This document shows positions 1 through 64,000 of a stretch of 64,000 nucleotides of DNA, piece after piece. Numbering within the stretch: position 1 is the stretch's first letter; each line of letters begins with the position of its first letter. The stretch spans positions 1,312,001-1,376,000 of the forward strand of contig OY970195.1 of assembly GCA_963708185.1 (NCBI GenBank), given 5' to 3'. The DNA comes from Candidatus Peregrinibacteria bacterium. GTDB lineage: Bacteria > Patescibacteriota > Gracilibacteria > UBA1369. The notes under the pieces were generated by a model. That model saw nothing but the letters and a program-made list of their open reading frames with translations. It had not been told where the DNA came from and made no database searches. The position numbers were made by a program, and so were the translations under genes.

Positions 1-3000
1 GTAGCCGTCAACAGTGCTGTGGACGTACCGTCCGCCGCTACTGATGCAGGAGGTGCCGGGTTGGCGACGAACGTTGAGTTGGTTGCCGTCGGAGGTTGCG
101 CCGTAAAGGTGATGCTCACCGTCGGCGTGATGGTGTTGTAGTTGTTGGCATCGGTCGTATCTGTTGCGGAGAAGGTCAGTGTGCCGACTTCCGTTGACGT
201 AATCGTCGCGCAGGATTCACCGCTTGAGTTGGTAACTCCGGCTGATCCGCCGCTGGCACAGACCGTCGGCGTGATGGTTGAGTTTGCCGGGTTTCCGAGA
301 ATTTCATTGACGGTGATTGTTCGCCCGGTGACCGGGTTTCCCGATTCGTCGAGCAGGGTTGCTGTGACGAGTTCGGAATCACTGCCGTCGGCCACATGGG
401 TGAGGCTCGTCGCTTTTACGAAAGTTGAATTGTACGCATGGTCTCCTTCAATGACGCTTTGTCCGAAGATATCCGGAGGCGAGGCATGGCCCTGCCACGT
501 GATGATACCTCCGCCGTTATCGTCACCCAGAATGAGCGGATACTGGTCGAATCTTGCGGTGTTGGTTATCTGCATGCCGTTGGTATCCCATTGGGCAATG
601 CCGTTGACGACACGCTGGGTGTAAATATAGTTCGCGGTTCCGCCGCTGTTGGCCTGGTCCCAGGTGATGACGGCTCCGTCGTTCGCGTAAGGGCTGTTCG
701 ATCCGTCTCTTACGATGTGAGGGTTTTGTTTCAAGACCGTCTGGGACGAGTTGGAAATCACATCGCCGTCGTTCCAGAGTTTGTTGCCATTGATGTCGAG
801 ACGCTGGACGGCAATGTCGCTCGCCGTGCCGGTCGCGTCGTACTGTTCCCACGTAACGATCATGCCGTTGTTGTTGTCGCTGGCCATGCGGCCGTTGAGG
901 TTGTCATCCGCGGTGCTCGAAACAACTGTGGTCCAGAAGGTTCCGCCGGTGGTGTCCATTTTCTTTGCAATGATACGGTGTTTGCCGCCGGTTCCTCCGT
1001 CGTCGGAATAGAGGATGTTGATATTACCGTTTCCGTCGACGTTCATGTCGAGGAGGTGTTCGTCGGTGTTGGTGATGGCGACGAGATAGAACGCGCTGAT
1101 GGTACTGCCGGTGGTCTCGTTGACCTTCGCCATGTAGATGTCGCTGGCTCTTCCTCCGGCGGTGTTGTCTTCTTCGTAGGCGATGTAGAGGTAGCCGCCG
1201 CTGCGGACCATCTTGGGGTTGGATTCCACGAGTCCGTTGGTGTTCGTCACGTTCTTGTAGTTGCTGCCCCAGTTCGAATCATAGGTGCCGTCGGTTGAAA
1301 CGATTCGCCCCACAACGACATCGGCTTTGGGGAAAGTGCCGCTGTCCGAGATCCAGGCGACGAACGCACCTCCGTTTCCGTCGGAAAGGATTTGCGGTGT
1401 GGAGTTGTTGCTGCCCGGAGTGTTCATCTGGCGGCCGTTGTCGTTGCCTCCGCCCCAGGTGGTGTTGCGTTTTCCGCTGGAGTCCAGTTTCTGTGCGAAA
1501 AGCGTGCTCGTTCCGTTACTGATAACGTTTTTCCATGCCATGAGCAGACCGCCGTTCGGCGTGTTGGAAGTTTGATCCGCCGCGATACTGAGGTTGGTAT
1601 GATCCGTGGTGGTGGATGTGTCGTTATAGACGGCGGGTACGCCGCGTCCCGGGTACGCCGGGTTCCAGATGGACGTGCCATCCGGCCCGATTTTGTCGGC
1701 AACGGGAACGTGCTGCCCGTAATGGGTCAGCCGGCTGTAGAATTCACTTGCCAATGGAGGATAGGAACTTCCGTAGTAGGATTGATCGGCTTCGTCTTCC
1801 CAGGCAACGATGGTGTCGTTGTTGGAAGTTGTGACCATTTTTTGGTTTTGTTGTGTTTCGAGGATGGTATTCTGAACGTCTGCTCCCGGTGAAATTTCAA
1901 TATCATCAGCTGTTCCCCATTGGAGAACACCGCTGCTGTTGACGTTGAGGATGTAGTTGTCGACGTCGTTGATGTAAGGCGTATTGGCGAATCCATGGGT
2001 CGAACCTTCACCAACGGCGACGAGTCCGCCCGATCCGTCGCTGATTGCCGTGCGGAGTTCGCTGGCGTTCGTTGCGTAGACGGCGTAGTTCAAATCTCCA
2101 ATGTAGTAGCCCATAACGTTATGGATGTGCAGGCCCGAACTTCCGAACGCGGAAGCGAAGCTTCCATCGGAGTTGAGGAGGACCGCTTTCATCCCAAGAG
2201 TGCCGCCGTTTCCGCTGTCGTTGAAAAGTACGTATGCGGTTCCGGTCGTCGGGCCAGAGACCAGTTTCCATGAGTATATTGATCCGGGTAATCGGACTGC
2301 AGTTCCTCCTGTGAAGAGCGATTGAGGAGTGCCGCCGTTGTTTATGTAATGCTGGGCAAAAACGCCGTCGGTTCTCAGGTAGACGATGAAGATGCCTCCA
2401 TTGCCGTCTGAAATCGCATCGTATTTCCCTGACGAGTTCAATGTGGCGAGGTCGGTGAGTTGTACGTTCCAGACCTGATTTGTCGATACATCGCTTCCGT
2501 AGTGCAGATACAACATGCCGTCGTCCAAAGACGTGCTCGTCGTACAGTCATCGGCAAGTAAGGTATAGGCTCCGCCGCTTCCGTCCGGGAATGAACGTTC
2601 ATTCCACTGTGATTTTGATTCCTGCGTTCCGTGGACGGGGTTGGAGTAGTTACAGGTATATGGAGTGAGTCCCGTATCGGCCGATACGTTGGTTCTGATA
2701 TTGATTCTTCCTTCGTTGGCGATATAGTCCGTGGTTGAGTTGAGTGTTGAGATGTTGATGTTGACGTCGGAGTTTACCCCTATACAGAATCCAACGACAT
2801 CGGACTCATCCGGATAGGCCGCTCGTACAACGCCCGGACTGACGAGTGAAAGGTCGATGAAGGCACCGCCCGAACAGGTCGATCCGATGCCGAGCCGTGT
2901 TGGCCATGACGTCGCGTCGCCGGTCACCACGTTGCCGCTGCTGTCGATACGTGTGACCGATTTGTAGTAATTTGAAAGGTTGTAGTCGCGATAGGCGATG

Positions 3001-6000
3001 AAGGCTCCTCCCGTTCCGTCGGCAATGATGGAGTATCCGGCGTCTTCGCCCGGGCCGCTTAAATAGGTTCCTCCATGGGTGGCGTTGAGCACCACTTTGG
3101 GTGAAGCGCCCCAGAGGAACGATCCCGTGCTGCTTACATGCCGGCCCTGAAGTTCATATTGGCTGGTGCCGCTGTTGAGAGCAATCCAGGTAACGAACGC
3201 CCCTGTGCTGTTGTCGCTGATGATTTCAGGTTCACCCCATTGGCCGGCGCTCACGGTCGAGCCGTCGAAGAGTTGAAGACCTGAACTCGGCGTCCACTGC
3301 GGAGCGCCGCTGCTGTTGTATTTCTGGGCAAAAAGGCTGTAGGTGCTTCCGCTGCGGTTATCCATCCAGATCGTAATGTAGCTGCCGTCCGTCGTGCGGA
3401 GGACTTTCGTTCTCGTCGGTGCCGCGTAGGTGGAATCGTCGTTTACGGCATTGGCAATGGTGTTGCCGTTGGTGTCCCATGCCGGCCCTTCTACGAAACT
3501 GATGTTGGTGGAAAGCGTTGGCGTTCCTTCCGTGGTATTGACGGCCTGGTAGGTGAAGCTGCCGCGGGATGTGTTGGTGACTTTGAAACATGCCTGCCCA
3601 TTGCCGTCGGATGTTGTACTGTTTCCTCCAAGCGTCGCGCCGGTCGAACAGTCAACGGCGTTAATGCCGTCGGTCGGAAGGCCCGGGGTTTTGGTCATGG
3701 TAACCGTTCTGCCGCCGAAGAGATTGTTGCTTGCATCTTTGAGCGTCATCGTTATCGTGCTTGAATTGAGACCGTTCGCTGCAACCGTCGAACTGCTGGC
3801 GGCGATGGTTGAATTTGCCTGGGTCGGTCCGGTGTAAGTGATGGAGACCGTCTGGTTCAGGGTCACGCTGTTATCAGTGTCGGTTGCCTGAAAAACGTAG
3901 ACTCCTGCAAGGTTGGCGACGACGGTTGCGCAGGCTTTTCCGTTGGTGTTTGTCTTATTGGTGGTGGATCCGGCGGGTTCCGGGTTCGGACAGTCAACCG
4001 GTGTGATGGTTGATGATGCAGGTCCGCTTGTCTGGCTAAAAGAGACGGTTGTATCGATGACAGGATTGTCGAACTGATCGCGGAACAGTCCCGTCAGCGT
4101 TGCGGTGTTGGCGTTGTCTGCCGCGACCGTGGCCGTGTCCGCGGTGAGAGTTGAATGAGGTGTACTCGGATCCGTCGGTCCGGCGGTGAAGTCCACGGTG
4201 ACGATGTCCGCAGGGTCGTCCATGGTGACGGTGCCGCTGCTGGCCGTCGCTTCGAACGTGTAGGTCCCGATGGTCGTTGTTGAAACGTTGAATGTTGCTA
4301 CGCCGCTCGTATTGGTCGGGTTCGTCACGGCGGAAATCGTTGCGGTTCCCGGTCCGCTGACCTGGCTGACACTGACGGTGTTGCCGTCAACGATGACGTT
4401 GTTCTTGTTGAGAATTGTTGCTGTCAGGAGTTTTGTCGATACGCCGTCGGCAGCAACGCTGCCGCCCGGTGCCGTGAAGGTGGAGTTGGTTTTGTTCGCG
4501 ATGAGGTCGACAAACGTCACGTCAGCCGTCTGAACGACGGTAATAGGAGAGGTGGTGATGTCGGTCGCCTGGAACGTGTAGGTTCCCGATGTCCCGCGGG
4601 CTGAAGCAGGGGAGGTACTCACCTTGAAACATGCTTTTCCGTCCGCGCCGGTTGTGGCTTCGTCGGGAGGTACGTTGTTCAGTGATGCTCCGGTGCTGCA
4701 GTTCACGGCGTCGATCAATACCGAACCGCCGCTTGGAACATTGGATGCCGCAAGCTGGACGGTTTTGTCCGGTGCCGGCTGCGGCGTCGGAGTGGAGCTG
4801 TCGAGCAGCGTGACGGTGACGGTTGAAGTGTCCACGCCGTCGTCTTCCAGGTTGTTCGTAGGGGAGGCGACGACGGTTGAGTTGTTCGGGTCGGTGATGG
4901 TGGTGTAACTGAAGCCGCCGGTAAGTGTGCCCTGTTGAGTGTTCGGGTTGATGACCTGGACGTCAACGGGTCCGGTTCCTGTATGGGCCGGAACGAGCGC
5001 TTGCAGGTGCGTCGAGTCGATGAAAGTTACCGATGATGATGCCGTTCCGTCGAAGAGAACCTGCGGGGTGGCGACAAAGTCCGTACCGTAGACGTCGACG
5101 GTGTCTCCTCCGTTGATGCTTGCCTGGTTTGGCGAGACGCTGGTGGGGTTCGGAGGTACTCCGTAAATGAAAGATCCTGTGGCGTTTGCTCCGTCGAGGT
5201 TGGTGACGGCAACCGGAACGGTTGCCGCTGTATGCGCAGGAGTGACAGCAAGGACAGTCGTGTTATTGGCGTCTGAAACTGTCGCCGAAGACGTATCAAA
5301 CTGTACGGGGATACTTCCCGTTGCCGTTCCGACGATTGCTGAAACACTCTCGAGGTTCGGATTTGCGGCCTGGTGCTGGAATTTGCGGACGAGGACTTTT
5401 CCGGGGGAGTTTGTCGTGGTGTATCCGTTGTTATTGTAAAGATCGGTGATTTCTGCTGCGGAAAGGGCACGGTTATAGATGCGGACATCGTCGAGCTGGC
5501 CCGGGAAGTAGTATGAACTGCCTCCATTTATCCAGTGTCCGATCTGAAGGTTGGTGGTGCTCACGCCTATAGCTTGGTTGAGCTGTGCCGTGTTACTCAG
5601 GTTTCCGTCGATGTAGATTCTTGCGTAGGTTCCGTCGTAGGTGCCGACGATGTGATGCCATCCGCTGTTGATGGCGACAGTCGAGGCTGCCGTGACGGTC
5701 GTTTCCGTTCCGTTGTTTGCGAGCTCGAGAAACGGCGTAGGAGGGTTCGAACCGTTGAAGAGGAGTTCGTATCCGTTGTAGGTACAGCAAGCCGATACGT
5801 TTGAAACCATGCGCGGATAGTATCCGGTTGTCGTCATGTTTTCCCATACTTCAACGGTTAACGCTCCGCCGATGCCCAATGGGCTTGCGTTTCCGGCGTC
5901 GATATCGTTGTTCGATCCGTTGAAACTGCGGGCGTTGTTGAATTTTCCGGACACGACGTTGGTGCCGGCGTTCGTTCCTTCCATCGTGCCCGTGTTTCCG

Positions 6001-9000
6001 TTGCCGGAAGAGTCGGTGACTGTTGTTCCACTCACTTCATCCATGGGCCATGCGCCTTTGTTCGAACCGGTGTCGATTTCACGGATGAAGGTGTTTGTCG
6101 TGTTGCTTTGAGAGGTCAAAGAGGTGTCACCGCTGTAGTGCATGTAGATGGTGGTGTTTCCGGATGCCGCAATGATCGGAACTTTGACCCAGATTTTCGT
6201 AGCCGCGGAATCCATCGGTCCTTCGATCCAGAAGTTGGTGATCGGTGTTGTTCCGTCGCTGTCGAAGAATCTGATGTCGCGTCCGTCCCGGGTCATTTTT
6301 CCCGTTTCGATCAGGCTTGCCGTATCCACGGTGAACGATGCCTGATAGTCGGCCAATGTGCTTGCGCTGTTGTTGCTGATGGTGACCGGCAGCGTGTAAT
6401 CTGACGGAGTGAAGTTGGTTCCGGTAATGGTTACCGCGGTTCCTCCGGCGGGTACCCCGTTGTCCGGATCGATGCTCGTGAACGTCGGGTCGTTGAAGGT
6501 GAATGAGTTGGGAAGCGTTATGGTCTGGCCGTCTGAATCGGTCACGACGGTGTCGAAGGCACCGGTGTTATTGGGTCCGTTGGTCGTGACGTTAATGTTG
6601 CCAGAAGTGACGGAGTTCACTGCGGCTGACGGAGTCAGGTCCCCGATGCTTACGGTAAGCGTCGGGCTTTCCGTTCCGATGGTCGCCGTCGGTTCGTTGG
6701 CCGTATATTCTCGCACTTTGACGTTGTCGATTTCCACCTGGCCGCTGTAATCGCCGAAGCCGATCTTGACCGGCGTGGTGGTCAAGCCGCCGCTGGTGGT
6801 ATCCATCCAGGTCACCCAGGAGTTTCCATTATCGGTGCTGCGCTGGTAAATGGCGCCGCCCGACGGGTAGAGAATGATTTTCAGTTTGTACTGTTGGTTG
6901 GCGACCCAGTTCTGGCTGTTGAGACTGGTTCCTTTGTTGACGTTGTTTTCGTAGACGTCGTCCGAGCCGGTGCTGTTCGAATAAAAGCTGTGAACAAAGT
7001 TTGAACGGTTGACGACACTTGTTCCCGACGTTCCCGTCGTGGTGTCTTTCCATCCGATCACAAAGTTTCCATTGTTGATGGTCTTGTAATCCATTTCCAG
7101 TTCGATCGCACTGCTGCGGTCGAAGTTGAGGTTGCTGTAGATACCGTTACAGCCGAAGTTGAACGGTCCGCCGCTGGTAAGAAGTTTTTCGTTTTGACTG
7201 AAGTAGGAGGTTTGCGTACAGCTTGATGAGGCGTCGACTTTGGTCCATTTCCCGGTATCGATCGTCGTTCCGGTGAAGTCATCGTAGAAAATAAAGGTGT
7301 TTGTTCCGCTGCTTTCATCGCTGAGACGGAAGTCGCCGTAGTTGGCGTAGATGGTATTGTCCCCTGAATTCAACGAAAATCCGACATACACCCAGAATTT
7401 CGTGGATATTGTGTCACATGTGTTTGGTTCCAGCCAGTAGGCCATGTGTGGTATCGATCCTGATCCATAAGATCCTAATGACGTGGATGGGATCGAGTCT
7501 GTGAATCTGATGTCTCCGCAGTCCGGTCTCATTTTTCCGGCGTTGATGAGCGATGCGGTGTCCATAATCACCTGGACCTGATATCCCGAAAGGGCGCTGC
7601 CAGGATTGTTGATGGTGATCGGTCGAATATAGTAGTTTGTAAAGTCACTTCCGCTGATGGTGACGCCTGTTCGTCCGTCGGTCGGTCCACTCGTCACATT
7701 GAGGGATGTGATTTGCGGTGCCGGCGGATCAACACTGAACGGATCACTGTCTCCGGGAGCCAATGTGGTGGGGTTTGCGGGACTGGTCGTGTCGGATGCG
7801 GTAAGGACCACACCTCCATCGGCGATACTGTAAGTGGTTCCCGTTATCGTCGTGGAACTGTTCCCGTTCGTGATGTTGCCGGTTATCGTTCCTCCGAGTG
7901 AACCGTTCCCGGTCTTCAGGCTCACTGTAAACTGCATGTCGCCGCTGGTGAGCGGATTGTCGTTCTGGTCTAGGCGTTGAACCGTTACGTCCATCGACTG
8001 TCCGGCGACTGGCGTTCCGCCTCCAGTCTTTGTCACGGCCGTGACGACAAGTCGTGAGAGTCCATATTTATAAATGGTGTAGGGGGCGGTGGTGTCGTTT
8101 CCCGGTGTCGCGTACAGAGAGCCGTAGGTTGAATCGTACGCAAGTTCACCTGTGTCATTGCTCGTTGATGCGCTTCCCACGTTTACAGGGAATGCAGACT
8201 GTGCGGTCCAGGTTCCCGCGCCGACGTCATAGCGGTAGAAATCCGTGGTCGCTTTTCCGCGTAATGCATACAACGTGTTGTTGTCCGTTGCCACGATGGA
8301 GCCTCCGGACTGGATGTCGAGAGGGGTCGTGTTGTTCGGAAGGTTCGTCATGGCCGTCCAGGTTCCTTTTCCGGTAGAAGAAGGTATGAACTTCCAGAAG
8401 TTCGGATTGGCAACGGTCGGACTGCTGTTTCCACGAAGGGCGTAGATTGTTGATCCGTCAGGCGTGCTGACGATGTCGGAACCTCCGCCAAAGGTGTTCG
8501 TACTCGCAGGAAGGTCCGCGGCTTCGTAATCGAACGGCCAGGAATCGCTGCCGATGACGTAACGGTAGAGTAAACCAGTGTAGCCCTGACCGTAAGATTC
8601 CGTATTGAACGTCGTTCCTTTGCCGGTGGTGGCAAAAAGTTCGGGACCTCCTGACGGTCCGTTTGCTGTATAAGCTATATCTCCACCGTTGCTGGATGTT
8701 CCAATGTTCACTGGAGCTGAAGAGAGCGTTGACCATACTCCGCCGCCTGTGCTGTAGCGATAGATTTCACCTGTACTGTTTCCTTTGCTGACGTAGAGAT
8801 TCGTTCCGTCATTGACGATGGATCCACCCACGTTGACCGTGGCGGAACCGGTCGGGACCGATGTCAGCAATGACCATGTTCCATCTCCCGAGTACGGTGA
8901 GTTGGTGATGTTGTAGTTCAAGAAATTGAGGGTGCTGTTCCCCTGAAGTGTGTAAATGTTGGTGCCGATGCTTGAGAGCGATCCGCCTCCGCCGATATCG

Positions 9001-12000
9001 TAGGTTGTTGCTCCGACTTGAACCTGCGGTGGTGGAGCTGAAGTTATCGGCCAGGTGTTGGCGTTTGCTCCCGTTAACGGGTAACGGAAGATCAGTCCGC
9101 GTCCCGGATTTCCCTGATATACTCCGCTGCTGACAACCTGGTTGGTATTCGCGCCAACCAATGTTCCGCTTGTTCCCGCGCCTGAAACAGCAAAAATTTC
9201 AGGACCGCCGGATGGTCCGGACGTGGTGTAGGCCAGTTGGCCGCCGATGATCGAATTTCCGCCAAAGCCCGTGGGGAAGGATGTCAGGGCTGTCCATGAA
9301 CCTGCTCCGTTCGGGGTGATGGTATATTTATACATGTCGGAAGTGTTTCCGCCACGTGACACGTAAAGCGTGGAACTGTTATCAGTGACCATTGATCCTC
9401 CGGCGCCAATGGTTCCCGGCGGTTGGGTAAGATTCACCGTGACTGGCCAGGTATTGGCATTGGTTCCGGTGAACGGATATCGGAAAAGGAGGCCGATACT
9501 GTTGATGCCATTTCCCGTTGTACCGTTTCCGGACACTCCGTAGAGGACCGCACAGGATGTCAATGCACATGGATCAACGTAGGCGAGTCCACCTCGTGCA
9601 TTGATGGTGCTATTTGTTCCGATGTTGGTCGGGAAAGCCGCGATGTTCGCAGCAGCCCAGTTTCCGGCAGTACAATCTGCATCCGTGGTCGTACAATATT
9701 TTCTGATATCGGATGTTCCCGCACCGCGCGATGCCCAGATTTGTGTTCCGTTCGAAGAGAGCGAACCTCCGGATTGCAACGGCCAAGGTGCGCTGCTCAT
9801 TGCTACCCAGCCTCCGGCAGCAGTGTATCGGTAAAAGTTACTGCTGTTGCCGGTCGTCGCGTAAATAGCGCCTCCGGCACTTACCATGGCGCCTCCGGCA
9901 GAAACATTGGCCGGTGCCGTGAATGAGGCGGTCGTCCAGCTTCCGGGAGCTGTTTGGGTAATGTCGTATTGGTATATGGTGTTGTTGCTACCTCCGCGGA
10001 AAGCGTAAATAAAGTTTCCGCTGCCGGAGTAGCCGAGAGCACCTCCTGTTAATATTGTTGCGGGCGTATTCCCGAGCGCCGTCCAGTGGCCAGTGGAAAT
10101 TTTATAAACGTAGCTGTTTGTACTGTTTCCGCCTCGTAACGCGTAAATCGTGTCTGCATCGGTGCTGACCATTGAAGCTCCATCACCTGCAGCAGCTGGA
10201 AGCGATTCAAGGTTCGTCCATTGGTTGGTCGCCGGATCGTATTGTTGGAAGGTGGTGCTTGCCCCGGCGAGGATGTAGAGTTTTTTGTTGACAGGAACGA
10301 CGCAATTCCCGACTCCCTGGTTCCCGCCGGCGTTGGAAACGGGAACGTCATTGTCGAGTTTCGCGCGGACGGCGGCGTTCCATTCGTTGACGTCCGGGTT
10401 GTAGGATACAAAATTCGTTGTGGCCCCGCCGGTCAATCCGTAAATGAGCGTGCTTGAGGTCGGAGAAGACAAGGAAGCTCCGCCGCCAGTGCCGAATTGT
10501 GTTGCAGCCGGGGCGAGTTTTATTGGCCAGGTTCCGGCTGAAGGTCCGCTTAACGCGTAGCGGAACAGTGTTCCAACTGTTGATGTAGAGATGTTTCCTG
10601 CAGTTCCGTTTCCGGATACCAGGAAGAGTTCTCCGCCCGTTGACTGTCCGGCGTATGTTCCTGAAGGTACGTACACAAGATCCCCTTTGGCGAGCGATGT
10701 GCTCGCGGTTCCCACGTTTACCGGTGTGGTTTTCGGTGCGCCGAGAATGGTCCAGGTATTTCCTGAAATGTCATAGGTCCAGGTGTCGGTGGTGTTATCC
10801 CCGCGCACGGCATAGAGGGTGTTTCCGCCATCGCTGGTCAGAGATCCTCCTGACAAGACCGTCGCAGGGGCACCACTCAATGTCGTCGTCCAGTTGCCGG
10901 ACGACGGAGGCCATGCTGTTGTCACGTCGTATCTCCAAAATGAAGTGGCATTATTTCCCTGGAATGCATAGATGTAGTTGCCGCTTCCGGGGTAGACGAG
11001 TGATCCGCCGCCATAAACTGCGGCAGGAGTGACGCCCGCCCCACCGCTGTTCCAGGTGTCGGTGGTGATATCGTATCTCCAGAACGCCGTGGTGTTGTTT
11101 CCTTCAAAAGCGTAGATGTAGTTGCCGCTTCCGGGGTAGACGAGTGATCCGCCGGCACCGACGGTTGCCGGTGTCGTGGCCATGACGGTCCAGTGGCCCG
11201 TTGAGATTTTGTATTGCCAGAATGCTGTCGTTGATCCGCCCCTGAAGGCGTAAATCGTATCACTGTCGGTTGAAACCATGGTGGATCCATCGGTGACGAC
11301 TGCCGGAGGGTTTTCCAGTAACGTCCATTGATTAGTTGATGGATCGTATTGCTGGAAGTTCTGCGTATTGTTCCCCTGCAAAACGTACAGTTTGTTTCCT
11401 GTGAGAACCATGTTGTTTCCGCCGCCCTGGGAGAAAATACTTTGTGAGATCGGATCGCCGCTTTCCAGTTTCGCTTTGTTGCTTCCATTCCATTCGTTTG
11501 TGGTCGGGTTGTATTCCCAGAATGTGGTGGAACCGTTCGAGGTAAAGGCGTAGATATGCCCATTGGGCGTGTAATATGTTAACGATGAACCCGATGATGG
11601 TCCTATCCCGATATATGCCGTTCCCGGTGTATAGGTCCAGCTTGAAGGCGACGCTCCACCACTTATGGAGTAGCGGAAGATCAATCCTCCCGCTTCGGGG
11701 TCAGCCGAAATCGGCGGAGTGAATCCGTTGCGGCCGTTTCCGCTGACCATCCAGATTTCCTTGCGGGTGTTTGAGCTTCCGTCAATGTAGGTGTAATAGG
11801 TCAGACCGCCCTTGCCGGAAGATGTTGTTGTCCCCCCCATTTTGGCGGGAGCATTTGGTTGATGTATCCATCGGCTTCCTGCCGTCGCCGTAGGATCGTA
11901 ACGCCAGAACATGACGCTGTTGGCTCCTTTGGTTCCGTAGATATAGGAGCCGTCGGATGTGAGCGCCCCGCCAGATTCAACGCCTTCGGGGGCGGAATCG

Positions 12001-15000
12001 GGGACATCACCGTCAGCGGCGTCATTCCATCGGTCATTGGTGATGTTGTATCTCCAGAAATTTGTGGTGTTGTTTCCTCCGAATGCGTAGATGTTGCTTC
12101 CGATCGAGGCCATCGAACCTCCGGCCGTCACTGTGGAAGGTGCGGCTGCAGGGGTTGTCACCACCGGGGACGGCCCCGTTTCTCCGCTCCAGTATCCAAC
12201 CTGTGATGGTGAGCAAACGGTAGCACTCGGGGTGCTGCCCGAAGACTGGAAGCAGTACTTCCAGAAAGTGTTCGTGGTTGAGCCTCTCAATGCGAAAATA
12301 TAGTCGCCGCTTCCCGGATATTCGAGAGTTGCACCGCTTCCCCACGAGAGAGGTGCTCCTCGAAGGGCACCGTTCGCAATTGTTGAGCTTGGTGTCCAGG
12401 AGTTGGTTTGGGGGTTGTACTGGAAGAAACACGGGGTCGAACTTGATGGAGAACAGCTTCCGGGTTCCATGTAAATGTTTGTTCCGATGGCAACCATGGA
12501 AGGCGTGTCGGTAGCGCTGACCGGTGATGGTTCAAGCGTTGTCCAGGTGTTGGTGCCCGGTGAATATTTTTCAAAAGTTTGTGAACTTCCCGCAAGGACA
12601 TACATGTCACCGCCGAGTTGGACAATGGTGTTTCCTGTACTCTGGTTCGTTCCCGATTGACTGAACGGCGTGCCGTTGTCGTCTTGACCGAGATTGAAAG
12701 AAAACCAGGTATTGCTCGGGATATCATATTTCCAGAAATTATTCGATCCCTGAGCGCCTCCACTGAAGGCATAGAGGGTGTTCGAGTCTTTTTCCATCAA
12801 TCTTGCCCCCGCGTTGATGAAGTTCGGTGCATCGGCAAGTTGGGTCCAGGTGTTCGTTGTCGGATCATATCTTTGGAATGTTTTGTTGCTGTTTCCCTGT
12901 AGTACATAAAATGCGCCGTTGGCTTCGGCAATAGCGTTTCCATTGCCCTGGTTCGCCGCGGTTGTTACATTTGAAGTGTTGGTGATGAAATTGTCCTGGG
13001 AAAGCGGTGTCCCGTCATCTTTTTTCGCCTGGTACATGCTGCGCCACTGGTTGGCGGACATGTCGTATATCCAGAGGTCTTTTGCATTCGAAGTTCCTCC
13101 CTTCAAGGCGTAGATGAGGTTGCCGCTCCCGGGGTAGGTGAGTGAACCACCCGAGTTGACCGCGGCCGGTGCGCTGGAAGGGCGTTGATAGTAAACCCAT
13201 GAAGAAGTGTTGGTGTTGTAACGATAAATCAGACCGCGATAATCGGTGTCCGTACCGCTTTGGGTGGTGTTCACGCCGGTGACGCCGTTTCCCGGGACCA
13301 TCCATATCCCCCCGTTTGTGGCGTCATTGGAGTAGGTTAGTCCTCCGAGTGAAACCGGACAGAGGCCGGGTACGGATATGGTACATGCCTGTCCGACTTT
13401 TACCGGTGAGTCCTGAAGATTGGTCCATCTGTTCGTTGAAGGAGAGTAATCCCAGAAACCTTTTTTGAAACCTCCCTGGGTTACGAAAATGTTTGTGCCG
13501 TCCGTTGCGAGCGCGCCGCCGGTTTGAACGAAGTCAGGAGTCGATGGAGGTATATTGCCGTCTCCTGGATCGTTCCATCGGTTGTTGGTGATGTTGTATC
13601 TCCAGAAATTTTTTGAGTTTTCACCGCCCATTGCGTAAATATTTGCGGGGTCGCTGCTTACACCGACGAGGGCTGCGCCACCGCCGACAGGCTGAGGAGC
13701 ATCGGCAAGCTGAGCCCAGCTGTTTCCGGAAATGCTGTAGCTCCAGAACTGGCGGTTGGGATAGGTGTTAAATGAATACCAACCTTTGAAAGCGTAAATC
13801 TTATCCCCGCTTCCCGGATACGCGAGTGACGCTCCGGAACCTACATAGGCCAACGTGGGGGTCCCGGCCGGTAATGACGTCATTGTCGTCCAGGAGTTCG
13901 TCAGCGCATTATATTTGTAAAAATTTCCGGCACTTTGACCAGGTAGGTAATAGATGTCCGTTCCCACCGCTGAAAGGGAGGATCCGCTTGACGCATTTGC
14001 CGGGGCACTCGCCAAGGCGATCCACGTGTTGCTGACCGGATTGTACTTTTCGAATGTTGAACTGCTTCCGCCCGGAAGGATGTACATTTCACCGTTGACC
14101 TGGGCGATGGTGTTTCCGTTTCCCTGCGATGTTCCCGAGTTGTCGAAAATTGCGCCGTCGCTCTCACGTTTTCCGATGTTGAAAGCGATCCAGGTGTCGG
14201 AAGGGATGTCATATTTCCAGAATTCCTGGCTTGGAGCAGGGGAAAAGCTGTAATTTCCCATGAAGGCGTAGATGGTGTTGTTGTCGATTTTTACCATTGA
14301 GGCGCCGTTGCTGGTGTAGTTCGGCGTATCCATGAGTTCCACCCATGTGTTCGTCGCGGGGTCATAACGCTGGAAGTGCCGGTTGGCCTGCATGACGTAA
14401 AATTTTCCGTTCACTTCAAGCATGTTGGTTCCGGATCCTTGCTGGAACAGACCTCCGGCGGTGGGGGAATTTTGTGAAATTGAAACGGTTTTTCCATTGA
14501 GAGTCGTCGTGGCGCGATTCCATGCGATCCAGGTGTTTTTGAGCAAGCTGAATTTCCAGAACTGCGCCTGGTTGCTTCCTTCAAGGAAATATAAAAAGTC
14601 ACCGCTCGGATCCGCGGCACTCGGTCCGGGATAGGAAAGGGAAGCTCCATAGTTGCCGTTGTTGGGGAGTGATGTCGGTAAAGGTACGAGCGGCCAGCTG
14701 TTGGCGTTCGTACCGGTCAAAGCGTATCTGAAAAAATCACCGTAGTTGTTTGAAGTCGTGGCGTTTCCCGAGACCATGAAAATTTCAGGACCTCCGGAAG
14801 CACCCGTGGGAATATAGGTTATTCCTCCGCGTGCATCGGTGCTCGCTGATCCTGAAGTAAAGTTCACTCCGATATCCAATGGAGCCTCCGGCAGAGTTGT
14901 CCAGGTTCCGGGGTTGGCCGGTGATGCGTCGATGGTGTATTTCCAGAAATCTTTGGTGCCGTTTCCGCGTGACGCATAGAGATATGTTCCATCCGTCGTT

Positions 15001-16106
15001 AGAGAACCCCCGTTTCCAACTTTGAACGGCGTTTTGGCGAGCGTTGAATAGTCCCAGGTATTTCCAGAGATACTGTATCTCCAGAAATTTCTGCTGTTTG
15101 CTCCCTGGAAGCCGTAGATGTAGTCTCCGCTTCCCGGATACACCAGCGAGCCGCCGGTTCCGACTCCGTCCGGAGCCGAAGCCGGGATCGTGCCGTCGGC
15201 CGCATTGTTCCATCGGTTGTTGGCGACGTCGTATCTCCAGAAATCTTTATAGTTGCCGCCTCTGAAGGCGTAAATTTCACTTCCAACCACTGCGAGTGAA
15301 GCTCCATAGTTAAAGACTGACGGTGTACTGGCAAGAGTTGTCCAGGCACCCGGGGTCTGGGTTGTGTCGAAACTTGAAAATGTGTTGTTCGTCCTGAGCG
15401 CATAGAGGGTATTTCCAATGGAGACCATGGAAGCGCCATTGCCGAAAGAGTTCCCGGCCAAATCGGTCAGCGTGTTGGTCGAAGGATCGTATTTCCTGAA
15501 CGTTCCGTTTGTTTCAATAATGAAAAGCGTTCCGTTGACGTTGATGATGGAGTTCCCGGATCCCTGGAACGGACTTGCCGGTTGTGCCATCGCGGAAAGC
15601 GTCGTCGTTGAATCCGTCGCTTTGGCGCGGGTATTCAAAATCCATTTGTCGTTGGGAATATCGTAGATGTAAATGACGCTTGCTCCGCTTCCACCCGGAA
15701 AGACGTAAAGAAGATCTTTTGTTCCATCCTGGTCCAGGTCGACAGCGGTCATGGTAGCACCGTCAGTCGCGAAACCGGGATCGGCGAGCGTTGAGGCGTC
15801 ACAATCTTCGCTTGCAGGATCATAGCGTTTGAATCGTGGCGTACTTCCCGTCAACACATAGATGTAACCGTTTGCTTCAACCAGAGTGTTTCCGTTGCTT
15901 TGCAAGCTACAGTTGTTTGAAGATGTGGCGATCCAGGAGGAGGCCGGGAAAGCCAACGTCCCGTTCAAGAGTCCGGCAATGATCAGAGCCACAACAACAA
16001 ACGCACCTCCGAAAATGGCGACGCGATGTTTTTTGTTTTTTTGTACATGCTGGAATCTAGCACGTATCCATGCTGAAATTTTCGCGGGGAGGTTTTTATT
16101 TTCCAT
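1..16106 (-). CDS. Giant (>5,368 aa, 3' end outside window) membrane-anchored/secreted surface protein: Kelch-like propeller array, IPT/TIG, DUF2341, LamG, Big_1 and a second propeller repeat region
   Basis: ATG at 16106 gives MENKNLPAKISAWIRARF...VAIFGGAFVVVALIIAGLL (TM/signal). The same frame reads sensibly at ~8050 (TIYKYGLSRLVVT) and at 3-80 (NSTFVANPAPPASVAADGTSTALLTA). No closed minus-strand ORF is listed in this frame, implying no stop. Kelch-type repeats GGSLVYPGSGNYIYAFxG..FWRYDI...W recur. Confidence 0.93.
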   Translation of the reverse strand, partial: MENKNLPAKISAWIRARFQHVQKNKKHRVAIFGGAFVVVALIIAGLLNGTLAFPASSWIATSSNNCSLQSNGNTLVEANGYIYVLTGSTPRFKRYDPASEDCDASTLADPGFATDGATMTAVDLDQDGTKDLLYVFPGGSGASVIYIYDIPNDKWILNTRAKATDSTTTLSAMAQPASPFQGSGNSIINVNGTLFIIETNGTFRKYDPSTNTLTDLAGNSFGNGASMVSIGNTLYALRTNNTFSSFDTTQTPGAWTTLASTPSVFNYGASLAVVGSEIYAFRGGNYKDFWRYDVANNRWNNAADGTIPASAPDGVGTGGSLVYPGSGDYIYGFQGANSRNFWRYSISGNTWDYSTLAKTPFKVGNGGSLTTDGTYLYASRGNGTKDFWKYTIDASPANPGTWTTLPEAPLDIGVNFTSGSASTDARGGITYIPTGASGGPEIFMVSGNATTSNNYGDFFRYALTGTNANSWPLVPLPTSLPNNGNYGASLSYPGPSAADPSGDFLYFLEGSNQAQFWKFSLLKNTWIAWNRATTTLNGKTVSISQNSPTAGGLFQQGSGTNMLEVNGKFYVMQANRHFQRYDPATNTWVELMDTPNYTSNGASMVKIDNNTIYAFMGNYSFSPAPSQEFWKYDIPSDTWIAFNIGKRESDGAIFDNSGTSQGNGNTIAQVNGEMYILPGGSSSTFEKYNPVSNTWIALASAPANASSGSSLSAVGTDIYYLPGQSAGNFYKYNALTNSWTTMTSLPAGTPTLAYVGSGASLAYPGSGDKIYAFKGWYSFNTYPNRQFWSYSISGNSWAQLADAPQPVGGGAALVGVSSDPANIYAMGGENSKNFWRYNITNNRWNDPGDGNIPPSTPDFVQTGGALATDGTNIFVTQGGFKKGFWDYSPSTNRWTNLQDSPVKVGQACTISVPGLCPVSLGGLTYSNDATNGGIWMVPGNGVTGVNTTQSGTDTDYRGLIYRYNTNTSSWVYYQRPSSAPAAVNSGGSLTYPGSGNLIYALKGGTSNAKDLWIYDMSANQWRSMYQAKKDDGTPLSQDNFITNTSNVTTAANQGNGNAIAEANGAFYVLQGNSNKTFQRYDPTTNTWTQLADAPNFINAGARLMEKDSNTLYAFSGGAQGSNNFWKYDIPSNTWFSFNLGQDDNGTPFSQSGTNQSTGNTIVQLGGDMYVLAGSSQTFEKYSPGTNTWTTLEPSPVSATDTPSMVAIGTNIYMEPGSCSPSSSTPCFFQYNPQTNSWTPSSTIANGALRGAPLSWGSGATLEYPGSGDYIFALRGSTTNTFWKYCFQSSGSTPSATVCSPSQVGYWSGETGPSPVVTTPAAAPSTVTAGGSMASIGSNIYAFGGNNTTNFWRYNITNDRWNDAADGDVPDSAPEGVESGGALTSDGSYIYGTKGANSVMFWRYDPTATAGSRWIHQPNAPAKMGGTTTSSGKGGLTYYTYIDGSSNTRKEIWMVSGNGRNGFTPPISADPEAGGLIFRYSISGGASPSSWTYTPGTAYIGIGPSSGSSLTYYTPNGHIYAFTSNGSTTFWEYNPTTNEWNGSNKAKLESGDPISQSIFSQGGGNNMVLTGNKLYVLQGNNTQNFQQYDPSTNQWTLLENPPAVVTDGSTMVSTDSDTIYAFRGGSTTAFWQYKISTGHWTVMATTPATVGAGGSLVYPGSGNYIYAFEGNNTTAFWRYDITTDTWNSGGAGVTPAAVYGGGSLVYPGSGNYIYAFQGNNATSFWRYDVTTAWPPSSGNWTTTLSGAPATVLSGGSLTSDGGNTLYAVRGDNTTDTWTYDISGNTWTILGAPKTTPVNVGTASTSLAKGDLVYVPSGTYAGQSTGGELFLVSGNGTAGNISTSTVGTLFRYALSGPSAGTWPIKLAPAATQFGTGGGASLSSPTSSTLIYGLTGGATTNFVSYNPDVNEWNAAVRAKLDNDVPVSNAGGNQGVGNCVVPVNKKLYILAGASTTFQQYDPATNQWTNLESLPAAAGDGASMVSTDADTIYALRGGNSTNSYVYKISTGHWTALGNTPATILTGGALGYSGSGNFIYAFRGGSNNTIYQYDITQTAPGSWTTASFTAPANVSAGGAMVSAGGAIYATTGNSSNFYRYTAAGGWVAMSSAPWPLQSGGSLSSNGTQIWASRGAGTSDIRKYCTTTDADCTAGNWAAANIAAFPTNIGTNSTINARGGLAYVDPCALTSCAVLYGVSGNGTTGNGINSIGLLFRYPFTGTNANTWPVTVNLTQPPGTIGAGGSMVTDNSSTLYVSRGGNTSDMYKYTITPNGAGSWTALTSFPTGFGGNSIIGGQLAYTTSGPSGGPEIFAVSGAGTSGTLVGANTNQVVSSGVYQGNPGRGLIFRYPLTGANANTWPITSAPPPQVQVGATTYDIGGGGSLSSIGTNIYTLQGNSTLNFLNYNITNSPYSGDGTWSLLTSVPTGSATVNVGGSIVNDGTNLYVSKGNSTGEIYRYSTGGGVWSTLSSAPVNIGTSSNGGDIAYTANGPSGGPELFATTGKGTTFNTESYGQGYTGLLYRYVIGSDSWPFDYEAADLPASTNTFGGGSDIVSTPDGSTIYALRGNSSPTVANPNFWKFIPSSTGKGTWTAMTNLPNNTTPLDIQSGGSIVATDNNTLYALRGKATTDFYRYDVGAGTWTAQSAFPVNVGSASTSNDTGELAYDSTYGSLYATPGNDTTAPYTIYKYGLSRLVVTAVTKTGGGTPVAGQSMDVTVQRLDQNDNPLTSGDMQFTVSLKTGNGSLGGTITGNITNGNSSTTITGTTYSIADGGVVLTASDTTSPANPTTLAPGDSDPFSVDPPAPQITSLNVTSGPTDGRTGVTISGSDFTNYYIRPITINNPGSALSGYQVQVIMDTASLINAGKMRPDCGDIRFTDSIPSTSLGSYGSGSIPHMAYWLEPNTCDTISTKFWVYVGFSLNSGDNTIYANYGDFRLSDESSGTNTFIFYDDFTGTTIDTGKWTKVDASSSCTQTSYFSQNEKLLTSGGPFNFGCNGIYSNLNFDRSSAIELEMDYKTINNGNFVIGWKDTTTGTSGTSVVNRSNFVHSFYSNSTGSDDVYENNVNKGTSLNSQNWVANQQYKLKIILYPSGGAIYQRSTDNGNSWVTWMDTTSGGLTTTPVKIGFGDYSGQVEIDNVKVREYTANEPTATIGTESPTLTVSIGDLTPSAAVNSVTSGNINVTTNGPNNTGAFDTVVTDSDGQTITLPNSFTFNDPTFTSIDPDNGVPAGGTAVTITGTNFTPSDYTLPVTISNNSASTLADYQASFTVDTASLIETGKMTRDGRDIRFFDSDGTTPITNFWIEGPMDSAATKIWVKVPIIAASGNTTIYMHYSGDTSLTSQSNTTNTFIREIDTGSNKGAWPMDEVSGTTVTDSSGNGNTGTMEGTNAGTNVVSGKFNNARSFNGSNNDIDAGNASPLGIGGALTVEVWENMTTTGYYPRMVSNVSACCTYNGYELLFNGSNPPTPFLELANNGTETTVTAASTVAINSGWHHIVGTYDGTYARIYIDGNLSNTAQLNQAIGVSTTNLQIGHWINGGSSYYFPGQLDDVRIYNRALSAAEITDLYNNNGYTTTNSPGKVLVRKFQHQAANPNLESVSAIVGTATGSIPVQFDTSSATVSDANNTTVLAVTPAHTAATVPVAVTNLDGANATGSFIYGVPPNPTSVSPNQASINGGDTVDVYGTDFVATPQVLFDGTASSSVTFIDSTHLQALVPAHTGTGPVDVQVINPNTQQGTLTGGFSYTTITDPNNSTVVASPTNNLEDDGVDTSTVTVTLLDSSTPTPQPAPDKTVQLAASNVPSGGSVLIDAVNCSTGASLNNVPPDEATTGADGKACFKVSTSPASARGTSGTYTFQATDITTSPITVVQTADVTFVDLIANKTNSTFTAPGGSVAADGVSTKLLTATILNKNNVIVDGNTVSVSQVSGPGTATISAVTNPTNTSGVATFNVSTTTIGTYTFEATASSGTVTMDDPADIVTVDFTAGPTDPSTPHSTLTADTATVAADNANTATLTGLFRDQFDNPVIDTTVSFSQTSGPASSTITPVDCPNPEPAGSTTNKTNTNGKACATVVANLAGVYVFQATDTDNSVTLNQTVSITYTGPTQANSTIAASSSTVAANGLNSSTITMTLKDASNNLFGGRTVTMTKTPGLPTDGINAVDCSTGATLGGNSTTSDGNGQACFKVTNTSRGSFTYQAVNTTEGTPTLSTNISFVEGPAWDTNGNTIANAVNDDSTYAAPTRTKVLRTTDGSYITIWMDNRSGSTYSLFAQKYNSSGAPQWTPSSGLQLFDGSTVSAGQWGEPEIISDNSTGAFVTWIALNSGTSQYELQGRHVSSTGSFLWGASPKVVLNATHGGTYLSGPGEDAGYSIIADGTGGAFIAYRDYNLSNYYKSVTRIDSSGNVVTGDATSWPTRLGIGSTCSGGAFIDLSLVSPGVVRAAYPDESDVVGFCIGVNSDVNINISTLNSTTDYIANEGRINIRTNVSADTGLTPYTCNYSNPVHGTQESKSQWNERSFPDGSGGAYTLLADDCTTSTSLDDGMLYLHYGSDVSTNQVWNVQLTDLATLNSSGKYDAISDGNGGIFIVYLRTDGVFAQHYINNGGTPQSLFTGGTAVRLPGSIYSWKLVSGPTTGTAYVLFNDSGNGGTLGMKAVLLNSDGSFASAFGSSGLHIHNVMGYYIGDLNYAVYATNASELRTAISDGSGGLVAVGEGSTHGFANTPYINDVDNYILNVNSSGVLQWGTADDIEISPGADVQNTILETQQNQKMVTTSNNDTIVAWEDEADQSYYGSSYPPLASEFYSRLTHYGQHVPVADKIGPDGTSIWNPAYPGRGVPAVYNDTSTTTDHTNLSIAADQTSNTPNGGLLMAWKNVISNGTSTLFAQKLDSSGKRNTTWGGGNDNGRQMNTPGSNNSTPQILSDGNGGAFVAWISDSGTFPKADVVVGRIVSTDGTYDSNWGSNYKNVTNTNGLVESNPKMVRSGGYLYIAYEEDNTAGGRASDIYMAKVNETTGSTISAFYLVAITNTDEHLLDMNVDGNGNINILYSDDGGTGGKHRIIAKKMDTTGGTFWTTVVSSTADDNLNGRMASDNNNGMIVTWEQYDATGTASDIAVQRLDINGNKLWNDGDVISNSSQTVLKQNPHIVRDGSNSPYANDGAVITWDQANSGGTANYIYTQRVVNGIAQWDTNGMQITNTARFDQYPLILGDDNGGGIITWQGHASPPDIFGQSVIEGDHAYNSTFVKATSLTHVADGSDSELVTATLLDESGNPVTGRTITVNEILGNPANSTITPTVCASGGSAGVTNSSGESCATITSTEVGTLTFSATDTTDANNYNTITPTVSITFTAQPPTATNSTFVANPAPPASVAADGTSTALLTA
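10969..11154. repeat. Exact 42-bp direct repeat (10969-11010, 11113-11154) one Kelch blade (144 nt) apart
   Basis: TAGATGTAGTTGCCGCTTCCGGGGTAGACGAGTGATCCGCCG occurs twice and encodes GGSLVYPGSGNYIY. Confidence 0.9.
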
Positions 16107-16243
16107 GGTTTTTCGATAAAGCTTTATTTTTCTTTTCTATATATTTTATACTATTTTCCCTTTTTCATCAACTTGTTTACACAGTAAAGAGGCCGAGAGG
16201 AAGCCACTTTCGATTCCAATTAGCTTGACATTTTATATAAATA

Positions 16244-16333
16244 TGGCGGAGAGAGAGGGATTCGAACCCTCGATACCCTTGCAGGTATACCCGCCTTCCA
16301 AGCGGGCGCACTCGACCACTATGCGATCTCTCC
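16244..16333 (-). tRNA. tRNA-Ser(GGA)
   Basis: GGAGAGATCGCATAGTGGTCGAGTGCGCCCGCTTGGAAGGCGGGT...GGTTCGAATCCCTCTCTCTCCGCCA; long variable arm, encoded CCA. Confidence 0.97.
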
Positions 16334-16421
16334 TCATTTTTAGCGGCGGAAGTGGATCCCGCGAGACCCAAACATCCCTCGCTCGGCCTTGCGGCCTCGC
16401 CTTCACTCCGCTCGGTTTTTT

Positions 16422-16449
16422 AAAATCCCGCAGAGTGCCGCGGGATTTT
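16422..16449. terminator. Intrinsic terminator-like hairpin downstream of rpmB
   Basis: AAAATCCCGC-agagtgcc-GCGGGATTTT. Confidence 0.65.
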
Positions 16450-16473
16450 GTTTTTGTTCACAAATTCTTTGAT

Positions 16474-16713
16474 CTATCGAGCTTTTTTTGCAACCAGTTT
16501 TTTCACGAGTTTTCCGTATTTTGCTGGATTCTTGAGCAGGGTGCGCTGTGCGCGGACGCTGATCTTAAGCTTCACCGATTTTCCAGTTTTTGGATCAATG
16601 AACTTTTTCGTGGTAAGGTTCGGGTTATAACGGCGTCTGGTTTTGCGGTTGGAATGGCTGATGTTGTTTCCGACCTGGGGGCGCTTGCCGCTGAGCTGGC
16701 ATACTTGTGACAT
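16474..16713 (-). CDS. rpmB: 50S ribosomal protein L28
   Basis: MSQVCQLSGKRPQVGNNISHSNRKTRRRYNPNL signature. Confidence 0.97.
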   Translation of the reverse strand: MSQVCQLSGKRPQVGNNISHSNRKTRRRYNPNLTTKKFIDPKTGKSVKLKISVRAQRTLLKNPAKYGKLVKKLVAKKAR

Positions 16714-16857
16714 AGTGACGGATTAGTGAGTAGATTTTTTGGAAAAGTTATTTGGGTGCGTATCCTCTTTTCGTTATCGCGCTGCGGTTGACGGTTCGGC
16801 TGTTGTAAAAAATGCTTTTGCAGTTTACCATTGTTCTGACTTTTTTCAAGCAAAATC

Positions 16858-17481
16858 ATGATCACGGAGATTTATTTTTTGGTAGCTCTTGTGCTGGTTG
16901 TCACCATCCATGAGTTCAGCCATGCCTTCGTGGCCAAAAAACTGGGTGATCCGACGGCTCAGATTGCCGGAAGGCTCACCTTAAACCCTCTCGCTCATCT
17001 GGATCTCGTGGGGACGATCATGTTGTTTTTGATCCACATCGGATGGGGAAAACCCGTGCCCGTGAATCCGCATTATTTCAAGAATCCCAAGCGCGATGAG
17101 GCTTTGACGGCTTTAGCCGGACCGCTTTCAAGTCTCATCCTTGCGGCGGTGTTGACGCTTCCGGTCAAATACCTGGCCCTGGTGATGCCGGTTTTTGTTT
17201 TTCAGTTTTTATCCACGGTACTTGATGTTTCTCTGGTGCTTTTTATTTTCAATATGTTGCCTTTTCCTCCGCTTGACGGATCAAAGATCGTCGGCATCAT
17301 CATTCCGCACAGATTCCATCACGTTTACCAGAACTATCTGAGAAACGGCATGATGTATTTCGCGATTTTTTTACTTTTCGACCAATTTGTGTTGGTGAAT
17401 ATCTTGAATTTTTCGATTATGCAGTATGTCATTGGTACTGTGTTCACTTTTCTCAAGACATTACTCTTCCTGGGCACCTAG
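16858..17481 (+). CDS. Site-2 protease (M50 family zinc metalloprotease)
   Basis: HEFSH, GRLTLNPLAHLD, AGP and FNMLPFPPLDG motifs. Confidence 0.95.
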   Translation: MITEIYFLVALVLVVTIHEFSHAFVAKKLGDPTAQIAGRLTLNPLAHLDLVGTIMLFLIHIGWGKPVPVNPHYFKNPKRDEALTALAGPLSSLILAAVLTLPVKYLALVMPVFVFQFLSTVLDVSLVLFIFNMLPFPPLDGSKIVGIIIPHRFHHVYQNYLRNGMMYFAIFLLFDQFVLVNILNFSIMQYVIGTVFTFLKTLLFLGT

Positions 17482-17546
17482 GTTTAGTAGGTGAGTTTTT
17501 CAGAACCTACAATACCTAGTTATGTCTTCTGTAAGCCAAAAACCCC

Positions 17547-17575
17547 TTGCAAACTTTTGGGGAATTTGTTATATT
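17547..17575 (+). promoter_or_regulatory. Sigma70-type promoter of the 6S RNA
   Basis: TTGCAA-17 nt-TATATT immediately before the structured RNA. Confidence 0.65.
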
Positions 17576-17584
17576 TTGAACACT

Positions 17585-17732
17585 TTCTGTTTTGCTCGCT
17601 CTAAACCTCAAATACTCTCTCTTCACATCATTTAAGGGAGTCCGAGATTTTCCAACCCCGTGGGGTTGGCATGAGGGCACCCACACTGGATACTGGGGGT
17701 TTAGTATCCTGGGGTTTGGCGGCACGATGGAT
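17585..17732 (+). ncRNA. ssrS: 6S RNA
   Basis: Closing stem CTAAACCTCA(17601-10)/TGGGGTTTGG(17710-19) and ATACT/AGTAT, central bubble, GGGAGTCC/GGGCACCC inner stem, apical CCAACCC/GGGTTGG. GGGAG, GAGGGCACCCAC and GGCAC motifs are typical of 6S RNAs. Confidence 0.8.
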
Positions 17733-17755
17733 CATCACTTATTTTAAGAAAAAAT

Positions 17756-17787
17756 AAAAGGGGCTTCCAAAACCCGAAGCCCCTTTT
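17756..17787. terminator. Bidirectional intrinsic terminator
   Basis: AAAAGGGGCTTC-caaaaccc-GAAGCCCCTTTT between convergent 6S RNA and RCC1 gene. Confidence 0.85.
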
Positions 17788-17810
17788 TGTTGAAGAAGTT
17801 TGTCTTATGA

Positions 17811-20800
17811 TTACGTCGGGATGAGCGTGAAGGTAAAGGTCACGGTGTAGGTTCCCGCCGGTATATTTGAACCGTAGGCGCTGATATATGACGGAAGATC
17901 TACGGCGTAACTGATGTTTTGCGATGCCGTGCAGCGGCGTGCGGCGGCAGGGGCTGACATGAGGACGACCGGGGTCGTCGTGTCGCCCGTGCCAAGCGTG
18001 CTTCCAAGAACGCTGAAGGTGGAAAGGGCTCCGAGGTCGGGAGGTCCGCCCGCTGAGTCCGCATTGACCGAGCCGGTAATGTCGTTGGTCGGTCCGCTGC
18101 AGTCCGCAGCATATTCAATACCGTTTGTGGTGTCATCGATCGTACCCGAATTGCGGGGGAGTGTGCTCACGACGTAAAGATAATCCAGAGGAATGGTGTT
18201 CGCGTTGTCCGCCGTCGCGAATGGACTTGCCGAAAGCTGGACTTCAAATCCCGCTCCCGCGTCATCGCGGAGATCGGAGACGCTCAACGTATCCATGGCA
18301 TCGGCTCCGCCGGCATTGTTGAAGCTGGGAAGATTCGTGTTGTTCTGGGCGTTGGTGAATGCGGTGTTATCCGGGATGTCGGTGAAGGAAAGTGTTCCGG
18401 CCTGGATGGTCGTGGATGCGCAGCTTTCGTTGCTAGCAATCGGTCCGCAAGCTCCATAACAGTCCGTATCGGGAGTAGAATTATTCGCACAATATGTTTC
18501 GGCTGTGCAGAGTCCGTCGGTCTGGCAGTCGCACGCATCACCAAGAGTATCGGGGTTAGTGGCTGTGCTGTAAATTTCACCGTTGCCGTCACGATACGAT
18601 ATGAAGGCGACTTTTGTTCCGTCTGGATTGAAAATGGGATTATCTTCATTTGATGCTGGGGCGACAGAGAGATTGGTTTGGTTTCCGCCGTCACTGTCCA
18701 TGATGTAGATTTCGTCGTTGCCGCCAGGATTCGTGTAGAAAGCGATTTTTGTTCCGTCAGGGCTGTAGGTAGGGGCGTCTGCAACGGCAGCAGGAGTGAG
18801 GCTGGTTTGATTGGATCCGTTGACGTCCATGGTGAAGATTTCGTCCGGTCCGTTGCGGTCCGATATGAAGAGAATTTTTGTTCCATCCGGACTGAAAGCC
18901 TGGGGGTAATCGTTGTAGGTCCCGGTTGTCAGCTGCGTCTGGTTGGTTCCGTCAGCATCCATGATGAAAATTTTGTTGCCGCTGCCGGAATCTGAAGCAT
19001 AGGCAATTTTTGTTCCGTCGGCGCTGACGACGGCCCTGAATTCACTTCCCAGTGCGGTGTTTGTTAAGTTTGTCTGATTGGTTCCGTTCGAATCCATTGA
19101 GTAGATTTCGTCGTTTCCGTCCCGGTCGGAGAAAAAGTAAATTTTCGTTCCGTCCGGACTTATTCCGACGATGCCATCATTGAAACCCGGATCGTTCGTC
19201 AGATTGGTGACCCCGCTCCCGTCACTATTTATGCTGTAAACATCGAATCGTGATCCTGACGGTTGTGATTCGAAATAGATTTTCGTTCCGTCTGGACTGA
19301 AAAAAGGAGCGTCTTCACTGGTTGTTGGGGTGTTGGTAAGATCGAGCTGGTTTCTTCCATCGGAGTCCATAATGTAGATGTCGCTCGTAGAATCCGTATA
19401 TGAATATGAGGAGTAGGCGATCTTGGTTCCGTCCGGGCTGTATTTCGGTTCGGATTCGTCGGAATTGGACATGTTCGTCAGGTTGGTTGAGGATCCGGGG
19501 CCGTCGGTATTTTCCTGTCCGGGGTTTGGTACGGTCGGGCAGTTATCTGTGCTGTCGGGAACTCCGTCGCCGTCGGAATCACTTCCGCTTGTATAAGTAA
19601 AACCGTTCGTCAATGTCGAGCTTGAACGTCCGTCGGAAATGACGACGTCAACGGCTCCCGCGGCGTGTGCCGGCGTGTCGGCGGTAATAGTGTTTGAATC
19701 GATGAAGGTGACGTTGGTCGCCGAGAGCCCGTCAAAGGTGACAGTCATGCCCACCAGGGTGAAATAAGCACCGCTGATCGTGACAGTCGTTCCGCCGGCA
19801 TCGGATCCGCTGTTCGGACTGACGCAGTTCAGGGTGAACGAAATCTGGACGGGATTGGGTTGGTCGGCATCCGTTCCTCCGCCTGTTCCGTTGGTGGCAT
19901 TGCCGAGCTGTCCGTTGCTGTTGGCTCCCCACGTCCAGACGGTTCCGTCGGTTTTTACGGCCATTGAGTGTGTGTTGCCGGCCGCGATGGCGACTGCTCC
20001 GGAAAAGAAATTTGAAGATTCTGTTACTTCTGCCGGAACCAGTGAGGTTGTACCAACCGGGGTGTCGCTCCCGAGCTGTCCGTTGGTGTTGCTGCCCCAT
20101 GTCCAGACGGTGTTGTCGTCTTTCAATGCCATGGAATGGAATCTTCCTGCAGAAATTGACGTTACGTTGCTCAGGAATCCTGAACCGTCCGAAGGGTCGG
20201 TGACTTCGCTGACATCTTCATTTGAAGACGTGGTTCCAATACCCAGTTCTCCTTCGAGGTTGGTTCCCCAGGCCCAGACGTTTCCATTGAAATCCAATGC
20301 AAGGACGTGCTGTCTTCCCGCTGAAATTGCAGCAATGTTGTTGAGAGGGGCGGGGATTCTTCCAACCACGACGTCCACCGGGACGTTTTGTAAAGTGGTG
20401 TCGCCGTCTCCAAGTTCTTTATGGTTGTTGTAGCCCCAGGCTTTGACAGTCCCGCTATTTGTTAACGCATAGGACTGGAGTCTTCCTCCACTGACTTGAT
20501 AGACATTTTGTAAAAATCCCGAACCGTCCGAAGGGTCGGTCACCTGAATCGGTACGTTGCTGCTTCCTCCAGTGGTGCCCTGGCCGAGTTCTCCGTCGGT
20601 ATTGAGACCCCATGCCCAGACGGTTCCGTCGTTTTTCGCTGCAAGAGAATGAAATCTTCCGTTAGAAATGGAGTTCACGTTTTGGAGGAATCCACTTCCG
20701 TCTGAAGGGTCCGTGACCTGCACGGCAACGTGGCTGTCTGTATTATTCCCGATGCCGAGTTCTCCGTCGCTGTTGTAGCCCCATGCCCAAACGGTTCCGT

Positions 20801-21155
20801 CGCTTTTCAACGCCATGGCATGGTCGCCGTTTTCGGTAATCTGAATGACGTTTGTTAAAAATCCAGTCGGGTCTGTTGGTTCCTGGACCTGTATGGGAAT
20901 GTTACTGTCGACGATGCTGTTGTTGCCCAACTGGCCGAAGTCATTGTAGCCCCAGGCCCAGACGGTGCCATCGTTTTTGATGGCAAGTGAGGAGAAATCC
21001 CCGCCCGCGACGATTGAAAAACCACAGAATTGCGGTCCTGGAGCCGCCAGGGCAATATTTGGAAAAGGAAAATTGGAAAGGTTGATGACGATTGCGCTGA
21101 TGAGCATTAAGCTGCTCACCTTCAAAAGACTTTGCAAAGACTTTTTGTTTTTCAT
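17811..21155 (-). CDS. Secreted RCC1-repeat / IPT / TSP3 / TolB(PD40)-repeat protein with WxL-like C-terminus
   Basis: Signal peptide; 7x DGTVWAWGxNxxGxLG; SPNSGSDAGGTTVTISG (IPT); DSDGDGVPDSTDNCP; repeated SPDGTKI; C-terminal LSVSDLR...AGTYTVTFTFTL. Confidence 0.9.
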   Translation of the reverse strand: MKNKKSLQSLLKVSSLMLISAIVINLSNFPFPNIALAAPGPQFCGFSIVAGGDFSSLAIKNDGTVWAWGYNDFGQLGNNSIVDSNIPIQVQEPTDPTGFLTNVIQITENGDHAMALKSDGTVWAWGYNSDGELGIGNNTDSHVAVQVTDPSDGSGFLQNVNSISNGRFHSLAAKNDGTVWAWGLNTDGELGQGTTGGSSNVPIQVTDPSDGSGFLQNVYQVSGGRLQSYALTNSGTVKAWGYNNHKELGDGDTTLQNVPVDVVVGRIPAPLNNIAAISAGRQHVLALDFNGNVWAWGTNLEGELGIGTTSSNEDVSEVTDPSDGSGFLSNVTSISAGRFHSMALKDDNTVWTWGSNTNGQLGSDTPVGTTSLVPAEVTESSNFFSGAVAIAAGNTHSMAVKTDGTVWTWGANSNGQLGNATNGTGGGTDADQPNPVQISFTLNCVSPNSGSDAGGTTVTISGAYFTLVGMTVTFDGLSATNVTFIDSNTITADTPAHAAGAVDVVISDGRSSSTLTNGFTYTSGSDSDGDGVPDSTDNCPTVPNPGQENTDGPGSSTNLTNMSNSDESEPKYSPDGTKIAYSSYSYTDSTSDIYIMDSDGRNQLDLTNTPTTSEDAPFFSPDGTKIYFESQPSGSRFDVYSINSDGSGVTNLTNDPGFNDGIVGISPDGTKIYFFSDRDGNDEIYSMDSNGTNQTNLTNTALGSEFRAVVSADGTKIAYASDSGSGNKIFIMDADGTNQTQLTTGTYNDYPQAFSPDGTKILFISDRNGPDEIFTMDVNGSNQTSLTPAAVADAPTYSPDGTKIAFYTNPGGNDEIYIMDSDGGNQTNLSVAPASNEDNPIFNPDGTKVAFISYRDGNGEIYSTATNPDTLGDACDCQTDGLCTAETYCANNSTPDTDCYGACGPIASNESCASTTIQAGTLSFTDIPDNTAFTNAQNNTNLPSFNNAGGADAMDTLSVSDLRDDAGAGFEVQLSASPFATADNANTIPLDYLYVVSTLPRNSGTIDDTTNGIEYAADCSGPTNDITGSVNADSAGGPPDLGALSTFSVLGSTLGTGDTTTPVVLMSAPAAARRCTASQNISYAVDLPSYISAYGSNIPAGTYTVTFTFTLIPT

Positions 21156-21281
21156 CGGGGTAATTTATTTTTATCTGTCTATTATACGGTATTTTGGTGA
21201 TTTTGTAAATTCATTGCACTCTTTTTTATTTTCAGGCACATTAGGTGCAGTGACATCACGTTATTCTCTATTTTGTTTCCG

Positions 21282-21956
21282 ATGAAAAATTTTTTGCCGT
21301 TGAGTTTGTTGTTGTTATTTTTTACGCAAACCGCGCTCGCCGCTCCTTCCCAGGTTTCAGCCTGTCTCAACATCAATGTTGATCCTCCTCGGAACGTTGA
21401 TATGGCCAAAGTCCGTGATACCTGGTTGAGTTGGTATAACGATGCCCGGGCGAAAAACGGATTGGCTCCGTATGTGTATAACGAAGCGTTGAACGAAACT
21501 GCTGCCAATTGGTCTTTTTATGCAGTAAAAAGAGGTTTTATCAGTCACCAGCGAGCGGGGCAGGCAAGTTATTACGATTATAGAAAAGTCGGATCATGGT
21601 TCGCATCCAAAGGCGTGAGGTTCGCAGACGGCGGAGGAAGGAGTGATTATGTTGAAAATATCGGTTGGGATTACTACAGCTGTTCAAAAGCAGACTGTAC
21701 CGACGATCTGATCACTGCCATTAAACATACCTACAACTTTTTCATGAGCGAAAAAAACAAGAAATATCGCGCTCACTACGAAAGCATCATGAACAGCGAT
21801 TATCATGAAATCGGGCTCGGCATTGCCGTCGACCCGGTGAAAAAACGTTATTATCTGACGGTTCATTACGGGACGGACGTCATTGAAAAAGATGTGCAAA
21901 CGCAACGCGCATGTACGGCCGTGACCGCGCTTCAACTGGGCGATCACAAGTTTTAA
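21282..21956 (+). CDS. Secreted CAP (SCP-like) domain protein
   Basis: Signal peptide; YNDARAKNGLAP, ENIG, HYESIMN..EIGLGI motifs. Confidence 0.85.
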   Translation: MKNFLPLSLLLLFFTQTALAAPSQVSACLNINVDPPRNVDMAKVRDTWLSWYNDARAKNGLAPYVYNEALNETAANWSFYAVKRGFISHQRAGQASYYDYRKVGSWFASKGVRFADGGGRSDYVENIGWDYYSCSKADCTDDLITAIKHTYNFFMSEKNKKYRAHYESIMNSDYHEIGLGIAVDPVKKRYYLTVHYGTDVIEKDVQTQRACTAVTALQLGDHKF

Positions 21957-21967
21957 TGTTGAGCGTT

Positions 21968-23176
21968 TTAGAGCAGTGAAGGGTCGATTTCCGCCTGGCT
22001 TCGAGCCATATCTTCCGCTGCCTGGTCGGCTTGGATCTGTGGAGGGGCAACTTCAGGGATGTTCATCGAATCCTCGGCCAATTGGCAATCGTTTCCGAAG
22101 TTGAGATAAACGTCGGCGTCGTAGATGTCGAAGGAATATCCATCTTTATCGTACGTTACACTGGCAACCGCGTCTGAAGGTGCTCCATGTTTGATGGCCG
22201 TTTTCCAGAGATCGGCGAGCGGGCATTGGGGATCGTCAACGAATTCGTCGTGGTATGTGGTCGGGTCGCTGACGTCAAGATCGATACCTTTGTTGGTATA
22301 GGTGTATTCCGTATCGACACCGCCGCCAATTTTTGTGACGGAACGCCACTCTCCGGGGCGATAGACATCGGCTTCGACCGGTTCATACCATTTCCCGGTT
22401 GCGGTTCCGCCGGCTCCGACCGGAGGAGCGTCTTTAGGTGGTTCGGCGAGTTCGCGATAGAAGTGATATGTCGTCTGGGGTCTGTAGTTTGAGACAGTTA
22501 AATCCATTGTTCCGTCGGAACGGACATAGCTCATGTCTATAGCGCTCAGTTTGGCGTTGGGGTCGACATGTGAACGAATTTCGTTCACGGAAGCGATGGG
22601 GTCAAAATGCGTTGGATCTCCTTCAAGTGCAAAAGTTTGAGAATATGAACCAAGAAAATTCATGCCTACAATCAATACTCCGACGAAAATTCCGATGGTG
22701 ATGATGATCATAACGAGCGTGAAGATGCCGGTGTTTTTTCTTTTCGGCGAGTTGCCGGTGGAGTTCATCATGGGGTTGCCGGTGGAGCCCATCATCGGGT
22801 TGGACGATGAGGTGTTAAAGCTGGATCCTCCCGACTGATTGAACGAAGAGTCGTTGAATGAGCCGTCCGAAAGTTTTTTGGTGAACGAATTGTTCATAAG
22901 GGTGTCGGGGTTATTAGGATCAATGCCGTATTTTTTGAGTATGTTTGCGACGAGCGGGTTTTTTAGCTTCTCGAGGTTTTGTTTCACTTTTTCCTGGAGT
23001 TCCGGAGGAAGATCGTTGAAGTTGTGGAAGGTTTGTCCATTGTGAATGAACGTGGGGCGGGTGATGTTGACACTCGAAGAGTTCCCGAACTCTCCCGAAT
23101 GTTCCTGAATCAACTTCTTGAAGTCGTCGGAATTGTCGAAATCGTATTCCTTGCCGTTGATATTGATCTTGGGCAT
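21968..23176 (-). CDS. Hypothetical bitopic membrane protein
   Basis: 402-aa ORF with a single central TM and low-complexity SSNPMMGSTGNPMMNSTG linker. Confidence 0.75.
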   Translation of the reverse strand: MPKININGKEYDFDNSDDFKKLIQEHSGEFGNSSSVNITRPTFIHNGQTFHNFNDLPPELQEKVKQNLEKLKNPLVANILKKYGIDPNNPDTLMNNSFTKKLSDGSFNDSSFNQSGGSSFNTSSSNPMMGSTGNPMMNSTGNSPKRKNTGIFTLVMIIITIGIFVGVLIVGMNFLGSYSQTFALEGDPTHFDPIASVNEIRSHVDPNAKLSAIDMSYVRSDGTMDLTVSNYRPQTTYHFYRELAEPPKDAPPVGAGGTATGKWYEPVEADVYRPGEWRSVTKIGGGVDTEYTYTNKGIDLDVSDPTTYHDEFVDDPQCPLADLWKTAIKHGAPSDAVASVTYDKDGYSFDIYDADVYLNFGNDCQLAEDSMNIPEVAPPQIQADQAAEDMARSQAEIDPSLL

Positions 23177-23189
23177 GCTGGATTGAAAA

Positions 23190-23265
23190 TGGAGCCACAG
23201 TCGGGAATCGAACCCGAGACCTCATCCTTACCATGGATGCGCTCTACCGTCTGAGCTACTGCGGC
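23190..23265 (-). tRNA. tRNA-Thr(GGT)
   Basis: GCCGCAGTAGCTCAGACGGTAGAGCGCATCCATGGTAAGGATGAGGTCTCGGGTTCGATTCCCGACTGTGGCTCCA. Confidence 0.97.
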
Positions 23266-23412
23266 TTGGGGGAAGGTTTTTTTTGCCCCGCAATTTTAGC
23301 ATGAGAATCCCAAATTGCAACTTTTAACAATAATTTTAAAAGTTTTTCATGTCGGGAGCGTAATGTTGGTGACGCTTTCGGCCGAAAGTGCCTAATTCTT
23401 CATCACACCAAC

Positions 23413-24918
23413 ATGAAACAAAACAAACACATCAGCCTGGTTACGGCATGCCTGATGTTTTTCAGCATCACGGCGCCACTCCTCCAGGTTGCCAAAGCGG
23501 CAAGTCCCGGCGACGTTGTCATTAACGAAGTTGCCTGGGCAGGTTCCGCGGATTCGTCTACTGACGAATGGATTGAACTTTACAATAATTCAGGTCAGTC
23601 CGTGGATCTCACGAACTGGCATATTGACGATGACCATGGGGCTTCAGATTACGTGATTGTGTCAGGAACGATCGCTTCCCACGGGTATTTCCTCATCGAA
23701 GATCATGAGTCGACGGTGTCCAATATTTCAGCGGATGTCATCATCGATCTTTCGCTTGCGAATACCGGTGACTCGCTTGATCTTTACGACTCGGCTGGAC
23801 AGCTGATCGATACGGTCAACGGGTCCGGCGGCGCCTGGTATGCCGGCGACGCGACGAGTCACGCTTCGATGGAAAGAGTCGATGTTTCATCTCTTGCGGA
23901 TGACGCATCGAACTGGGCGACCTCAACGGGGAGCGGTTCCGTTTCTTCCGGCGGCAGTGCAATCATAGGAACTCCCTCTGCCGTGAACAGTCAGTCCGTG
24001 ATCGCTCCGGGAACGGCTTCGGTGGATTTGGCTTCAGGCGTTTCGGCCATCCAGAGCGGTGATGTTCTTACGGTAACGGCACAGGTCAATGATGTTACGG
24101 ATCTTTTTGCCTATGGATTTGAACTTGATTATGATCCGGCGGTTTTGCATTTGAAGAGTTCAAGCGAAAAGGGATTCCTGAGTGAAAACGGTGCGGTAGC
24201 GACCTCTTTCCAGTCCGGACTCCAGGATGGAACGGAAGGAAAACTGCTCATTGCGGGTGCCCGAACCGTCAGTCCGAAAACGGCGGTTTCCGGGAATGGT
24301 GATCTGTTTGAAGTACAGTTCGACGTTCTTTCGACCGCCGATACGTCCATCCAGGAGGGAAACGGGAGCTTTCTTGCTTCTACCTCAGGGGATATTCCGG
24401 CGAGTTTCAATGCCGCGGATTTTACCGGTCAGATCAGTCAAATTCCCGCGGTGACGAATCTGGTTTCTGCACCCGGACAGCAGCGTTACAGCATCGTCCT
24501 GAACTGGGATGCTGTTTCGGGAGCCGACGGGTACCGGGTCTACCGCAAGGATGCCCATGGCCAGATGCAGCAGATCGCGGAAATCACCCAGACGACTTTC
24601 GTTGACGGCGACGGTGTCCAGAACGGAGGGCACATCATCCCTTTAACCAATTACGTCTATGACGTTACGGCGATAGCCGCTTCCACGGAGAGTGTTGCCA
24701 CGGAAGTCGTCGGCCAGGATGTCCGCGGACTGAAAGGTGATAACACCCGCAACGATCTTGTCGACGGTAGAGATTTGCAGGGTTTGGCCGACCATTTCGC
24801 CGAAAGCGATGCGGATCAGGGTTTTGATCCGCTGGTCGACACCACCTACGACGGCCGCATCGACGGCAGTGACCTTATAGATCTTGGTGCAAATTTTGCT
24901 CTTACCTATCAGCCTTAA
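23413..24918 (+). CDS. Secreted lamin-tail-domain + cohesin + FN3 + dockerin-like protein
   Basis: VVINEVAWAG..DEWIELYN (LTD); DLFAYGFELDYDPAVL...GDLFEVQF (cohesin); LNWDAVSGADGYRVYR (FN3); GDNTRNDLVDGRDL / DTTYDGRIDGSDL duplicated EF-hand-like motif (dockerin). Confidence 0.85.
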   Translation: MKQNKHISLVTACLMFFSITAPLLQVAKAASPGDVVINEVAWAGSADSSTDEWIELYNNSGQSVDLTNWHIDDDHGASDYVIVSGTIASHGYFLIEDHESTVSNISADVIIDLSLANTGDSLDLYDSAGQLIDTVNGSGGAWYAGDATSHASMERVDVSSLADDASNWATSTGSGSVSSGGSAIIGTPSAVNSQSVIAPGTASVDLASGVSAIQSGDVLTVTAQVNDVTDLFAYGFELDYDPAVLHLKSSSEKGFLSENGAVATSFQSGLQDGTEGKLLIAGARTVSPKTAVSGNGDLFEVQFDVLSTADTSIQEGNGSFLASTSGDIPASFNAADFTGQISQIPAVTNLVSAPGQQRYSIVLNWDAVSGADGYRVYRKDAHGQMQQIAEITQTTFVDGDGVQNGGHIIPLTNYVYDVTAIAASTESVATEVVGQDVRGLKGDNTRNDLVDGRDLQGLADHFAESDADQGFDPLVDTTYDGRIDGSDLIDLGANFALTYQP

Positions 24919-25607
24919 TGATTGAACAGCCCGAATCTTTGGAGATTCGGGCTGTTCTTTTTCTTCTTTCCACTTCTATGAATCCTCAAATTTTTCTCAG
25001 CACTGCGTTTCCACAGCAAAATATGCTGCGCCTCGACGTTCTTGCGAAAGATCTCCCCAATGTTTTTCTGGGAACCGCTTTCGATCTCGTGGTTCCGGAA
25101 CAGTGGACGTTCGATCACGAAGAGCTCTGCGGCGTCTTTGATCCCGCGGACCGGCACGTGCTTCATCTGGTTTCCTCAAAACCAGGAAGGGTCGTTTTCG
25201 GACTCGCGATTACCGGTGGAGGATATGATGATCCTCGTGACGGTTGTCTGGTCAGTTTTTATTTTCATGTTCCGAACCACGACTCCGGCTCGATTTCTTT
25301 CGAACATCACACGATGAGCGTGTATCAGAACGGACGGAGGGATGTCGCGTCGGTTTCATGGAAAGGCATTGATGCCAGCGTTTCAAAAGTTCCTTCAGAA
25401 AGTCCAACTGATGCGAAAACAATGGAAACGTTTTCTCAACAGGTCGCCGTAACCCAGCAGGCGGGTTTCCTCGGTGAAGACGATCTTTTGCGTTCGATCG
25501 ACCCTCAGGTTGCGGATGTGTATATAGTGGTGTTGTCTTTTTTGCTCCTTGGTTTGATTGTTTTTGGCTTGAGTCTGGCCTATTTCCGTTTGAAGGACAA
25601 AAAATAA
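24918..25607 (+). CDS. Cohesin-like domain protein with C-terminal TM anchor
   Basis: Overlaps upstream stop; FLGTAFDL...GRVVFGL...DGCLVSFYF pattern; C-terminal hydrophobic helix followed by basic tail. Confidence 0.6.
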   Translation: MIEQPESLEIRAVLFLLSTSMNPQIFLSTAFPQQNMLRLDVLAKDLPNVFLGTAFDLVVPEQWTFDHEELCGVFDPADRHVLHLVSSKPGRVVFGLAITGGGYDDPRDGCLVSFYFHVPNHDSGSISFEHHTMSVYQNGRRDVASVSWKGIDASVSKVPSESPTDAKTMETFSQQVAVTQQAGFLGEDDLLRSIDPQVADVYIVVLSFLLLGLIVFGLSLAYFRLKDKK

Positions 25608-25699
25608 CCTGTTTTGCCCATTTTTCGTAAAAACAGGTTGACTTCAAGCCGATTTTGGCTATCATTGCATAGCTTCTTTATTTTGATTTTGTTTTATTT

Positions 25700-25882
25700 A
25701 TGGCAAAAGGTAAAAGTCAGTTCGCCACTTGGTATTGCTCTGAATGCAACCGAGGCAACTACATCACGGCCTACAATAAAAAGAACAATGAGAATATTGT
25801 GAAAGTTTTGCGAAAACATTGTGGGCAGTGTCACAAAACACTTGAACACAAGCGAAAAGACACCAAAAAAGCTGCGAAATAG
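25700..25882 (+). CDS. rpmG: 50S ribosomal protein L33 (Zn-ribbon form)
   Basis: CSEC..NYIT..NKKN..LRKHCGQC..H. Confidence 0.93.
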   Translation: MAKGKSQFATWYCSECNRGNYITAYNKKNNENIVKVLRKHCGQCHKTLEHKRKDTKKAAK

Positions 25883-25918
25883 ACGACGCTCCAGCGTTCC
25901 AGCATTTAATATCTCGTT

Positions 25919-27700
25919 ATGTCACTTGTTCGACATTTCTTCCGGAAACTTTTTGTTTTTGCCGGGATTTTTTTGTTTGCCATTCTTGCAGGTGGATGCC
26001 AGCAGACTGACGCCGGTTTGACGTCGGCTCTCATGACTCCGGGCGGAGTTCGTGCCGAGGCTTTTCTTCCGCAGGACAGTTTCATGATTTTTGAACTCGG
26101 TCCGGCTGATCAGGTCCAGCAGACGGCATTTTCAAGTTTGCTTCAGCATTTTCCAACGGACGACCAGCAGAATTTTCAGAAAAATGTCATTGGGGGTTTT
26201 GACAAGGATCTGACGACCTACGGTTTGAGTTACGAGCAGGACATTTTGCCGGCCGTCGGCAACAATCTCCGTATGATGGCGGCATTTGAAGGTTCTCCTT
26301 CAAGCCAGGACAAGCCCAACGTTTACGCTTTCGTTCCGCTCGAAGATCCTTCAAAGGCTGACTTGATTTTTCAGAAACTCGTGCAGGGAAAATTTTTCAC
26401 TCAGGAAAATTCCGGGGGCGGGACGATCTACTCAAAAGTGTTGAAGGATCCGAACGATGCGTCTGAGGAGTATATGTCACGGGTCAACGACCTTCTTGTG
26501 GTGACGAACGATCTTGAAAGTTTGAAAAGCGCTTTGGACCGCCAGAAGGGTTCGCAGGCTTCGTTACTGCAGGATTCCGTGTACCAGAAGGCACTTCGGC
26601 AGTTGAAGCCTTCCGTGGCGTTCGCTTATATCAATCTGCAGGGTATTTTCAACGTCATCCGACAAGATCCGACGGCGAGAAAACAGTACGAAGAGATTTT
26701 TACGCAGATGCCGCAGCAGAATTCACTCGATGCCCTGCAGGGGGAGATGTTTTCGGCGCAAGCCGAAGCGAAGGGCCTGCGTCTTTACGGCGCAGTCTAC
26801 GGCGATGATGAAAAGATGAAGAATCTTGATCAGAATTTTTTGAATCTCCCGAACCATGAGCCGTATCTTTACCAGAAAATCCCCGGCGATTCCGTGGATG
26901 TCTACGTTGAGGGCTATAACCTCGAGAAGGTTTTGCAGTACGATCTTTCGCTTTGGAGCGGACTCGGCGGTTTTGCCGAAGGCTTTTCCGCAGTGAAGAA
27001 CGCATTTCTGCAAATCGGTCTCGATTTTGACAAAGATTTTATGCCGATGTTCGAACAAGGAGTGGCGTTCGATATCCGCAATAACGGTTCGGTCCTGCCG
27101 TCGGTCGGTTTGTTTGCCGACGTTTCACAGCACACGACCGAAGCCGGGAAGGTCATGGGGAAACTTCAAATGATTGTCGACGTTATCTTGAAAGACATCG
27201 AACCGAATTTTGCCGATTCGCCCGGGCTTTTCACCAACGAGGAGTCCGACGTGAATGGTGGAAAAGCCTATGTCGTGCGTCTCCATCTGGATAAGCTGAA
27301 TCCGCAGAATTCAAACTATGCCGCAATGCAGCTTTTTTTGAACAAACCGATCGAACTCTGGTACGGAGTCAGCGGAGACCATATCGCTTTCATCACTTTC
27401 GATCCTTATTTCGGTCAGAATTACGGGAGTTCCAACAGGATCAGCCAGGATCAGAATTTTCAGCATGTTCTCGAACAGATAAAAGTGGGCAGCGGGATCG
27501 GGTATCTTTCTCCGTCCACGTTGGTGGATTATCTCAACAAGGTTTTTGATGCCGCGCAATTGGCTTCCGGAGGCAAACAGGATTCTGCGGATTTTGCCAA
27601 GATCAAGTCGTATCTTCTTCCTTTCGCGGGAATGGCGTTCACAACCAAGCCCGTTTCAGCCGGAGAATCCCATTTTGAAGGATTCGTGCTGATTCAATAA
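25919..27700 (+). CDS. Lipoprotein, DUF3352-like
   Basis: Lipobox LAGGC; LSYEQDILPAVG and LDFDKDFMP duplicated halves. Confidence 0.7.
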   Translation: MSLVRHFFRKLFVFAGIFLFAILAGGCQQTDAGLTSALMTPGGVRAEAFLPQDSFMIFELGPADQVQQTAFSSLLQHFPTDDQQNFQKNVIGGFDKDLTTYGLSYEQDILPAVGNNLRMMAAFEGSPSSQDKPNVYAFVPLEDPSKADLIFQKLVQGKFFTQENSGGGTIYSKVLKDPNDASEEYMSRVNDLLVVTNDLESLKSALDRQKGSQASLLQDSVYQKALRQLKPSVAFAYINLQGIFNVIRQDPTARKQYEEIFTQMPQQNSLDALQGEMFSAQAEAKGLRLYGAVYGDDEKMKNLDQNFLNLPNHEPYLYQKIPGDSVDVYVEGYNLEKVLQYDLSLWSGLGGFAEGFSAVKNAFLQIGLDFDKDFMPMFEQGVAFDIRNNGSVLPSVGLFADVSQHTTEAGKVMGKLQMIVDVILKDIEPNFADSPGLFTNEESDVNGGKAYVVRLHLDKLNPQNSNYAAMQLFLNKPIELWYGVSGDHIAFITFDPYFGQNYGSSNRISQDQNFQHVLEQIKVGSGIGYLSPSTLVDYLNKVFDAAQLASGGKQDSADFAKIKSYLLPFAGMAFTTKPVSAGESHFEGFVLIQ

Positions 27701-27770
27701 TTCGTCTAAAGTTGAAAAAACGTGGACAATTCATTACAATGTTACTAATTTTACTTGTAATTTTTCGTTT

Positions 27771-28637
27771 ATGAAGAAATTTTTTGCTGCCGTAACGATG
27801 TCGGTTCTTTTACCGGTGACCGTTTTCGCCGCTTACACTCCGGGGAGTTATACCGCCACGGTGAATTCCAACATCCGTTCGATGCCTTCAATGAGCGGAT
27901 TGAGGATAGGCCACTATAACCAGGGGGATTCAGTTACGGTATTGGGAACCGTCGGTTCCTGGTGCCGCGTCGCGTACAAATATTACAACTCTTACGTTTA
28001 TTGCAGTTTGCTCGCTCCGGCGGTCGCTTCGTCCTCGTCTGTTTCAACGGCTTCGGTTTCGACGACGCCTGCGGCTCCAGTCGTCACCAACGGGCTCGTC
28101 ACAAAAAATCTGCAGGCTACCAAGGATTGGCTCCTGACGAATAATGAGGGCGTCAATTACATCAATAATTCATACTTCCAGTCGCGTGATGCTTCCCTCC
28201 AATGGGACGGCGAAGCCAAGATTTCCGATTTTTATTTCCAATGGCCATTGCTTGCCGATTCGAAATGTTCGATCGTCTTCAGCGGGCCTTATCATGCCAA
28301 TGAGGTTTTCAAGGCCCAATGTTTCGACAGCAACGGGAATTTGATCACATCGAAAGACAGCGTTGACAGTCCTTTGTCAGGATACGATTTGCCGCTTCTT
28401 CCGTTCAAACAGTTTGTTTCCAATCTGCTTGCCGATAAATCGCTTATGGCCGATTTCGACACTTACTTCGCCAAGTCGGACAAGATTCTCGCGCTGTTCC
28501 GTCTTTATAAAAACGTCAAAGGGACCCAGGTGTGGGAAGGGAAGTTCATTGATGAGAAAAGCGGTTATTTCATGATCGTGAATACCGACGCTTCCAAGAC
28601 GAACGGTTCGTTCAACGTGACGAAGGGCGTGTTCTAA
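27771..28637 (+). CDS. Secreted SH3-domain protein
   Basis: Signal peptide; NIRSMPS..IG....GDSVTVL...WCRV...SYVY. Confidence 0.8.
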   Translation: MKKFFAAVTMSVLLPVTVFAAYTPGSYTATVNSNIRSMPSMSGLRIGHYNQGDSVTVLGTVGSWCRVAYKYYNSYVYCSLLAPAVASSSSVSTASVSTTPAAPVVTNGLVTKNLQATKDWLLTNNEGVNYINNSYFQSRDASLQWDGEAKISDFYFQWPLLADSKCSIVFSGPYHANEVFKAQCFDSNGNLITSKDSVDSPLSGYDLPLLPFKQFVSNLLADKSLMADFDTYFAKSDKILALFRLYKNVKGTQVWEGKFIDEKSGYFMIVNTDASKTNGSFNVTKGVF

Positions 28638-28654
28638 TTCACTATGGAGTCATC

Positions 28655-28682
28655 AAAAGGAGCACCTGCCGGTGCTCCTTTT
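28655..28682. terminator. Bidirectional intrinsic terminator
   Basis: AAAAGGAGCACC-tgcc-GGTGCTCCTTTT between convergent genes. Confidence 0.88.
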
Positions 28683-28711
28683 TTGGTTGTCTTCGGATTG
28701 TCTCTGAACGA

Positions 28712-29425
28712 TCAGTTTGGGACCTGCTGCGTCATTTCGTTTTGCTGGGTGGCGGTTATTTCCTGACCGCTGCTTCCTTTCTGGGCTTCCTGGATGGCCA
28801 GTTGCATCACGTTGTAATCAAGTCCTCCGAGGTATTTCTGGCCATTGATGTAGAACGTCGGCGTGGCATTGACGCCGAGGGTCTCTCCGTCCTGACGGTC
28901 TTTATTGATGACGTCGGCGTATTTGTTGTTCTGGATGTCAGCCGTAAACTTGGCGACGTCGAGATTGAGTTTTTTCGCGAGTTCAACGAAGGCGTCCGTT
29001 GGAGTCTGCATCTGGACCCAGATGTCCTGGTTCGCGTAAATGGCATTGTGCATTTCCCAGAATTTTCCCTGGGCGCCGGCGGCTTCGGCTGCCTCTGCCG
29101 CAAGCATCGCATACGGATGCTGTGCCAGCGGGAAGTTGCGGAAAATAAGTCTGACTTGCGGGTCGTCAGCGAGGATCTTTTCGACAATGGGTTCGGCATA
29201 ACCGCATGCCGGGCATTCGTAGTCCCCGAACTCGACGATCGTTACCGGATAGGTGCGGGTTCCGACTTCGGTGCTGTGGCTGTCGGCGTTCATGAGAAGG
29301 TTCTTGTCCACGGCCGGTCCGTTGCTTGTGGGAGCCTGGGTGGCGTTATATGCGACGATACCGCCTCCGATGACGATAATAACGGCGAGGACGATCCAGA
29401 GAAGTTTTTTCGTTTCTTTATTCAT
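28712..29425 (-). CDS. dsbA: DsbA/BdbD-family thiol-disulfide oxidoreductase
   Basis: EFGDYECPAC, FRNFPL, GVNATPTFYING; N-terminal TM. Confidence 0.92.
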   Translation of the reverse strand: MNKETKKLLWIVLAVIIVIGGGIVAYNATQAPTSNGPAVDKNLLMNADSHSTEVGTRTYPVTIVEFGDYECPACGYAEPIVEKILADDPQVRLIFRNFPLAQHPYAMLAAEAAEAAGAQGKFWEMHNAIYANQDIWVQMQTPTDAFVELAKKLNLDVAKFTADIQNNKYADVINKDRQDGETLGVNATPTFYINGQKYLGGLDYNVMQLAIQEAQKGSSGQEITATQQNEMTQQVPN

Positions 29426-29861
29426 GGGAAGTGTTTTTATGAGTTACGTGATAATAGAAGAGCGAAGCAATGACCACGATAAATGCGACCATGGAAAGGA
29501 AGGGGATCGTGACGAATCCGAAATATTCGATGAATTTGGTCGTGCAGGAAACGCCCTGGGTGCAAGGCGCCGCCGCTTCGGGAATGATGTTGTAGTACAA
29601 GAGATTATGGAAAATGGAGATCGCAAGCCCCACGATGGCGAGAGGCAGGCCATAGAGGGCCACGTTCTTGTCTTTCTTGACGATTCCCACGAGCAGAATC
29701 GCGACGAGGGGATACATGCTGATGCGTTGGTACCAGCACAGGACGCATGGTGGATATTTGAGTATTTCGCTGAAGAAGAGGCTTCCGGCCATTGCTATGA
29801 TTGCCTGAACCCAGGCGATGTACAGCACGTTTTCTTTCAACCAGTGTTTAAGTTTACTCAT
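29418..29861 (-). CDS. dsbB: Disulfide bond formation protein B (DsbB/BdbC)
   Basis: GSLFFSE..PCVLCWYQR..MYPL; second Cys pair PCTQGVSC. Confidence 0.93.
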   Translation of the reverse strand: MSKLKHWLKENVLYIAWVQAIIAMAGSLFFSEILKYPPCVLCWYQRISMYPLVAILLVGIVKKDKNVALYGLPLAIVGLAISIFHNLLYYNIIPEAAAPCTQGVSCTTKFIEYFGFVTIPFLSMVAFIVVIASLFYYHVTHKNTSHE

Positions 29862-29948
29862 ACATGAAGATTAAAACGCTCACAGTATACTGTTGAGCCT
29901 TGCAATTGCCAATAATTTCTGTGTAAATAAGGTTACTTACGTAATTTT

Positions 29949-31076
29949 ATGAAGGGAATCGCCGTCCGTTTTAGAAACGCATGCATTGGATTTGTTTATC
30001 GTTGGCTTCTCAAGCCGATATTTTTCAAGATAGATCCTGAAAAAATTCACGACGGGATGGTCATGAAAGGAATTTTTTTGGGAAAGTTCCGGTTCACCCG
30101 CGCATTGACGCGTTTCTTTTTCGGTTACTCCAGCCCCGTCTTGCGACAGCATATTCTCGGCATCGATTTTCCGAATCCCATCGGTCTCGCAGCGGGCTTC
30201 GACAAGAACGCCCAACTGACGAGCATCATGCCGGAAGTGGGATTCGGTTTCGAGGAGGTGGGCTCCATTACCGGCGAGCCCTGCGAAGGAAATCCCAAGC
30301 CCCGTTTATGGAGACTTCCCAAATCGCGGTCGCTGGTCGTCAATTACGGTCTCAAAAATGACGGCTGCGAAGTGATTTCACGCAGGCTCTCCCACGAGAA
30401 ATTCGTTTTTCCGGTGGGAATAAGCGTTGCCAAAACAAACTCCCCGGATACCTGCGAGACCCAGGAAGGCATTGACGACTATGTCAAAGCTTTCAACCAT
30501 TTTACCCATATCGGCGCCTATTTTACGGTCAACATCAGCTGTCCGAATGCGTATGGCGGACAGCCTTTCACCGATCCGCCGAAACTGGAGAAACTTTTGG
30601 AGGCTCTCGACAGGATTCCGACGCACAAACCGGTTTTTTTAAAGGTTTCGCCCGACATCACGGTCAACAATCTCCATGATGTTCTTGCCATCGCCGGAAA
30701 GCACCGGGTCCGGGGTTTTATCTGCACCAATCTTACGAAGAACCGGCATAACAAGAAAATTTTTGATCCGCATGTCCCGGAAAAAGGCGGGTTGAGCGGG
30801 AAAGTGGTCGAAGATCTCTCCAACGAGATGATCGCGGAAATTTACAGAAAAACCGGAGGCAAGTATGTGATCATGGGTTGCGGAGGCGTGTTTACCGCAG
30901 AGGACGCATACAGGAAAATCCGGCTCGGGGCTTCACTTATCCAGATGATTACCGGTATGATCTACCAGGGTCCCCAGGCGGTCAGCGCCATCAACGCGGG
31001 CCTCTCAAATCTCCTCAAACGTGACGGTTTTTCCAACGTTCACGATGCCGTGGGAGTAGATGTCCGTCTTGCATGA
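29949..31076 (+). CDS. pyrD: Quinone-dependent dihydroorotate dehydrogenase (class 2)
   Basis: NPIGLAAGFDKN, GNPKPRLWRL, VNISCPN, GGLSG motifs. Confidence 0.95.
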   Translation: MKGIAVRFRNACIGFVYRWLLKPIFFKIDPEKIHDGMVMKGIFLGKFRFTRALTRFFFGYSSPVLRQHILGIDFPNPIGLAAGFDKNAQLTSIMPEVGFGFEEVGSITGEPCEGNPKPRLWRLPKSRSLVVNYGLKNDGCEVISRRLSHEKFVFPVGISVAKTNSPDTCETQEGIDDYVKAFNHFTHIGAYFTVNISCPNAYGGQPFTDPPKLEKLLEALDRIPTHKPVFLKVSPDITVNNLHDVLAIAGKHRVRGFICTNLTKNRHNKKIFDPHVPEKGGLSGKVVEDLSNEMIAEIYRKTGGKYVIMGCGGVFTAEDAYRKIRLGASLIQMITGMIYQGPQAVSAINAGLSNLLKRDGFSNVHDAVGVDVRLA

Positions 31077-31489
31077 GAAATTTTTTACACAATTTGTTTC
31101 TGCGGAAGAACGATAATCCGTGGGTCCAGTACATAAGGTATTTCTTGTCGGGAGGAACGGCTTTTGCCGTCTATTTCGTGCTGCTTTTCGTCTTTACGGA
31201 GTACGGGAACATCTATCATCTTACTTCCCTGGTCATTGCTTACGTCATTTCCATCGCCGTGAACTTCACCATCAGCAAGTATTACGTTTTTTCGAACCAT
31301 CATCAGAAGATGAAGCGTCAGTTCGCGAAATTTTTTTCCGTCGCGCTTATCGGTCTCGCCTTGCAGTATGCGGTCGTGTTTTTGCTGGCGGAGTCCTGGT
31401 CCCTTCAGTATCTGATCGCAAATGTGGTTGCTTCGGCGCTTGTCTCCGTCGTAAGCTTTAGTCTGAACCGACTTTTTACTTTTTACTGA
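31073..31489 (+). CDS. gtrA: GtrA-family flippase
   Basis: 4 TM; RYFLSGG, NFTISKYYVF, SFSLNRLFTF. Confidence 0.88.
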   Translation: MRNFLHNLFLRKNDNPWVQYIRYFLSGGTAFAVYFVLLFVFTEYGNIYHLTSLVIAYVISIAVNFTISKYYVFSNHHQKMKRQFAKFFSVALIGLALQYAVVFLLAESWSLQYLIANVVASALVSVVSFSLNRLFTFY

Positions 31490-31493
31490 GGTT

Positions 31494-32639
31494 ATGGACC
31501 ACCCGGAGTTTTCGATTGTCATACCGTGCCTGAACGAAGCCAAAACCCTGCCGATCGTCGTGGAGAAAGCTTTGCTGTCTTTCAAGAGGCTTGGAATCCA
31601 CGGGGAGGTCGTGGTTGCCGATAACGGATCGACGGACGGTTCCGTTGCCGTTGCCGGACGTCATGGGGCGCGGGTCGTCCACTGTCCGCAAAAAGGCTAC
31701 GGGAACGCTCTTATCGCCGGGTTTTCTGCGGCCAAGGGAAAGTACCTGATCATGGGTGACGCCGACGATTCCTATAACTTCGAGGAGATCGACGGTTTTG
31801 TTTCGTCTCTTCGCGAAGGATACGATCTTGTCATGGGCTCGCGTTTCAAAGGACATATCCAGGAGGGAGCCATGCCGTTCCTGCACCGCTATCTGGGGAC
31901 GCCGGTGCTGACTTTTTTGCTGAATCTTTTTTTCGGGACGAAAATTTCCGACTGCAACTGCGGAATGCGAGGCCTGAGCAAGGAAGCATTTGAAAAACTC
32001 AAACTCGAGGCGCAGGGTATGGAGTTCGCTTCAGAAATGATCATCAAGGCCGGGATTCTTCATCTTAAAATACAGGAGATCGCTGTGACGCTTTACCAGG
32101 ATAAGCGTGGCAGGAAGCCGCACCTCAACACCTGGCGTGACGGATGGAGACATCTGAAGTTCATGCTGCTGTACGCTCCGAATTTTTTGTTTATTTACCC
32201 CGGAGTCGTGGCTTTCGTCATCGGTTCGGTCCTTACTCTGACCCAGTTTAACGGACCCTTTACCCTCGGTCCGGTTTTTTGGGATATTCACATGATGATT
32301 TTGGGTCTGACGTTGAGTCTCCTCGGGGTTTTTGTTTTTCAGATGGGCATGATCATCAAGCTGTTGTCTTCTTTGCAGCACTATTATACGAGAGACCGCC
32401 TGGTGCAGTGGCTAAAGAAAGTCAGTCTGGAAAAGCAGCTGGTGGCCGGCATTTTTTTTGTACTTGTTGGGCTCGGCATCGACGGATACATCTTCTGGGT
32501 CTGGATCGGTCACGATTTCAAAGATATTTTCATGCCTCAAAAAGCCATCGTCAGCCTGTATTTTCTTTTTATCGGGCTCTCGTTGATTTTTTTCGGATTT
32601 TTCAGGGCTATTTTGGATAAACAAGATGATGCATCATGA
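31494..32639 (+). CDS. GT2 polyprenol-phosphate glycosyltransferase with C-terminal TMs
   Basis: SIVIPCLNEA, ADNGSTDGS, GYGNAL, MGDADDSY. Confidence 0.92.
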   Translation: MDHPEFSIVIPCLNEAKTLPIVVEKALLSFKRLGIHGEVVVADNGSTDGSVAVAGRHGARVVHCPQKGYGNALIAGFSAAKGKYLIMGDADDSYNFEEIDGFVSSLREGYDLVMGSRFKGHIQEGAMPFLHRYLGTPVLTFLLNLFFGTKISDCNCGMRGLSKEAFEKLKLEAQGMEFASEMIIKAGILHLKIQEIAVTLYQDKRGRKPHLNTWRDGWRHLKFMLLYAPNFLFIYPGVVAFVIGSVLTLTQFNGPFTLGPVFWDIHMMILGLTLSLLGVFVFQMGMIIKLLSSLQHYYTRDRLVQWLKKVSLEKQLVAGIFFVLVGLGIDGYIFWVWIGHDFKDIFMPQKAIVSLYFLFIGLSLIFFGFFRAILDKQDDAS

Positions 32640-34021
32640 AGAAAAACATCCAACAACAATCAAGGAATAAATTTTTACACGGTTTAAAAGTTTTCGGTTA
32701 TTTGCTTGTCGCCAGTTTGATTTTCCTGATCCCGAGCATCTGGAACGGCTATCCGCTCGTTTTTTCGGACACCGGATCGTACATATATTCCGCTTTTTCC
32801 TTGAAGGTTCCCCTGGACCGTCCAATCGGATACGGTTATTTCATCAGGCTTTTTTCGCTCGGTGCGAGCTTGTGGTTCGTGGTTTACGCACAGGCTTTTT
32901 TCACGGTTTATCTCGTCTGGAAAACCCTGCGCGTTTTTGTGTCGAAGCGTCCGTTCCTGACTCATTTTTGTCTGACAGTTCTTCTGGCCTGCCTTACCAC
33001 AGCCTCTTGGATAGCGAGCCAGGTGATGCCGGACGCTTTCCCGGCACTGATGTTGCTTATTGTTTTCGTTTTTATTACCGGCAAGAACTCCGTGGCTGAG
33101 CGGATTTTCTTGGCCCTGTTACTGATGTTTTTCCTCGTGACGCACAACGCGAATTTCCTTTTGCTGCTTGGAGTTTTGTTTTTGTCTTTTCTTATGGTCT
33201 TTTTTTTCAGGCGTTTTTCAAAGCACCGTTCCGAATACCTTTCAAGAATGGGTATGCTGGCGGTGACAGCGCTCTTTGCACCGGTCTTTTTCCTCGTCAG
33301 TAACAATGCCCAGGGATACGGCACGGTTTTAAGTCCGTCCTCGGATGTTTTCATGATGTCCCGCGTGAACGACGCCGGAATTCTGGATGATTTTCTTTCG
33401 AGCCACTGCAGCCAGGTTCATTATTACCTCTGTCTTTATGCAGGGAATTTCCCCCAGGGCGACGCTTTCATCTGGAACAACGACAGTCCGGTCAATATTC
33501 GCGGATGGCAGGAATCCCGCGACGAGTTCGATATGATCCTTCGTCAGGTTTTCGCGAATCCTTCCTATGTCGCGGATTTTGTTGGGGACAGCTTTTACCG
33601 TTCGGTGAAACTGTTGTTCATGTTCGGCATGGATTCCTACTATCCCTACGATGCGTCCGGGCCGATCTATCCCCAGATCATGAATTTCTTCCCACAGGAA
33701 CTTCCGCAGTACGTTCGAGCCCGGCAGTACCGAGGCGATTTGCAGACCGTTCATGGGTTCGATCTTCTTTTTATGCTGACGGGTTTTGCCGGTTTTCTCT
33801 ATCTTTTGTGGAATCTTTTCGGATCGCGTCTTCTCGACGAAAAAGGCCGTTTTTTTGTCCTGCAGATTTTTTCGTTGTTGCTCGTTAATGCTTCGGTTAT
33901 GGCTACTTTTTCCGGCGTCTACGGACGCTACCAGGAACGTTTGGCTTGGCTTCTGCCTTTTGCGGGCGCTCTTTTTTTGCTGAAGAGAATCTTTTCTCAA
34001 GAAAAGATTTTGAGGAAGTGA
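32636..34021 (+). CDS. Multi-TM membrane protein, probable GT-C type glycosyltransferase
   Basis: WNGYPLVFSDTGSY, DRPIGY, MPD motifs; third gene of gtrA-GT2 cassette. Confidence 0.65.
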   Translation: MKKNIQQQSRNKFLHGLKVFGYLLVASLIFLIPSIWNGYPLVFSDTGSYIYSAFSLKVPLDRPIGYGYFIRLFSLGASLWFVVYAQAFFTVYLVWKTLRVFVSKRPFLTHFCLTVLLACLTTASWIASQVMPDAFPALMLLIVFVFITGKNSVAERIFLALLLMFFLVTHNANFLLLLGVLFLSFLMVFFFRRFSKHRSEYLSRMGMLAVTALFAPVFFLVSNNAQGYGTVLSPSSDVFMMSRVNDAGILDDFLSSHCSQVHYYLCLYAGNFPQGDAFIWNNDSPVNIRGWQESRDEFDMILRQVFANPSYVADFVGDSFYRSVKLLFMFGMDSYYPYDASGPIYPQIMNFFPQELPQYVRARQYRGDLQTVHGFDLLFMLTGFAGFLYLLWNLFGSRLLDEKGRFFVLQIFSLLLVNASVMATFSGVYGRYQERLAWLLPFAGALFLLKRIFSQEKILRK

Positions 34022-34075
34022 CTTGCCGCCCATGGAATCTATGGTATCCTTGGGCTGATTTTACCCTTTGAGCTC

Positions 34076-35497
34076 ATGGGCGTTGTGTTATCGGCCCTTT
34101 GTGAAGGCATGAGTCCATCCGATTCGGATCGAGTGGGCCGGGTTTATGCGTTCGCAAAAAAATATCTTCGAACGGTCCGAAGGCGCAGCGGTGAAAGTTA
34201 CTTCCAGCATGGGTGCGAGGTTGCACGTACGGCGCTTGAAGTCCGTCGTGACCCTCTCTACGCGGTTTCGGCGATTCTTCATGACGTCCAAGTCCATCCT
34301 CTGGGCGAAGAACTGCTCAAGCAGGCCTCGGTCGATGATGACGAACGTTTTTTGATCCGGGAAATGCACGTATTGAGACGTCTGCACATCGATGCGAGTA
34401 CCCAGGATCTCGATAAGGTCATCAGCGCTTTTTCAACAGATTCGCGTTTGCTGCTTTTACGTATGGCCCATCGTTTGAACGACGTGAGACATCTTGAGCG
34501 TTTCACCGGCAAGCTCCGCCGTGATCTCGCAAGCGAAACGCTCCATATGTACGCGCCCATCGCGGGAAGGTTGGGTTTTTACGCCTGGAGATACGAGATG
34601 GAAGATTTTTCTTTTGCCGTGCTCCAGCCTAAACTCGACGCGAAGCTGAGGAAAAAGTTCAGCAACCTCAGGCCTTTTGACCTGACCTGCCTCCGCCAGA
34701 CACAGAGGTTTCTCCGGCAGAAACTGAAAGATGCCGGAATTCATGCCGATATCGATTTCAGGATCAAAAGTGTTTATTCAACGTACAGGAAAATGCTTTT
34801 GAAACACCGCAAATTTGAGGAGCTTACCGACCGTCTGGCCTTGAGGGTCATTGTTCCCGATATCAACGCCTGCTATGCCGCTCTGGGTATCGTCCACCAG
34901 ATGATGCATCCAGTACCGGGAAAGCTGAAGGATTATATCGGTGCTCCGAAAGAAAACGGGTACCGCTCGATACATACGGCCGTCTATCCTATGCCGGGCG
35001 TAACCGACCAACCAATGGAGATTCAGATCCGCACCGCGGCGATGCATCAGGAATGTGAGTTCGGTGCGGCCGCCCACAGCGATTACAAACATATGCGCTA
35101 CCGGCTTTCCACAAAGACTTCGCGGGTCGACATTTTCAGGAATCTTGAAACGCTCCGTCTTGAAGCGAATTCTCCGGAAAAGTTCGAGCAAACCCTGAGA
35201 ACCTATTTCCGTCAGGACCACCTCGTCATTTTTGACGAAAAGAACAATATCTCCCATATTAAAAAGCCGGCGACGGCCATGGACTATATCTGTCTGGCCA
35301 AACCTGAGCGTTGTCGTTTTCTCAAAGAGGTGAAAGTAAACGGAAAAATTGACCATTTCGACACCGTGCTCAAAGACGGGGATGTCATTGAGGCGAGATT
35401 CGGCCGTCGGATTTCCGTCCGTCCCGAATGGATGTATATGTGCCGGCAAAACTATTCCAGACTTTTTTTGAAAAAACATTTTTTGGTAAAATCATGA
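34076..35497 (+). CDS. RelA/SpoT homologue (degenerate HD + synthetase + TGS)
   Basis: RRSGESY..H, LHD; RIKSVYS..RKM, DRLALRVI, DYIGAPKENGYRSIHT, EIQIRT; TGS VKVNGK..LKDGDVIE. Confidence 0.9.
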   Translation: MGVVLSALCEGMSPSDSDRVGRVYAFAKKYLRTVRRRSGESYFQHGCEVARTALEVRRDPLYAVSAILHDVQVHPLGEELLKQASVDDDERFLIREMHVLRRLHIDASTQDLDKVISAFSTDSRLLLLRMAHRLNDVRHLERFTGKLRRDLASETLHMYAPIAGRLGFYAWRYEMEDFSFAVLQPKLDAKLRKKFSNLRPFDLTCLRQTQRFLRQKLKDAGIHADIDFRIKSVYSTYRKMLLKHRKFEELTDRLALRVIVPDINACYAALGIVHQMMHPVPGKLKDYIGAPKENGYRSIHTAVYPMPGVTDQPMEIQIRTAAMHQECEFGAAAHSDYKHMRYRLSTKTSRVDIFRNLETLRLEANSPEKFEQTLRTYFRQDHLVIFDEKNNISHIKKPATAMDYICLAKPERCRFLKEVKVNGKIDHFDTVLKDGDVIEARFGRRISVRPEWMYMCRQNYSRLFLKKHFLVKS

Positions 35498-35554
35498 AAT
35501 TGTCATGAATAAGCTATGGAACGGTTTTATAATCGTTTCCATTTACGTTTTTTT

Positions 35555-35950
35555 ATGACAGAATACAGCAGACTCATTGATGGTGGATTTTCCGATAAAA
35601 TAACTCTTCTTGAGTCTTCCGCGGTTGACGAGTTGCGCCGTGAGCAGATGAAACGGATTTTTCAGATTTCGGAAGAAACCGTCCGGAATATCGTTGAGAG
35701 TGCGGGATATGAACATGACTGGTGGAAATCCGAGAATGATCTTGAGTACGTGTGGGGCCAGTTGGACTTTAATATTCTGGTTGGAGACGAAGCTGCCTTC
35801 AGAGGGAAGCTTTCCCGTGTTCTCGGGCGTGACGTCGTTCCTGGCGCTCCGCTGGATTGCGATCTTCTCAAAAAGGAATTGCGAATGAAATATCCGGATT
35901 TTTCTTTTGACGAGGTTGTCAAGAAATCTCTCATTCCTCCGGAAGCTTAG
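35555..35950 (+). CDS. Hypothetical protein
   Basis: ORF fills the gap; ATG after T-rich leader; no recognised motif. Confidence 0.55.
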   Translation: MTEYSRLIDGGFSDKITLLESSAVDELRREQMKRIFQISEETVRNIVESAGYEHDWWKSENDLEYVWGQLDFNILVGDEAAFRGKLSRVLGRDVVPGAPLDCDLLKKELRMKYPDFSFDEVVKKSLIPPEA

Positions 35951-35969
35951 CCGGCCATTCGTTTGGCTC

Positions 35970-36485
35970 TTACAGTTTCAACCCCCTGAATACTTCGAAA
36001 ATCCTGGTTGTTTTTACCGTACTGTCGTTTGTTTTTCTTGTAATGACCCCCGGTTTCGGGATCATGAGTTTTCCGAGGTCGCTGTTGATGACCTGCCATT
36101 CTTCTCCGTCCACGACGAATTTTTTCCTTGGGAGCCAGCGGGAAAGATGGGAAATAAAATACAGGCTTTGTTTCGTGTTTCTCCCTGAGTCGCTTTCTTT
36201 TATTTCTTTGAGCGCCGCATGAAACGATGCTTCGGTCGCACCTTCTTTTTGGGCTTCGAAAATCAGGTTCGCGAACGAGACGCCAAGTTCCGCGTTTCTG
36301 TCTGAGATGTAAGGATCAACAATAATCGTTTTCGTTATCGCGAGCCTCAGCTTGGTTTCGTCGTTCACTTTTTGGATTTCGCCTGATTTTGCTTTGGCTT
36401 CTGAAAGGCAGCGTTCTTCTTTTGAAAGAACATTATCCGTGTTTTCGCGATTGGGGCCTATTGATATTTCAGGCTTCAGCGGCAT
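35970..36485 (-). CDS. Hypothetical protein
   Basis: 171-aa ORF filling the gap; no recognised motif. Confidence 0.55.
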   Translation of the reverse strand: MPLKPEISIGPNRENTDNVLSKEERCLSEAKAKSGEIQKVNDETKLRLAITKTIIVDPYISDRNAELGVSFANLIFEAQKEGATEASFHAALKEIKESDSGRNTKQSLYFISHLSRWLPRKKFVVDGEEWQVINSDLGKLMIPKPGVITRKTNDSTVKTTRIFEVFRGLKL

Positions 36486-36545
36486 GTGGAAAATGGAAAT
36501 GGCTTTTCTAATACTTTCTAGAAGATCGTTTTTGTTCTGTCAACG

Positions 36546-38039
36546 TTAAGCTTCCACGTGCACCGTGACGTTTTTGTTCATGGTGATGTCCCCGATGCCG
36601 AAGGCCAGGATCGCACCGATGAACACGATGGCCGCGGAAACCAGGAACACCGTGTGGTAGCCGAAGATCTGGGCTTTCAGAGAAATGAGCCCCACGTACT
36701 GCTGGTAGTCTGCGATGTTTCCGCCGTTGAAATGACTGAGTTTCGATATCTGGATGACGTTATCTTCGATTGAGTTGTTGAGCAGCGTTCCGAAGATGGC
36801 AATACCGAACGCTCCGGCGATGTTCCGCGCCAGTGCGAGAATCGAGGAAGCGATCCCTACTTCGTGTATTGGGACGACCGCCGCGATGATGTTCGTCCGT
36901 TGCGCCATGCCGAAACCCATGCCGAAGGCCATGATGCTCAGAGGAATGATGATGTCGAGGCTCGTCGAACGGGGATCGAGTGCCGAGAAAAGGTACAGCC
37001 CCACGGCCGCCACGGCGGTGCTGGCAATGATGACATATCTGGGTTGTATGGATCCGGTATATCTTCCCCCGAGCGGCGCGCCGATCATGAGCGCCGCCGC
37101 CATGGGGATGAAGAGGTAGCCGGTGGCCGTGGCGTCGTATCCCAGGAAGGTCTGCGCGAAAATGGGAATAAGGAAAATGCTCCCCATCATTCCCATGAAA
37201 ATAATGAAGTTGTTCAGAAGCGTCTGGACGAAAATGGGGTTCTTGAAAAATTTGAGGTCGATGATCGGTTCCTTGTGATTTTTTTCGATTTTCAAAAAGT
37301 ACAGGAGGCTTGCGATCGTCACGATGTACGAGGTGACGCTGTTGAGGGAAAGCCATCCCCAGTCTTGTCCTTTATCCAGTACCAGGACGAGCGAAGAGAG
37401 GGATATGCCGAGCACGATGGCTCCCTTGATGTCGAACGACTGGTTCTGAACCTTTGATTTTGATTCGGCAACAAAGGCCATGGCCATCAATAGTCCGATG
37501 ATGCCGATCGGCAGGTTGATGAGAAAGACGGAGCGCCATCCGAAGTAGTCGATGAGCGGACCGCCGATCAAAGGGCCGAAGACGGCCGCCGCGGCAAACG
37601 ATGCCGACCAGATTCCGAGGGCCTGGGCCCGTTCGCGGTCGTCCGTATAGGTAATGGCCAGGATGGCCATGGCCGTCGGGTAGTCAGCCGATCCGGCGAT
37701 GGCCTGGATGACGCGAAAAACGATCATGGATTCCAGGTTCCAGGCAAAACCTGCGAGGATCGATCCGATGATGAAAATGGTGAAGCCGAGGATGTAGATT
37801 TTTTTTCTTCCGAGGGTGTCACCGAGTTTTCCCCAGACCGGAACGAAAACCGCATTGGCGAGAATGTAGGCCGTGGCTATCCATCCCGCGGATGTCACAG
37901 TGATACTGAAGTCCTGGATGATCTTCGGAAGCGCGAGGTTGACGATGGTCTGGTCCAGTCTTCCCAAAAATGTCCCGATGATGACGGTAAGCAAAATCAG
38001 TCCTTTTGGAGGGCCTTTTTTGGTTTCAGCTTCAGCCAT
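36546..38039 (-). CDS. DHA2 (EmrB/QacA) 14-TM MFS efflux permease
   Basis: LDQTIVNLALPKI, WIATAY, GKLGDTLGRKK, GWRSVFLINLPIG. Confidence 0.93.
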   Translation of the reverse strand: MAEAETKKGPPKGLILLTVIIGTFLGRLDQTIVNLALPKIIQDFSITVTSAGWIATAYILANAVFVPVWGKLGDTLGRKKIYILGFTIFIIGSILAGFAWNLESMIVFRVIQAIAGSADYPTAMAILAITYTDDRERAQALGIWSASFAAAAVFGPLIGGPLIDYFGWRSVFLINLPIGIIGLLMAMAFVAESKSKVQNQSFDIKGAIVLGISLSSLVLVLDKGQDWGWLSLNSVTSYIVTIASLLYFLKIEKNHKEPIIDLKFFKNPIFVQTLLNNFIIFMGMMGSIFLIPIFAQTFLGYDATATGYLFIPMAAALMIGAPLGGRYTGSIQPRYVIIASTAVAAVGLYLFSALDPRSTSLDIIIPLSIMAFGMGFGMAQRTNIIAAVVPIHEVGIASSILALARNIAGAFGIAIFGTLLNNSIEDNVIQISKLSHFNGGNIADYQQYVGLISLKAQIFGYHTVFLVSAAIVFIGAILAFGIGDITMNKNVTVHVEA

Positions 38040-38050
38040 CGGGCGGTTGG

Positions 38051-38728
38051 TTACTTGATAATCCAGACCCTGGCTGACATTCCGTTTTGAAAAGGCGGCG
38101 TTGTCGCCCGGTCATAGGCGATTTTTATTTCGTACTGCTGTTCCTGGCGTTTGTCGGAAATATTGAAGACCACGTCGCCGGCCTTGTTGGTCGGGGAAAC
38201 TTCTTCGACCGTTCCATCGAACTGGCGTGAGCCGTAGGCGTCCACGGTGAAGCGCGCTTTCTGGCCGATGTGGATATCCGTCAGTCCTTTGTCTTCTTCA
38301 ATACTCGCCACGACCCTCATCGCTTGAGGCTCGATCATGGTGACGACCGGTTGTCCGGGATTATATACCGCGCCGATATCGTGTTTTACGGTAATAGCAG
38401 TGCCCGCGACCTCGGTGGTGATCATTTCGTTTCCGACTCTGGCAACGGGTTCGTGGGCCCGGAGGCCGTCTCCTTCCCGGACGAGCACGGCTTTGAGCAC
38501 CCCTGGAGTCTGGGGGGTTAATTGGATCAGCGGGGCGCTTATGGAAGCGTCTTCGGTATAGATATACTGACTTTGGTCCAACCAATACCAGATTCCGCCG
38601 CCGATCAAAACAACGCCGAGGATGATCATCGCCGGGACGGCAAATTTTCTCAGGTTGTTTCCTTTCGATTTTTTCGGGTCGGTTGCGGCTGGTGCGGAGC
38701 TTGAGGGAGTAGCTTTTTCGGCGTTCAT
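38051..38728 (-). CDS. Short EmrA/HlyD-type membrane fusion protein
   Basis: N-terminal TM, TEDA, GQKARFTVDAY, GMSARV; helical hairpin appears absent. Confidence 0.85.
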   Translation of the reverse strand: MNAEKATPSSSAPAATDPKKSKGNNLRKFAVPAMIILGVVLIGGGIWYWLDQSQYIYTEDASISAPLIQLTPQTPGVLKAVLVREGDGLRAHEPVARVGNEMITTEVAGTAITVKHDIGAVYNPGQPVVTMIEPQAMRVVASIEEDKGLTDIHIGQKARFTVDAYGSRQFDGTVEEVSPTNKAGDVVFNISDKRQEQQYEIKIAYDRATTPPFQNGMSARVWIIK

Positions 38729-38802
38729 GGCCTTGCTGTTAAGGAAAGTAATAATAGATTTTTTTTAGATTTTGTCAACGTTCATGTGCCACGGTTGACT
38801 TC

Positions 38803-38826
38803 AAAAGGGGCCGGAAGGCCCCTTTT
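38803..38826. terminator. Intrinsic terminator after cupredoxin/atp transcript
   Basis: AAAAGGGGCC-ggaa-GGCCCCTTTT. Confidence 0.85.
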
Positions 38827-38853
38827 TTGATATCTTTGAATGGATGCGATGCG

Positions 38854-39360
38854 TTATTCCACGATAAGGGTGCCTTTCATGCCCATCTGGCGGTGTTTTC
38901 CGACGTTACAGTAGTATTCGAATGTCCCGGCTTTATCGGCTACGAACTGAAGGGGAGTGACCTCCGGGGTCATGCTGGGTTCCGTGGTGAGGTTGAATTC
39001 GTCGAGAATGAAATCGTGCTTTCCGCCGTCATTTTTGAAATTGATGATAACCGTATCGCCTTTCTTCACCTTGATCATATTGGGAACAAAGTAGAAGTTT
39101 CCTCCGTCAACCGTGAAGGTCAGGGTTTTTGGCGAATGGTCGGACGCTCCGTCTTCGAGCTGCTGTGACTGTTCAGCCGTGAGATCAGGAGGCGTTTGGG
39201 GTTCCATGTTCATTTTTTGTTGGCTTCCCTGTGCCTGCGTAGAGCCAGTATTGTCCGTGCCCGCCGTGTTCTGGGAAGAGTCCGTTCCCGGGGCGCATCC
39301 CGCCATGACGAGGGTGAGTGAAAGAAACAGTGCCGGTGCGATCAACCTGGATTTTTTCAT
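38854..39360 (-). CDS. Cupredoxin-domain lipoprotein
   Basis: Lipobox MAGC; HDF...YYCNVGKHRQMGMKGTLIV type-1 copper ligands. Confidence 0.9.
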   Translation of the reverse strand: MKKSRLIAPALFLSLTLVMAGCAPGTDSSQNTAGTDNTGSTQAQGSQQKMNMEPQTPPDLTAEQSQQLEDGASDHSPKTLTFTVDGGNFYFVPNMIKVKKGDTVIINFKNDGGKHDFILDEFNLTTEPSMTPEVTPLQFVADKAGTFEYYCNVGKHRQMGMKGTLIVE

Positions 39361-39396
39361 AAGAAATAATAAAAGAGATAAGTAAGGTGTCGTTTT

Positions 39397-39654
39397 TCAG
39401 ATGGATGCCGTGAGTATAACCGTCAACGTGTCGTGGGCAAAGTGGCAGAAACCGCTCGAGATGTCCATGGTTTCCGGTTCTTCATCGTCTTTTCGGATGC
39501 TGATGATGCCTTTTTTCAAGAGTTGGAAGAGCTCGGCGTGTTTCGAAAGGACCTGGATTTCTCCTTTTGCTCCCGGGAGAGTGACGGAGCGGATGTCGTT
39601 GTAGGTTATGCAGGCGCCGGTGGTGAGGATCTGACAGGTCATGGTCAAAAGCAT
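39397..39654 (-). CDS. atpC: ATP synthase epsilon subunit (N-terminal beta domain only; start uncertain)
   Basis: VTLPGAKGEIQVLSKHA..L..G..I..ISSGF; last gene of atp operon. Confidence 0.8.
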   Translation of the reverse strand: MLLTMTCQILTTGACITYNDIRSVTLPGAKGEIQVLSKHAELFQLLKKGIISIRKDDEEPETMDISSGFCHFAHDTLTVILTASI

Positions 39655-39661
39655 CAAAAAA

Positions 39662-41875
<2,214 letters not shown>

Positions 41876-41898
<23 letters not shown>

Positions 41899-43378
41899 CG
41901 GTTGTTTCGTTAGGTTCGGTTTCGAGGTAAAAATTATTTTTGAAATCTTCGACGATTTCATGGATTTTTGCTTTGACGTCATCATCGAACTTTCCTTTTT
42001 TGATTTTGAGGAGAACGTCTTTGTAACGGTTCTTGATGAAATCCAGGAGAAATTTTTCAGCTTTGACCCATTTGTCCTTGCCAATGTCGTCAAAATATCC
42101 TTCCTGGACGGCGAAAAAGAGGATGACCTGTTTTTCCCAAATGACCTGAACGTGTTTTTCCTGCTTGAGCAGTTCGAGCGTCAGGTCGCCGCGGTGGATT
42201 TTTTTCTTGGCTTCTTCACTGACCTTGGTTTCCAGCTGGGCAAGTTTTTGAAGTTCTTTGTGCTGCGACAGCGCGAGGCGTATCCCGTTGGTGACTTCTT
42301 TCAACGGCGGCGGTTGCACTTTGGAGCCGATGCGTGATACGGAAAGTCCCACGTTGACGGCCGGAAGGAAATCGTTCTGGAAAAGTCCGCGTTCAAGGTA
42401 GATCTGTCCGTCGGTGATGGAAATGAGGTTGGTTGAAATATAGGCGCTGATGTCTCCTTCCTGCGTTTCCACGATGGGCAGTGCGGTCAGTGATCCGCCG
42501 CCGTTCTCTTTGGAAAGCTTGGAAGGTCTTTCGAGGAGTTGGCCGTGCAATGAAAAAATGTCTCCGGGATAGGCCTCGCGTCCCGGAGCTCTTTCCAGGA
42601 GGAGCGCGATATCGCGGTAGGTTTTGGCGTGTTTGGAAAGGTCATCGTAAATGACGAGGGCGTCCTGGCCGTTGTCGCGATAGTACTCGGCGATAGTGGA
42701 TCCTACGAAGGGAGCGAGGTACTGCGAAGCGAAAGAGTCGTTCGCCGTCGCTGCGACGACGGTGGTGTAGCTGAAAGCGTTTTGCTGGCGCAGAAGTTCC
42801 AGCAGCTCCTGGAGCTGCTTCTTTTTCTGCCCGCAGATGACGTAGACGCAATGGATGGGTGGATCCGCGTTGATCTGGTTGAGGATGGTGTCGACGGCAA
42901 TGGTGCTTTTGCCGAGTTTCCTGTCGCCGATGATGAGTTCGCGCTGTCCGCGTCCGATGGGAAGTGTGGTGTCGACAAGTTTTATTCCGGTGGAAACGGG
43001 GACGAGCACCGGTTGGCGGTTGATGATGGTCGGAGCGGGCCTGAAGACAGGCATAAGGTCTCCTTCGATCTCACCGAGCTCGTCGATCGGTTTGCCGATG
43101 CCGTTGACCGTTCTTCCGGCGTAGTCTGCGGAAAAAGGGATCGAGAAGATTTTTTTGCTGCGGAAGATAGGCTGGTTGGCGTCAATTTTTTCGTCGAAGA
43201 AAACCGCCTCCACGTGTTTTTCATCGAAACCGACGACGATGCCGATCGGTTCGTCCTTTGCGTTGACGAGGGTTTCGTGAAGAAAGACATTGGGGAGGCC
43301 CACGATTTTTCCCACGCCGGAATAGTACGAAATAAGATGTCCTATTTCCTTGATTTTACTCCGAAGTTTCTGTGGCAT
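41876..43378 (-). CDS. atpA: ATP synthase alpha subunit
   Basis: PIGRGQRELIIGDR, YDDLSKHA, PGREAYPGDIF, NLISITDGQI. Confidence 0.96.
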
Positions 43379-44123
43379 TGGCGAGTTCTACAAAAAGATT
43401 GTTTTCGATTTCCCGTCCGTTGATTTCGAGACGGTATCCGCTGATGAGGTCGGGGGTTGTTTTTTCGGTAATTTTGACCTCTTTGCTGAATTTTTTGGAA
43501 AGGGCTTGTTCGAGTTGCGATTTTTGGCTTTCTTCAAGAGGATAGGCCGTTTCCAGCGTAACGGAGGGATTGTCTTCCTTAAAGGTTTCGGGGGGAAAGT
43601 TGTCGATGTCTTGCGGGATGTTCCTGGTAAAGTATTTCTGGAACTCCTGTCCCGCCGACGGAGACGCGCCGACTATTTTTTTTGCGGTTTCAATGACGTT
43701 GTTGAAAATCTGTTTTTTGGTGGTCGTGAGCAGTTCGTTTTTGAGGCTGGTTTGCCTCGATTTCAGCTGTTTTTTCATTTGCGTGATCATGGTGTTGACC
43801 TCTTTTTCCGCTTCGGTTTTCGCCTGGGTCTTGATATCTTCGGCGACTTTTTCCGCCTCGACGATTTTTGAGCGGGTGGATTTTTTCGCCTTGGCGAGTT
43901 CGGATTTTTTTTGTGCGGCAAAGGCTTCCTTGTCCTGGGCAAGCTGATCCTGGAGGTCTTTGGCTTCTTCAAGCTCTTTTTCGTCGTTCTCAATTTTGTC
44001 GACGATAGGTTTGTAGATGAATTTTTTCAGGATGAAGAGCAGTATCCCGAAATTGACGATTTGGGCGATGAGCAGATAAACGTCGATGCCGACCTGTCCG
44101 AGGATTTTGATAAATTGATCCAT
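43356..44123 (-). CDS. atpF: ATP synthase subunit b fused to delta(OSCP)-like C-terminal domain
   Basis: LIAQIVNFGILLFILKKFIYKPI + coiled coil; C-terminal TAYPLEESQKSQL..PDLISGYRL; no separate atpH in the operon. Confidence 0.88.
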   Translation of the reverse strand: MDQFIKILGQVGIDVYLLIAQIVNFGILLFILKKFIYKPIVDKIENDEKELEEAKDLQDQLAQDKEAFAAQKKSELAKAKKSTRSKIVEAEKVAEDIKTQAKTEAEKEVNTMITQMKKQLKSRQTSLKNELLTTTKKQIFNNVIETAKKIVGASPSAGQEFQKYFTRNIPQDIDNFPPETFKEDNPSVTLETAYPLEESQKSQLEQALSKKFSKEVKITEKTTPDLISGYRLEINGREIENNLFVELANATETSE

Positions 44124-44332
44124 CAGGGTACAAATTTAAGAATGAGTGCGACGACGAGGGCGTAAATGGCGATGGCTTCGGCAAATGCGATCGCAATGAT
44201 CATGGCGATCTGGATTTTGTCGGAGTTTTCCGGATTTCTCGCCATGGCGAGAAGGGCGGCGGCTCCGATGGCTCCGATGGCGAGGCCCGGGCCGATCGTT
44301 CCGATGCCCATGGCGAATGCGGAGGGATTCAT
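44123..44332 (-). CDS. atpE: ATP synthase subunit c
   Basis: ARNPE loop; AFAEAIAIY with carboxylate Glu. Confidence 0.95.
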   Translation of the reverse strand: MNPSAFAMGIGTIGPGLAIGAIGAAALLAMARNPENSDKIQIAMIIAIAFAEAIAIYALVVALILKFVP

Positions 44333-44344
44333 AGGGTTGAATGG

Positions 44345-45106
44345 TTAAGAATTAGTAGTTTTTTTTGTTGGTTCGACGTGATTGATGGTGCTTGATTTGA
44401 TGAAAGAGAGCGTCAGCATGGCAAAGATGAAGGCCTGGATGACCCCGACGAACACTTCCAGGAACATGAAGGGGAGCGGGATGATATAGGGTACGAGGAA
44501 TGCGATGACGAGGAGCAGTACCTCCCCCGCAAAGATATTTCCAAACAACCTGAATGAAAAGGAAAGTACTTTGACCCCTTCGGAAATCATTTCAAAGAAA
44601 CCGAGAATAAATTTAATCGGATTGGCAAAATTCAGAAAGCGGCTGATGTATTTTTTCAGGCCGAGGCTTTGTAACGAAAAAAACTGGATGGCTATGACTG
44701 AAAAAATCGCAAGCGCAAGCGTCGTCGTCAGATCGCTGTTCGGCGATCTGAGGAGAGGTACCGCGTGTCCGCCGTTCATGACGAAAAGCGATCCCAAAAA
44801 CCCCGGAATCAGTGAGATGAGGTTTGCGGTGACGATAAAAATGAAAAACGTTGATATGAGCGGGAGAATTTTTTTGGTGAGTTCACGGTCTCTGGTGACG
44901 ACGTCCGTGAGCTGCATCAGTTCGTAGATAAGGACGCGGATGCTGTTGATGATGATGTTGTGCTTCCATTTGTTTTTCTTGAAGTAGAACGTCAGCGAAA
45001 GGATGATGAGGATGACGCTCACCACGACGGAGGTCAGGAACGTGTTTGTGATCTGGAAGTTCCCGATGGCAAGGACGTATTCCGGTTGTAGCGTGATGTT
45101 AATCAT
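44345..45106 (-). CDS. atpB: ATP synthase subunit a
   Basis: LSFSFRLFGNIFAGE, IQAFIF. Confidence 0.95.
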   Translation of the reverse strand: MINITLQPEYVLAIGNFQITNTFLTSVVVSVILIILSLTFYFKKNKWKHNIIINSIRVLIYELMQLTDVVTRDRELTKKILPLISTFFIFIVTANLISLIPGFLGSLFVMNGGHAVPLLRSPNSDLTTTLALAIFSVIAIQFFSLQSLGLKKYISRFLNFANPIKFILGFFEMISEGVKVLSFSFRLFGNIFAGEVLLLVIAFLVPYIIPLPFMFLEVFVGVIQAFIFAMLTLSFIKSSTINHVEPTKKTTNS

Positions 45107-45335
45107 GTTTCTCGTTTTTGGATATCAACGGAACCAGATAGCTGTACACTTCGTAAATGTTAATGGCGATTCCTCCGATGACGCCGCTTATGACAAGCAT
45201 CGGAGAGGTATGGAAGATCTGATCAAGCCAGAAGCCCAAGAGGATCAGGATGGTCAGCGGCGCCGCGATCAAAAATCCGAGTTGCCAGGCGAAAGACAGT
45301 GCGTAAAGTATCTTAAATTGACCTTTTTTTGACAT
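45099..45335 (-). CDS. atpI: AtpZ/AtpI-family small membrane protein
   Basis: LGF.IAAP..LLGFWLD..F.TSP; first gene of operon. Confidence 0.8.
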   Translation of the reverse strand: MSKKGQFKILYALSFAWQLGFLIAAPLTILILLGFWLDQIFHTSPMLVISGVIGGIAINIYEVYSYLVPLISKNEKHD

Positions 45336-45503
45336 ATTTCAGCACAGGGAATCTCCGGTCTTTTTTGAATTATACCACTAATACCCGAGAAGGAAATTCT
45401 TTTCTTGCGGTTTATTTTTCGCTGGTCCCGGAAACACCGCGAAATTGATTTCACTCGAGAACGGGAGTAGTTTTTCATTGTACAATTTTTTCATAATAAA
45501 TTT

Positions 45504-46304
45504 ATGGAAACACTTCAGGAACTTTTTGAGCTCTCGGGCTTGACCGCCGTCGTTACCGGAGGGTCTCGCGGGATCGGATTCGGCATAGCCTATCGTCTGG
45601 CGGAAGCCGGCGCGAACGTCGTCGTCGCCAGTCTTCACGAGGATGAAATGGAACATGCAGTCAAAGAAATCAACGCAAAAGGGTGGAAGGCAGGGTTCGT
45701 GAAAGTCGATGTTTCAAAAGAAGAGGACGTTGAAAAGATGGTCGAATTTGCGGTGAAGAGTTTTGGTTCCATCGATATTCTCGTCAATAATGCGGGAATT
45801 TTCCCGTCCGTCTCCATCGCGAAAATGACAAAGCAGGATTTTGAAAAGGTCATTTCCGTGAACCTCGAAGGTGTGTTCCTGTGCACCAAATACGTGAGCG
45901 AACAGATGATCAAGCAGGGGAAGGGAGGCAAGATCATCAATATTTCGTCGATTGACGCGCTTCATCCGTCATCGATCGGTCTGGCACATTACGACGCGTC
46001 CAAGCACGGAGTCTGGGGTTTTACCAAAAACAGTGCTCTAGAGCTTGCCCAGCATAAGATCTGGGTCAACGCCATCGCGCCGGGCGCCATTGCCACTCCG
46101 GGCGTGCAGGAAATGCAAAAAGACACCAAAGGCAAGCCGGTGGACATGGGCAAGGTCCTTGAATCGTTCATGCAGAAAATTCCCATGCGGCGAATGGGGG
46201 AGCCTGACGATATCGGGCGTGCGGCTCTGTTCCTGGCTTCGGGACTTTCGTCCTACATGACGGGAGCCCAGATCGTCGTCGACGGAGGGTATCTGCTCTC
46301 CTAA
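45504..46304 (+). CDS. Short-chain dehydrogenase/reductase
   Basis: TGGSRGIG, NNAG, YDASK, NAIAPG. Confidence 0.95.
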   Translation: METLQELFELSGLTAVVTGGSRGIGFGIAYRLAEAGANVVVASLHEDEMEHAVKEINAKGWKAGFVKVDVSKEEDVEKMVEFAVKSFGSIDILVNNAGIFPSVSIAKMTKQDFEKVISVNLEGVFLCTKYVSEQMIKQGKGGKIINISSIDALHPSSIGLAHYDASKHGVWGFTKNSALELAQHKIWVNAIAPGAIATPGVQEMQKDTKGKPVDMGKVLESFMQKIPMRRMGEPDDIGRAALFLASGLSSYMTGAQIVVDGGYLLS

Positions 46305-46999
46305 AGCAGTTTGTTGTTTTCAGCTTTTTCTTCCTTCTCCTCTTTTTTGATCTGTTTGTTGGCGACGTTCCTTTTGACGTGGAAATTCATCAGTGAAAAT
46401 ACGAGGATGGCGGCAAACATGATGCCGACGATGTTGCCCGCGAAAAGGAGAAATGCGTTGCTGATCATATGCCAGTCGAGTCTGGCGGTGCCGATTCCCA
46501 CGACGGCGAGCGGCGGAATGATCGCCGCAGAGATGGCGATGCCGGGGAAAGTTTCGTTCAATTCGGGTTTGACCATGGCGAACGAAGCCGCGGCGCCTGC
46601 GATGAAGGCTATGGCGAGGTCCATGATGCTGATGCTTTCACGTGCGGCAATTTCAGTCAGGCTCGTGAAGTCCATTTCCAGTGCGAAGAGTCCCACGATC
46701 GACGAGGCGATGAGGCCGACGAGTATGGCCAGGCCGAGCGTTTTGAGAGAGCGGAAGATGACGTGCGAATCCGACATGACGATGCCCATGGCAAGTCCCA
46801 GGATGGGGTAAAGCACCGGCGCGATGAGCATGCTGCCGATGATGATGGCGATGTTGTTCTTGAGTAAACCGAAGGTCGCCATGAGAATGGCCAGAATGAC
46901 GAAAAGGAAAAAGTCTTTTTTTGGAGAGCTTTTGCTTATGACCTGTTCCACCGCGTCGGTTTTGTCGTTTTCCTTGAAGTTTTCGAAAAGTCCCAGCAT
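46301..46999 (-). CDS. DUF389 / TIGR00341-type membrane protein
   Basis: ATFGLL..IIGSMLIAP, GIAISAAIIPPL. Confidence 0.85.
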   Translation of the reverse strand: MLGLFENFKENDKTDAVEQVISKSSPKKDFFLFVILAILMATFGLLKNNIAIIIGSMLIAPVLYPILGLAMGIVMSDSHVIFRSLKTLGLAILVGLIASSIVGLFALEMDFTSLTEIAARESISIMDLAIAFIAGAAASFAMVKPELNETFPGIAISAAIIPPLAVVGIGTARLDWHMISNAFLLFAGNIVGIMFAAILVFSLMNFHVKRNVANKQIKKEEKEEKAENNKLL

Positions 47000-47058
47000 T
47001 GCGTAAAAAAGAAAAGAAAGTATATCTTCACTTTTTATATCATAAATTTTTCTTCAAG

Positions 47059-49260
47059 TCATTGCCCTTTGCTCAAGGCCTTAAGAAGTTCACGGACATC
47101 CTGGTGATTGTTGACGAAAAATTTGGCGGAGGACTGCCCTCCGCCGACTTTTATGGTGTCGGCGCTGGCAGGTAAGGATTTGAACATGTCTTCGTCCGTC
47201 GTGTCGTCGCCGATGCAGAGAATGAAGTCGCAGTGATGATCTTTCAGGTAATGGAGCATGGCATTGCCTTTGTCCGCTCCCGCGTTCCTGATTTCAATGA
47301 CCCTGTTGCCCTGGATAATGTGCAAATCCAGATTCACGGTGAGATGCAGTAGAACGTTGGCAAGGTCCTGGGCTCGCTGGAGCGCCAGCTCGGGGTCCGC
47401 CGCGCGGTAGTGCCAGGCCACCGAAAACTCTTTTTCTTCGATGATCGATCCCGGAAGTCTGTCCCGGTAACGCCGGAGGATGGGAATGACGATTTTTTTC
47501 CAGGTATTGTCGAACGGCTTGATCATCTTCCATCGGTCTTTTTTTTCTCGTTTCCAGATGCCGTGTTCGGCGATAAGGTCGATGTTGGCGGCTTTAAACC
47601 ATTTTGAGAGGGTCGTTCTGTCCCGGCCGCTGATGAGGACGACGTTCGTGTCCGGCATTTTGGCGATTTTTGTCAGGATTTTTTTAAGGCCGTCGTCAGG
47701 TTTCGCCAGTTGAGGATGTCTGCTGAAAGGGACAAGAGTGCCGTCATAATCGAGAACGATCAGTCTTTTGCTGCTTTCATAAAATTTTTTCATGATGCTT
47801 TTCCGTGCCGCAGCCGTGATGAATTTACGTTCGCGTTCCTTGTTCTGCTTGAGTTTGAAATCCTGCAGTTCATAGATGAAGTCATCCGCCCAGCGCTGGA
47901 CGGAATATGCTTTGAGCCTTTCCTGCATGGCGGTATTGCGTTCGCGTTGTTCCTTGGGTTTTTCGGTCAGGGATCTCTTGATGGTGTTCGCGACCTGTTC
48001 GACGTCAAGGGGATTGATGATGAAGGCTTCTCCCAATTCCTGCGCCGCGCCGGCCATTTCGCTGAGAATAAGGGTGCCGTTTTTTTCGGTCTGTGACGCC
48101 AGATACTCTTTTGCGATGAGATTCATGCCGTCGCGGAGCGGCGTTACCAGGGCGACGTCGCTCATGTTGTACATCGCAGAAAGTTCGTGGAAGGGCAGCG
48201 TCCGGTATTGGTAGATAATCGGCGTCCAAGTCAGGGTGCTGTAGGTGCCGTTGATCTTTCCGATCATGCCATCAATGATTTTTTTCATTTTCTGGTAACG
48301 GTCCACTCCGGTTCTCGAGGGAATGATGGTCAGCATGAGCACGGCCTTGCCGCGCCACTGAGGGTTTTTTTTAAGGAACAGTTCGTAGGCCTCCAGCCGT
48401 TTCGGAATGCCTTTCGTGTAATCCAGGCGGTCGATCGACAGAATGATCTTGAGCTCTTTTGTGACTTTTTTGAGCTCTTTCTTTTTTTTAAGTGTCCCCG
48501 CGGAGATCGCTCCCTGGTGAAATTTTTTGTAATCGATTCCCATGGGAATAACGTCGACTTTGACGTTGTGATCGACCGCGCTGATGACGCCCATGTGGTG
48601 TTCGAAGCCCAAAAGCCTCTGGACGCAGCCGATGAAGTAACGCGAATAGTCGTAGGTATGGAACCCCACCAGGTCTGCCCCCAGCATTCCTTCCAGGATT
48701 TCACGGCGCCATTTGACCGGCAGCAGACGGAATATCTCGAAAACGGGAAAAGGGATGTGAAGGAAAAATCCGATCGTCAGCCCCGGCATTTTTTTGCGAA
48801 GCATTCCCGGCAGGAGCATCAAGTGGTAGTCGTGGATCCAGACAGTGTCGTCCGGTTTAAGCTTCTTGATAAGCGTTTCGCAGTACTTTTCGTTGATTTT
48901 TTTGTAGGCTTCCCACTGCCGGGTATTGTAGGAGACGTACGAGGAAAAATAATGGAAGAGCGGCCAGATGGTGTCGTTGCAGAAACCGTTGTAGAAATCT
49001 TCCACCTCTTTTTTTTCAAGGGGGACTCCCACGAGTTTTTGCTGGGAAATCTGGCGGACGATTTCCGGAGTGATTTTTTTTGTGTCGGTGCCGTTCCATC
49101 CAAACCAGCGGTAATCACGGAACGGCGCGTTTTTCGGAGGATTATGAAGATACGAGTTCAGCCCGGTGACGAGCCCTCCGTTACTTTTTCCCAGTCGGGG
49201 CTTTCCGTCCCGCTGGACAATCGAAACAGGTATCCTGTTTGATACAATGATGAGTCTCAT
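47059..49260 (-). CDS. Bifunctional trehalose-6-phosphate synthase/phosphatase (OtsA-OtsB fusion)
   Basis: IIVSNRIP, GGLVTG, WIHDYHL, DRLDYTKG, RDGMNLIAKEY; HAD LDYDGTL, GDDTTDEDMF. Confidence 0.95.
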   Translation of the reverse strand: MRLIIVSNRIPVSIVQRDGKPRLGKSNGGLVTGLNSYLHNPPKNAPFRDYRWFGWNGTDTKKITPEIVRQISQQKLVGVPLEKKEVEDFYNGFCNDTIWPLFHYFSSYVSYNTRQWEAYKKINEKYCETLIKKLKPDDTVWIHDYHLMLLPGMLRKKMPGLTIGFFLHIPFPVFEIFRLLPVKWRREILEGMLGADLVGFHTYDYSRYFIGCVQRLLGFEHHMGVISAVDHNVKVDVIPMGIDYKKFHQGAISAGTLKKKKELKKVTKELKIILSIDRLDYTKGIPKRLEAYELFLKKNPQWRGKAVLMLTIIPSRTGVDRYQKMKKIIDGMIGKINGTYSTLTWTPIIYQYRTLPFHELSAMYNMSDVALVTPLRDGMNLIAKEYLASQTEKNGTLILSEMAGAAQELGEAFIINPLDVEQVANTIKRSLTEKPKEQRERNTAMQERLKAYSVQRWADDFIYELQDFKLKQNKERERKFITAAARKSIMKKFYESSKRLIVLDYDGTLVPFSRHPQLAKPDDGLKKILTKIAKMPDTNVVLISGRDRTTLSKWFKAANIDLIAEHGIWKREKKDRWKMIKPFDNTWKKIVIPILRRYRDRLPGSIIEEKEFSVAWHYRAADPELALQRAQDLANVLLHLTVNLDLHIIQGNRVIEIRNAGADKGNAMLHYLKDHHCDFILCIGDDTTDEDMFKSLPASADTIKVGGGQSSAKFFVNNHQDVRELLKALSKGQ

Positions 49261-49335
49261 GGAATCCCTTAACAGTTTGGGCACTCAAAAAGCCGTCTTT
49301 GTTTTTTCTTCTCTTGTTTAAGTTATAGTGCAATT

Positions 49336-50066
49336 TTTCAGGTATGGCAAGTGAGCTGCGGGCCGGGTTTTTGTGGAAACTGATTTATCATCAATTTTTT
49401 CTTCCAGCGGATTGACGCCGGAGGATAAATGGGTGTATCATTTAATGATACGTTCATTGAAAACAAGGCAAAAAAAAGTTTTGGGAAGAGTCGAGAGGTT
49501 AACATTAACCGTTGACCATTCAACCCTTCCTAAAATTTTCCTCCTCAGTAATATGGGTAGGTTTCATAAGAGAACCTGGTGTTAAAATTAAGCTTCGTGC
49601 TTACTCGCTTTTGTGGTTTCGAAAGGGATCATAAAGGACGTTCATCAGGGATTGTTCCTTTTTATGGTTGTTTTCGGGAGGGCCTGAAGGATGGCCGTAA
49701 AAAGAGTTGAATTTGAACTGGTTGGTATTGTGAGGGTGTCAACGATCCTTATTGTCGCAAGGTTTTAAGGAAGAAGACATTCTGTGATTGCAGCAAGAAC
49801 ACCGGTAACGGTTTTCAAGCAAAGATCATGGAGGTATGGATATCTGGGAAGAAAGTCTTTCCATGGGTTCGTATCTTGGCAGTATTGATTATTCGCGGAT
49901 CGCTGTAGCGCAAGTTACGGTCGTCACGGGGAGAAGTTCGATTGCGAAGCTAGGTGCAATGTAATCTTTGTACTGAACTTTGAGGCCAGTCTTTAAACAT
50001 CTTATGGGACAGGGGAAGATTTGGGCAGGGGACAAAAGGGGCCATCCGCAAAGATGGCCCTTTTTT
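49336..50066 (+). ncRNA. Candidate large (~730 nt) highly structured non-coding RNA, unassigned
   Basis: At least 12 helices rich in G-U pairs, four GNRA tetraloops, long-range nested pairings, no credible ORF, upstream TATAGT, terminal hairpin + U-tract. Confidence 0.75.
50039..50066 (+). terminator. Intrinsic terminator closing the candidate ncRNA
   Basis: GGGCCATC-cgcaaa-GATGGCCC-TTTTTT. Confidence 0.82.
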
Positions 50067-50123
50067 AAAAAAAATGATATAATTTTACAATAAAAGTGAG
50101 TCATAAAATCTTTGAGGAAATTC

Positions 50124-51401
50124 ATGCATACGAAACTTCATCCCAACAAAAAGAATATTGTGGTCCTTGGCGCCGGCTACTGCGGAGTCCAAATCGTGAA
50201 AGAGTTGGCGAAATCATTTCAAAATCGTCGTGATTATCAGATCGTACTCGTGAATTCAGGATTGATGCACGTTTGCAGCCCTGATCTTTACGAAGTGGCG
50301 ACTGCTTATTATCCGAAGATCACAAACTCCTGCATGAAAGAGTTGGCGGATACGTCATACATCCCTTTGCATGTCATTATGAAGAATCTGGACGTTGTTT
50401 TTTTGGAAGACAACGTCGAATCGATTGATTATGAGTCGAAGAAAGTTTCTTTGAAGAAAAACGGATCGCTGGATTTTGAATATTTGGCCGTCACGCTCGG
50501 CAGCGTCACGAATTTCTATCACCTTCCGGGGGTTGAAGAGAACTCTTTTCCGCTCAAAACGATTCAAGACGCACTTGATCTGAACTGTTATCTCGAACAG
50601 TTTTTTAAAGATCGCTGGGAGAAAAAACACCACAACAAAGTGCATCTGGTCGTTGGAGGAGGCGGTTTTACCGGTGTCGAATTCGCCTGTGAACTGAGAG
50701 AATTCATCAGGAAACTCGAAGGGAAATACGGTTTTCAAGAAAACGAGGTTGATATTTCGGTTGTCCAGGGAAGGGACGAGCTCATCGGACTCGGGAAAAA
50801 GATTTCCAATATTGCCCTCAAACGTTTCAAGAAACTCGGGATCCGGGCGATTTTCAATTCCAGAATTGCTTCGTATAAAGACAAAAAACTCGAACTTTCG
50901 GTAAAAGGGAAGAATCATACCGAGTTTATTCCCGCGGATGTTCTGGTCTGGACGGCGGGGGTTCATCCGAATCCCGTTTTGCGTTCATTCAAGATCTTGA
51001 ATCCGAGCGGGGCGCTTGAAGTCCTGCCGACGCTGGAGGCCGCCCACTACCCCCAGGTTTTTGCGGGAGGGGATAACGCGGATATCTTTGATCCAGAACA
51101 TCACAGTTTTTTGCCGAAGCTCGCACAGTTGGCGATGCAGGAAGGGATTACGATTGCCCATAACATTCGCGCGGCCATTGAAACCGGACCTCAAAAGGTT
51201 TATAAGCCCCATTTTAAAGGATTTATTATCGCCATGGGGGGCAAGTATTTTGTTTATAAAGGTTTTGTTACTTTTGGGGGCATCCTCCCATGGATGATGA
51301 GACGCGTATTGGATCTGTTATATTTTGTCGGACTCATGCCCCTGAAGATGGCGTGCAAAAAATGGATCAAGACAGAAGAGATTTTCATGCAAAATGACTA
51401 A
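50124..51401 (+). CDS. ndh: Type II NADH:quinone oxidoreductase family flavoprotein
   Basis: VVLGAGYCG, VVGGGGFTGVEFACE, WTAGV, FAGGD..AQLAMQEG. Confidence 0.85.
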   Translation: MHTKLHPNKKNIVVLGAGYCGVQIVKELAKSFQNRRDYQIVLVNSGLMHVCSPDLYEVATAYYPKITNSCMKELADTSYIPLHVIMKNLDVVFLEDNVESIDYESKKVSLKKNGSLDFEYLAVTLGSVTNFYHLPGVEENSFPLKTIQDALDLNCYLEQFFKDRWEKKHHNKVHLVVGGGGFTGVEFACELREFIRKLEGKYGFQENEVDISVVQGRDELIGLGKKISNIALKRFKKLGIRAIFNSRIASYKDKKLELSVKGKNHTEFIPADVLVWTAGVHPNPVLRSFKILNPSGALEVLPTLEAAHYPQVFAGGDNADIFDPEHHSFLPKLAQLAMQEGITIAHNIRAAIETGPQKVYKPHFKGFIIAMGGKYFVYKGFVTFGGILPWMMRRVLDLLYFVGLMPLKMACKKWIKTEEIFMQND

Positions 51402-51404
51402 GTG

Positions 51405-51896
51405 TTATTTTACATCAATCGTTCTGGACGTCTCCATGTAGGTACCGTTGACTGAATAGACGCTGTGGTCGTTGTTGAACAGCCCTACTTTGATGGTATG
51501 GACCCCGGGGGAAAGCGCATGAATGTGATACCAGGGGCCGAGCATGATGATAAGATGGTTGTCGATATAGAGGTGAACGTGCCCCTCTCCGGGAATGGGG
51601 GCTCCGTTTATGTGTTCGGGAGTGAACGTGAAATTGGTCGTTGTGACGCGGACTTCCCAGGAGTTCATCGAATCTTCGTTGATATCGAACGAGATCGAGG
51701 GGGTTGGTTCGTCCGGCTGGACGTCAAAGGTTTTCAGTGTCATCCCCAGTGGTAACTGAGACGCGGGCGTTACAGGTACCCCGACCTCATACGGCAGCAC
51801 TAAAGAGTTTACATTGTATATTTCAACGAGCAGGATGCTTGCCAAGACGATGAAAGCCAGGACGACGAGGAGGAAAACCGTTTTATGTATTTTCAT
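51405..51896 (-). CDS. Membrane-anchored protein with His-rich putative metal site
   Basis: N-terminal TM; GEGHVHLYID...LSPGVHTIKVGLFNNDH. Confidence 0.7.
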   Translation of the reverse strand: MKIHKTVFLLVVLAFIVLASILLVEIYNVNSLVLPYEVGVPVTPASQLPLGMTLKTFDVQPDEPTPSISFDINEDSMNSWEVRVTTTNFTFTPEHINGAPIPGEGHVHLYIDNHLIIMLGPWYHIHALSPGVHTIKVGLFNNDHSVYSVNGTYMETSRTIDVK

Positions 51897-51943
51897 GTTG
51901 AATGCATTACCGTTTATGCTGAGAGTATGTTACTCTATTGAGC

Positions 51944-52417
51944 ATGAAAAATAAATTTTTTCTCATTCCGATCGTACTTATTGTTTTGGGAGGCCTATCG
52001 TATTGGGTTTATCAATTTTCGCTCACTCAGTCGCAATACTTGGGGCTTCCGGTGGTTTCATGTATCGATCCGACGTTATCCGTTGTCCAGGATTTTACGT
52101 TTACGCTCAATGTGACGGTGGAAGGGAAGCCTTTTGCTTTGGATTCTATGGTTGGTCATGATCCCGGGAAATGTCTGAGGGTCATTCATGCCGATGACTC
52201 AAGCGGACAGGTCCGCGTGCAGTCGAATGATTCGATGACGTATACTCTTGGTCAGTTTTTCAACGTTTGGCACAAAGAATTCAGCGGCGACAATTTCATG
52301 GGTTCTCCTTTGAACGATCAACATAAACTGACCGTCACGGTGGATGGGGTTCAGGTTTCAACATTGGCCGATACTCCGTTGCGGGCAAACGAAACGATTT
52401 CGGTTGATTATCGATAA
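51944..52417 (+). CDS. Hypothetical membrane-anchored protein
   Basis: N-terminal TM; CLRVIHADDSSG...YTLGQFFNVW. Confidence 0.7.
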   Translation: MKNKFFLIPIVLIVLGGLSYWVYQFSLTQSQYLGLPVVSCIDPTLSVVQDFTFTLNVTVEGKPFALDSMVGHDPGKCLRVIHADDSSGQVRVQSNDSMTYTLGQFFNVWHKEFSGDNFMGSPLNDQHKLTVTVDGVQVSTLADTPLRANETISVDYR

Positions 52418-52424
52418 CCGTTTT

Positions 52425-53462
52425 TTATTTTTTTGCGTGAAAAATACGTTTGAGCAAAGGTCGGATTTTTGCGTCGATGGTGAAACGATCGCGTGAGTTG
52501 ATCATTAAAGATATTGAAATGCCGTACAGGATGAGGTGAGGCCAGAGCATTTCCTGGAAATAGATGAGAGAAAGCGTGATGAAGACCAGGGAAATGAAGA
52601 CCGTCCAGCGGACGAAAAATCCTACGAGAATAAACACACCGATCATGATTTCGGCAAGCCCCGCTCCTGCGGCAATAAAACCCGCCGATGCGTGGAAGAA
52701 GTCAACGAGGTGATATTGATTATAGACATCGATGGTGAGCTGTTGATGGGCGAATTTTATCGAATAGCCGGCGTACGTCAGTGCGATTCCGTAGAGTATC
52801 CGCACGATCGGAACTTCCAGGTCCTTGTATTTTTTGAGTTTTTTGATCCATAGCCGTTTTTTAAAAATGAAGCCGTCGACCGACCAGGTGCGGGAACCGA
52901 ACAGGAGCAGGACAATGAGTTCGCCCAGGTAGTTGCTGTAGGTAAACATATATAACCCGAAATGAGCAGTGACGACGGCGAACATGGCAATGCCGATCAA
53001 GGCGGCAAGTTCGGTGAGCGTGCCCGTCAGGATCATGAGTGAGGTTAAAAAGAGCAGGAACCGGAAGAGGGGGGCATAAGACAGGCCGTCCAGTTGGAGT
53101 TCCGGACCGAGGATGACATTGCTGAGCGCTGAGTAAAAGAACGCCGCGCTCACCGCCAGGCGGATCAATATGGGTCCCACCACAGCAGCTTTCCTTGCGA
53201 GTTTATCAAGGGCATCCGACGCTTTGCTCGTCGACCACCAGGCCACAAGAAAATACGCAAGCGCCACGAGGACTGAGATCAAAAGGAATGTTTGCCAGTG
53301 CGTCGGGTCGATCAGCGGGGCAAATGGGTTTTGTGCGAATACGGAAAGGCCGGCGTTGAATTCACTCGCCGGGAGTACGTACGCTTCGTGAGCGAATAAC
53401 GGCTGTCCAAAGAGGAGCAGAGATATTAAAACGGCACATGTTGTCAGAATGACTCGCTTCAT
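52425..53462 (-). CDS. DoxX-family multi-TM protein
   Basis: AHEAYV start; duplicated membrane halves; RILYGIAL..K, AGLAEIMIG..GFF.R, E...HL..YG. Confidence 0.75.
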   Translation of the reverse strand: MKRVILTTCAVLISLLLFGQPLFAHEAYVLPASEFNAGLSVFAQNPFAPLIDPTHWQTFLLISVLVALAYFLVAWWSTSKASDALDKLARKAAVVGPILIRLAVSAAFFYSALSNVILGPELQLDGLSYAPLFRFLLFLTSLMILTGTLTELAALIGIAMFAVVTAHFGLYMFTYSNYLGELIVLLLFGSRTWSVDGFIFKKRLWIKKLKKYKDLEVPIVRILYGIALTYAGYSIKFAHQQLTIDVYNQYHLVDFFHASAGFIAAGAGLAEIMIGVFILVGFFVRWTVFISLVFITLSLIYFQEMLWPHLILYGISISLMINSRDRFTIDAKIRPLLKRIFHAKK

Positions 53463-53531
53463 GTATCAAACAATATCTCATCTTCAACCGGCGGGGCAAG
53501 CTGTAGGGTCCCAGTGGATGGTTTTTGAAGT

Positions 53532-53561
53532 TGGCAGGGGCGGCTGGAGGAAATTCGAACC
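53532..53561 (-). other. att junction: 3' fragment of a tRNA (Gln-like) interrupted in the T-arm
   Basis: Minus strand GGTTCGAA-TTTCC-TCCAGCCGCCCCTGCCA; no D or anticodon arms upstream. Confidence 0.7.
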
Positions 53562-53646
53562 TATTTTACCACGGGGCGGAGTTTGTGTCCCTGTGTTTAG
53601 ATGAGGGACAGAGAGTCCGCTGGGTATAGTTATAGCCATAAACAAC

Positions 53647-53724
53647 TGCATAGTCTCATGTATTTATGCATAATTTTGCATAGTTTCATAAAAACTTGCA
53701 TAGTTTTGCATAGTTTGATAGTAT
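53647..53724 (+). promoter_or_regulatory. Five TGCATA(G/A)T direct repeats overlapping a sigma70 promoter (putative operator)
   Basis: Copies at 53647, 53667, 53677, 53697, 53707; TTGCAT(53696)-17-TAGTAT(53719). Confidence 0.7.
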
Positions 53725-53749
53725 AAGGCTACAATCATTTATTAGTATC

Positions 53750-54478
53750 ATGGATAAAATCTTATTAAATATTACAGAGGCGGCTCAATTCATAGGTGTA
53801 TCGGTTGATACGCTTAGAAGGTGGGATAAAGATGGAAAAGTAATAGCTATTCGTGCAGGCGGAAAAGGCACGCATAGATTTTATAGAAAATCCGATTTAG
53901 AGCTTTTCTTAAAAGACCCCTTTAGTCTAGCAAAGTCATGGGCATTTAGCCCAAATCCATTTGAGCCTGAGAAGGAATTTTATTGTCCAAATAGCTCAGT
54001 TTTTCAAGGAAGGCTTACAAAACTAGAAGCAATACTGCAAAAAACGAAAGAACTTGAAACAGATTTTTCCCTTATAACATCCATTACTGGTGAAATTGGC
54101 AATAACTCTTTTGACCACAACCTTGGGAACTGGCCTGACATAAACGGAATATTTTTTGCTTACGATATCAATAAACGAATGGTCGTTTTGGCTGATCGTG
54201 GAATTGGAATATTGCAAAGTCTGAAAAGGGTAAGGGAAAGTTTAACAGACGATAAAGCTGCGCTTGAAGTTGCGTTTACCGAAATAATTACAGGTAGAGC
54301 TCCAGAAGATCGTGGGAATGGACTTAAATATGTAAGAAAAGTTATTGAAAAAAGTTCAATGAGTCTATTTTTTGAAACTGGAGATGCTCAACTTGAACAA
54401 AAACCACATTCGTATGATATCCATTTACAAAAAAGTGGAGACAATTTCCATGGATGCTTAGCTCTTATAAGATTTTAA
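53750..54478 (+). CDS. MerR/Xis-type HTH fused to GHKL (anti-sigma kinase-like) ATPase domain
   Basis: ITEAAQFIGVSVDTLRRWD..R..Y; N-box EIGNNSFDH, G1 ADRGIGI, G2 RGNGL. Confidence 0.85.
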   Translation: MDKILLNITEAAQFIGVSVDTLRRWDKDGKVIAIRAGGKGTHRFYRKSDLELFLKDPFSLAKSWAFSPNPFEPEKEFYCPNSSVFQGRLTKLEAILQKTKELETDFSLITSITGEIGNNSFDHNLGNWPDINGIFFAYDINKRMVVLADRGIGILQSLKRVRESLTDDKAALEVAFTEIITGRAPEDRGNGLKYVRKVIEKSSMSLFFETGDAQLEQKPHSYDIHLQKSGDNFHGCLALIRF

Positions 54479-54490
54479 TCTTACTAAAAT

Positions 54491-54784
54491 ATGAAAATTG
54501 ATCTTAAAAAATTCGGTACGACACTTACTTCAAGGCAACTTGGCAAAGAAGCATTCGCAGCATTTCGACCTATACTCGAAAATATCAATGAAAGTGAAAT
54601 TATTGAAGTAGATTTTGAAGGTGTAAATACATTTTCACCTTCCTGGGGAGCTGAATTTTTGACACCTCTTGAGAACATGTTTCCAGGGAGAGTATTTCTT
54701 GATTATACTAAGAACCCATCAGTAAAAATCACACTTGAATTATTAGAGAATATTATTGGAAAAAAATTCCAAATCAGACAATAA
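54491..54784 (+). CDS. STAS-like (DUF4325) protein
   Basis: LTSRQLG...VDFEGVNTFSPSWGAEF. Confidence 0.85.
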   Translation: MKIDLKKFGTTLTSRQLGKEAFAAFRPILENINESEIIEVDFEGVNTFSPSWGAEFLTPLENMFPGRVFLDYTKNPSVKITLELLENIIGKKFQIRQ

Positions 54785-54787
54785 TCT

Positions 54788-55672
54788 ATGGCAACCAATA
54801 TCCCTCAATCATTTCAAAAATTAAAGCAAAACCTTGAAATTACTGATTTGCAAGGTACGACAGTTTCAACACGACAACAAAATGTCCGTAAGGTAATGGA
54901 AGCGGGAATGCAAGTACTTGATTCATTCCTTACAGGTTCATACGCACGCAGTACGATGATTGCTCCTTTAAAAGAAGCAGATGTGGATATTTTTATAGTC
55001 TTGGACCCTAAATATTATTTTCACTACAACAATGGACAAAATGGGGGACAAGGCGGTTTGCTCGATTTAGTAAAAGGTACTTTGCGGAAAACGTATACCA
55101 ATACACCTGATATAAGCAGAAACGGACAAGCTGTAACAATTAGATTTGAAGATTTTGTAGTTGATGTTGTGCCAAGTTTTCATAGGCAAGGTGGTGGTTT
55201 TTTAATACCAAATTCCATAAATCAAAGCTGGATTGAGACAGATCCTAAAAAACATGTTGATATTATGGTTGCCGCAAACCAAACACACAATGGCGACCTT
55301 GTCCCTTTAGTCAAAATGATCAAATGCTGGAACAGAAATAACGGGAAATATTTTAGCTCATTTCATTTGGAAGTATTGGCTCTCCAAATTTTACAAGGCG
55401 TCACTATTTCAAACTTTTGGACTGGAATGCGCTATTATTTTGATAAAGGACGGACAATGATTGCCCAAAGAACACCTGATCCTGCAGGTTACAGCGGTAA
55501 TATTGGAGGCTATATCAATACACAAGAAAAACTACAAGAATCCATTGCGAAATTTCAACTCGCATACAGTAGAGCAATTAAAGCCGAAGAGTTTGGCCTT
55601 CGTGGAAACACAAGAGATAATATTGAAATGTGGATTAAAATATTTGGTAATTACTTCCCTTCCTATGGATAA
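54788..55672 (+). CDS. CBASS CD-NTase (SMODS nucleotidyltransferase)
   Basis: GSYARSTMIAPL..DVDIF, VDVVP, W..TDP..H, LVKMIKCWN, SFHLE. Confidence 0.92.
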   Translation: MATNIPQSFQKLKQNLEITDLQGTTVSTRQQNVRKVMEAGMQVLDSFLTGSYARSTMIAPLKEADVDIFIVLDPKYYFHYNNGQNGGQGGLLDLVKGTLRKTYTNTPDISRNGQAVTIRFEDFVVDVVPSFHRQGGGFLIPNSINQSWIETDPKKHVDIMVAANQTHNGDLVPLVKMIKCWNRNNGKYFSSFHLEVLALQILQGVTISNFWTGMRYYFDKGRTMIAQRTPDPAGYSGNIGGYINTQEKLQESIAKFQLAYSRAIKAEEFGLRGNTRDNIEMWIKIFGNYFPSYG

Positions 55673-56207
55673 TCAAACCCGCACAACTGCCGAGAGGGCT
55701 GTTTCAAAAACCAAAAAAGAAATCATTAAAGAAGCAAAGCGTATTGAAGAAAGCCTGCTACATTCATCTAAGGGACATTTTGCTGCAGCTCATACTTGGA
55801 GCCATTTTCATCTAATTATTGGAATACCAATGGTTTTACTTTCTGGCATTGCGGGGGCATCAGCTCTTGTACAATTTGATCCCTCCCATGTATACGCTGG
55901 TAGCATTTCAATATTAGTTGCAGCATTATCGGGGGTAATGACATTCTTAAATCCAAATGAAAAGACGAGTATTCATCTGGAAGCGGGCAATGATTACGAT
56001 TCATTGATGAACAAAGTTAGAATATTTTCGTCTATTGATTGTTGGCGTGATGAATCTGAACAAGTCTTAACAGAAAAATTGAAATACTTTTCAGAACAAA
56101 AGGACAATTTGAATAAAAAACATCCTCAAATACCTTTTTGGGCTTATTTTAGAGCTAAAAGGGGCATTAAAAATGGAGAAGGGGATTACATGGTGGATAA
56201 AAAATGA
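55665..56207 (+). CDS. SLATT-family 2TM CBASS effector
   Basis: RIEES...SKGHF.AA..W...H..IGIP; two TMs; FLNP..K...H..AGN.Y..L; ATG overlaps the CD-NTase stop. Confidence 0.88.
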   Translation: MDNQTRTTAERAVSKTKKEIIKEAKRIEESLLHSSKGHFAAAHTWSHFHLIIGIPMVLLSGIAGASALVQFDPSHVYAGSISILVAALSGVMTFLNPNEKTSIHLEAGNDYDSLMNKVRIFSSIDCWRDESEQVLTEKLKYFSEQKDNLNKKHPQIPFWAYFRAKRGIKNGEGDYMVDKK

Positions 56208-56276
56208 TCTCCAAATTTCTTTCTAATAAGCCCATTTTACGTGTGATTTTATAAAATTATTATCTAAATTATTTCA

Positions 56277-57056
56277 ATGACCAATGGCGAACTTTCTAAT
56301 CTGATACCCGAATTTCTTTATGATAAACGAGCCTATTCCAGCCAATTTTTTAATAGTACGGGGATTCCTGAAGAATTTCGTCAGTTTGTTAATAAAAAGG
56401 GACTAACTATTGATGACTCAGACTCATCTAGATTTCGTGAAGCATTTTGGCGGCTAGTCTCACGCGATTTAGTGGCTCCTGGTAATGAAAAAGGTGGCGT
56501 GGCTCGACTCCCCTTCGTATCAATTACGGAATATGGCATAAAATGTTTTGAAGAAGGGAAAATTTTACCCTATGATCCTGATCATTTCATAAATTCACTC
56601 GTTGCTGCCATCCCAGGCATAGATGACATAATAATGCTGTATTTTGAGGAATCCGTTAATTGTTTTACAAATATGAGTTATCTAGCAAGCGCTGTCTTAA
56701 CAGGATGCTCCATTGAGAGAATGGTTATCTTTTTAACCGAGGAATTTTTTAAAAAAATTGATCCAAGTCTACAGACAAACTATCAAAAAAATGTATTACA
56801 TTACGAAAAAGTCGGCAAAAGAACAGAAAAGTTCATACACTTTATTGATACGAATCAACTTGATAATAGTTTTCCTATATCAGATCAAGAGAAATTAAGG
56901 GCTCTTCTCCCGTCTATTGTTAACCTCATTCGTATTACTCGTAATGAAGCAGGACATCCTACTGGTCGAGTTCTAGAACGAGATGAGGCGCAAGCCAACC
57001 TACTACTTGCAAAAGAAGGAATAAAATTTTCCTATCATTTTCTTTCAAAATTTTGA
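56277..57056 (+). CDS. Putative HEPN-domain protein with N-terminal wHTH-like region
   Basis: EAFWRLVSRDLV..ITEYG; YFEES..CF...YLASAVLTGC..E; RNEAGH (RxxxxH). Confidence 0.7.
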   Translation: MTNGELSNLIPEFLYDKRAYSSQFFNSTGIPEEFRQFVNKKGLTIDDSDSSRFREAFWRLVSRDLVAPGNEKGGVARLPFVSITEYGIKCFEEGKILPYDPDHFINSLVAAIPGIDDIIMLYFEESVNCFTNMSYLASAVLTGCSIERMVIFLTEEFFKKIDPSLQTNYQKNVLHYEKVGKRTEKFIHFIDTNQLDNSFPISDQEKLRALLPSIVNLIRITRNEAGHPTGRVLERDEAQANLLLAKEGIKFSYHFLSKF

Positions 57057-57067
57057 AGGAAGTGCAA

Positions 57068-57217
57068 CTACAAGTCATTTGGCTTTTTGCTAATTAGGCT
57101 ATAAAAACTGAGAAGCTCTTGCCCCATTTCTTCTGCTTCTGCAAAGGTTAATTCTTTGCCAAACTCCTTTTTATAGATTTCTATGAATTCTTGAACAGAT
57201 TTAGGGTTTAGTTTCAT
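57068..57217 (-). CDS. 49-aa small protein, not in ORF track
   Basis: MKLNPKSVQEFIEIYKKEFGKELTFAEAEEMGQELLSFYSLISKKPNDL; ATGA overlap with the mrr stop; paralogue at 63704. Confidence 0.75.
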   Translation of the reverse strand: MKLNPKSVQEFIEIYKKEFGKELTFAEAEEMGQELLSFYSLISKKPNDL

Positions 57218-58110
57218 TCCTCAGTAAAATAATCCGTATCAATATCTTTGATCTGGTAAGTTTTCTTGGTCGTAACACCCAAATCGTGGTCAATCATCAG
57301 GTCAACAAGCTTTTGCCCGTCAATGATGACAATATTTTTACGGGCAATTTTCAGGAGATTTTCGGCATCCCTGGGAAAACGTGAGGTCGTGATAAACACG
57401 CCTTTGCTGACGCCGTTTAGTTCCAACGTGCCGACAAAATCACGAACCATGGAAGCAGACACTGGATTGCCCTCCTTGAAGCGTTTTGCCTGAAATAAGA
57501 TCGTATCTAAGCCTAATTTGTCCTGAGTTATTAAACCGTCAACTCCGCCATCCCCTGATCTTCCAGTAACTCGTCCCTTCCCGTATCCCATGGCAGTCAG
57601 CAAATCCAAAACAACCTGCTCAAAAAATGCTGGCGAATTGGCTTTGAGTCTTTCAAGCAAGTTTGAGGCTAGGGCAGCCCTTAATCGCAGATAGCCCTCT
57701 TCCAGCAGTTCATCAGGTGTTTCGGTTTCATTGATAGTTTTTGGTTCTTCTTTTTCATCTTGTTTTGATACATTTCTAACTTCCAGAAAATCAGGAAATT
57801 GTTCCAAATATTTAGCGTTGATAGCTTTAATTCCTGTTTTCAAAACACGCATGCCATCATCCGTTATTTGTACCATCCCTCTGTTTGGAGAAATTATTAG
57901 CCCAGCTTGTTTCAGATAAGTCCTAGCCCAAGACACTCTATCTTTCGCAATTAAACCATTACCACTTGGGTACATTGCTGTCTTTTCCGCTTCGGATAGC
58001 TTCAAATCGCTTAACAGCTCCTCGGAGATCTCCTTCATGCTTTTTTGCTTTCCATCCTCCAGTTTTTTGAGCAGAGGAAACATAAATTCATGGTATTTCG
58101 GAATTGGCAT
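57214..58110 (-). CDS. mrr: Mrr type IV restriction endonuclease
   Basis: Mrr_N (RVSWARTYLKQAGL), FFEQVVLDLL..MGYG, GDGGVDG..QAKR, KGVFITTS. Confidence 0.93.
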   Translation of the reverse strand: MPIPKYHEFMFPLLKKLEDGKQKSMKEISEELLSDLKLSEAEKTAMYPSGNGLIAKDRVSWARTYLKQAGLIISPNRGMVQITDDGMRVLKTGIKAINAKYLEQFPDFLEVRNVSKQDEKEEPKTINETETPDELLEEGYLRLRAALASNLLERLKANSPAFFEQVVLDLLTAMGYGKGRVTGRSGDGGVDGLITQDKLGLDTILFQAKRFKEGNPVSASMVRDFVGTLELNGVSKGVFITTSRFPRDAENLLKIARKNIVIIDGQKLVDLMIDHDLGVTTKKTYQIKDIDTDYFTEE

Positions 58111-58119
58111 GGGGAGATT

Positions 58120-58329
58120 TTAAAAAATTAAATGATGAAATCGTGTCATTAAAAAGCCAAAAACTGGGACAATGACTAAAAGAAAAGTACAACCCATCAT
58201 GCGGCCGAATTTCCTTTGCCTGCCCTGCTTGGTGAGTGGAACACCAATAGCGCGTGATAGTTTGCCCTTTGCGGCTGAAATGCCGAGCGCACGTTTCCAA
58301 GAGAAAGAAAATCCAAACTTTCTGGCCAT
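58120..58329 (-). CDS. Small basic hypothetical protein with C-terminal TM
   Basis: GFSFSWKRALGISAAKGKLSRAIGVPLTKQGRQRKFGR; sits between RM and mrr genes. Confidence 0.7.
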   Translation of the reverse strand: MARKFGFSFSWKRALGISAAKGKLSRAIGVPLTKQGRQRKFGRMMGCTFLLVIVPVFGFLMTRFHHLIF

Positions 58330-58346
58330 ATAAATTTACAAAGAAA

Positions 58347-61300
58347 TTAAGACTTCAAAACGATCTCTCTCTCTTCGGGAGTGAGGTCATAGAGGTCAAA
58401 AACCATGTTGTCAATAGTCTGGTCTTCTTGTTCGATTTTAGTTTTGAGATTCAAAATTTCTTGTTTGTTTTTTTCAAAGAAATCAAGAAGCTCACCTTTC
58501 TTTTTAAGGTCCAATTTTTTGATACCGAGGGCCTTGATGAAGCTGTCAAAATCGAGTTCATAGAATTTTTCAAGCTTTGTGCTTACTTTTTGGAGCTGGA
58601 ATTCTTGTTGAAGGAGTTTGAGGGATTTTTGGAGTTTTTCATAAAAGTTTTCCGATAACGATAGCATGATGTTGGCCTTCTCTATAAATGGATTTTGAGA
58701 TCCACGTGGTATTATTTTTATAGAAAATTGATCTAAATGTTTTCGTTTTATATAAGGGAAAACTTCAGCATTGGTGATGAAAAATTTATTGTAAATATAT
58801 GTAAACAGACTGGAATTTAACAGTGACAATATGTAGTTTTCATCGTATTTCTCAGATTTTAAAACGATATTATAAAGCGACTGGATGGTAAAATATTGAT
58901 TAGTATCAAGTGTTGCTATCAATTTTCGCCCTGTTTTTCTTAAAAGAATTTTCTTTTTTGCTAAAAAAACTTCTTCATTGTCATTGCTGTGAATTTTTGA
59001 TTTATCGAAATTGATGTACATCCCAGCATCAAAATAATGCCATTTTTCAATATCTTTTCCACTTAATACCTTTTTACTATTTGAAAAAATTGGAGAAGTG
59101 GCAAGCATCGTATCTTGGTCACCGGTCATTATGCCGATGTAATTTAATGCTATTTCCCCTAATTGAATCGATCCAATCTTCATTTTTTGCAATATTTTGT
59201 CTTCGTTTTCCTCTGCTGGAAAATCAAAGATAAAATTTTCATTCGTATAATATTTACCTTGCTGCATCTTCTTGCCTTTTTCACTGTCACCTTCAAATGA
59301 AATCAGTCCATTTTTGATTCCTGTTTCTTTCTTAAAAATGGAAATAACGCTATCTACAACAACATTTTCAAATACTTTTGAATGAGGCTTAAAGAAAAAT
59401 TCAATTTGGCAATTATCTAGAATAAATTTTCTGATTTTGAAAGAATAAAAATTTTTCATAAAATTCCATGGAGTAATGAGTCCAATTTTTCCTCCATTTT
59501 TTGTGAGCTTTATTGATTTCTCAATGAATAAAGTATAAAGGTCAATTTTGTCGTAAGCTGTTTCAAATTTAGAAAGAAAAGTTTCTTTAAGTTTTTTGTT
59601 TATCTTTTCGTACTTGCTTGTTACGTACGGCGGATTCCCAACAATCACATCAAATCCTCCATTTTTAATGATTTCCGAAAATTCTGATTCCCATTTAAAC
59701 TCACGCTTACCTGCAATAGTGGGGTCATCAATTAAACTATTCCCGCATTTAATATTGTTTTTGAGGCTAACAAGTTTTTCTCCTTTTCTGGCTGTTTTGA
59801 GCCACAATGAAAGCTTTGTGATTTCAACGCTTTCAGGATTCAAATCAACACCGTAAATATTGTTTTGGAGGAGTGACTTGATGTAACTTTCAACATTGAA
59901 TAAGTCACCCTTCCCCCCTGAAATGTCGGTTAAAATAGCCCCAATTCTTTTATTTTCAGCCAAAAAATAATCATAAACTTTAACAAGGAATGCGCCGCTT
60001 CCGCAAGCGGGGTCAAGAACCTTGATGTTTCTTAATTTTTCTCTGTATTCTTCGTAAGCCGTTCTCATGCGCTTATAGTAATTTTCATCTGTTAAATCGG
60101 TATTAACTCCGTGTTTGGTTAAAATGAACTGTTCCTGTTCTTCCAGATACCTCCCAAGTGAGTTTTTAACGATGTAATCGACGATATAATCGGGAGTATA
60201 GTAAATTCCATCCTTCTTACGTTTGGACGTTTTTAAATGGGCTTCAGGCTCTTCGGTTGTTTTTTCAGCAATACTTTTGAGTTCTTCAAGGTCGCTAATG
60301 GATTGTTCAAATATATGACCAAGGATGTTGACGCTCAGGTCTTCGCCAAAATCATACTTTCCAAGCTCAACAAATTTTTTGCAGATTTCATCATCAATTT
60401 TCAGGCCATTTAATGCTTCATCTTCTTTGAAAAGTTCGCCGTTGTAACCGTCGGGAATGCCAAGTTTTTCACTTCCGCGATCAATGGCCGTAAAAAAGCT
60501 TTTCATAATATCCCAAATTGGAATGGTCAAACCAAGCTTTTCCGTATGGAAAACAACCTCCTGCAATTTGTCGTCTGGCAAAAGGTCCAAGTCTTCACAA
60601 AAGCAAACAAAGACAAGGCGATCAATGATCTTTTGAGCTTTTTCAACAGCTAGAACATAGAAGCTTTCTCGGAGCCGCGCTTCCTGGTTGTTTTTCAGAA
60701 TGTTCTTGATGAGCTCTTGTCTTAAATCTCGATATTTTCGGTAAAATTCCTTGGTGATTTGTTCCTGCTCAATACGAATGTCGGAAAGAAGCTTGAGCGT
60801 GTTCGTTTCGCCACTTTTGGCAATGAAATTTTCAGCATTGAGGAGGTAGTAAAATTTGCGAAACTGGAAATAATTGTCTTTTGGGTCAACAAGGCTTTCA
60901 AGCGTGAAACTTTCAAAATCGAGCTGGTTATCTTTGAGGAGGCGGATTTCAAAAAAGTTTGTGGCAATCACAAAGTCACATTCCTTGTATTGTGGCTTAT
61001 ATTTAAAGGCCTGTTGAACTGGACTCAAACTTCCCTCGCGCTTTTGAGATTTGTCGAGAGAAGTGTTTACGTCCTTAATTTCTACAACGGCAATGACGCG
61101 CCGTTTTTCTTCGCTAAAATAGCCAAGAATAGCGTCAGGCTTTTGTCCGCCTGCCTCAACATTTCCTTTTGGGTCGATAGTATAGATTTCATTGGGAAAC
61201 CCCTTGTATCCAAGGATTTCAATGAAGAAACTTTGATTGAAGGCTTGTTCGCACTGGCTTTCAGATTTTTTATGAAGTGACTTGTTTTCATAGGCTTCAT

Positions 61301-61400
61301 GCCACGCTTTGACTTTGGCTAATTTTAAATCAAAATCGGGAATCTCATATCCTTCGAGTTTGGCTTTGATAGCCTTATTTTTAAAAAGTCCTGAAGTCAA
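58347..61400 (-). CDS. Type IIG restriction-modification enzyme (Eco57I-like REase-MTase-TRD fusion)
   Basis: PDAILG..VVEIK nuclease; GIYYTP, DPACGSGAFL, VGNPPY; C-terminal TRD; probable TTG start at 61400. Confidence 0.92.
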   Translation of the reverse strand: MTSGLFKNKAIKAKLEGYEIPDFDLKLAKVKAWHEAYENKSLHKKSESQCEQAFNQSFFIEILGYKGFPNEIYTIDPKGNVEAGGQKPDAILGYFSEEKRRVIAVVEIKDVNTSLDKSQKREGSLSPVQQAFKYKPQYKECDFVIATNFFEIRLLKDNQLDFESFTLESLVDPKDNYFQFRKFYYLLNAENFIAKSGETNTLKLLSDIRIEQEQITKEFYRKYRDLRQELIKNILKNNQEARLRESFYVLAVEKAQKIIDRLVFVCFCEDLDLLPDDKLQEVVFHTEKLGLTIPIWDIMKSFFTAIDRGSEKLGIPDGYNGELFKEDEALNGLKIDDEICKKFVELGKYDFGEDLSVNILGHIFEQSISDLEELKSIAEKTTEEPEAHLKTSKRKKDGIYYTPDYIVDYIVKNSLGRYLEEQEQFILTKHGVNTDLTDENYYKRMRTAYEEYREKLRNIKVLDPACGSGAFLVKVYDYFLAENKRIGAILTDISGGKGDLFNVESYIKSLLQNNIYGVDLNPESVEITKLSLWLKTARKGEKLVSLKNNIKCGNSLIDDPTIAGKREFKWESEFSEIIKNGGFDVIVGNPPYVTSKYEKINKKLKETFLSKFETAYDKIDLYTLFIEKSIKLTKNGGKIGLITPWNFMKNFYSFKIRKFILDNCQIEFFFKPHSKVFENVVVDSVISIFKKETGIKNGLISFEGDSEKGKKMQQGKYYTNENFIFDFPAEENEDKILQKMKIGSIQLGEIALNYIGIMTGDQDTMLATSPIFSNSKKVLSGKDIEKWHYFDAGMYINFDKSKIHSNDNEEVFLAKKKILLRKTGRKLIATLDTNQYFTIQSLYNIVLKSEKYDENYILSLLNSSLFTYIYNKFFITNAEVFPYIKRKHLDQFSIKIIPRGSQNPFIEKANIMLSLSENFYEKLQKSLKLLQQEFQLQKVSTKLEKFYELDFDSFIKALGIKKLDLKKKGELLDFFEKNKQEILNLKTKIEQEDQTIDNMVFDLYDLTPEEREIVLKS

Positions 61401-61408
61401 AATAATAC

Positions 61409-61549
61409 AAAAAGGGCCACCTAGACGTAGCACCAACAATTAGCAAGCCGTAAGGCTCTCCAAATGTTGTACGCTAGGTAACCCCAGCTTGTTCATTTGG
61501 AGAGCAAAAAAACGAGTTTTTGCCTTATAACTTACGAATTGTTGGTGCG
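61409..61549 (-). promoter_or_regulatory. Structured leader RNA / attenuator upstream of the type IIG RM gene
   Basis: Two perfect 12-bp nested inverted repeats, alternative pairing ending in a U-tract; upstream TTGAAT-17-TATATT promoter. Confidence 0.7.
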
Positions 61550-61681
61550 ATTGAAATATACGTTAAACGAGAGTTCTATTCAAGAAACAATCCTGAGTAA
61601 TTTTCTTTCGGAAAAGTTGTTGCTATAAGCCTAAATAGGGCTAAAATTCGGGAGAAAAGGTTTAAAGTAAATTTAGATGTA

Positions 61682-63346
61682 ATGAAAGATGTAAACCCTA
61701 AACAATACAGAGTATCTGTTCGTCGAAAGCTCATTGATGCAGCAATTCAGAACAGAGAAAAACCCCACACCGTTACTACCTCCACGGGAGAAGAGGTGAT
61801 TTTGGGTTTAATTGGGGCTACATACGCAATTGATGGGGACTCTTTTTATGCAAATCCGCGATATGAAGATTTCTATTTTCGAGAAATACAAAATGACAAA
61901 ACCTTATGGAATTTTTATAATCGGTGGATTCTTTTAGGAATCAATCATGATTTTTCCGCAGAGGAAAAGCTAAAATTTGTACTTTATTGCAGCCAAAAAT
62001 TAAAAGAACACATTCCTCGCAAACAGCAAATGGTGATTTTATGGCTTTTCTTTGATGTTTTTCATGATCTTATTAGTGCTTTAATCCAGCGCGCTGATCT
62101 CTATTATGAAAAATATATTCCCGAATATCTCCAAAGAATAAACTGTATTTCTGCCGTTTTACGTAAAGTATTGGTTGCTTTTCCTGTTGAAGACTTCAAC
62201 AGTATTTTGCAGAAAATACAGACATTCGCTACCGATCTCAAAAAAAATCTTAAAGTCTTGGGTGAGTTGAAAGATGAATATGACTATAAAGTCGGATCAA
62301 TAGGGGTCATACTTCAAGAATCCTTTAAGCGATTTTATTTTGAAGAAATTTTTCAGAATAACATTTTTTCTATATCTCCAATTTTAGGTGAAAGGGATGA
62401 TTTTAAAATCGCGTTTGAAAAAAAATGGCAAGACCTAAAGCTATATCAAAATAGCAGCTATGGATTTTGGGTGGTCCCATTTATAAATCCAGCTGATTAT
62501 TTTCGATATTTAGAATTCACTTTGGTAGCTGTCGAAAACGTTGAAAAACAGGCTGTTGCTTATCAGGTTTTGGATTTTTTGACCTATGATGTTTTTTCTA
62601 AAAATCCTTATAACAAGCCATATTATGAATATATAATCAACCGACTGATAATTTTTATCGAAAAAAGGTACGTCAAACCGTTTCTTAAAAAAGTTGCAAA
62701 AAATTTAAAACCCCAAAGACAAGTTTCTGACCTTGAAAAAGATGAAGAATTTTTAAAGCCATTGGCGAAAATTGTTAATGATTACGATCCATTTTTTCTC
62801 TTATTTGAGGCAAAATCTTCAAAGCGCTTGAAAGGTTTTGATGATGGATTGTTTGCGCCTATAGGAAAAAACGGAAAGTTATTTTTACTCGGGAATTTGA
62901 GTGAGGGACGTGGTTTTGCTTTTATAGCTTATATTAAGGCAAAAATACGCACTTTGGTGAAAGAATTTATCGGTCTTAAAGAATGGAAAAATAAAAGAAA
63001 ATTGTCATTAGATCAAAGCATATCGAGTGACCAGGATGATCTAACATTAGAAGATATTTTGGCTTTTGAGAAAGATTTAGTTTCTGAAGATCAAGAAGAA
63101 GATTCAAATGACTATGCGTATCCACCTTGTGATACTCAAGATAATGAGTGGTATATTGATAAATTTGCAGAAATAATTGAAGTAGCCCCAAAAACTTTGA
63201 GACGGTGGGATAAAGAAGACTCATTCACTCCTCATAGGAGAACAAGAGGCAAGAAAGGCATTCGCTGCTATATTGAAAGTCAGATTCCTGAAGCTCGAAG
63301 AATCAAAGCTCTAAAAGAGCGAAGACAAAAACACCAAGTCATTTAA
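61682..63346 (+). CDS. Hypothetical protein with sigma-factor-like segment and C-terminal MerR/Xis-type HTH
   Basis: FAFIAYIKAKIR..LSLDQSISSDQDDLTLEDIL; IDKFAEIIEVAPKTLRRWD..R.Y. Confidence 0.7.
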   Translation: MKDVNPKQYRVSVRRKLIDAAIQNREKPHTVTTSTGEEVILGLIGATYAIDGDSFYANPRYEDFYFREIQNDKTLWNFYNRWILLGINHDFSAEEKLKFVLYCSQKLKEHIPRKQQMVILWLFFDVFHDLISALIQRADLYYEKYIPEYLQRINCISAVLRKVLVAFPVEDFNSILQKIQTFATDLKKNLKVLGELKDEYDYKVGSIGVILQESFKRFYFEEIFQNNIFSISPILGERDDFKIAFEKKWQDLKLYQNSSYGFWVVPFINPADYFRYLEFTLVAVENVEKQAVAYQVLDFLTYDVFSKNPYNKPYYEYIINRLIIFIEKRYVKPFLKKVAKNLKPQRQVSDLEKDEEFLKPLAKIVNDYDPFFLLFEAKSSKRLKGFDDGLFAPIGKNGKLFLLGNLSEGRGFAFIAYIKAKIRTLVKEFIGLKEWKNKRKLSLDQSISSDQDDLTLEDILAFEKDLVSEDQEEDSNDYAYPPCDTQDNEWYIDKFAEIIEVAPKTLRRWDKEDSFTPHRRTRGKKGIRCYIESQIPEARRIKALKERRQKHQVI

Positions 63347-63413
63347 ATGGCTTAAATCCATCATGGCTTTGTCCATATTTTCCAGATAGTGAACAACACT
63401 ATCTGTATTTTAA

Positions 63414-63707
63414 ATGAACGAAGTAACGACCACTCAAACTCAAGTCACTGAGGTCCAAATAATACCTGTGAAGCCCACTAATGGCCTCATAGCTTTTGCG
63501 AGCTGCGTTATTGATGGCAAGCTTCTTTTAAGTTCGATTGGTGTTTTTACGAAGTTGGATGGTTCTGGGTATCGTATTACGTTCCCGACAAAAAAGGTCG
63601 GGCGGGAAGGTTTTAACGTGAACGTTTTTAACCCTATCAACAAAGAGGCCTGTGAAGCCATCACGCGGGCGATTTTGGCGAAGGTCGGTAATCTATTTGA
63701 AATATGA
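63414..63707 (+). CDS. spoVG: SpoVG-family nucleic-acid-binding protein
   Basis: VTEVQI..LIAFASCVID..L..I.V..ITFPTKK..FNPINKEA. Confidence 0.8.
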   Translation: MNEVTTTQTQVTEVQIIPVKPTNGLIAFASCVIDGKLLLSSIGVFTKLDGSGYRITFPTKKVGREGFNVNVFNPINKEACEAITRAILAKVGNLFEI

Positions 63708-63856
63708 AAATCCCCAAAGAAGCAGTTAGCCAGTTTCAAGAGCTTTACCGTGTGAAATACGGTAAGGAGCTGACTTTTGAGGAGGCTGAGATTGAGGCGC
63801 GCGAATTACTGAATTTATACGCATTGTCACAAAATAAAAACATTTTTTATGAATAG
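63704..63856 (+). CDS. 50-aa small protein, not in ORF track
   Basis: MKIPKEAVSQFQELYRVKYGKELTFEEAEIEARELLNLYALSQNKNIFYE; ATGA overlap with spoVG. Confidence 0.75.
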   Translation: MKIPKEAVSQFQELYRVKYGKELTFEEAEIEARELLNLYALSQNKNIFYE

Positions 63857-64000
63857 AGAGCTTGAAATCCAGCTTATGAAAGATTCTGAAATTGTCGTGC
63901 TTTTAAAGTCCCTTATTTTGGAGAAGGCGAGCAGGCATGAGGCGGTTTTAAAGGTTGTTCAAGGCTGTCCTGATAGCAAAATTGATCAAATTTTAAGTGG
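63849..64000 (+). CDS. Partial hypothetical protein (runs off window)
   Basis: MNRELEIQLMKDSEIVVLLKSLIL... open to the window end; overlaps upstream stop. Confidence 0.5.
   Translation, partial: MNRELEIQLMKDSEIVVLLKSLILEKASRHEAVLKVVQGCPDSKIDQILS

Follow-up and report, generated by a model that had tools for sequence, protein, structure and literature searches.

A probable new class of large structured noncoding RNA from one order of candidate-phyla-radiation bacteria

RESULTS

Location and extent of the RNA gene

The DNA analyzed here (the window) is a 64,000-nucleotide stretch of a Candidatus Peregrinibacteria genome. Between a gene for a fused trehalose-6-phosphate synthase/phosphatase and a gene for an ndh-like oxidoreductase lies a noncoding RNA gene on the + strand, and the two protein genes are context only, outside the RNA element (Table 1). 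A preliminary description of the locus had given the RNA about 730 nt, from 49336 to 50066, but the gene is about 619 nt long, and its 5' boundary has to be moved some 110 nt downstream. When regions upstream of the homologues were aligned, conservation was confined to the promoter boxes, and the interval 49336-49447 was conserved in no homologue. Because that interval is unconserved and holds the promoter, two helices previously placed there (49400-09/49416-25 and 49428-41/49445-58) and a -10-like TATAGT at 49324 are excluded from the RNA. A proposed long-range pairing, 49347-56/49599-608, has its 5' strand in the same interval and likewise falls outside.

The RNA has its own sigma-70-type promoter, TTGACG-18-TATCAT, which scored 10 of 12 in a promoter scan. 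TTGACA-like and TAnAAT boxes were found at equal upstream distance in 16 of the 16 copies listed in the upstream alignment, and the position of the boxes would put the start of transcription at about 49447-49450. A terminator had been predicted at 50039-66 and is indeed present; its stem (consensus helix 24) changes on both sides in 10 of 14 pairs, and T runs lie 3' of the stem in the homologues. A terminator scan listed the hairpin on the minus strand only, but we read it as a + strand terminator because of the folds, the U run, and the covariation. All copies inspected carried their own promoter and their own terminator.

TABLE 1 Features of the RNA locus (window coordinates)
Feature	Position	Strand	Details or basis
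Fused trehalose-6-phosphate synthase/phosphatase gene, divergent upstream neighbor	47059..49284	-	Pfam Glyco_transf_20, 8.3e-147; Trehalose_PPase, 2.5e-49
Unconserved spacer and promoter of the RNA, outside the RNA	49336..49447	+	Homology to other genomes begins at ~49445
Sigma-70-type promoter	49412..49441	+	-35 TTGACG, 49412-17; 18-nt spacer; -10 TATCAT, 49436-41
ncRNA gene, ~619 nt	49448..50066	+	Fold, 23 homologues, consensus, RNA-library contigs
H1, 5' hairpin	49480..49534	+	49480-49502/49512-49534; near-invariant base GGAAG/CUUCC, variable tip
Main body, enclosed by the nested long-range helices H2, H4-H5, and H10	49535..50020	+	Consensus
H2	49535-43/50012-20	+	4/9 pairs change on both sides
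H4-H5	49561-71/50000-10	+	H4 1/1 and H5 8/10 pairs change on both sides
Domain closed by H6 (49575-81/49643-49)	49575..49649	+	Hairpin H7; H8/H9 capped by GAAA 49621-24
H10	49650-57/49984-91	+	6/8 pairs change on both sides
H11/H12, long hairpin	49658..49704	+	49658-65/49697-704 and 49669-78/49683-93; invariant GAAGGA 49686-91
Central multihelix domain	49708..49940	+	Closed by H13, 49708-14/49934-40, and H14, 49719-31/49879-91
H15/16 and H17, inside central domain		+	H15/16 with GCAA 49757-60; H17 with GUAA 49805-08
H18/19 and H20, inside central domain		+	H18/19 near-invariant AGAAAGUCU hairpin 49845-63; H20 with GCAA 49910-13
H21/H22 hairpin	49944..49983	+	49944-49/49978-83 and 49954-59/49968-73; shorter in some homologues
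3' tail	50021..50030	+	Can form pairs with 49525-49534 (3' strand at the base of H1), which shuts out 49480-49488 (5' strand)
Intrinsic terminator	50034..50066	+	Stem 50034-47/50052-65, GCAA loop, U run; folds, covariation
Pyridine-nucleotide-disulfide oxidoreductase (ndh-like) gene, downstream neighbor	50112..51401	+	Pfam Pyr_redox_2, 2.4e-35

Fold and consensus structure

The RNA is strongly folded, and on one strand above all. The interval 49336-50066 reached a minimum free energy of -256.8 kcal/mol on the + strand against -199.9 +/- 5.2 in 20 shuffles (z -10.9), whereas the minus strand gave -165.3 against -143.0 (z -4.0), which bears out the earlier proposal of a + strand structure. The trimmed gene, 49448-50066, was equally distinct (-219.5 against -169.9 +/- 4.5 in shuffles, z -11.1). 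The covarying homologues that the proposal called for were also found, and the consensus of the 23 sequences holds 202 shared base pairs in 24 helices. These pairs were formed in 90.5% of alignment cells (78.8% in shuffles, 44 to 49% with partners slid), 138 of them changed on both sides (85 in shuffles, 56 to 78 slid), and the covariation score was 0.451 (0.240 in shuffles, 0.10 to 0.13 slid), a comparison in which the consensus is favored over the slid versions because the structure was derived from the alignment used for counting. None of 500 shuffles attained any of the five measures, in a control that ignores kinship among the sequences. Moreover, 63 positions are invariant and many more are near invariant, mostly in junctions and internal loops.

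The architecture is a 5' hairpin followed by a body that three nested long-range helices close, and in all it comprises about 24 helices and four GNRA tetraloops. H1 has 21 pairs, of which 14 vary at both positions, and pairing holds in 91.3% of its cells. Most of the helices that had been drawn from the window alone recur in the covariation-supported consensus: 49475-88/49526-39 is H1; 49608-20/49625-37 is H8/H9; 49658-78/49683-704 is H11/H12; the hairpin 49747-70 is H15/H16; 49780-89/49824-33 is H17; 49833-41/49867-75 with 49845-52/49856-63 is H18/H19; 49902-21 is H20; and the long-range pairings 49720-30/49880-90 and 49713-19/49935-41 are H14 and H13. All four GNRA loops of that drawing are retained as well. 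A proposed hairpin at 49558-65/49570-78, however, gives way to two covarying long-range helices, H5 (49562-71/50000-09) and H6.

Competing pairings of the 5' strand and the 3' tail

A scan for additional pairs outside the consensus returned 241 candidates, nearly all in columns already paired and reflecting clade-specific substitutions. The only lead was alignment columns 130 and 679, and it pointed to a pairing of the 3' tail with the 3' side of the base of H1. The eight pairs of this alternative were formed in 97.2% of cells, a level that none of 500 shuffles reached (they gave 89.0%) and that fell to 21 to 63% when partners were slid, and four of them changed on both sides, in 15 cells, with much of the signal coming from three clades (g68, g41, and g79). 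A single central strand is therefore contested by the 5' strand of H1 and by the 3' tail, with covariation in either pairing, which suggests that a strand exchange is built into the RNA. The exchange might assist folding, with the 5' strand guarding the central strand until the 3' end is made some 480 nt later. Alternatively, it might act as a functional switch, or strands might be swapped between molecules.

Homologues and distribution

The RNA is conserved. There are 23 distinct homologues of 590 to 666 nt, 22 of them full length, from 18 genomes and 4 metagenome contigs; the genome search used a covariance model, R1, built from the 5' 179 alignment positions. Carrier genomes all fall in one order, of which 19 families were sampled and 3 have the RNA, and their record titles read Peribacteria, Peregrinibacteria, or Gracilibacteria. 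In the family of the window, 8 of 36 genomes have the RNA, and in the window's own genus, 0 of 4 do. The idea that the RNA is a general feature of reduced genomes therefore does not hold, as the distribution is patchy even within one order. Patchiness implies that the RNA is dispensable, and an accessory role fits better than a core machine.

A tree of the RNA clusters by taxonomy, with 4 changes against a mean of 11.2 for shuffled labels and 0 of 200 shuffles as low, and one family (f17) falls in two separate places. One genome bin, G007, has two divergent copies, and since its contamination is about 5%, the copies may stem from two organisms. The 10.5 kb around the copy in genome G015 was compared with two RNA-free congeners, one of which (G035) gave short matches on different contigs and the other (G034) none. 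The same-genus genomes G001 to G004 match the flanks of the window in short patches only, at 64 to 72% identity.

Genomic neighborhood

The RNA is autonomous from its neighbor genes. Across 22 loci, neighbor genes were common to loci within genera only, and no conserved partner gene was found beyond the genus level. Among 40 neighboring proteins scanned against Pfam, 24 had unrelated domains, 16 had none, and no integrase, transposase, or phage family was present. The preliminary description had inferred a stand-alone RNA, and the RNA's own promoter and terminator, the loss of synteny beyond the genus, and the strong covariation agree with it. At 6 of 22 loci, a protein of one particular cluster was encoded no more than 6 kb from the RNA; of the seven proteins in that cluster, four were scanned, and all four had SLH domains. 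A link to the S-layer was rejected, as SLH domains are so numerous in the window's genome alone (65 matches) that the association is expected by chance. The window also has a SMODS-family gene 4.7 kb downstream of the RNA.

Tests against known RNA families

The window was searched with cmscan against the 4227 families of Rfam 15, and two tRNAs only reached the gathering score. The region 49200-50200 gave nine weak matches at an E of at most 10, the best at an E of 0.6, to unrelated eukaryotic families. Within the RNA of 12 homologous loci, there were likewise sub-threshold matches only, to a different family in each. We regard the weak matches (snoRNA, miRNA, leader peptides, RsmY, and others) as chance because they fall below the gathering scores, name inconsistent families, and lie mostly on terminators. 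The GOLLD, ROOL, OLE, and HEARO models matched neither the region 49200-50200 (E of at most 10) nor the 12 loci (E of at most 1). Group I and group II introns and the other Rfam ribozymes also gave no match, and the element lies between genes and has a promoter and terminator of its own. We read the RNA as a new class, since no Rfam family is homologous to it. The preliminary description had left a choice between a divergent GOLLD- or ROOL-like member and a new class; the latter is favored, and no Rfam match supports membership in GOLLD or ROOL.

Housekeeping RNAs were also accounted for. RNase P RNA (RF00010) lies elsewhere, at G000:C1:185828-186179 (175.6 bits), and has no match in the RNA region, and tmRNA (RF00023) lies at G000:C1:1209539-1209952 (123.6 bits). 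The SRP RNA models RF00169 and RF01854 gave no match in the window's genome, and RF00169 gave none in 36 family genomes, with or without the large RNA. Searches for an SRP54-type GTPase and an SRP_SPB domain found none, and Ffh and FtsY domains were also absent. A stand-in for SRP RNA was considered and rejected: SRP RNA is undetectable in carriers and noncarriers alike and therefore has no link to the patchy large RNA.

A one-strand fold excess, covarying pairs, and its own transcription signals give the locus the generic attributes of a structured ncRNA gene. A pattern fitting the 10 copies then known had 0 matches in viral contigs, though the pattern is strict and divergent viral copies could escape it. 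In the literature searched, no paper described a large ncRNA from Peribacteria, Peregrinibacteria, Gracilibacteria, or Patescibacteria, although supplements may list motifs; by term search, two 2026 preprints on ncRNA mining mention none of these taxa.

Transcript evidence

The RNA is present in RNA libraries. Metatranscriptome-library contigs match it at >=99% identity, with 0 to 1 differences, and cover 49576-49821, 49847-49997, and 49635-49996. The contigs come from four runs of two studies, and these runs represent no more than two independent samples. We take the matches as a hint of expression, as the contigs carry no strand, end, or abundance information and RNA libraries can contain DNA. 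No contig fell over 48900-49575 or 50040-50600, which is no evidence that the flanks are silent. Other metatranscriptome runs (X5 to X20) shared at most 5 to 6% of sampled words.

DISCUSSION

What the RNA is can be stated with some assurance. Our best explanation, to which we give a probability of roughly 85% as a whole, is that it is a new class of large ornate ncRNA of about 620 nt, absent from Rfam 15; that it is a free-standing gene with its own strong sigma-70 promoter and its own intrinsic terminator; and that it is inherited mostly vertically, with frequent loss, within one order of candidate-phyla-radiation bacteria.

How the RNA acts is less certain. A trans-acting folded particle, either a protein scaffold or an RNA-only assembly, may account for it better than an antisense or cis-acting regulator, and by analogy with known RNAs we put this at somewhat under even odds. 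The RNA would then act in trans like the OLE, ROOL, and GOLLD RNAs. The main alternative, which we think unlikely, is a ribozyme in which the conserved nucleotides of junctions and loops form an active site. The RNA is large, has many helices, and concentrates its 63 invariant positions in junctions and internal loops, and such features reportedly typify ribozymes, as abstracts on OLE RNA are said to argue. Nevertheless, no Rfam 15 ribozyme model matches, no substrate, cleavage site, or processing signal is visible in the sequence, and most relatives do without the RNA.

Elements such as GOLLD and ROOL are often the cargo or functional RNAs of mobile elements, prophages, or defense islands, and cargo of this sort would explain a distribution of 8 in 36 family genomes and 3 in 19 families. 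The two divergent copies in G007, the split of f17 in the tree, and the SMODS-family gene downstream point the same way. The 40 neighbors, however, include no integrase, transposase, or phage family, synteny holds within genera, the strict pattern had 0 matches in viral contigs, the tree follows taxonomy (4 changes against 11.2), and the G007 copies may belong to two organisms; we consider mobile cargo improbable. Equally improbable is a very divergent GOLLD, ROOL, OLE, HEARO, group I or II intron, RNase P, tmRNA, or SRP RNA. A length of about 600 nt, GNRA loops, and nested multiway junctions do recall OLE and ROOL, and SRP RNA is undetectable in the genome. Yet the best Rfam E value in the window region is 0.6, the homologous loci give sub-threshold matches to differing families, the genome has its RNase P RNA and tmRNA genes at other sites, and SRP RNA is undetectable in 36 of 36 family genomes. 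More remote still is a riboswitch-like cis-acting leader or a long 5' or 3' untranslated region of the ndh-like or trehalose genes. The RNA does take up the whole region between the two genes, stopping 46 nt short of the ndh-like open reading frame, but a terminator with a U run ends it, a promoter scan finds a separate promoter-like site for the ndh-like gene at 50064-50091, the trehalose gene is divergent on the opposite strand, and the 21 other loci have different neighbors in either orientation. Finally, a degraded or unusual protein-coding gene is scarcely credible. A minus-strand ATG in the conserved GATCAT opens reading frames of 62 to 90 amino acids in 5 of the 23 sequences, but none is common to the 23 in strand, position, and length, in keeping with the preliminary finding of no credible reading frame; the longest in the window has 48 amino acids, stems show compensatory substitutions, and indels are not multiples of three.

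A probable new class of large RNA invites comparison with several precedents. OLE (ornate, large, extremophilic) RNA sits with oap genes, whereas no conserved partner gene adjoins the large RNA in 22 loci. Published summaries describe OLE as a trans-acting, stand-alone RNA of Bacillota whose biochemical function is not known. The RNA described here is likewise large and stand-alone, and it may also act in trans, but it matches no Rfam model and its host is of the candidate phyla radiation, not Bacillota. GOLLD and ROOL are often phage or tRNA associated; the present RNA matches neither model, has 0 matches in viral contigs by the strict pattern, and has no phage genes among the neighbors scanned. 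Like them, however, it is a large ornate bacterial RNA with many GNRA-type and A-minor-prone elements. Summaries of structural work report that ROOL, GOLLD, and OLE are RNA-only homo-oligomers and that the intermolecular contacts of ROOL and GOLLD covary. By analogy, the covarying, mutually exclusive pairing of the 3' tail could be an intermolecular contact of the same kind.

Two further RNAs are instructive. The raiA motif RNA, found widely among Bacillota and Actinomycetota, has a length of about 200 nt, and no Rfam model, its own included, matches the large RNA or the 12 homologous loci. Both are structured bacterial ncRNAs with their own genes, and raiA is, in the published summary, abundant and of a function that is not known. 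RNase P RNA shares with the large RNA a multidomain fold with long-range helices. The near-invariant AGAAAGUC loosely resembles what we take to be the conserved GGAAAGUC of RNase P helix P4, but AGAAAGUCU here forms the small local hairpin H19 and not a long-range P4.

Bacteria have few large RNAs whose folds are both elaborate and conserved, and those of known function (rRNA, RNase P, group I and group II introns, and tmRNA) carry out fundamental chemistry. Among the orphans OLE, GOLLD, ROOL, and raiA, unexpected quaternary structures were recently found, as summarized in the published reports. The present RNA is new as a class, whereas the broad kind, large ornate ncRNA, has precedents, and its narrow and patchy distribution limits the generality of its biology. 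That minimal genomes keep and strongly transcribe 0.6 kb of noncoding structure suggests a real benefit. We speculate, tentatively and with more doubt than for action in trans, that this is the first class of large ornate RNA specific to candidate-phyla-radiation bacteria and that its competing pairings mark a switch or a multimer-building strand swap, or that it is a new ribozyme. If so, the RNA would be a new natural RNA architecture and would perform a function for which these minimal cells have no protein.

RESULTS

The RNA lies in an 840-nt gap that separates two genes in the window. Of 61 related genomes searched with blastn, 9 had matches, the window's own genome counted, and the matches were confined to about window 49445-50067. 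Upstream of every aligned copy there was a TTGACA-like box, a 17- to 18-nt spacer, a TAnAAT box, and then a conserved TGAT, while a G+C-rich hairpin with a T run after it formed the 3' end of all copies. Based on the extent of the matches, the promoter boxes, and the terminal hairpin with its T run, the RNA is predicted to span ~49448-50066, about 619 nt. A preliminary description had proposed a ~730-nt RNA at 49336-50066, but homology begins at ~49445 and the promoter occupies 49412-41, and thus the first ~110 nt of that interval fall outside the RNA. The same holds for the two hairpins that the description placed at the 5' end, for the 49347-56/49599-608 long-range pairing, and for the "-10" that it put at 49324, the promoter boxes being those in the table. 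The hairpin at 50039-50060 also receives a terminator score on the minus strand (tail CTTTTGTCCC) and so could work bidirectionally, without any minus-strand gene running into it. In a single case (L080:983-1054, genome G092), a tRNA gene lies ~20 nt past the RNA 3' end on the opposite strand.

Features of the RNA locus, with helices (H) of the consensus fold
Feature	Window position	Strand	Basis
Fused trehalose-6-phosphate synthase/phosphatase ORF	47059-49284	-	Pfam
Promoter boxes of window copy	TTGACG 49412-17, TATCAT 49436-41	+	Scan score 10/12
5' leader, A-rich	5' end of RNA	+	
Hairpin H1	49480-502/49512-34	+	Consensus
H2, nested long-range, closes body	49535-43/50012-20	+	Consensus
H4-H5, nested long-range, closes body	49561-71/50000-10	+	Consensus
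Domain closed by H6		+	Consensus
H10, nested long-range, closes body	49650-57/49984-91	+	Consensus
H11/H12 long hairpin		+	Consensus
Central domain with H15-H20, closed by H13 and H14		+	Consensus
H21/H22 hairpin		+	Consensus
13-nt tail, then terminator	3' end of RNA	+	
Pyridine-nucleotide-disulphide oxidoreductase ORF	50112-51401	+	Pfam

Homologs were sought with an IUPAC pattern fitted to all ten copies then known. Species-representative genomes yielded 15 pattern loci, 11 confirmed by nhmmer and adding one new genome only; metagenome contigs yielded 15, with 6 confirmed and 4 new sequences; and viral contigs yielded none. Titles of matching records named Candidatus Peribacteria, Peregrinibacteria, Gracilibacteria, Altimarinota, or Patescibacteria. 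A "Bacteroidia bacterium" contig (L029, 16894 bp) and a "Candidatus Gracilibacteria" contig (L023, 16902 bp) carried RNA copies with the same nhmmer score, and the former is probably mis-binned, the two most likely being one contig put into two MAGs. R1, a covariance model built from the 179 positions at the 5' end, found the RNA in 8 of the 36 genomes (7 of 25 genera) of the window's family and in none of the 4 other genomes of the window's own genus. Across the order sample, R1 found it in 16 of 151 genomes; by family, it was present in 5/22 genomes of f1, 7/21 of f17, 3/11 of f19, and 0/96 of the other 16 families. R1 detected no copy in 135 genomes from the class's other orders, nor in a sample of 150 further genomes of the phylum. 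All nine added copies were full length by nhmmer, and the total came to 19 copies in 18 genomes plus 4 metagenome sequences, which makes 23 distinct sequences, each 590-666 nt long, whose alignment averages 61% identity per column. One bin (G007) held two copies, L007 and L010 (contigs C87 and C82), only about 69% identical; one was 100% identical to metagenome contig L044, and the closest sequence to the other was a second metagenome contig, L039 (76%). As contamination of the bin is about 5%, the copies may represent two organisms, not paralogues.

RNAalifold of the 23-row alignment gave 24 helices and 202 pairs, with standard pairs in 90.5% of 4521 cells versus 78.8% when partners were shuffled among sequences and 44-49% when partners were slid 1-3 columns. 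Both sides had changed in 138 pairs (shuffled, 85; slid, 56-78) and 603 cells (shuffled, 198; slid, 106-175), and every helix but one single-pair "helix" contained at least two such pairs. The covariation score was 0.451 (shuffled, 0.240; slid, 0.10-0.13), and 0 of 500 shuffles attained even one of the five observed measures, for a structure derived from the alignment on which its pairs were counted and shuffle controls that ignore relatedness; nevertheless, the margin over the controls is large. Most helices of the preliminary description map onto this model, but hairpin 49558-65/49570-78 does not, because H5 and H6, two long-range helices that covary, take up its bases. The four GNRA tetraloops reported there were recovered at 49621-24, 49757-60, 49805-08, and 49910-13, the last being UUCG or deleted in some homologs. 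Moreover, the claimed strand-specific excess of structure held up, as the minimum free energy of 49336-50066 was -256.8 kcal/mol on the + strand versus -199.9 +/- 5.2 for dinucleotide shuffles (z -10.9) and only -165.3 on the minus strand (z -4.0). The exact RNA stretch folded at -219.5 kcal/mol versus -169.9 +/- 4.5 (z -11.1).

One strand of the RNA has two partners. The base of H1 is formed by the central strand (49525-34, consensus CCUUCCUA-AAA) and a 5' strand, UUUUAGGAAG. The central strand also complements the 3' tail, UUUUAG-NN-AGG (50021-30), a pairing that would lengthen H2 into a ~19-bp closing helix. The eight tail pairs were 97.2% paired, a level that none of 500 shuffles attained (89.0% paired), and sliding the partners gave 21-63%. 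Both-side changes occurred in four pairs and 15 cells; a six-pair version was also counted. The H1-base pairs covary too. All three strands have changed jointly in genus g68. Genera g41 and g79 show a joint change from C-G to U-A at the H1 bulge position and the tail, with C-G retained in their relative, G065.

The genome surrounding the RNA has other features. In the complete genome (one contig, 99% complete), SRP RNA was not found in either its small or its large form, and searches for the SRP_SPB and SRP54-type GTPase domains were also negative; RF00169 matched none of the 36 genomes of the window's family; and PF00448, the SRP54 GTPase profile, had no more than weak, partial hits, confined to its P-loop part, across 151 genomes of the order (best, 27.7 bits). 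The SRP pathway seems to be missing, an absence known in outline because PMC8080830 reports two SRP subunits absent in many CPR bacteria. The 6S RNA model RF00013 also had no match in the genome. A SMODS-domain ORF (second-messenger oligonucleotide/dinucleotide synthetase, 5.9e-27) at 54788-55672 (+) is preceded by a MerR/HTH gene at 53750-54478, and the two could be a CBASS-like defence locus. Finally, the 1.44-Mb genome contains 65 SLH (S-layer homology) domain matches, one in a 5561-aa open frame, a heavy investment in cell-surface proteins.

DISCUSSION

What kind of gene this is was approached by exclusion. At the gathering score, Rfam 15 matched two tRNAs only in the 64-kb window, and a permissive scan of 49200-50200 gave nine matches, none with an E value below 0.6; the families hit were eukaryotic snoRNAs, miRNAs, and lncRNAs and an sRNA with a terminator. 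Among 12 homologous loci, no Rfam family recurred. The genome encodes its RNase P RNA and tmRNA at other loci. A protein-coding gene was rejected, in keeping with the preliminary description, as the 23 sequences share no conserved ORF. The RNA is also not the leader of an adjoining gene, as neighbors differ in every lineage and the same ones recur only within genera. Pfam domains of the neighbors are unrelated (trehalose synthase, oxidoreductase, DEAD-box helicase, deaminase/kinase, RecR, STAS, MarR, HD, NUDIX, DUF805, methyltransferases, and SLH proteins); of 40 neighbor proteins scanned, 16 had no Pfam match and none matched integrase, transposase, or phage families. No account of this kind of RNA in these taxa turned up in literature searches, supplements aside, or in term checks of recent ncRNA-mining preprints. 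With no credible match to an Rfam family, we rate the RNA as a new class.

How the RNA acts can be approached from its form. A strong consensus promoter, its size, many invariant junction nucleotides, GNRA loops, and the lack of a fixed neighbor point to a trans-acting folded RNA. There is a hint of expression: four small metatranscriptome runs (~20 million letters each) contained 45-56% of sampled words, the runs being pairwise identical in content and thus representing no more than two independent samples, from two studies. Metatranscriptome contigs matched 49576-49821, 49847-49997, and 49635-49996 with 0-1 differences, but contigs reveal nothing about strand, ends, or level and may derive from carried-over DNA, such that they hint at expression and do not prove it. 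The nearest analogs are the OLE, ROOL, and GOLLD RNAs, which are reported to assemble into RNA-only dimers or cages. By analogy, the RNA may be a scaffold or self-assembling particle, to which we assign a probability of roughly 35 to 40%. A ribozyme seems unlikely, and the remaining probability goes to other roles.

Because the H1-base and tail pairings both covary and yet are mutually exclusive within one molecule, we infer from the sequences of three clades that strands exchange on the central strand. Perhaps the 5' strand guards the central strand during folding until the 3' end is transcribed. Alternatively, the exchange might be a functional switch or an intermolecular swap.

On a maximum-likelihood tree, copies of the RNA grouped by taxonomic family far more closely than under shuffled labels (4 changes versus a mean of 11.2), although family f17 fell in two places. 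The RNA appears to have been inherited mainly by vertical descent with frequent loss, and with occasional transfer at most. As the RNA is absent from most relatives, its role is probably accessory.
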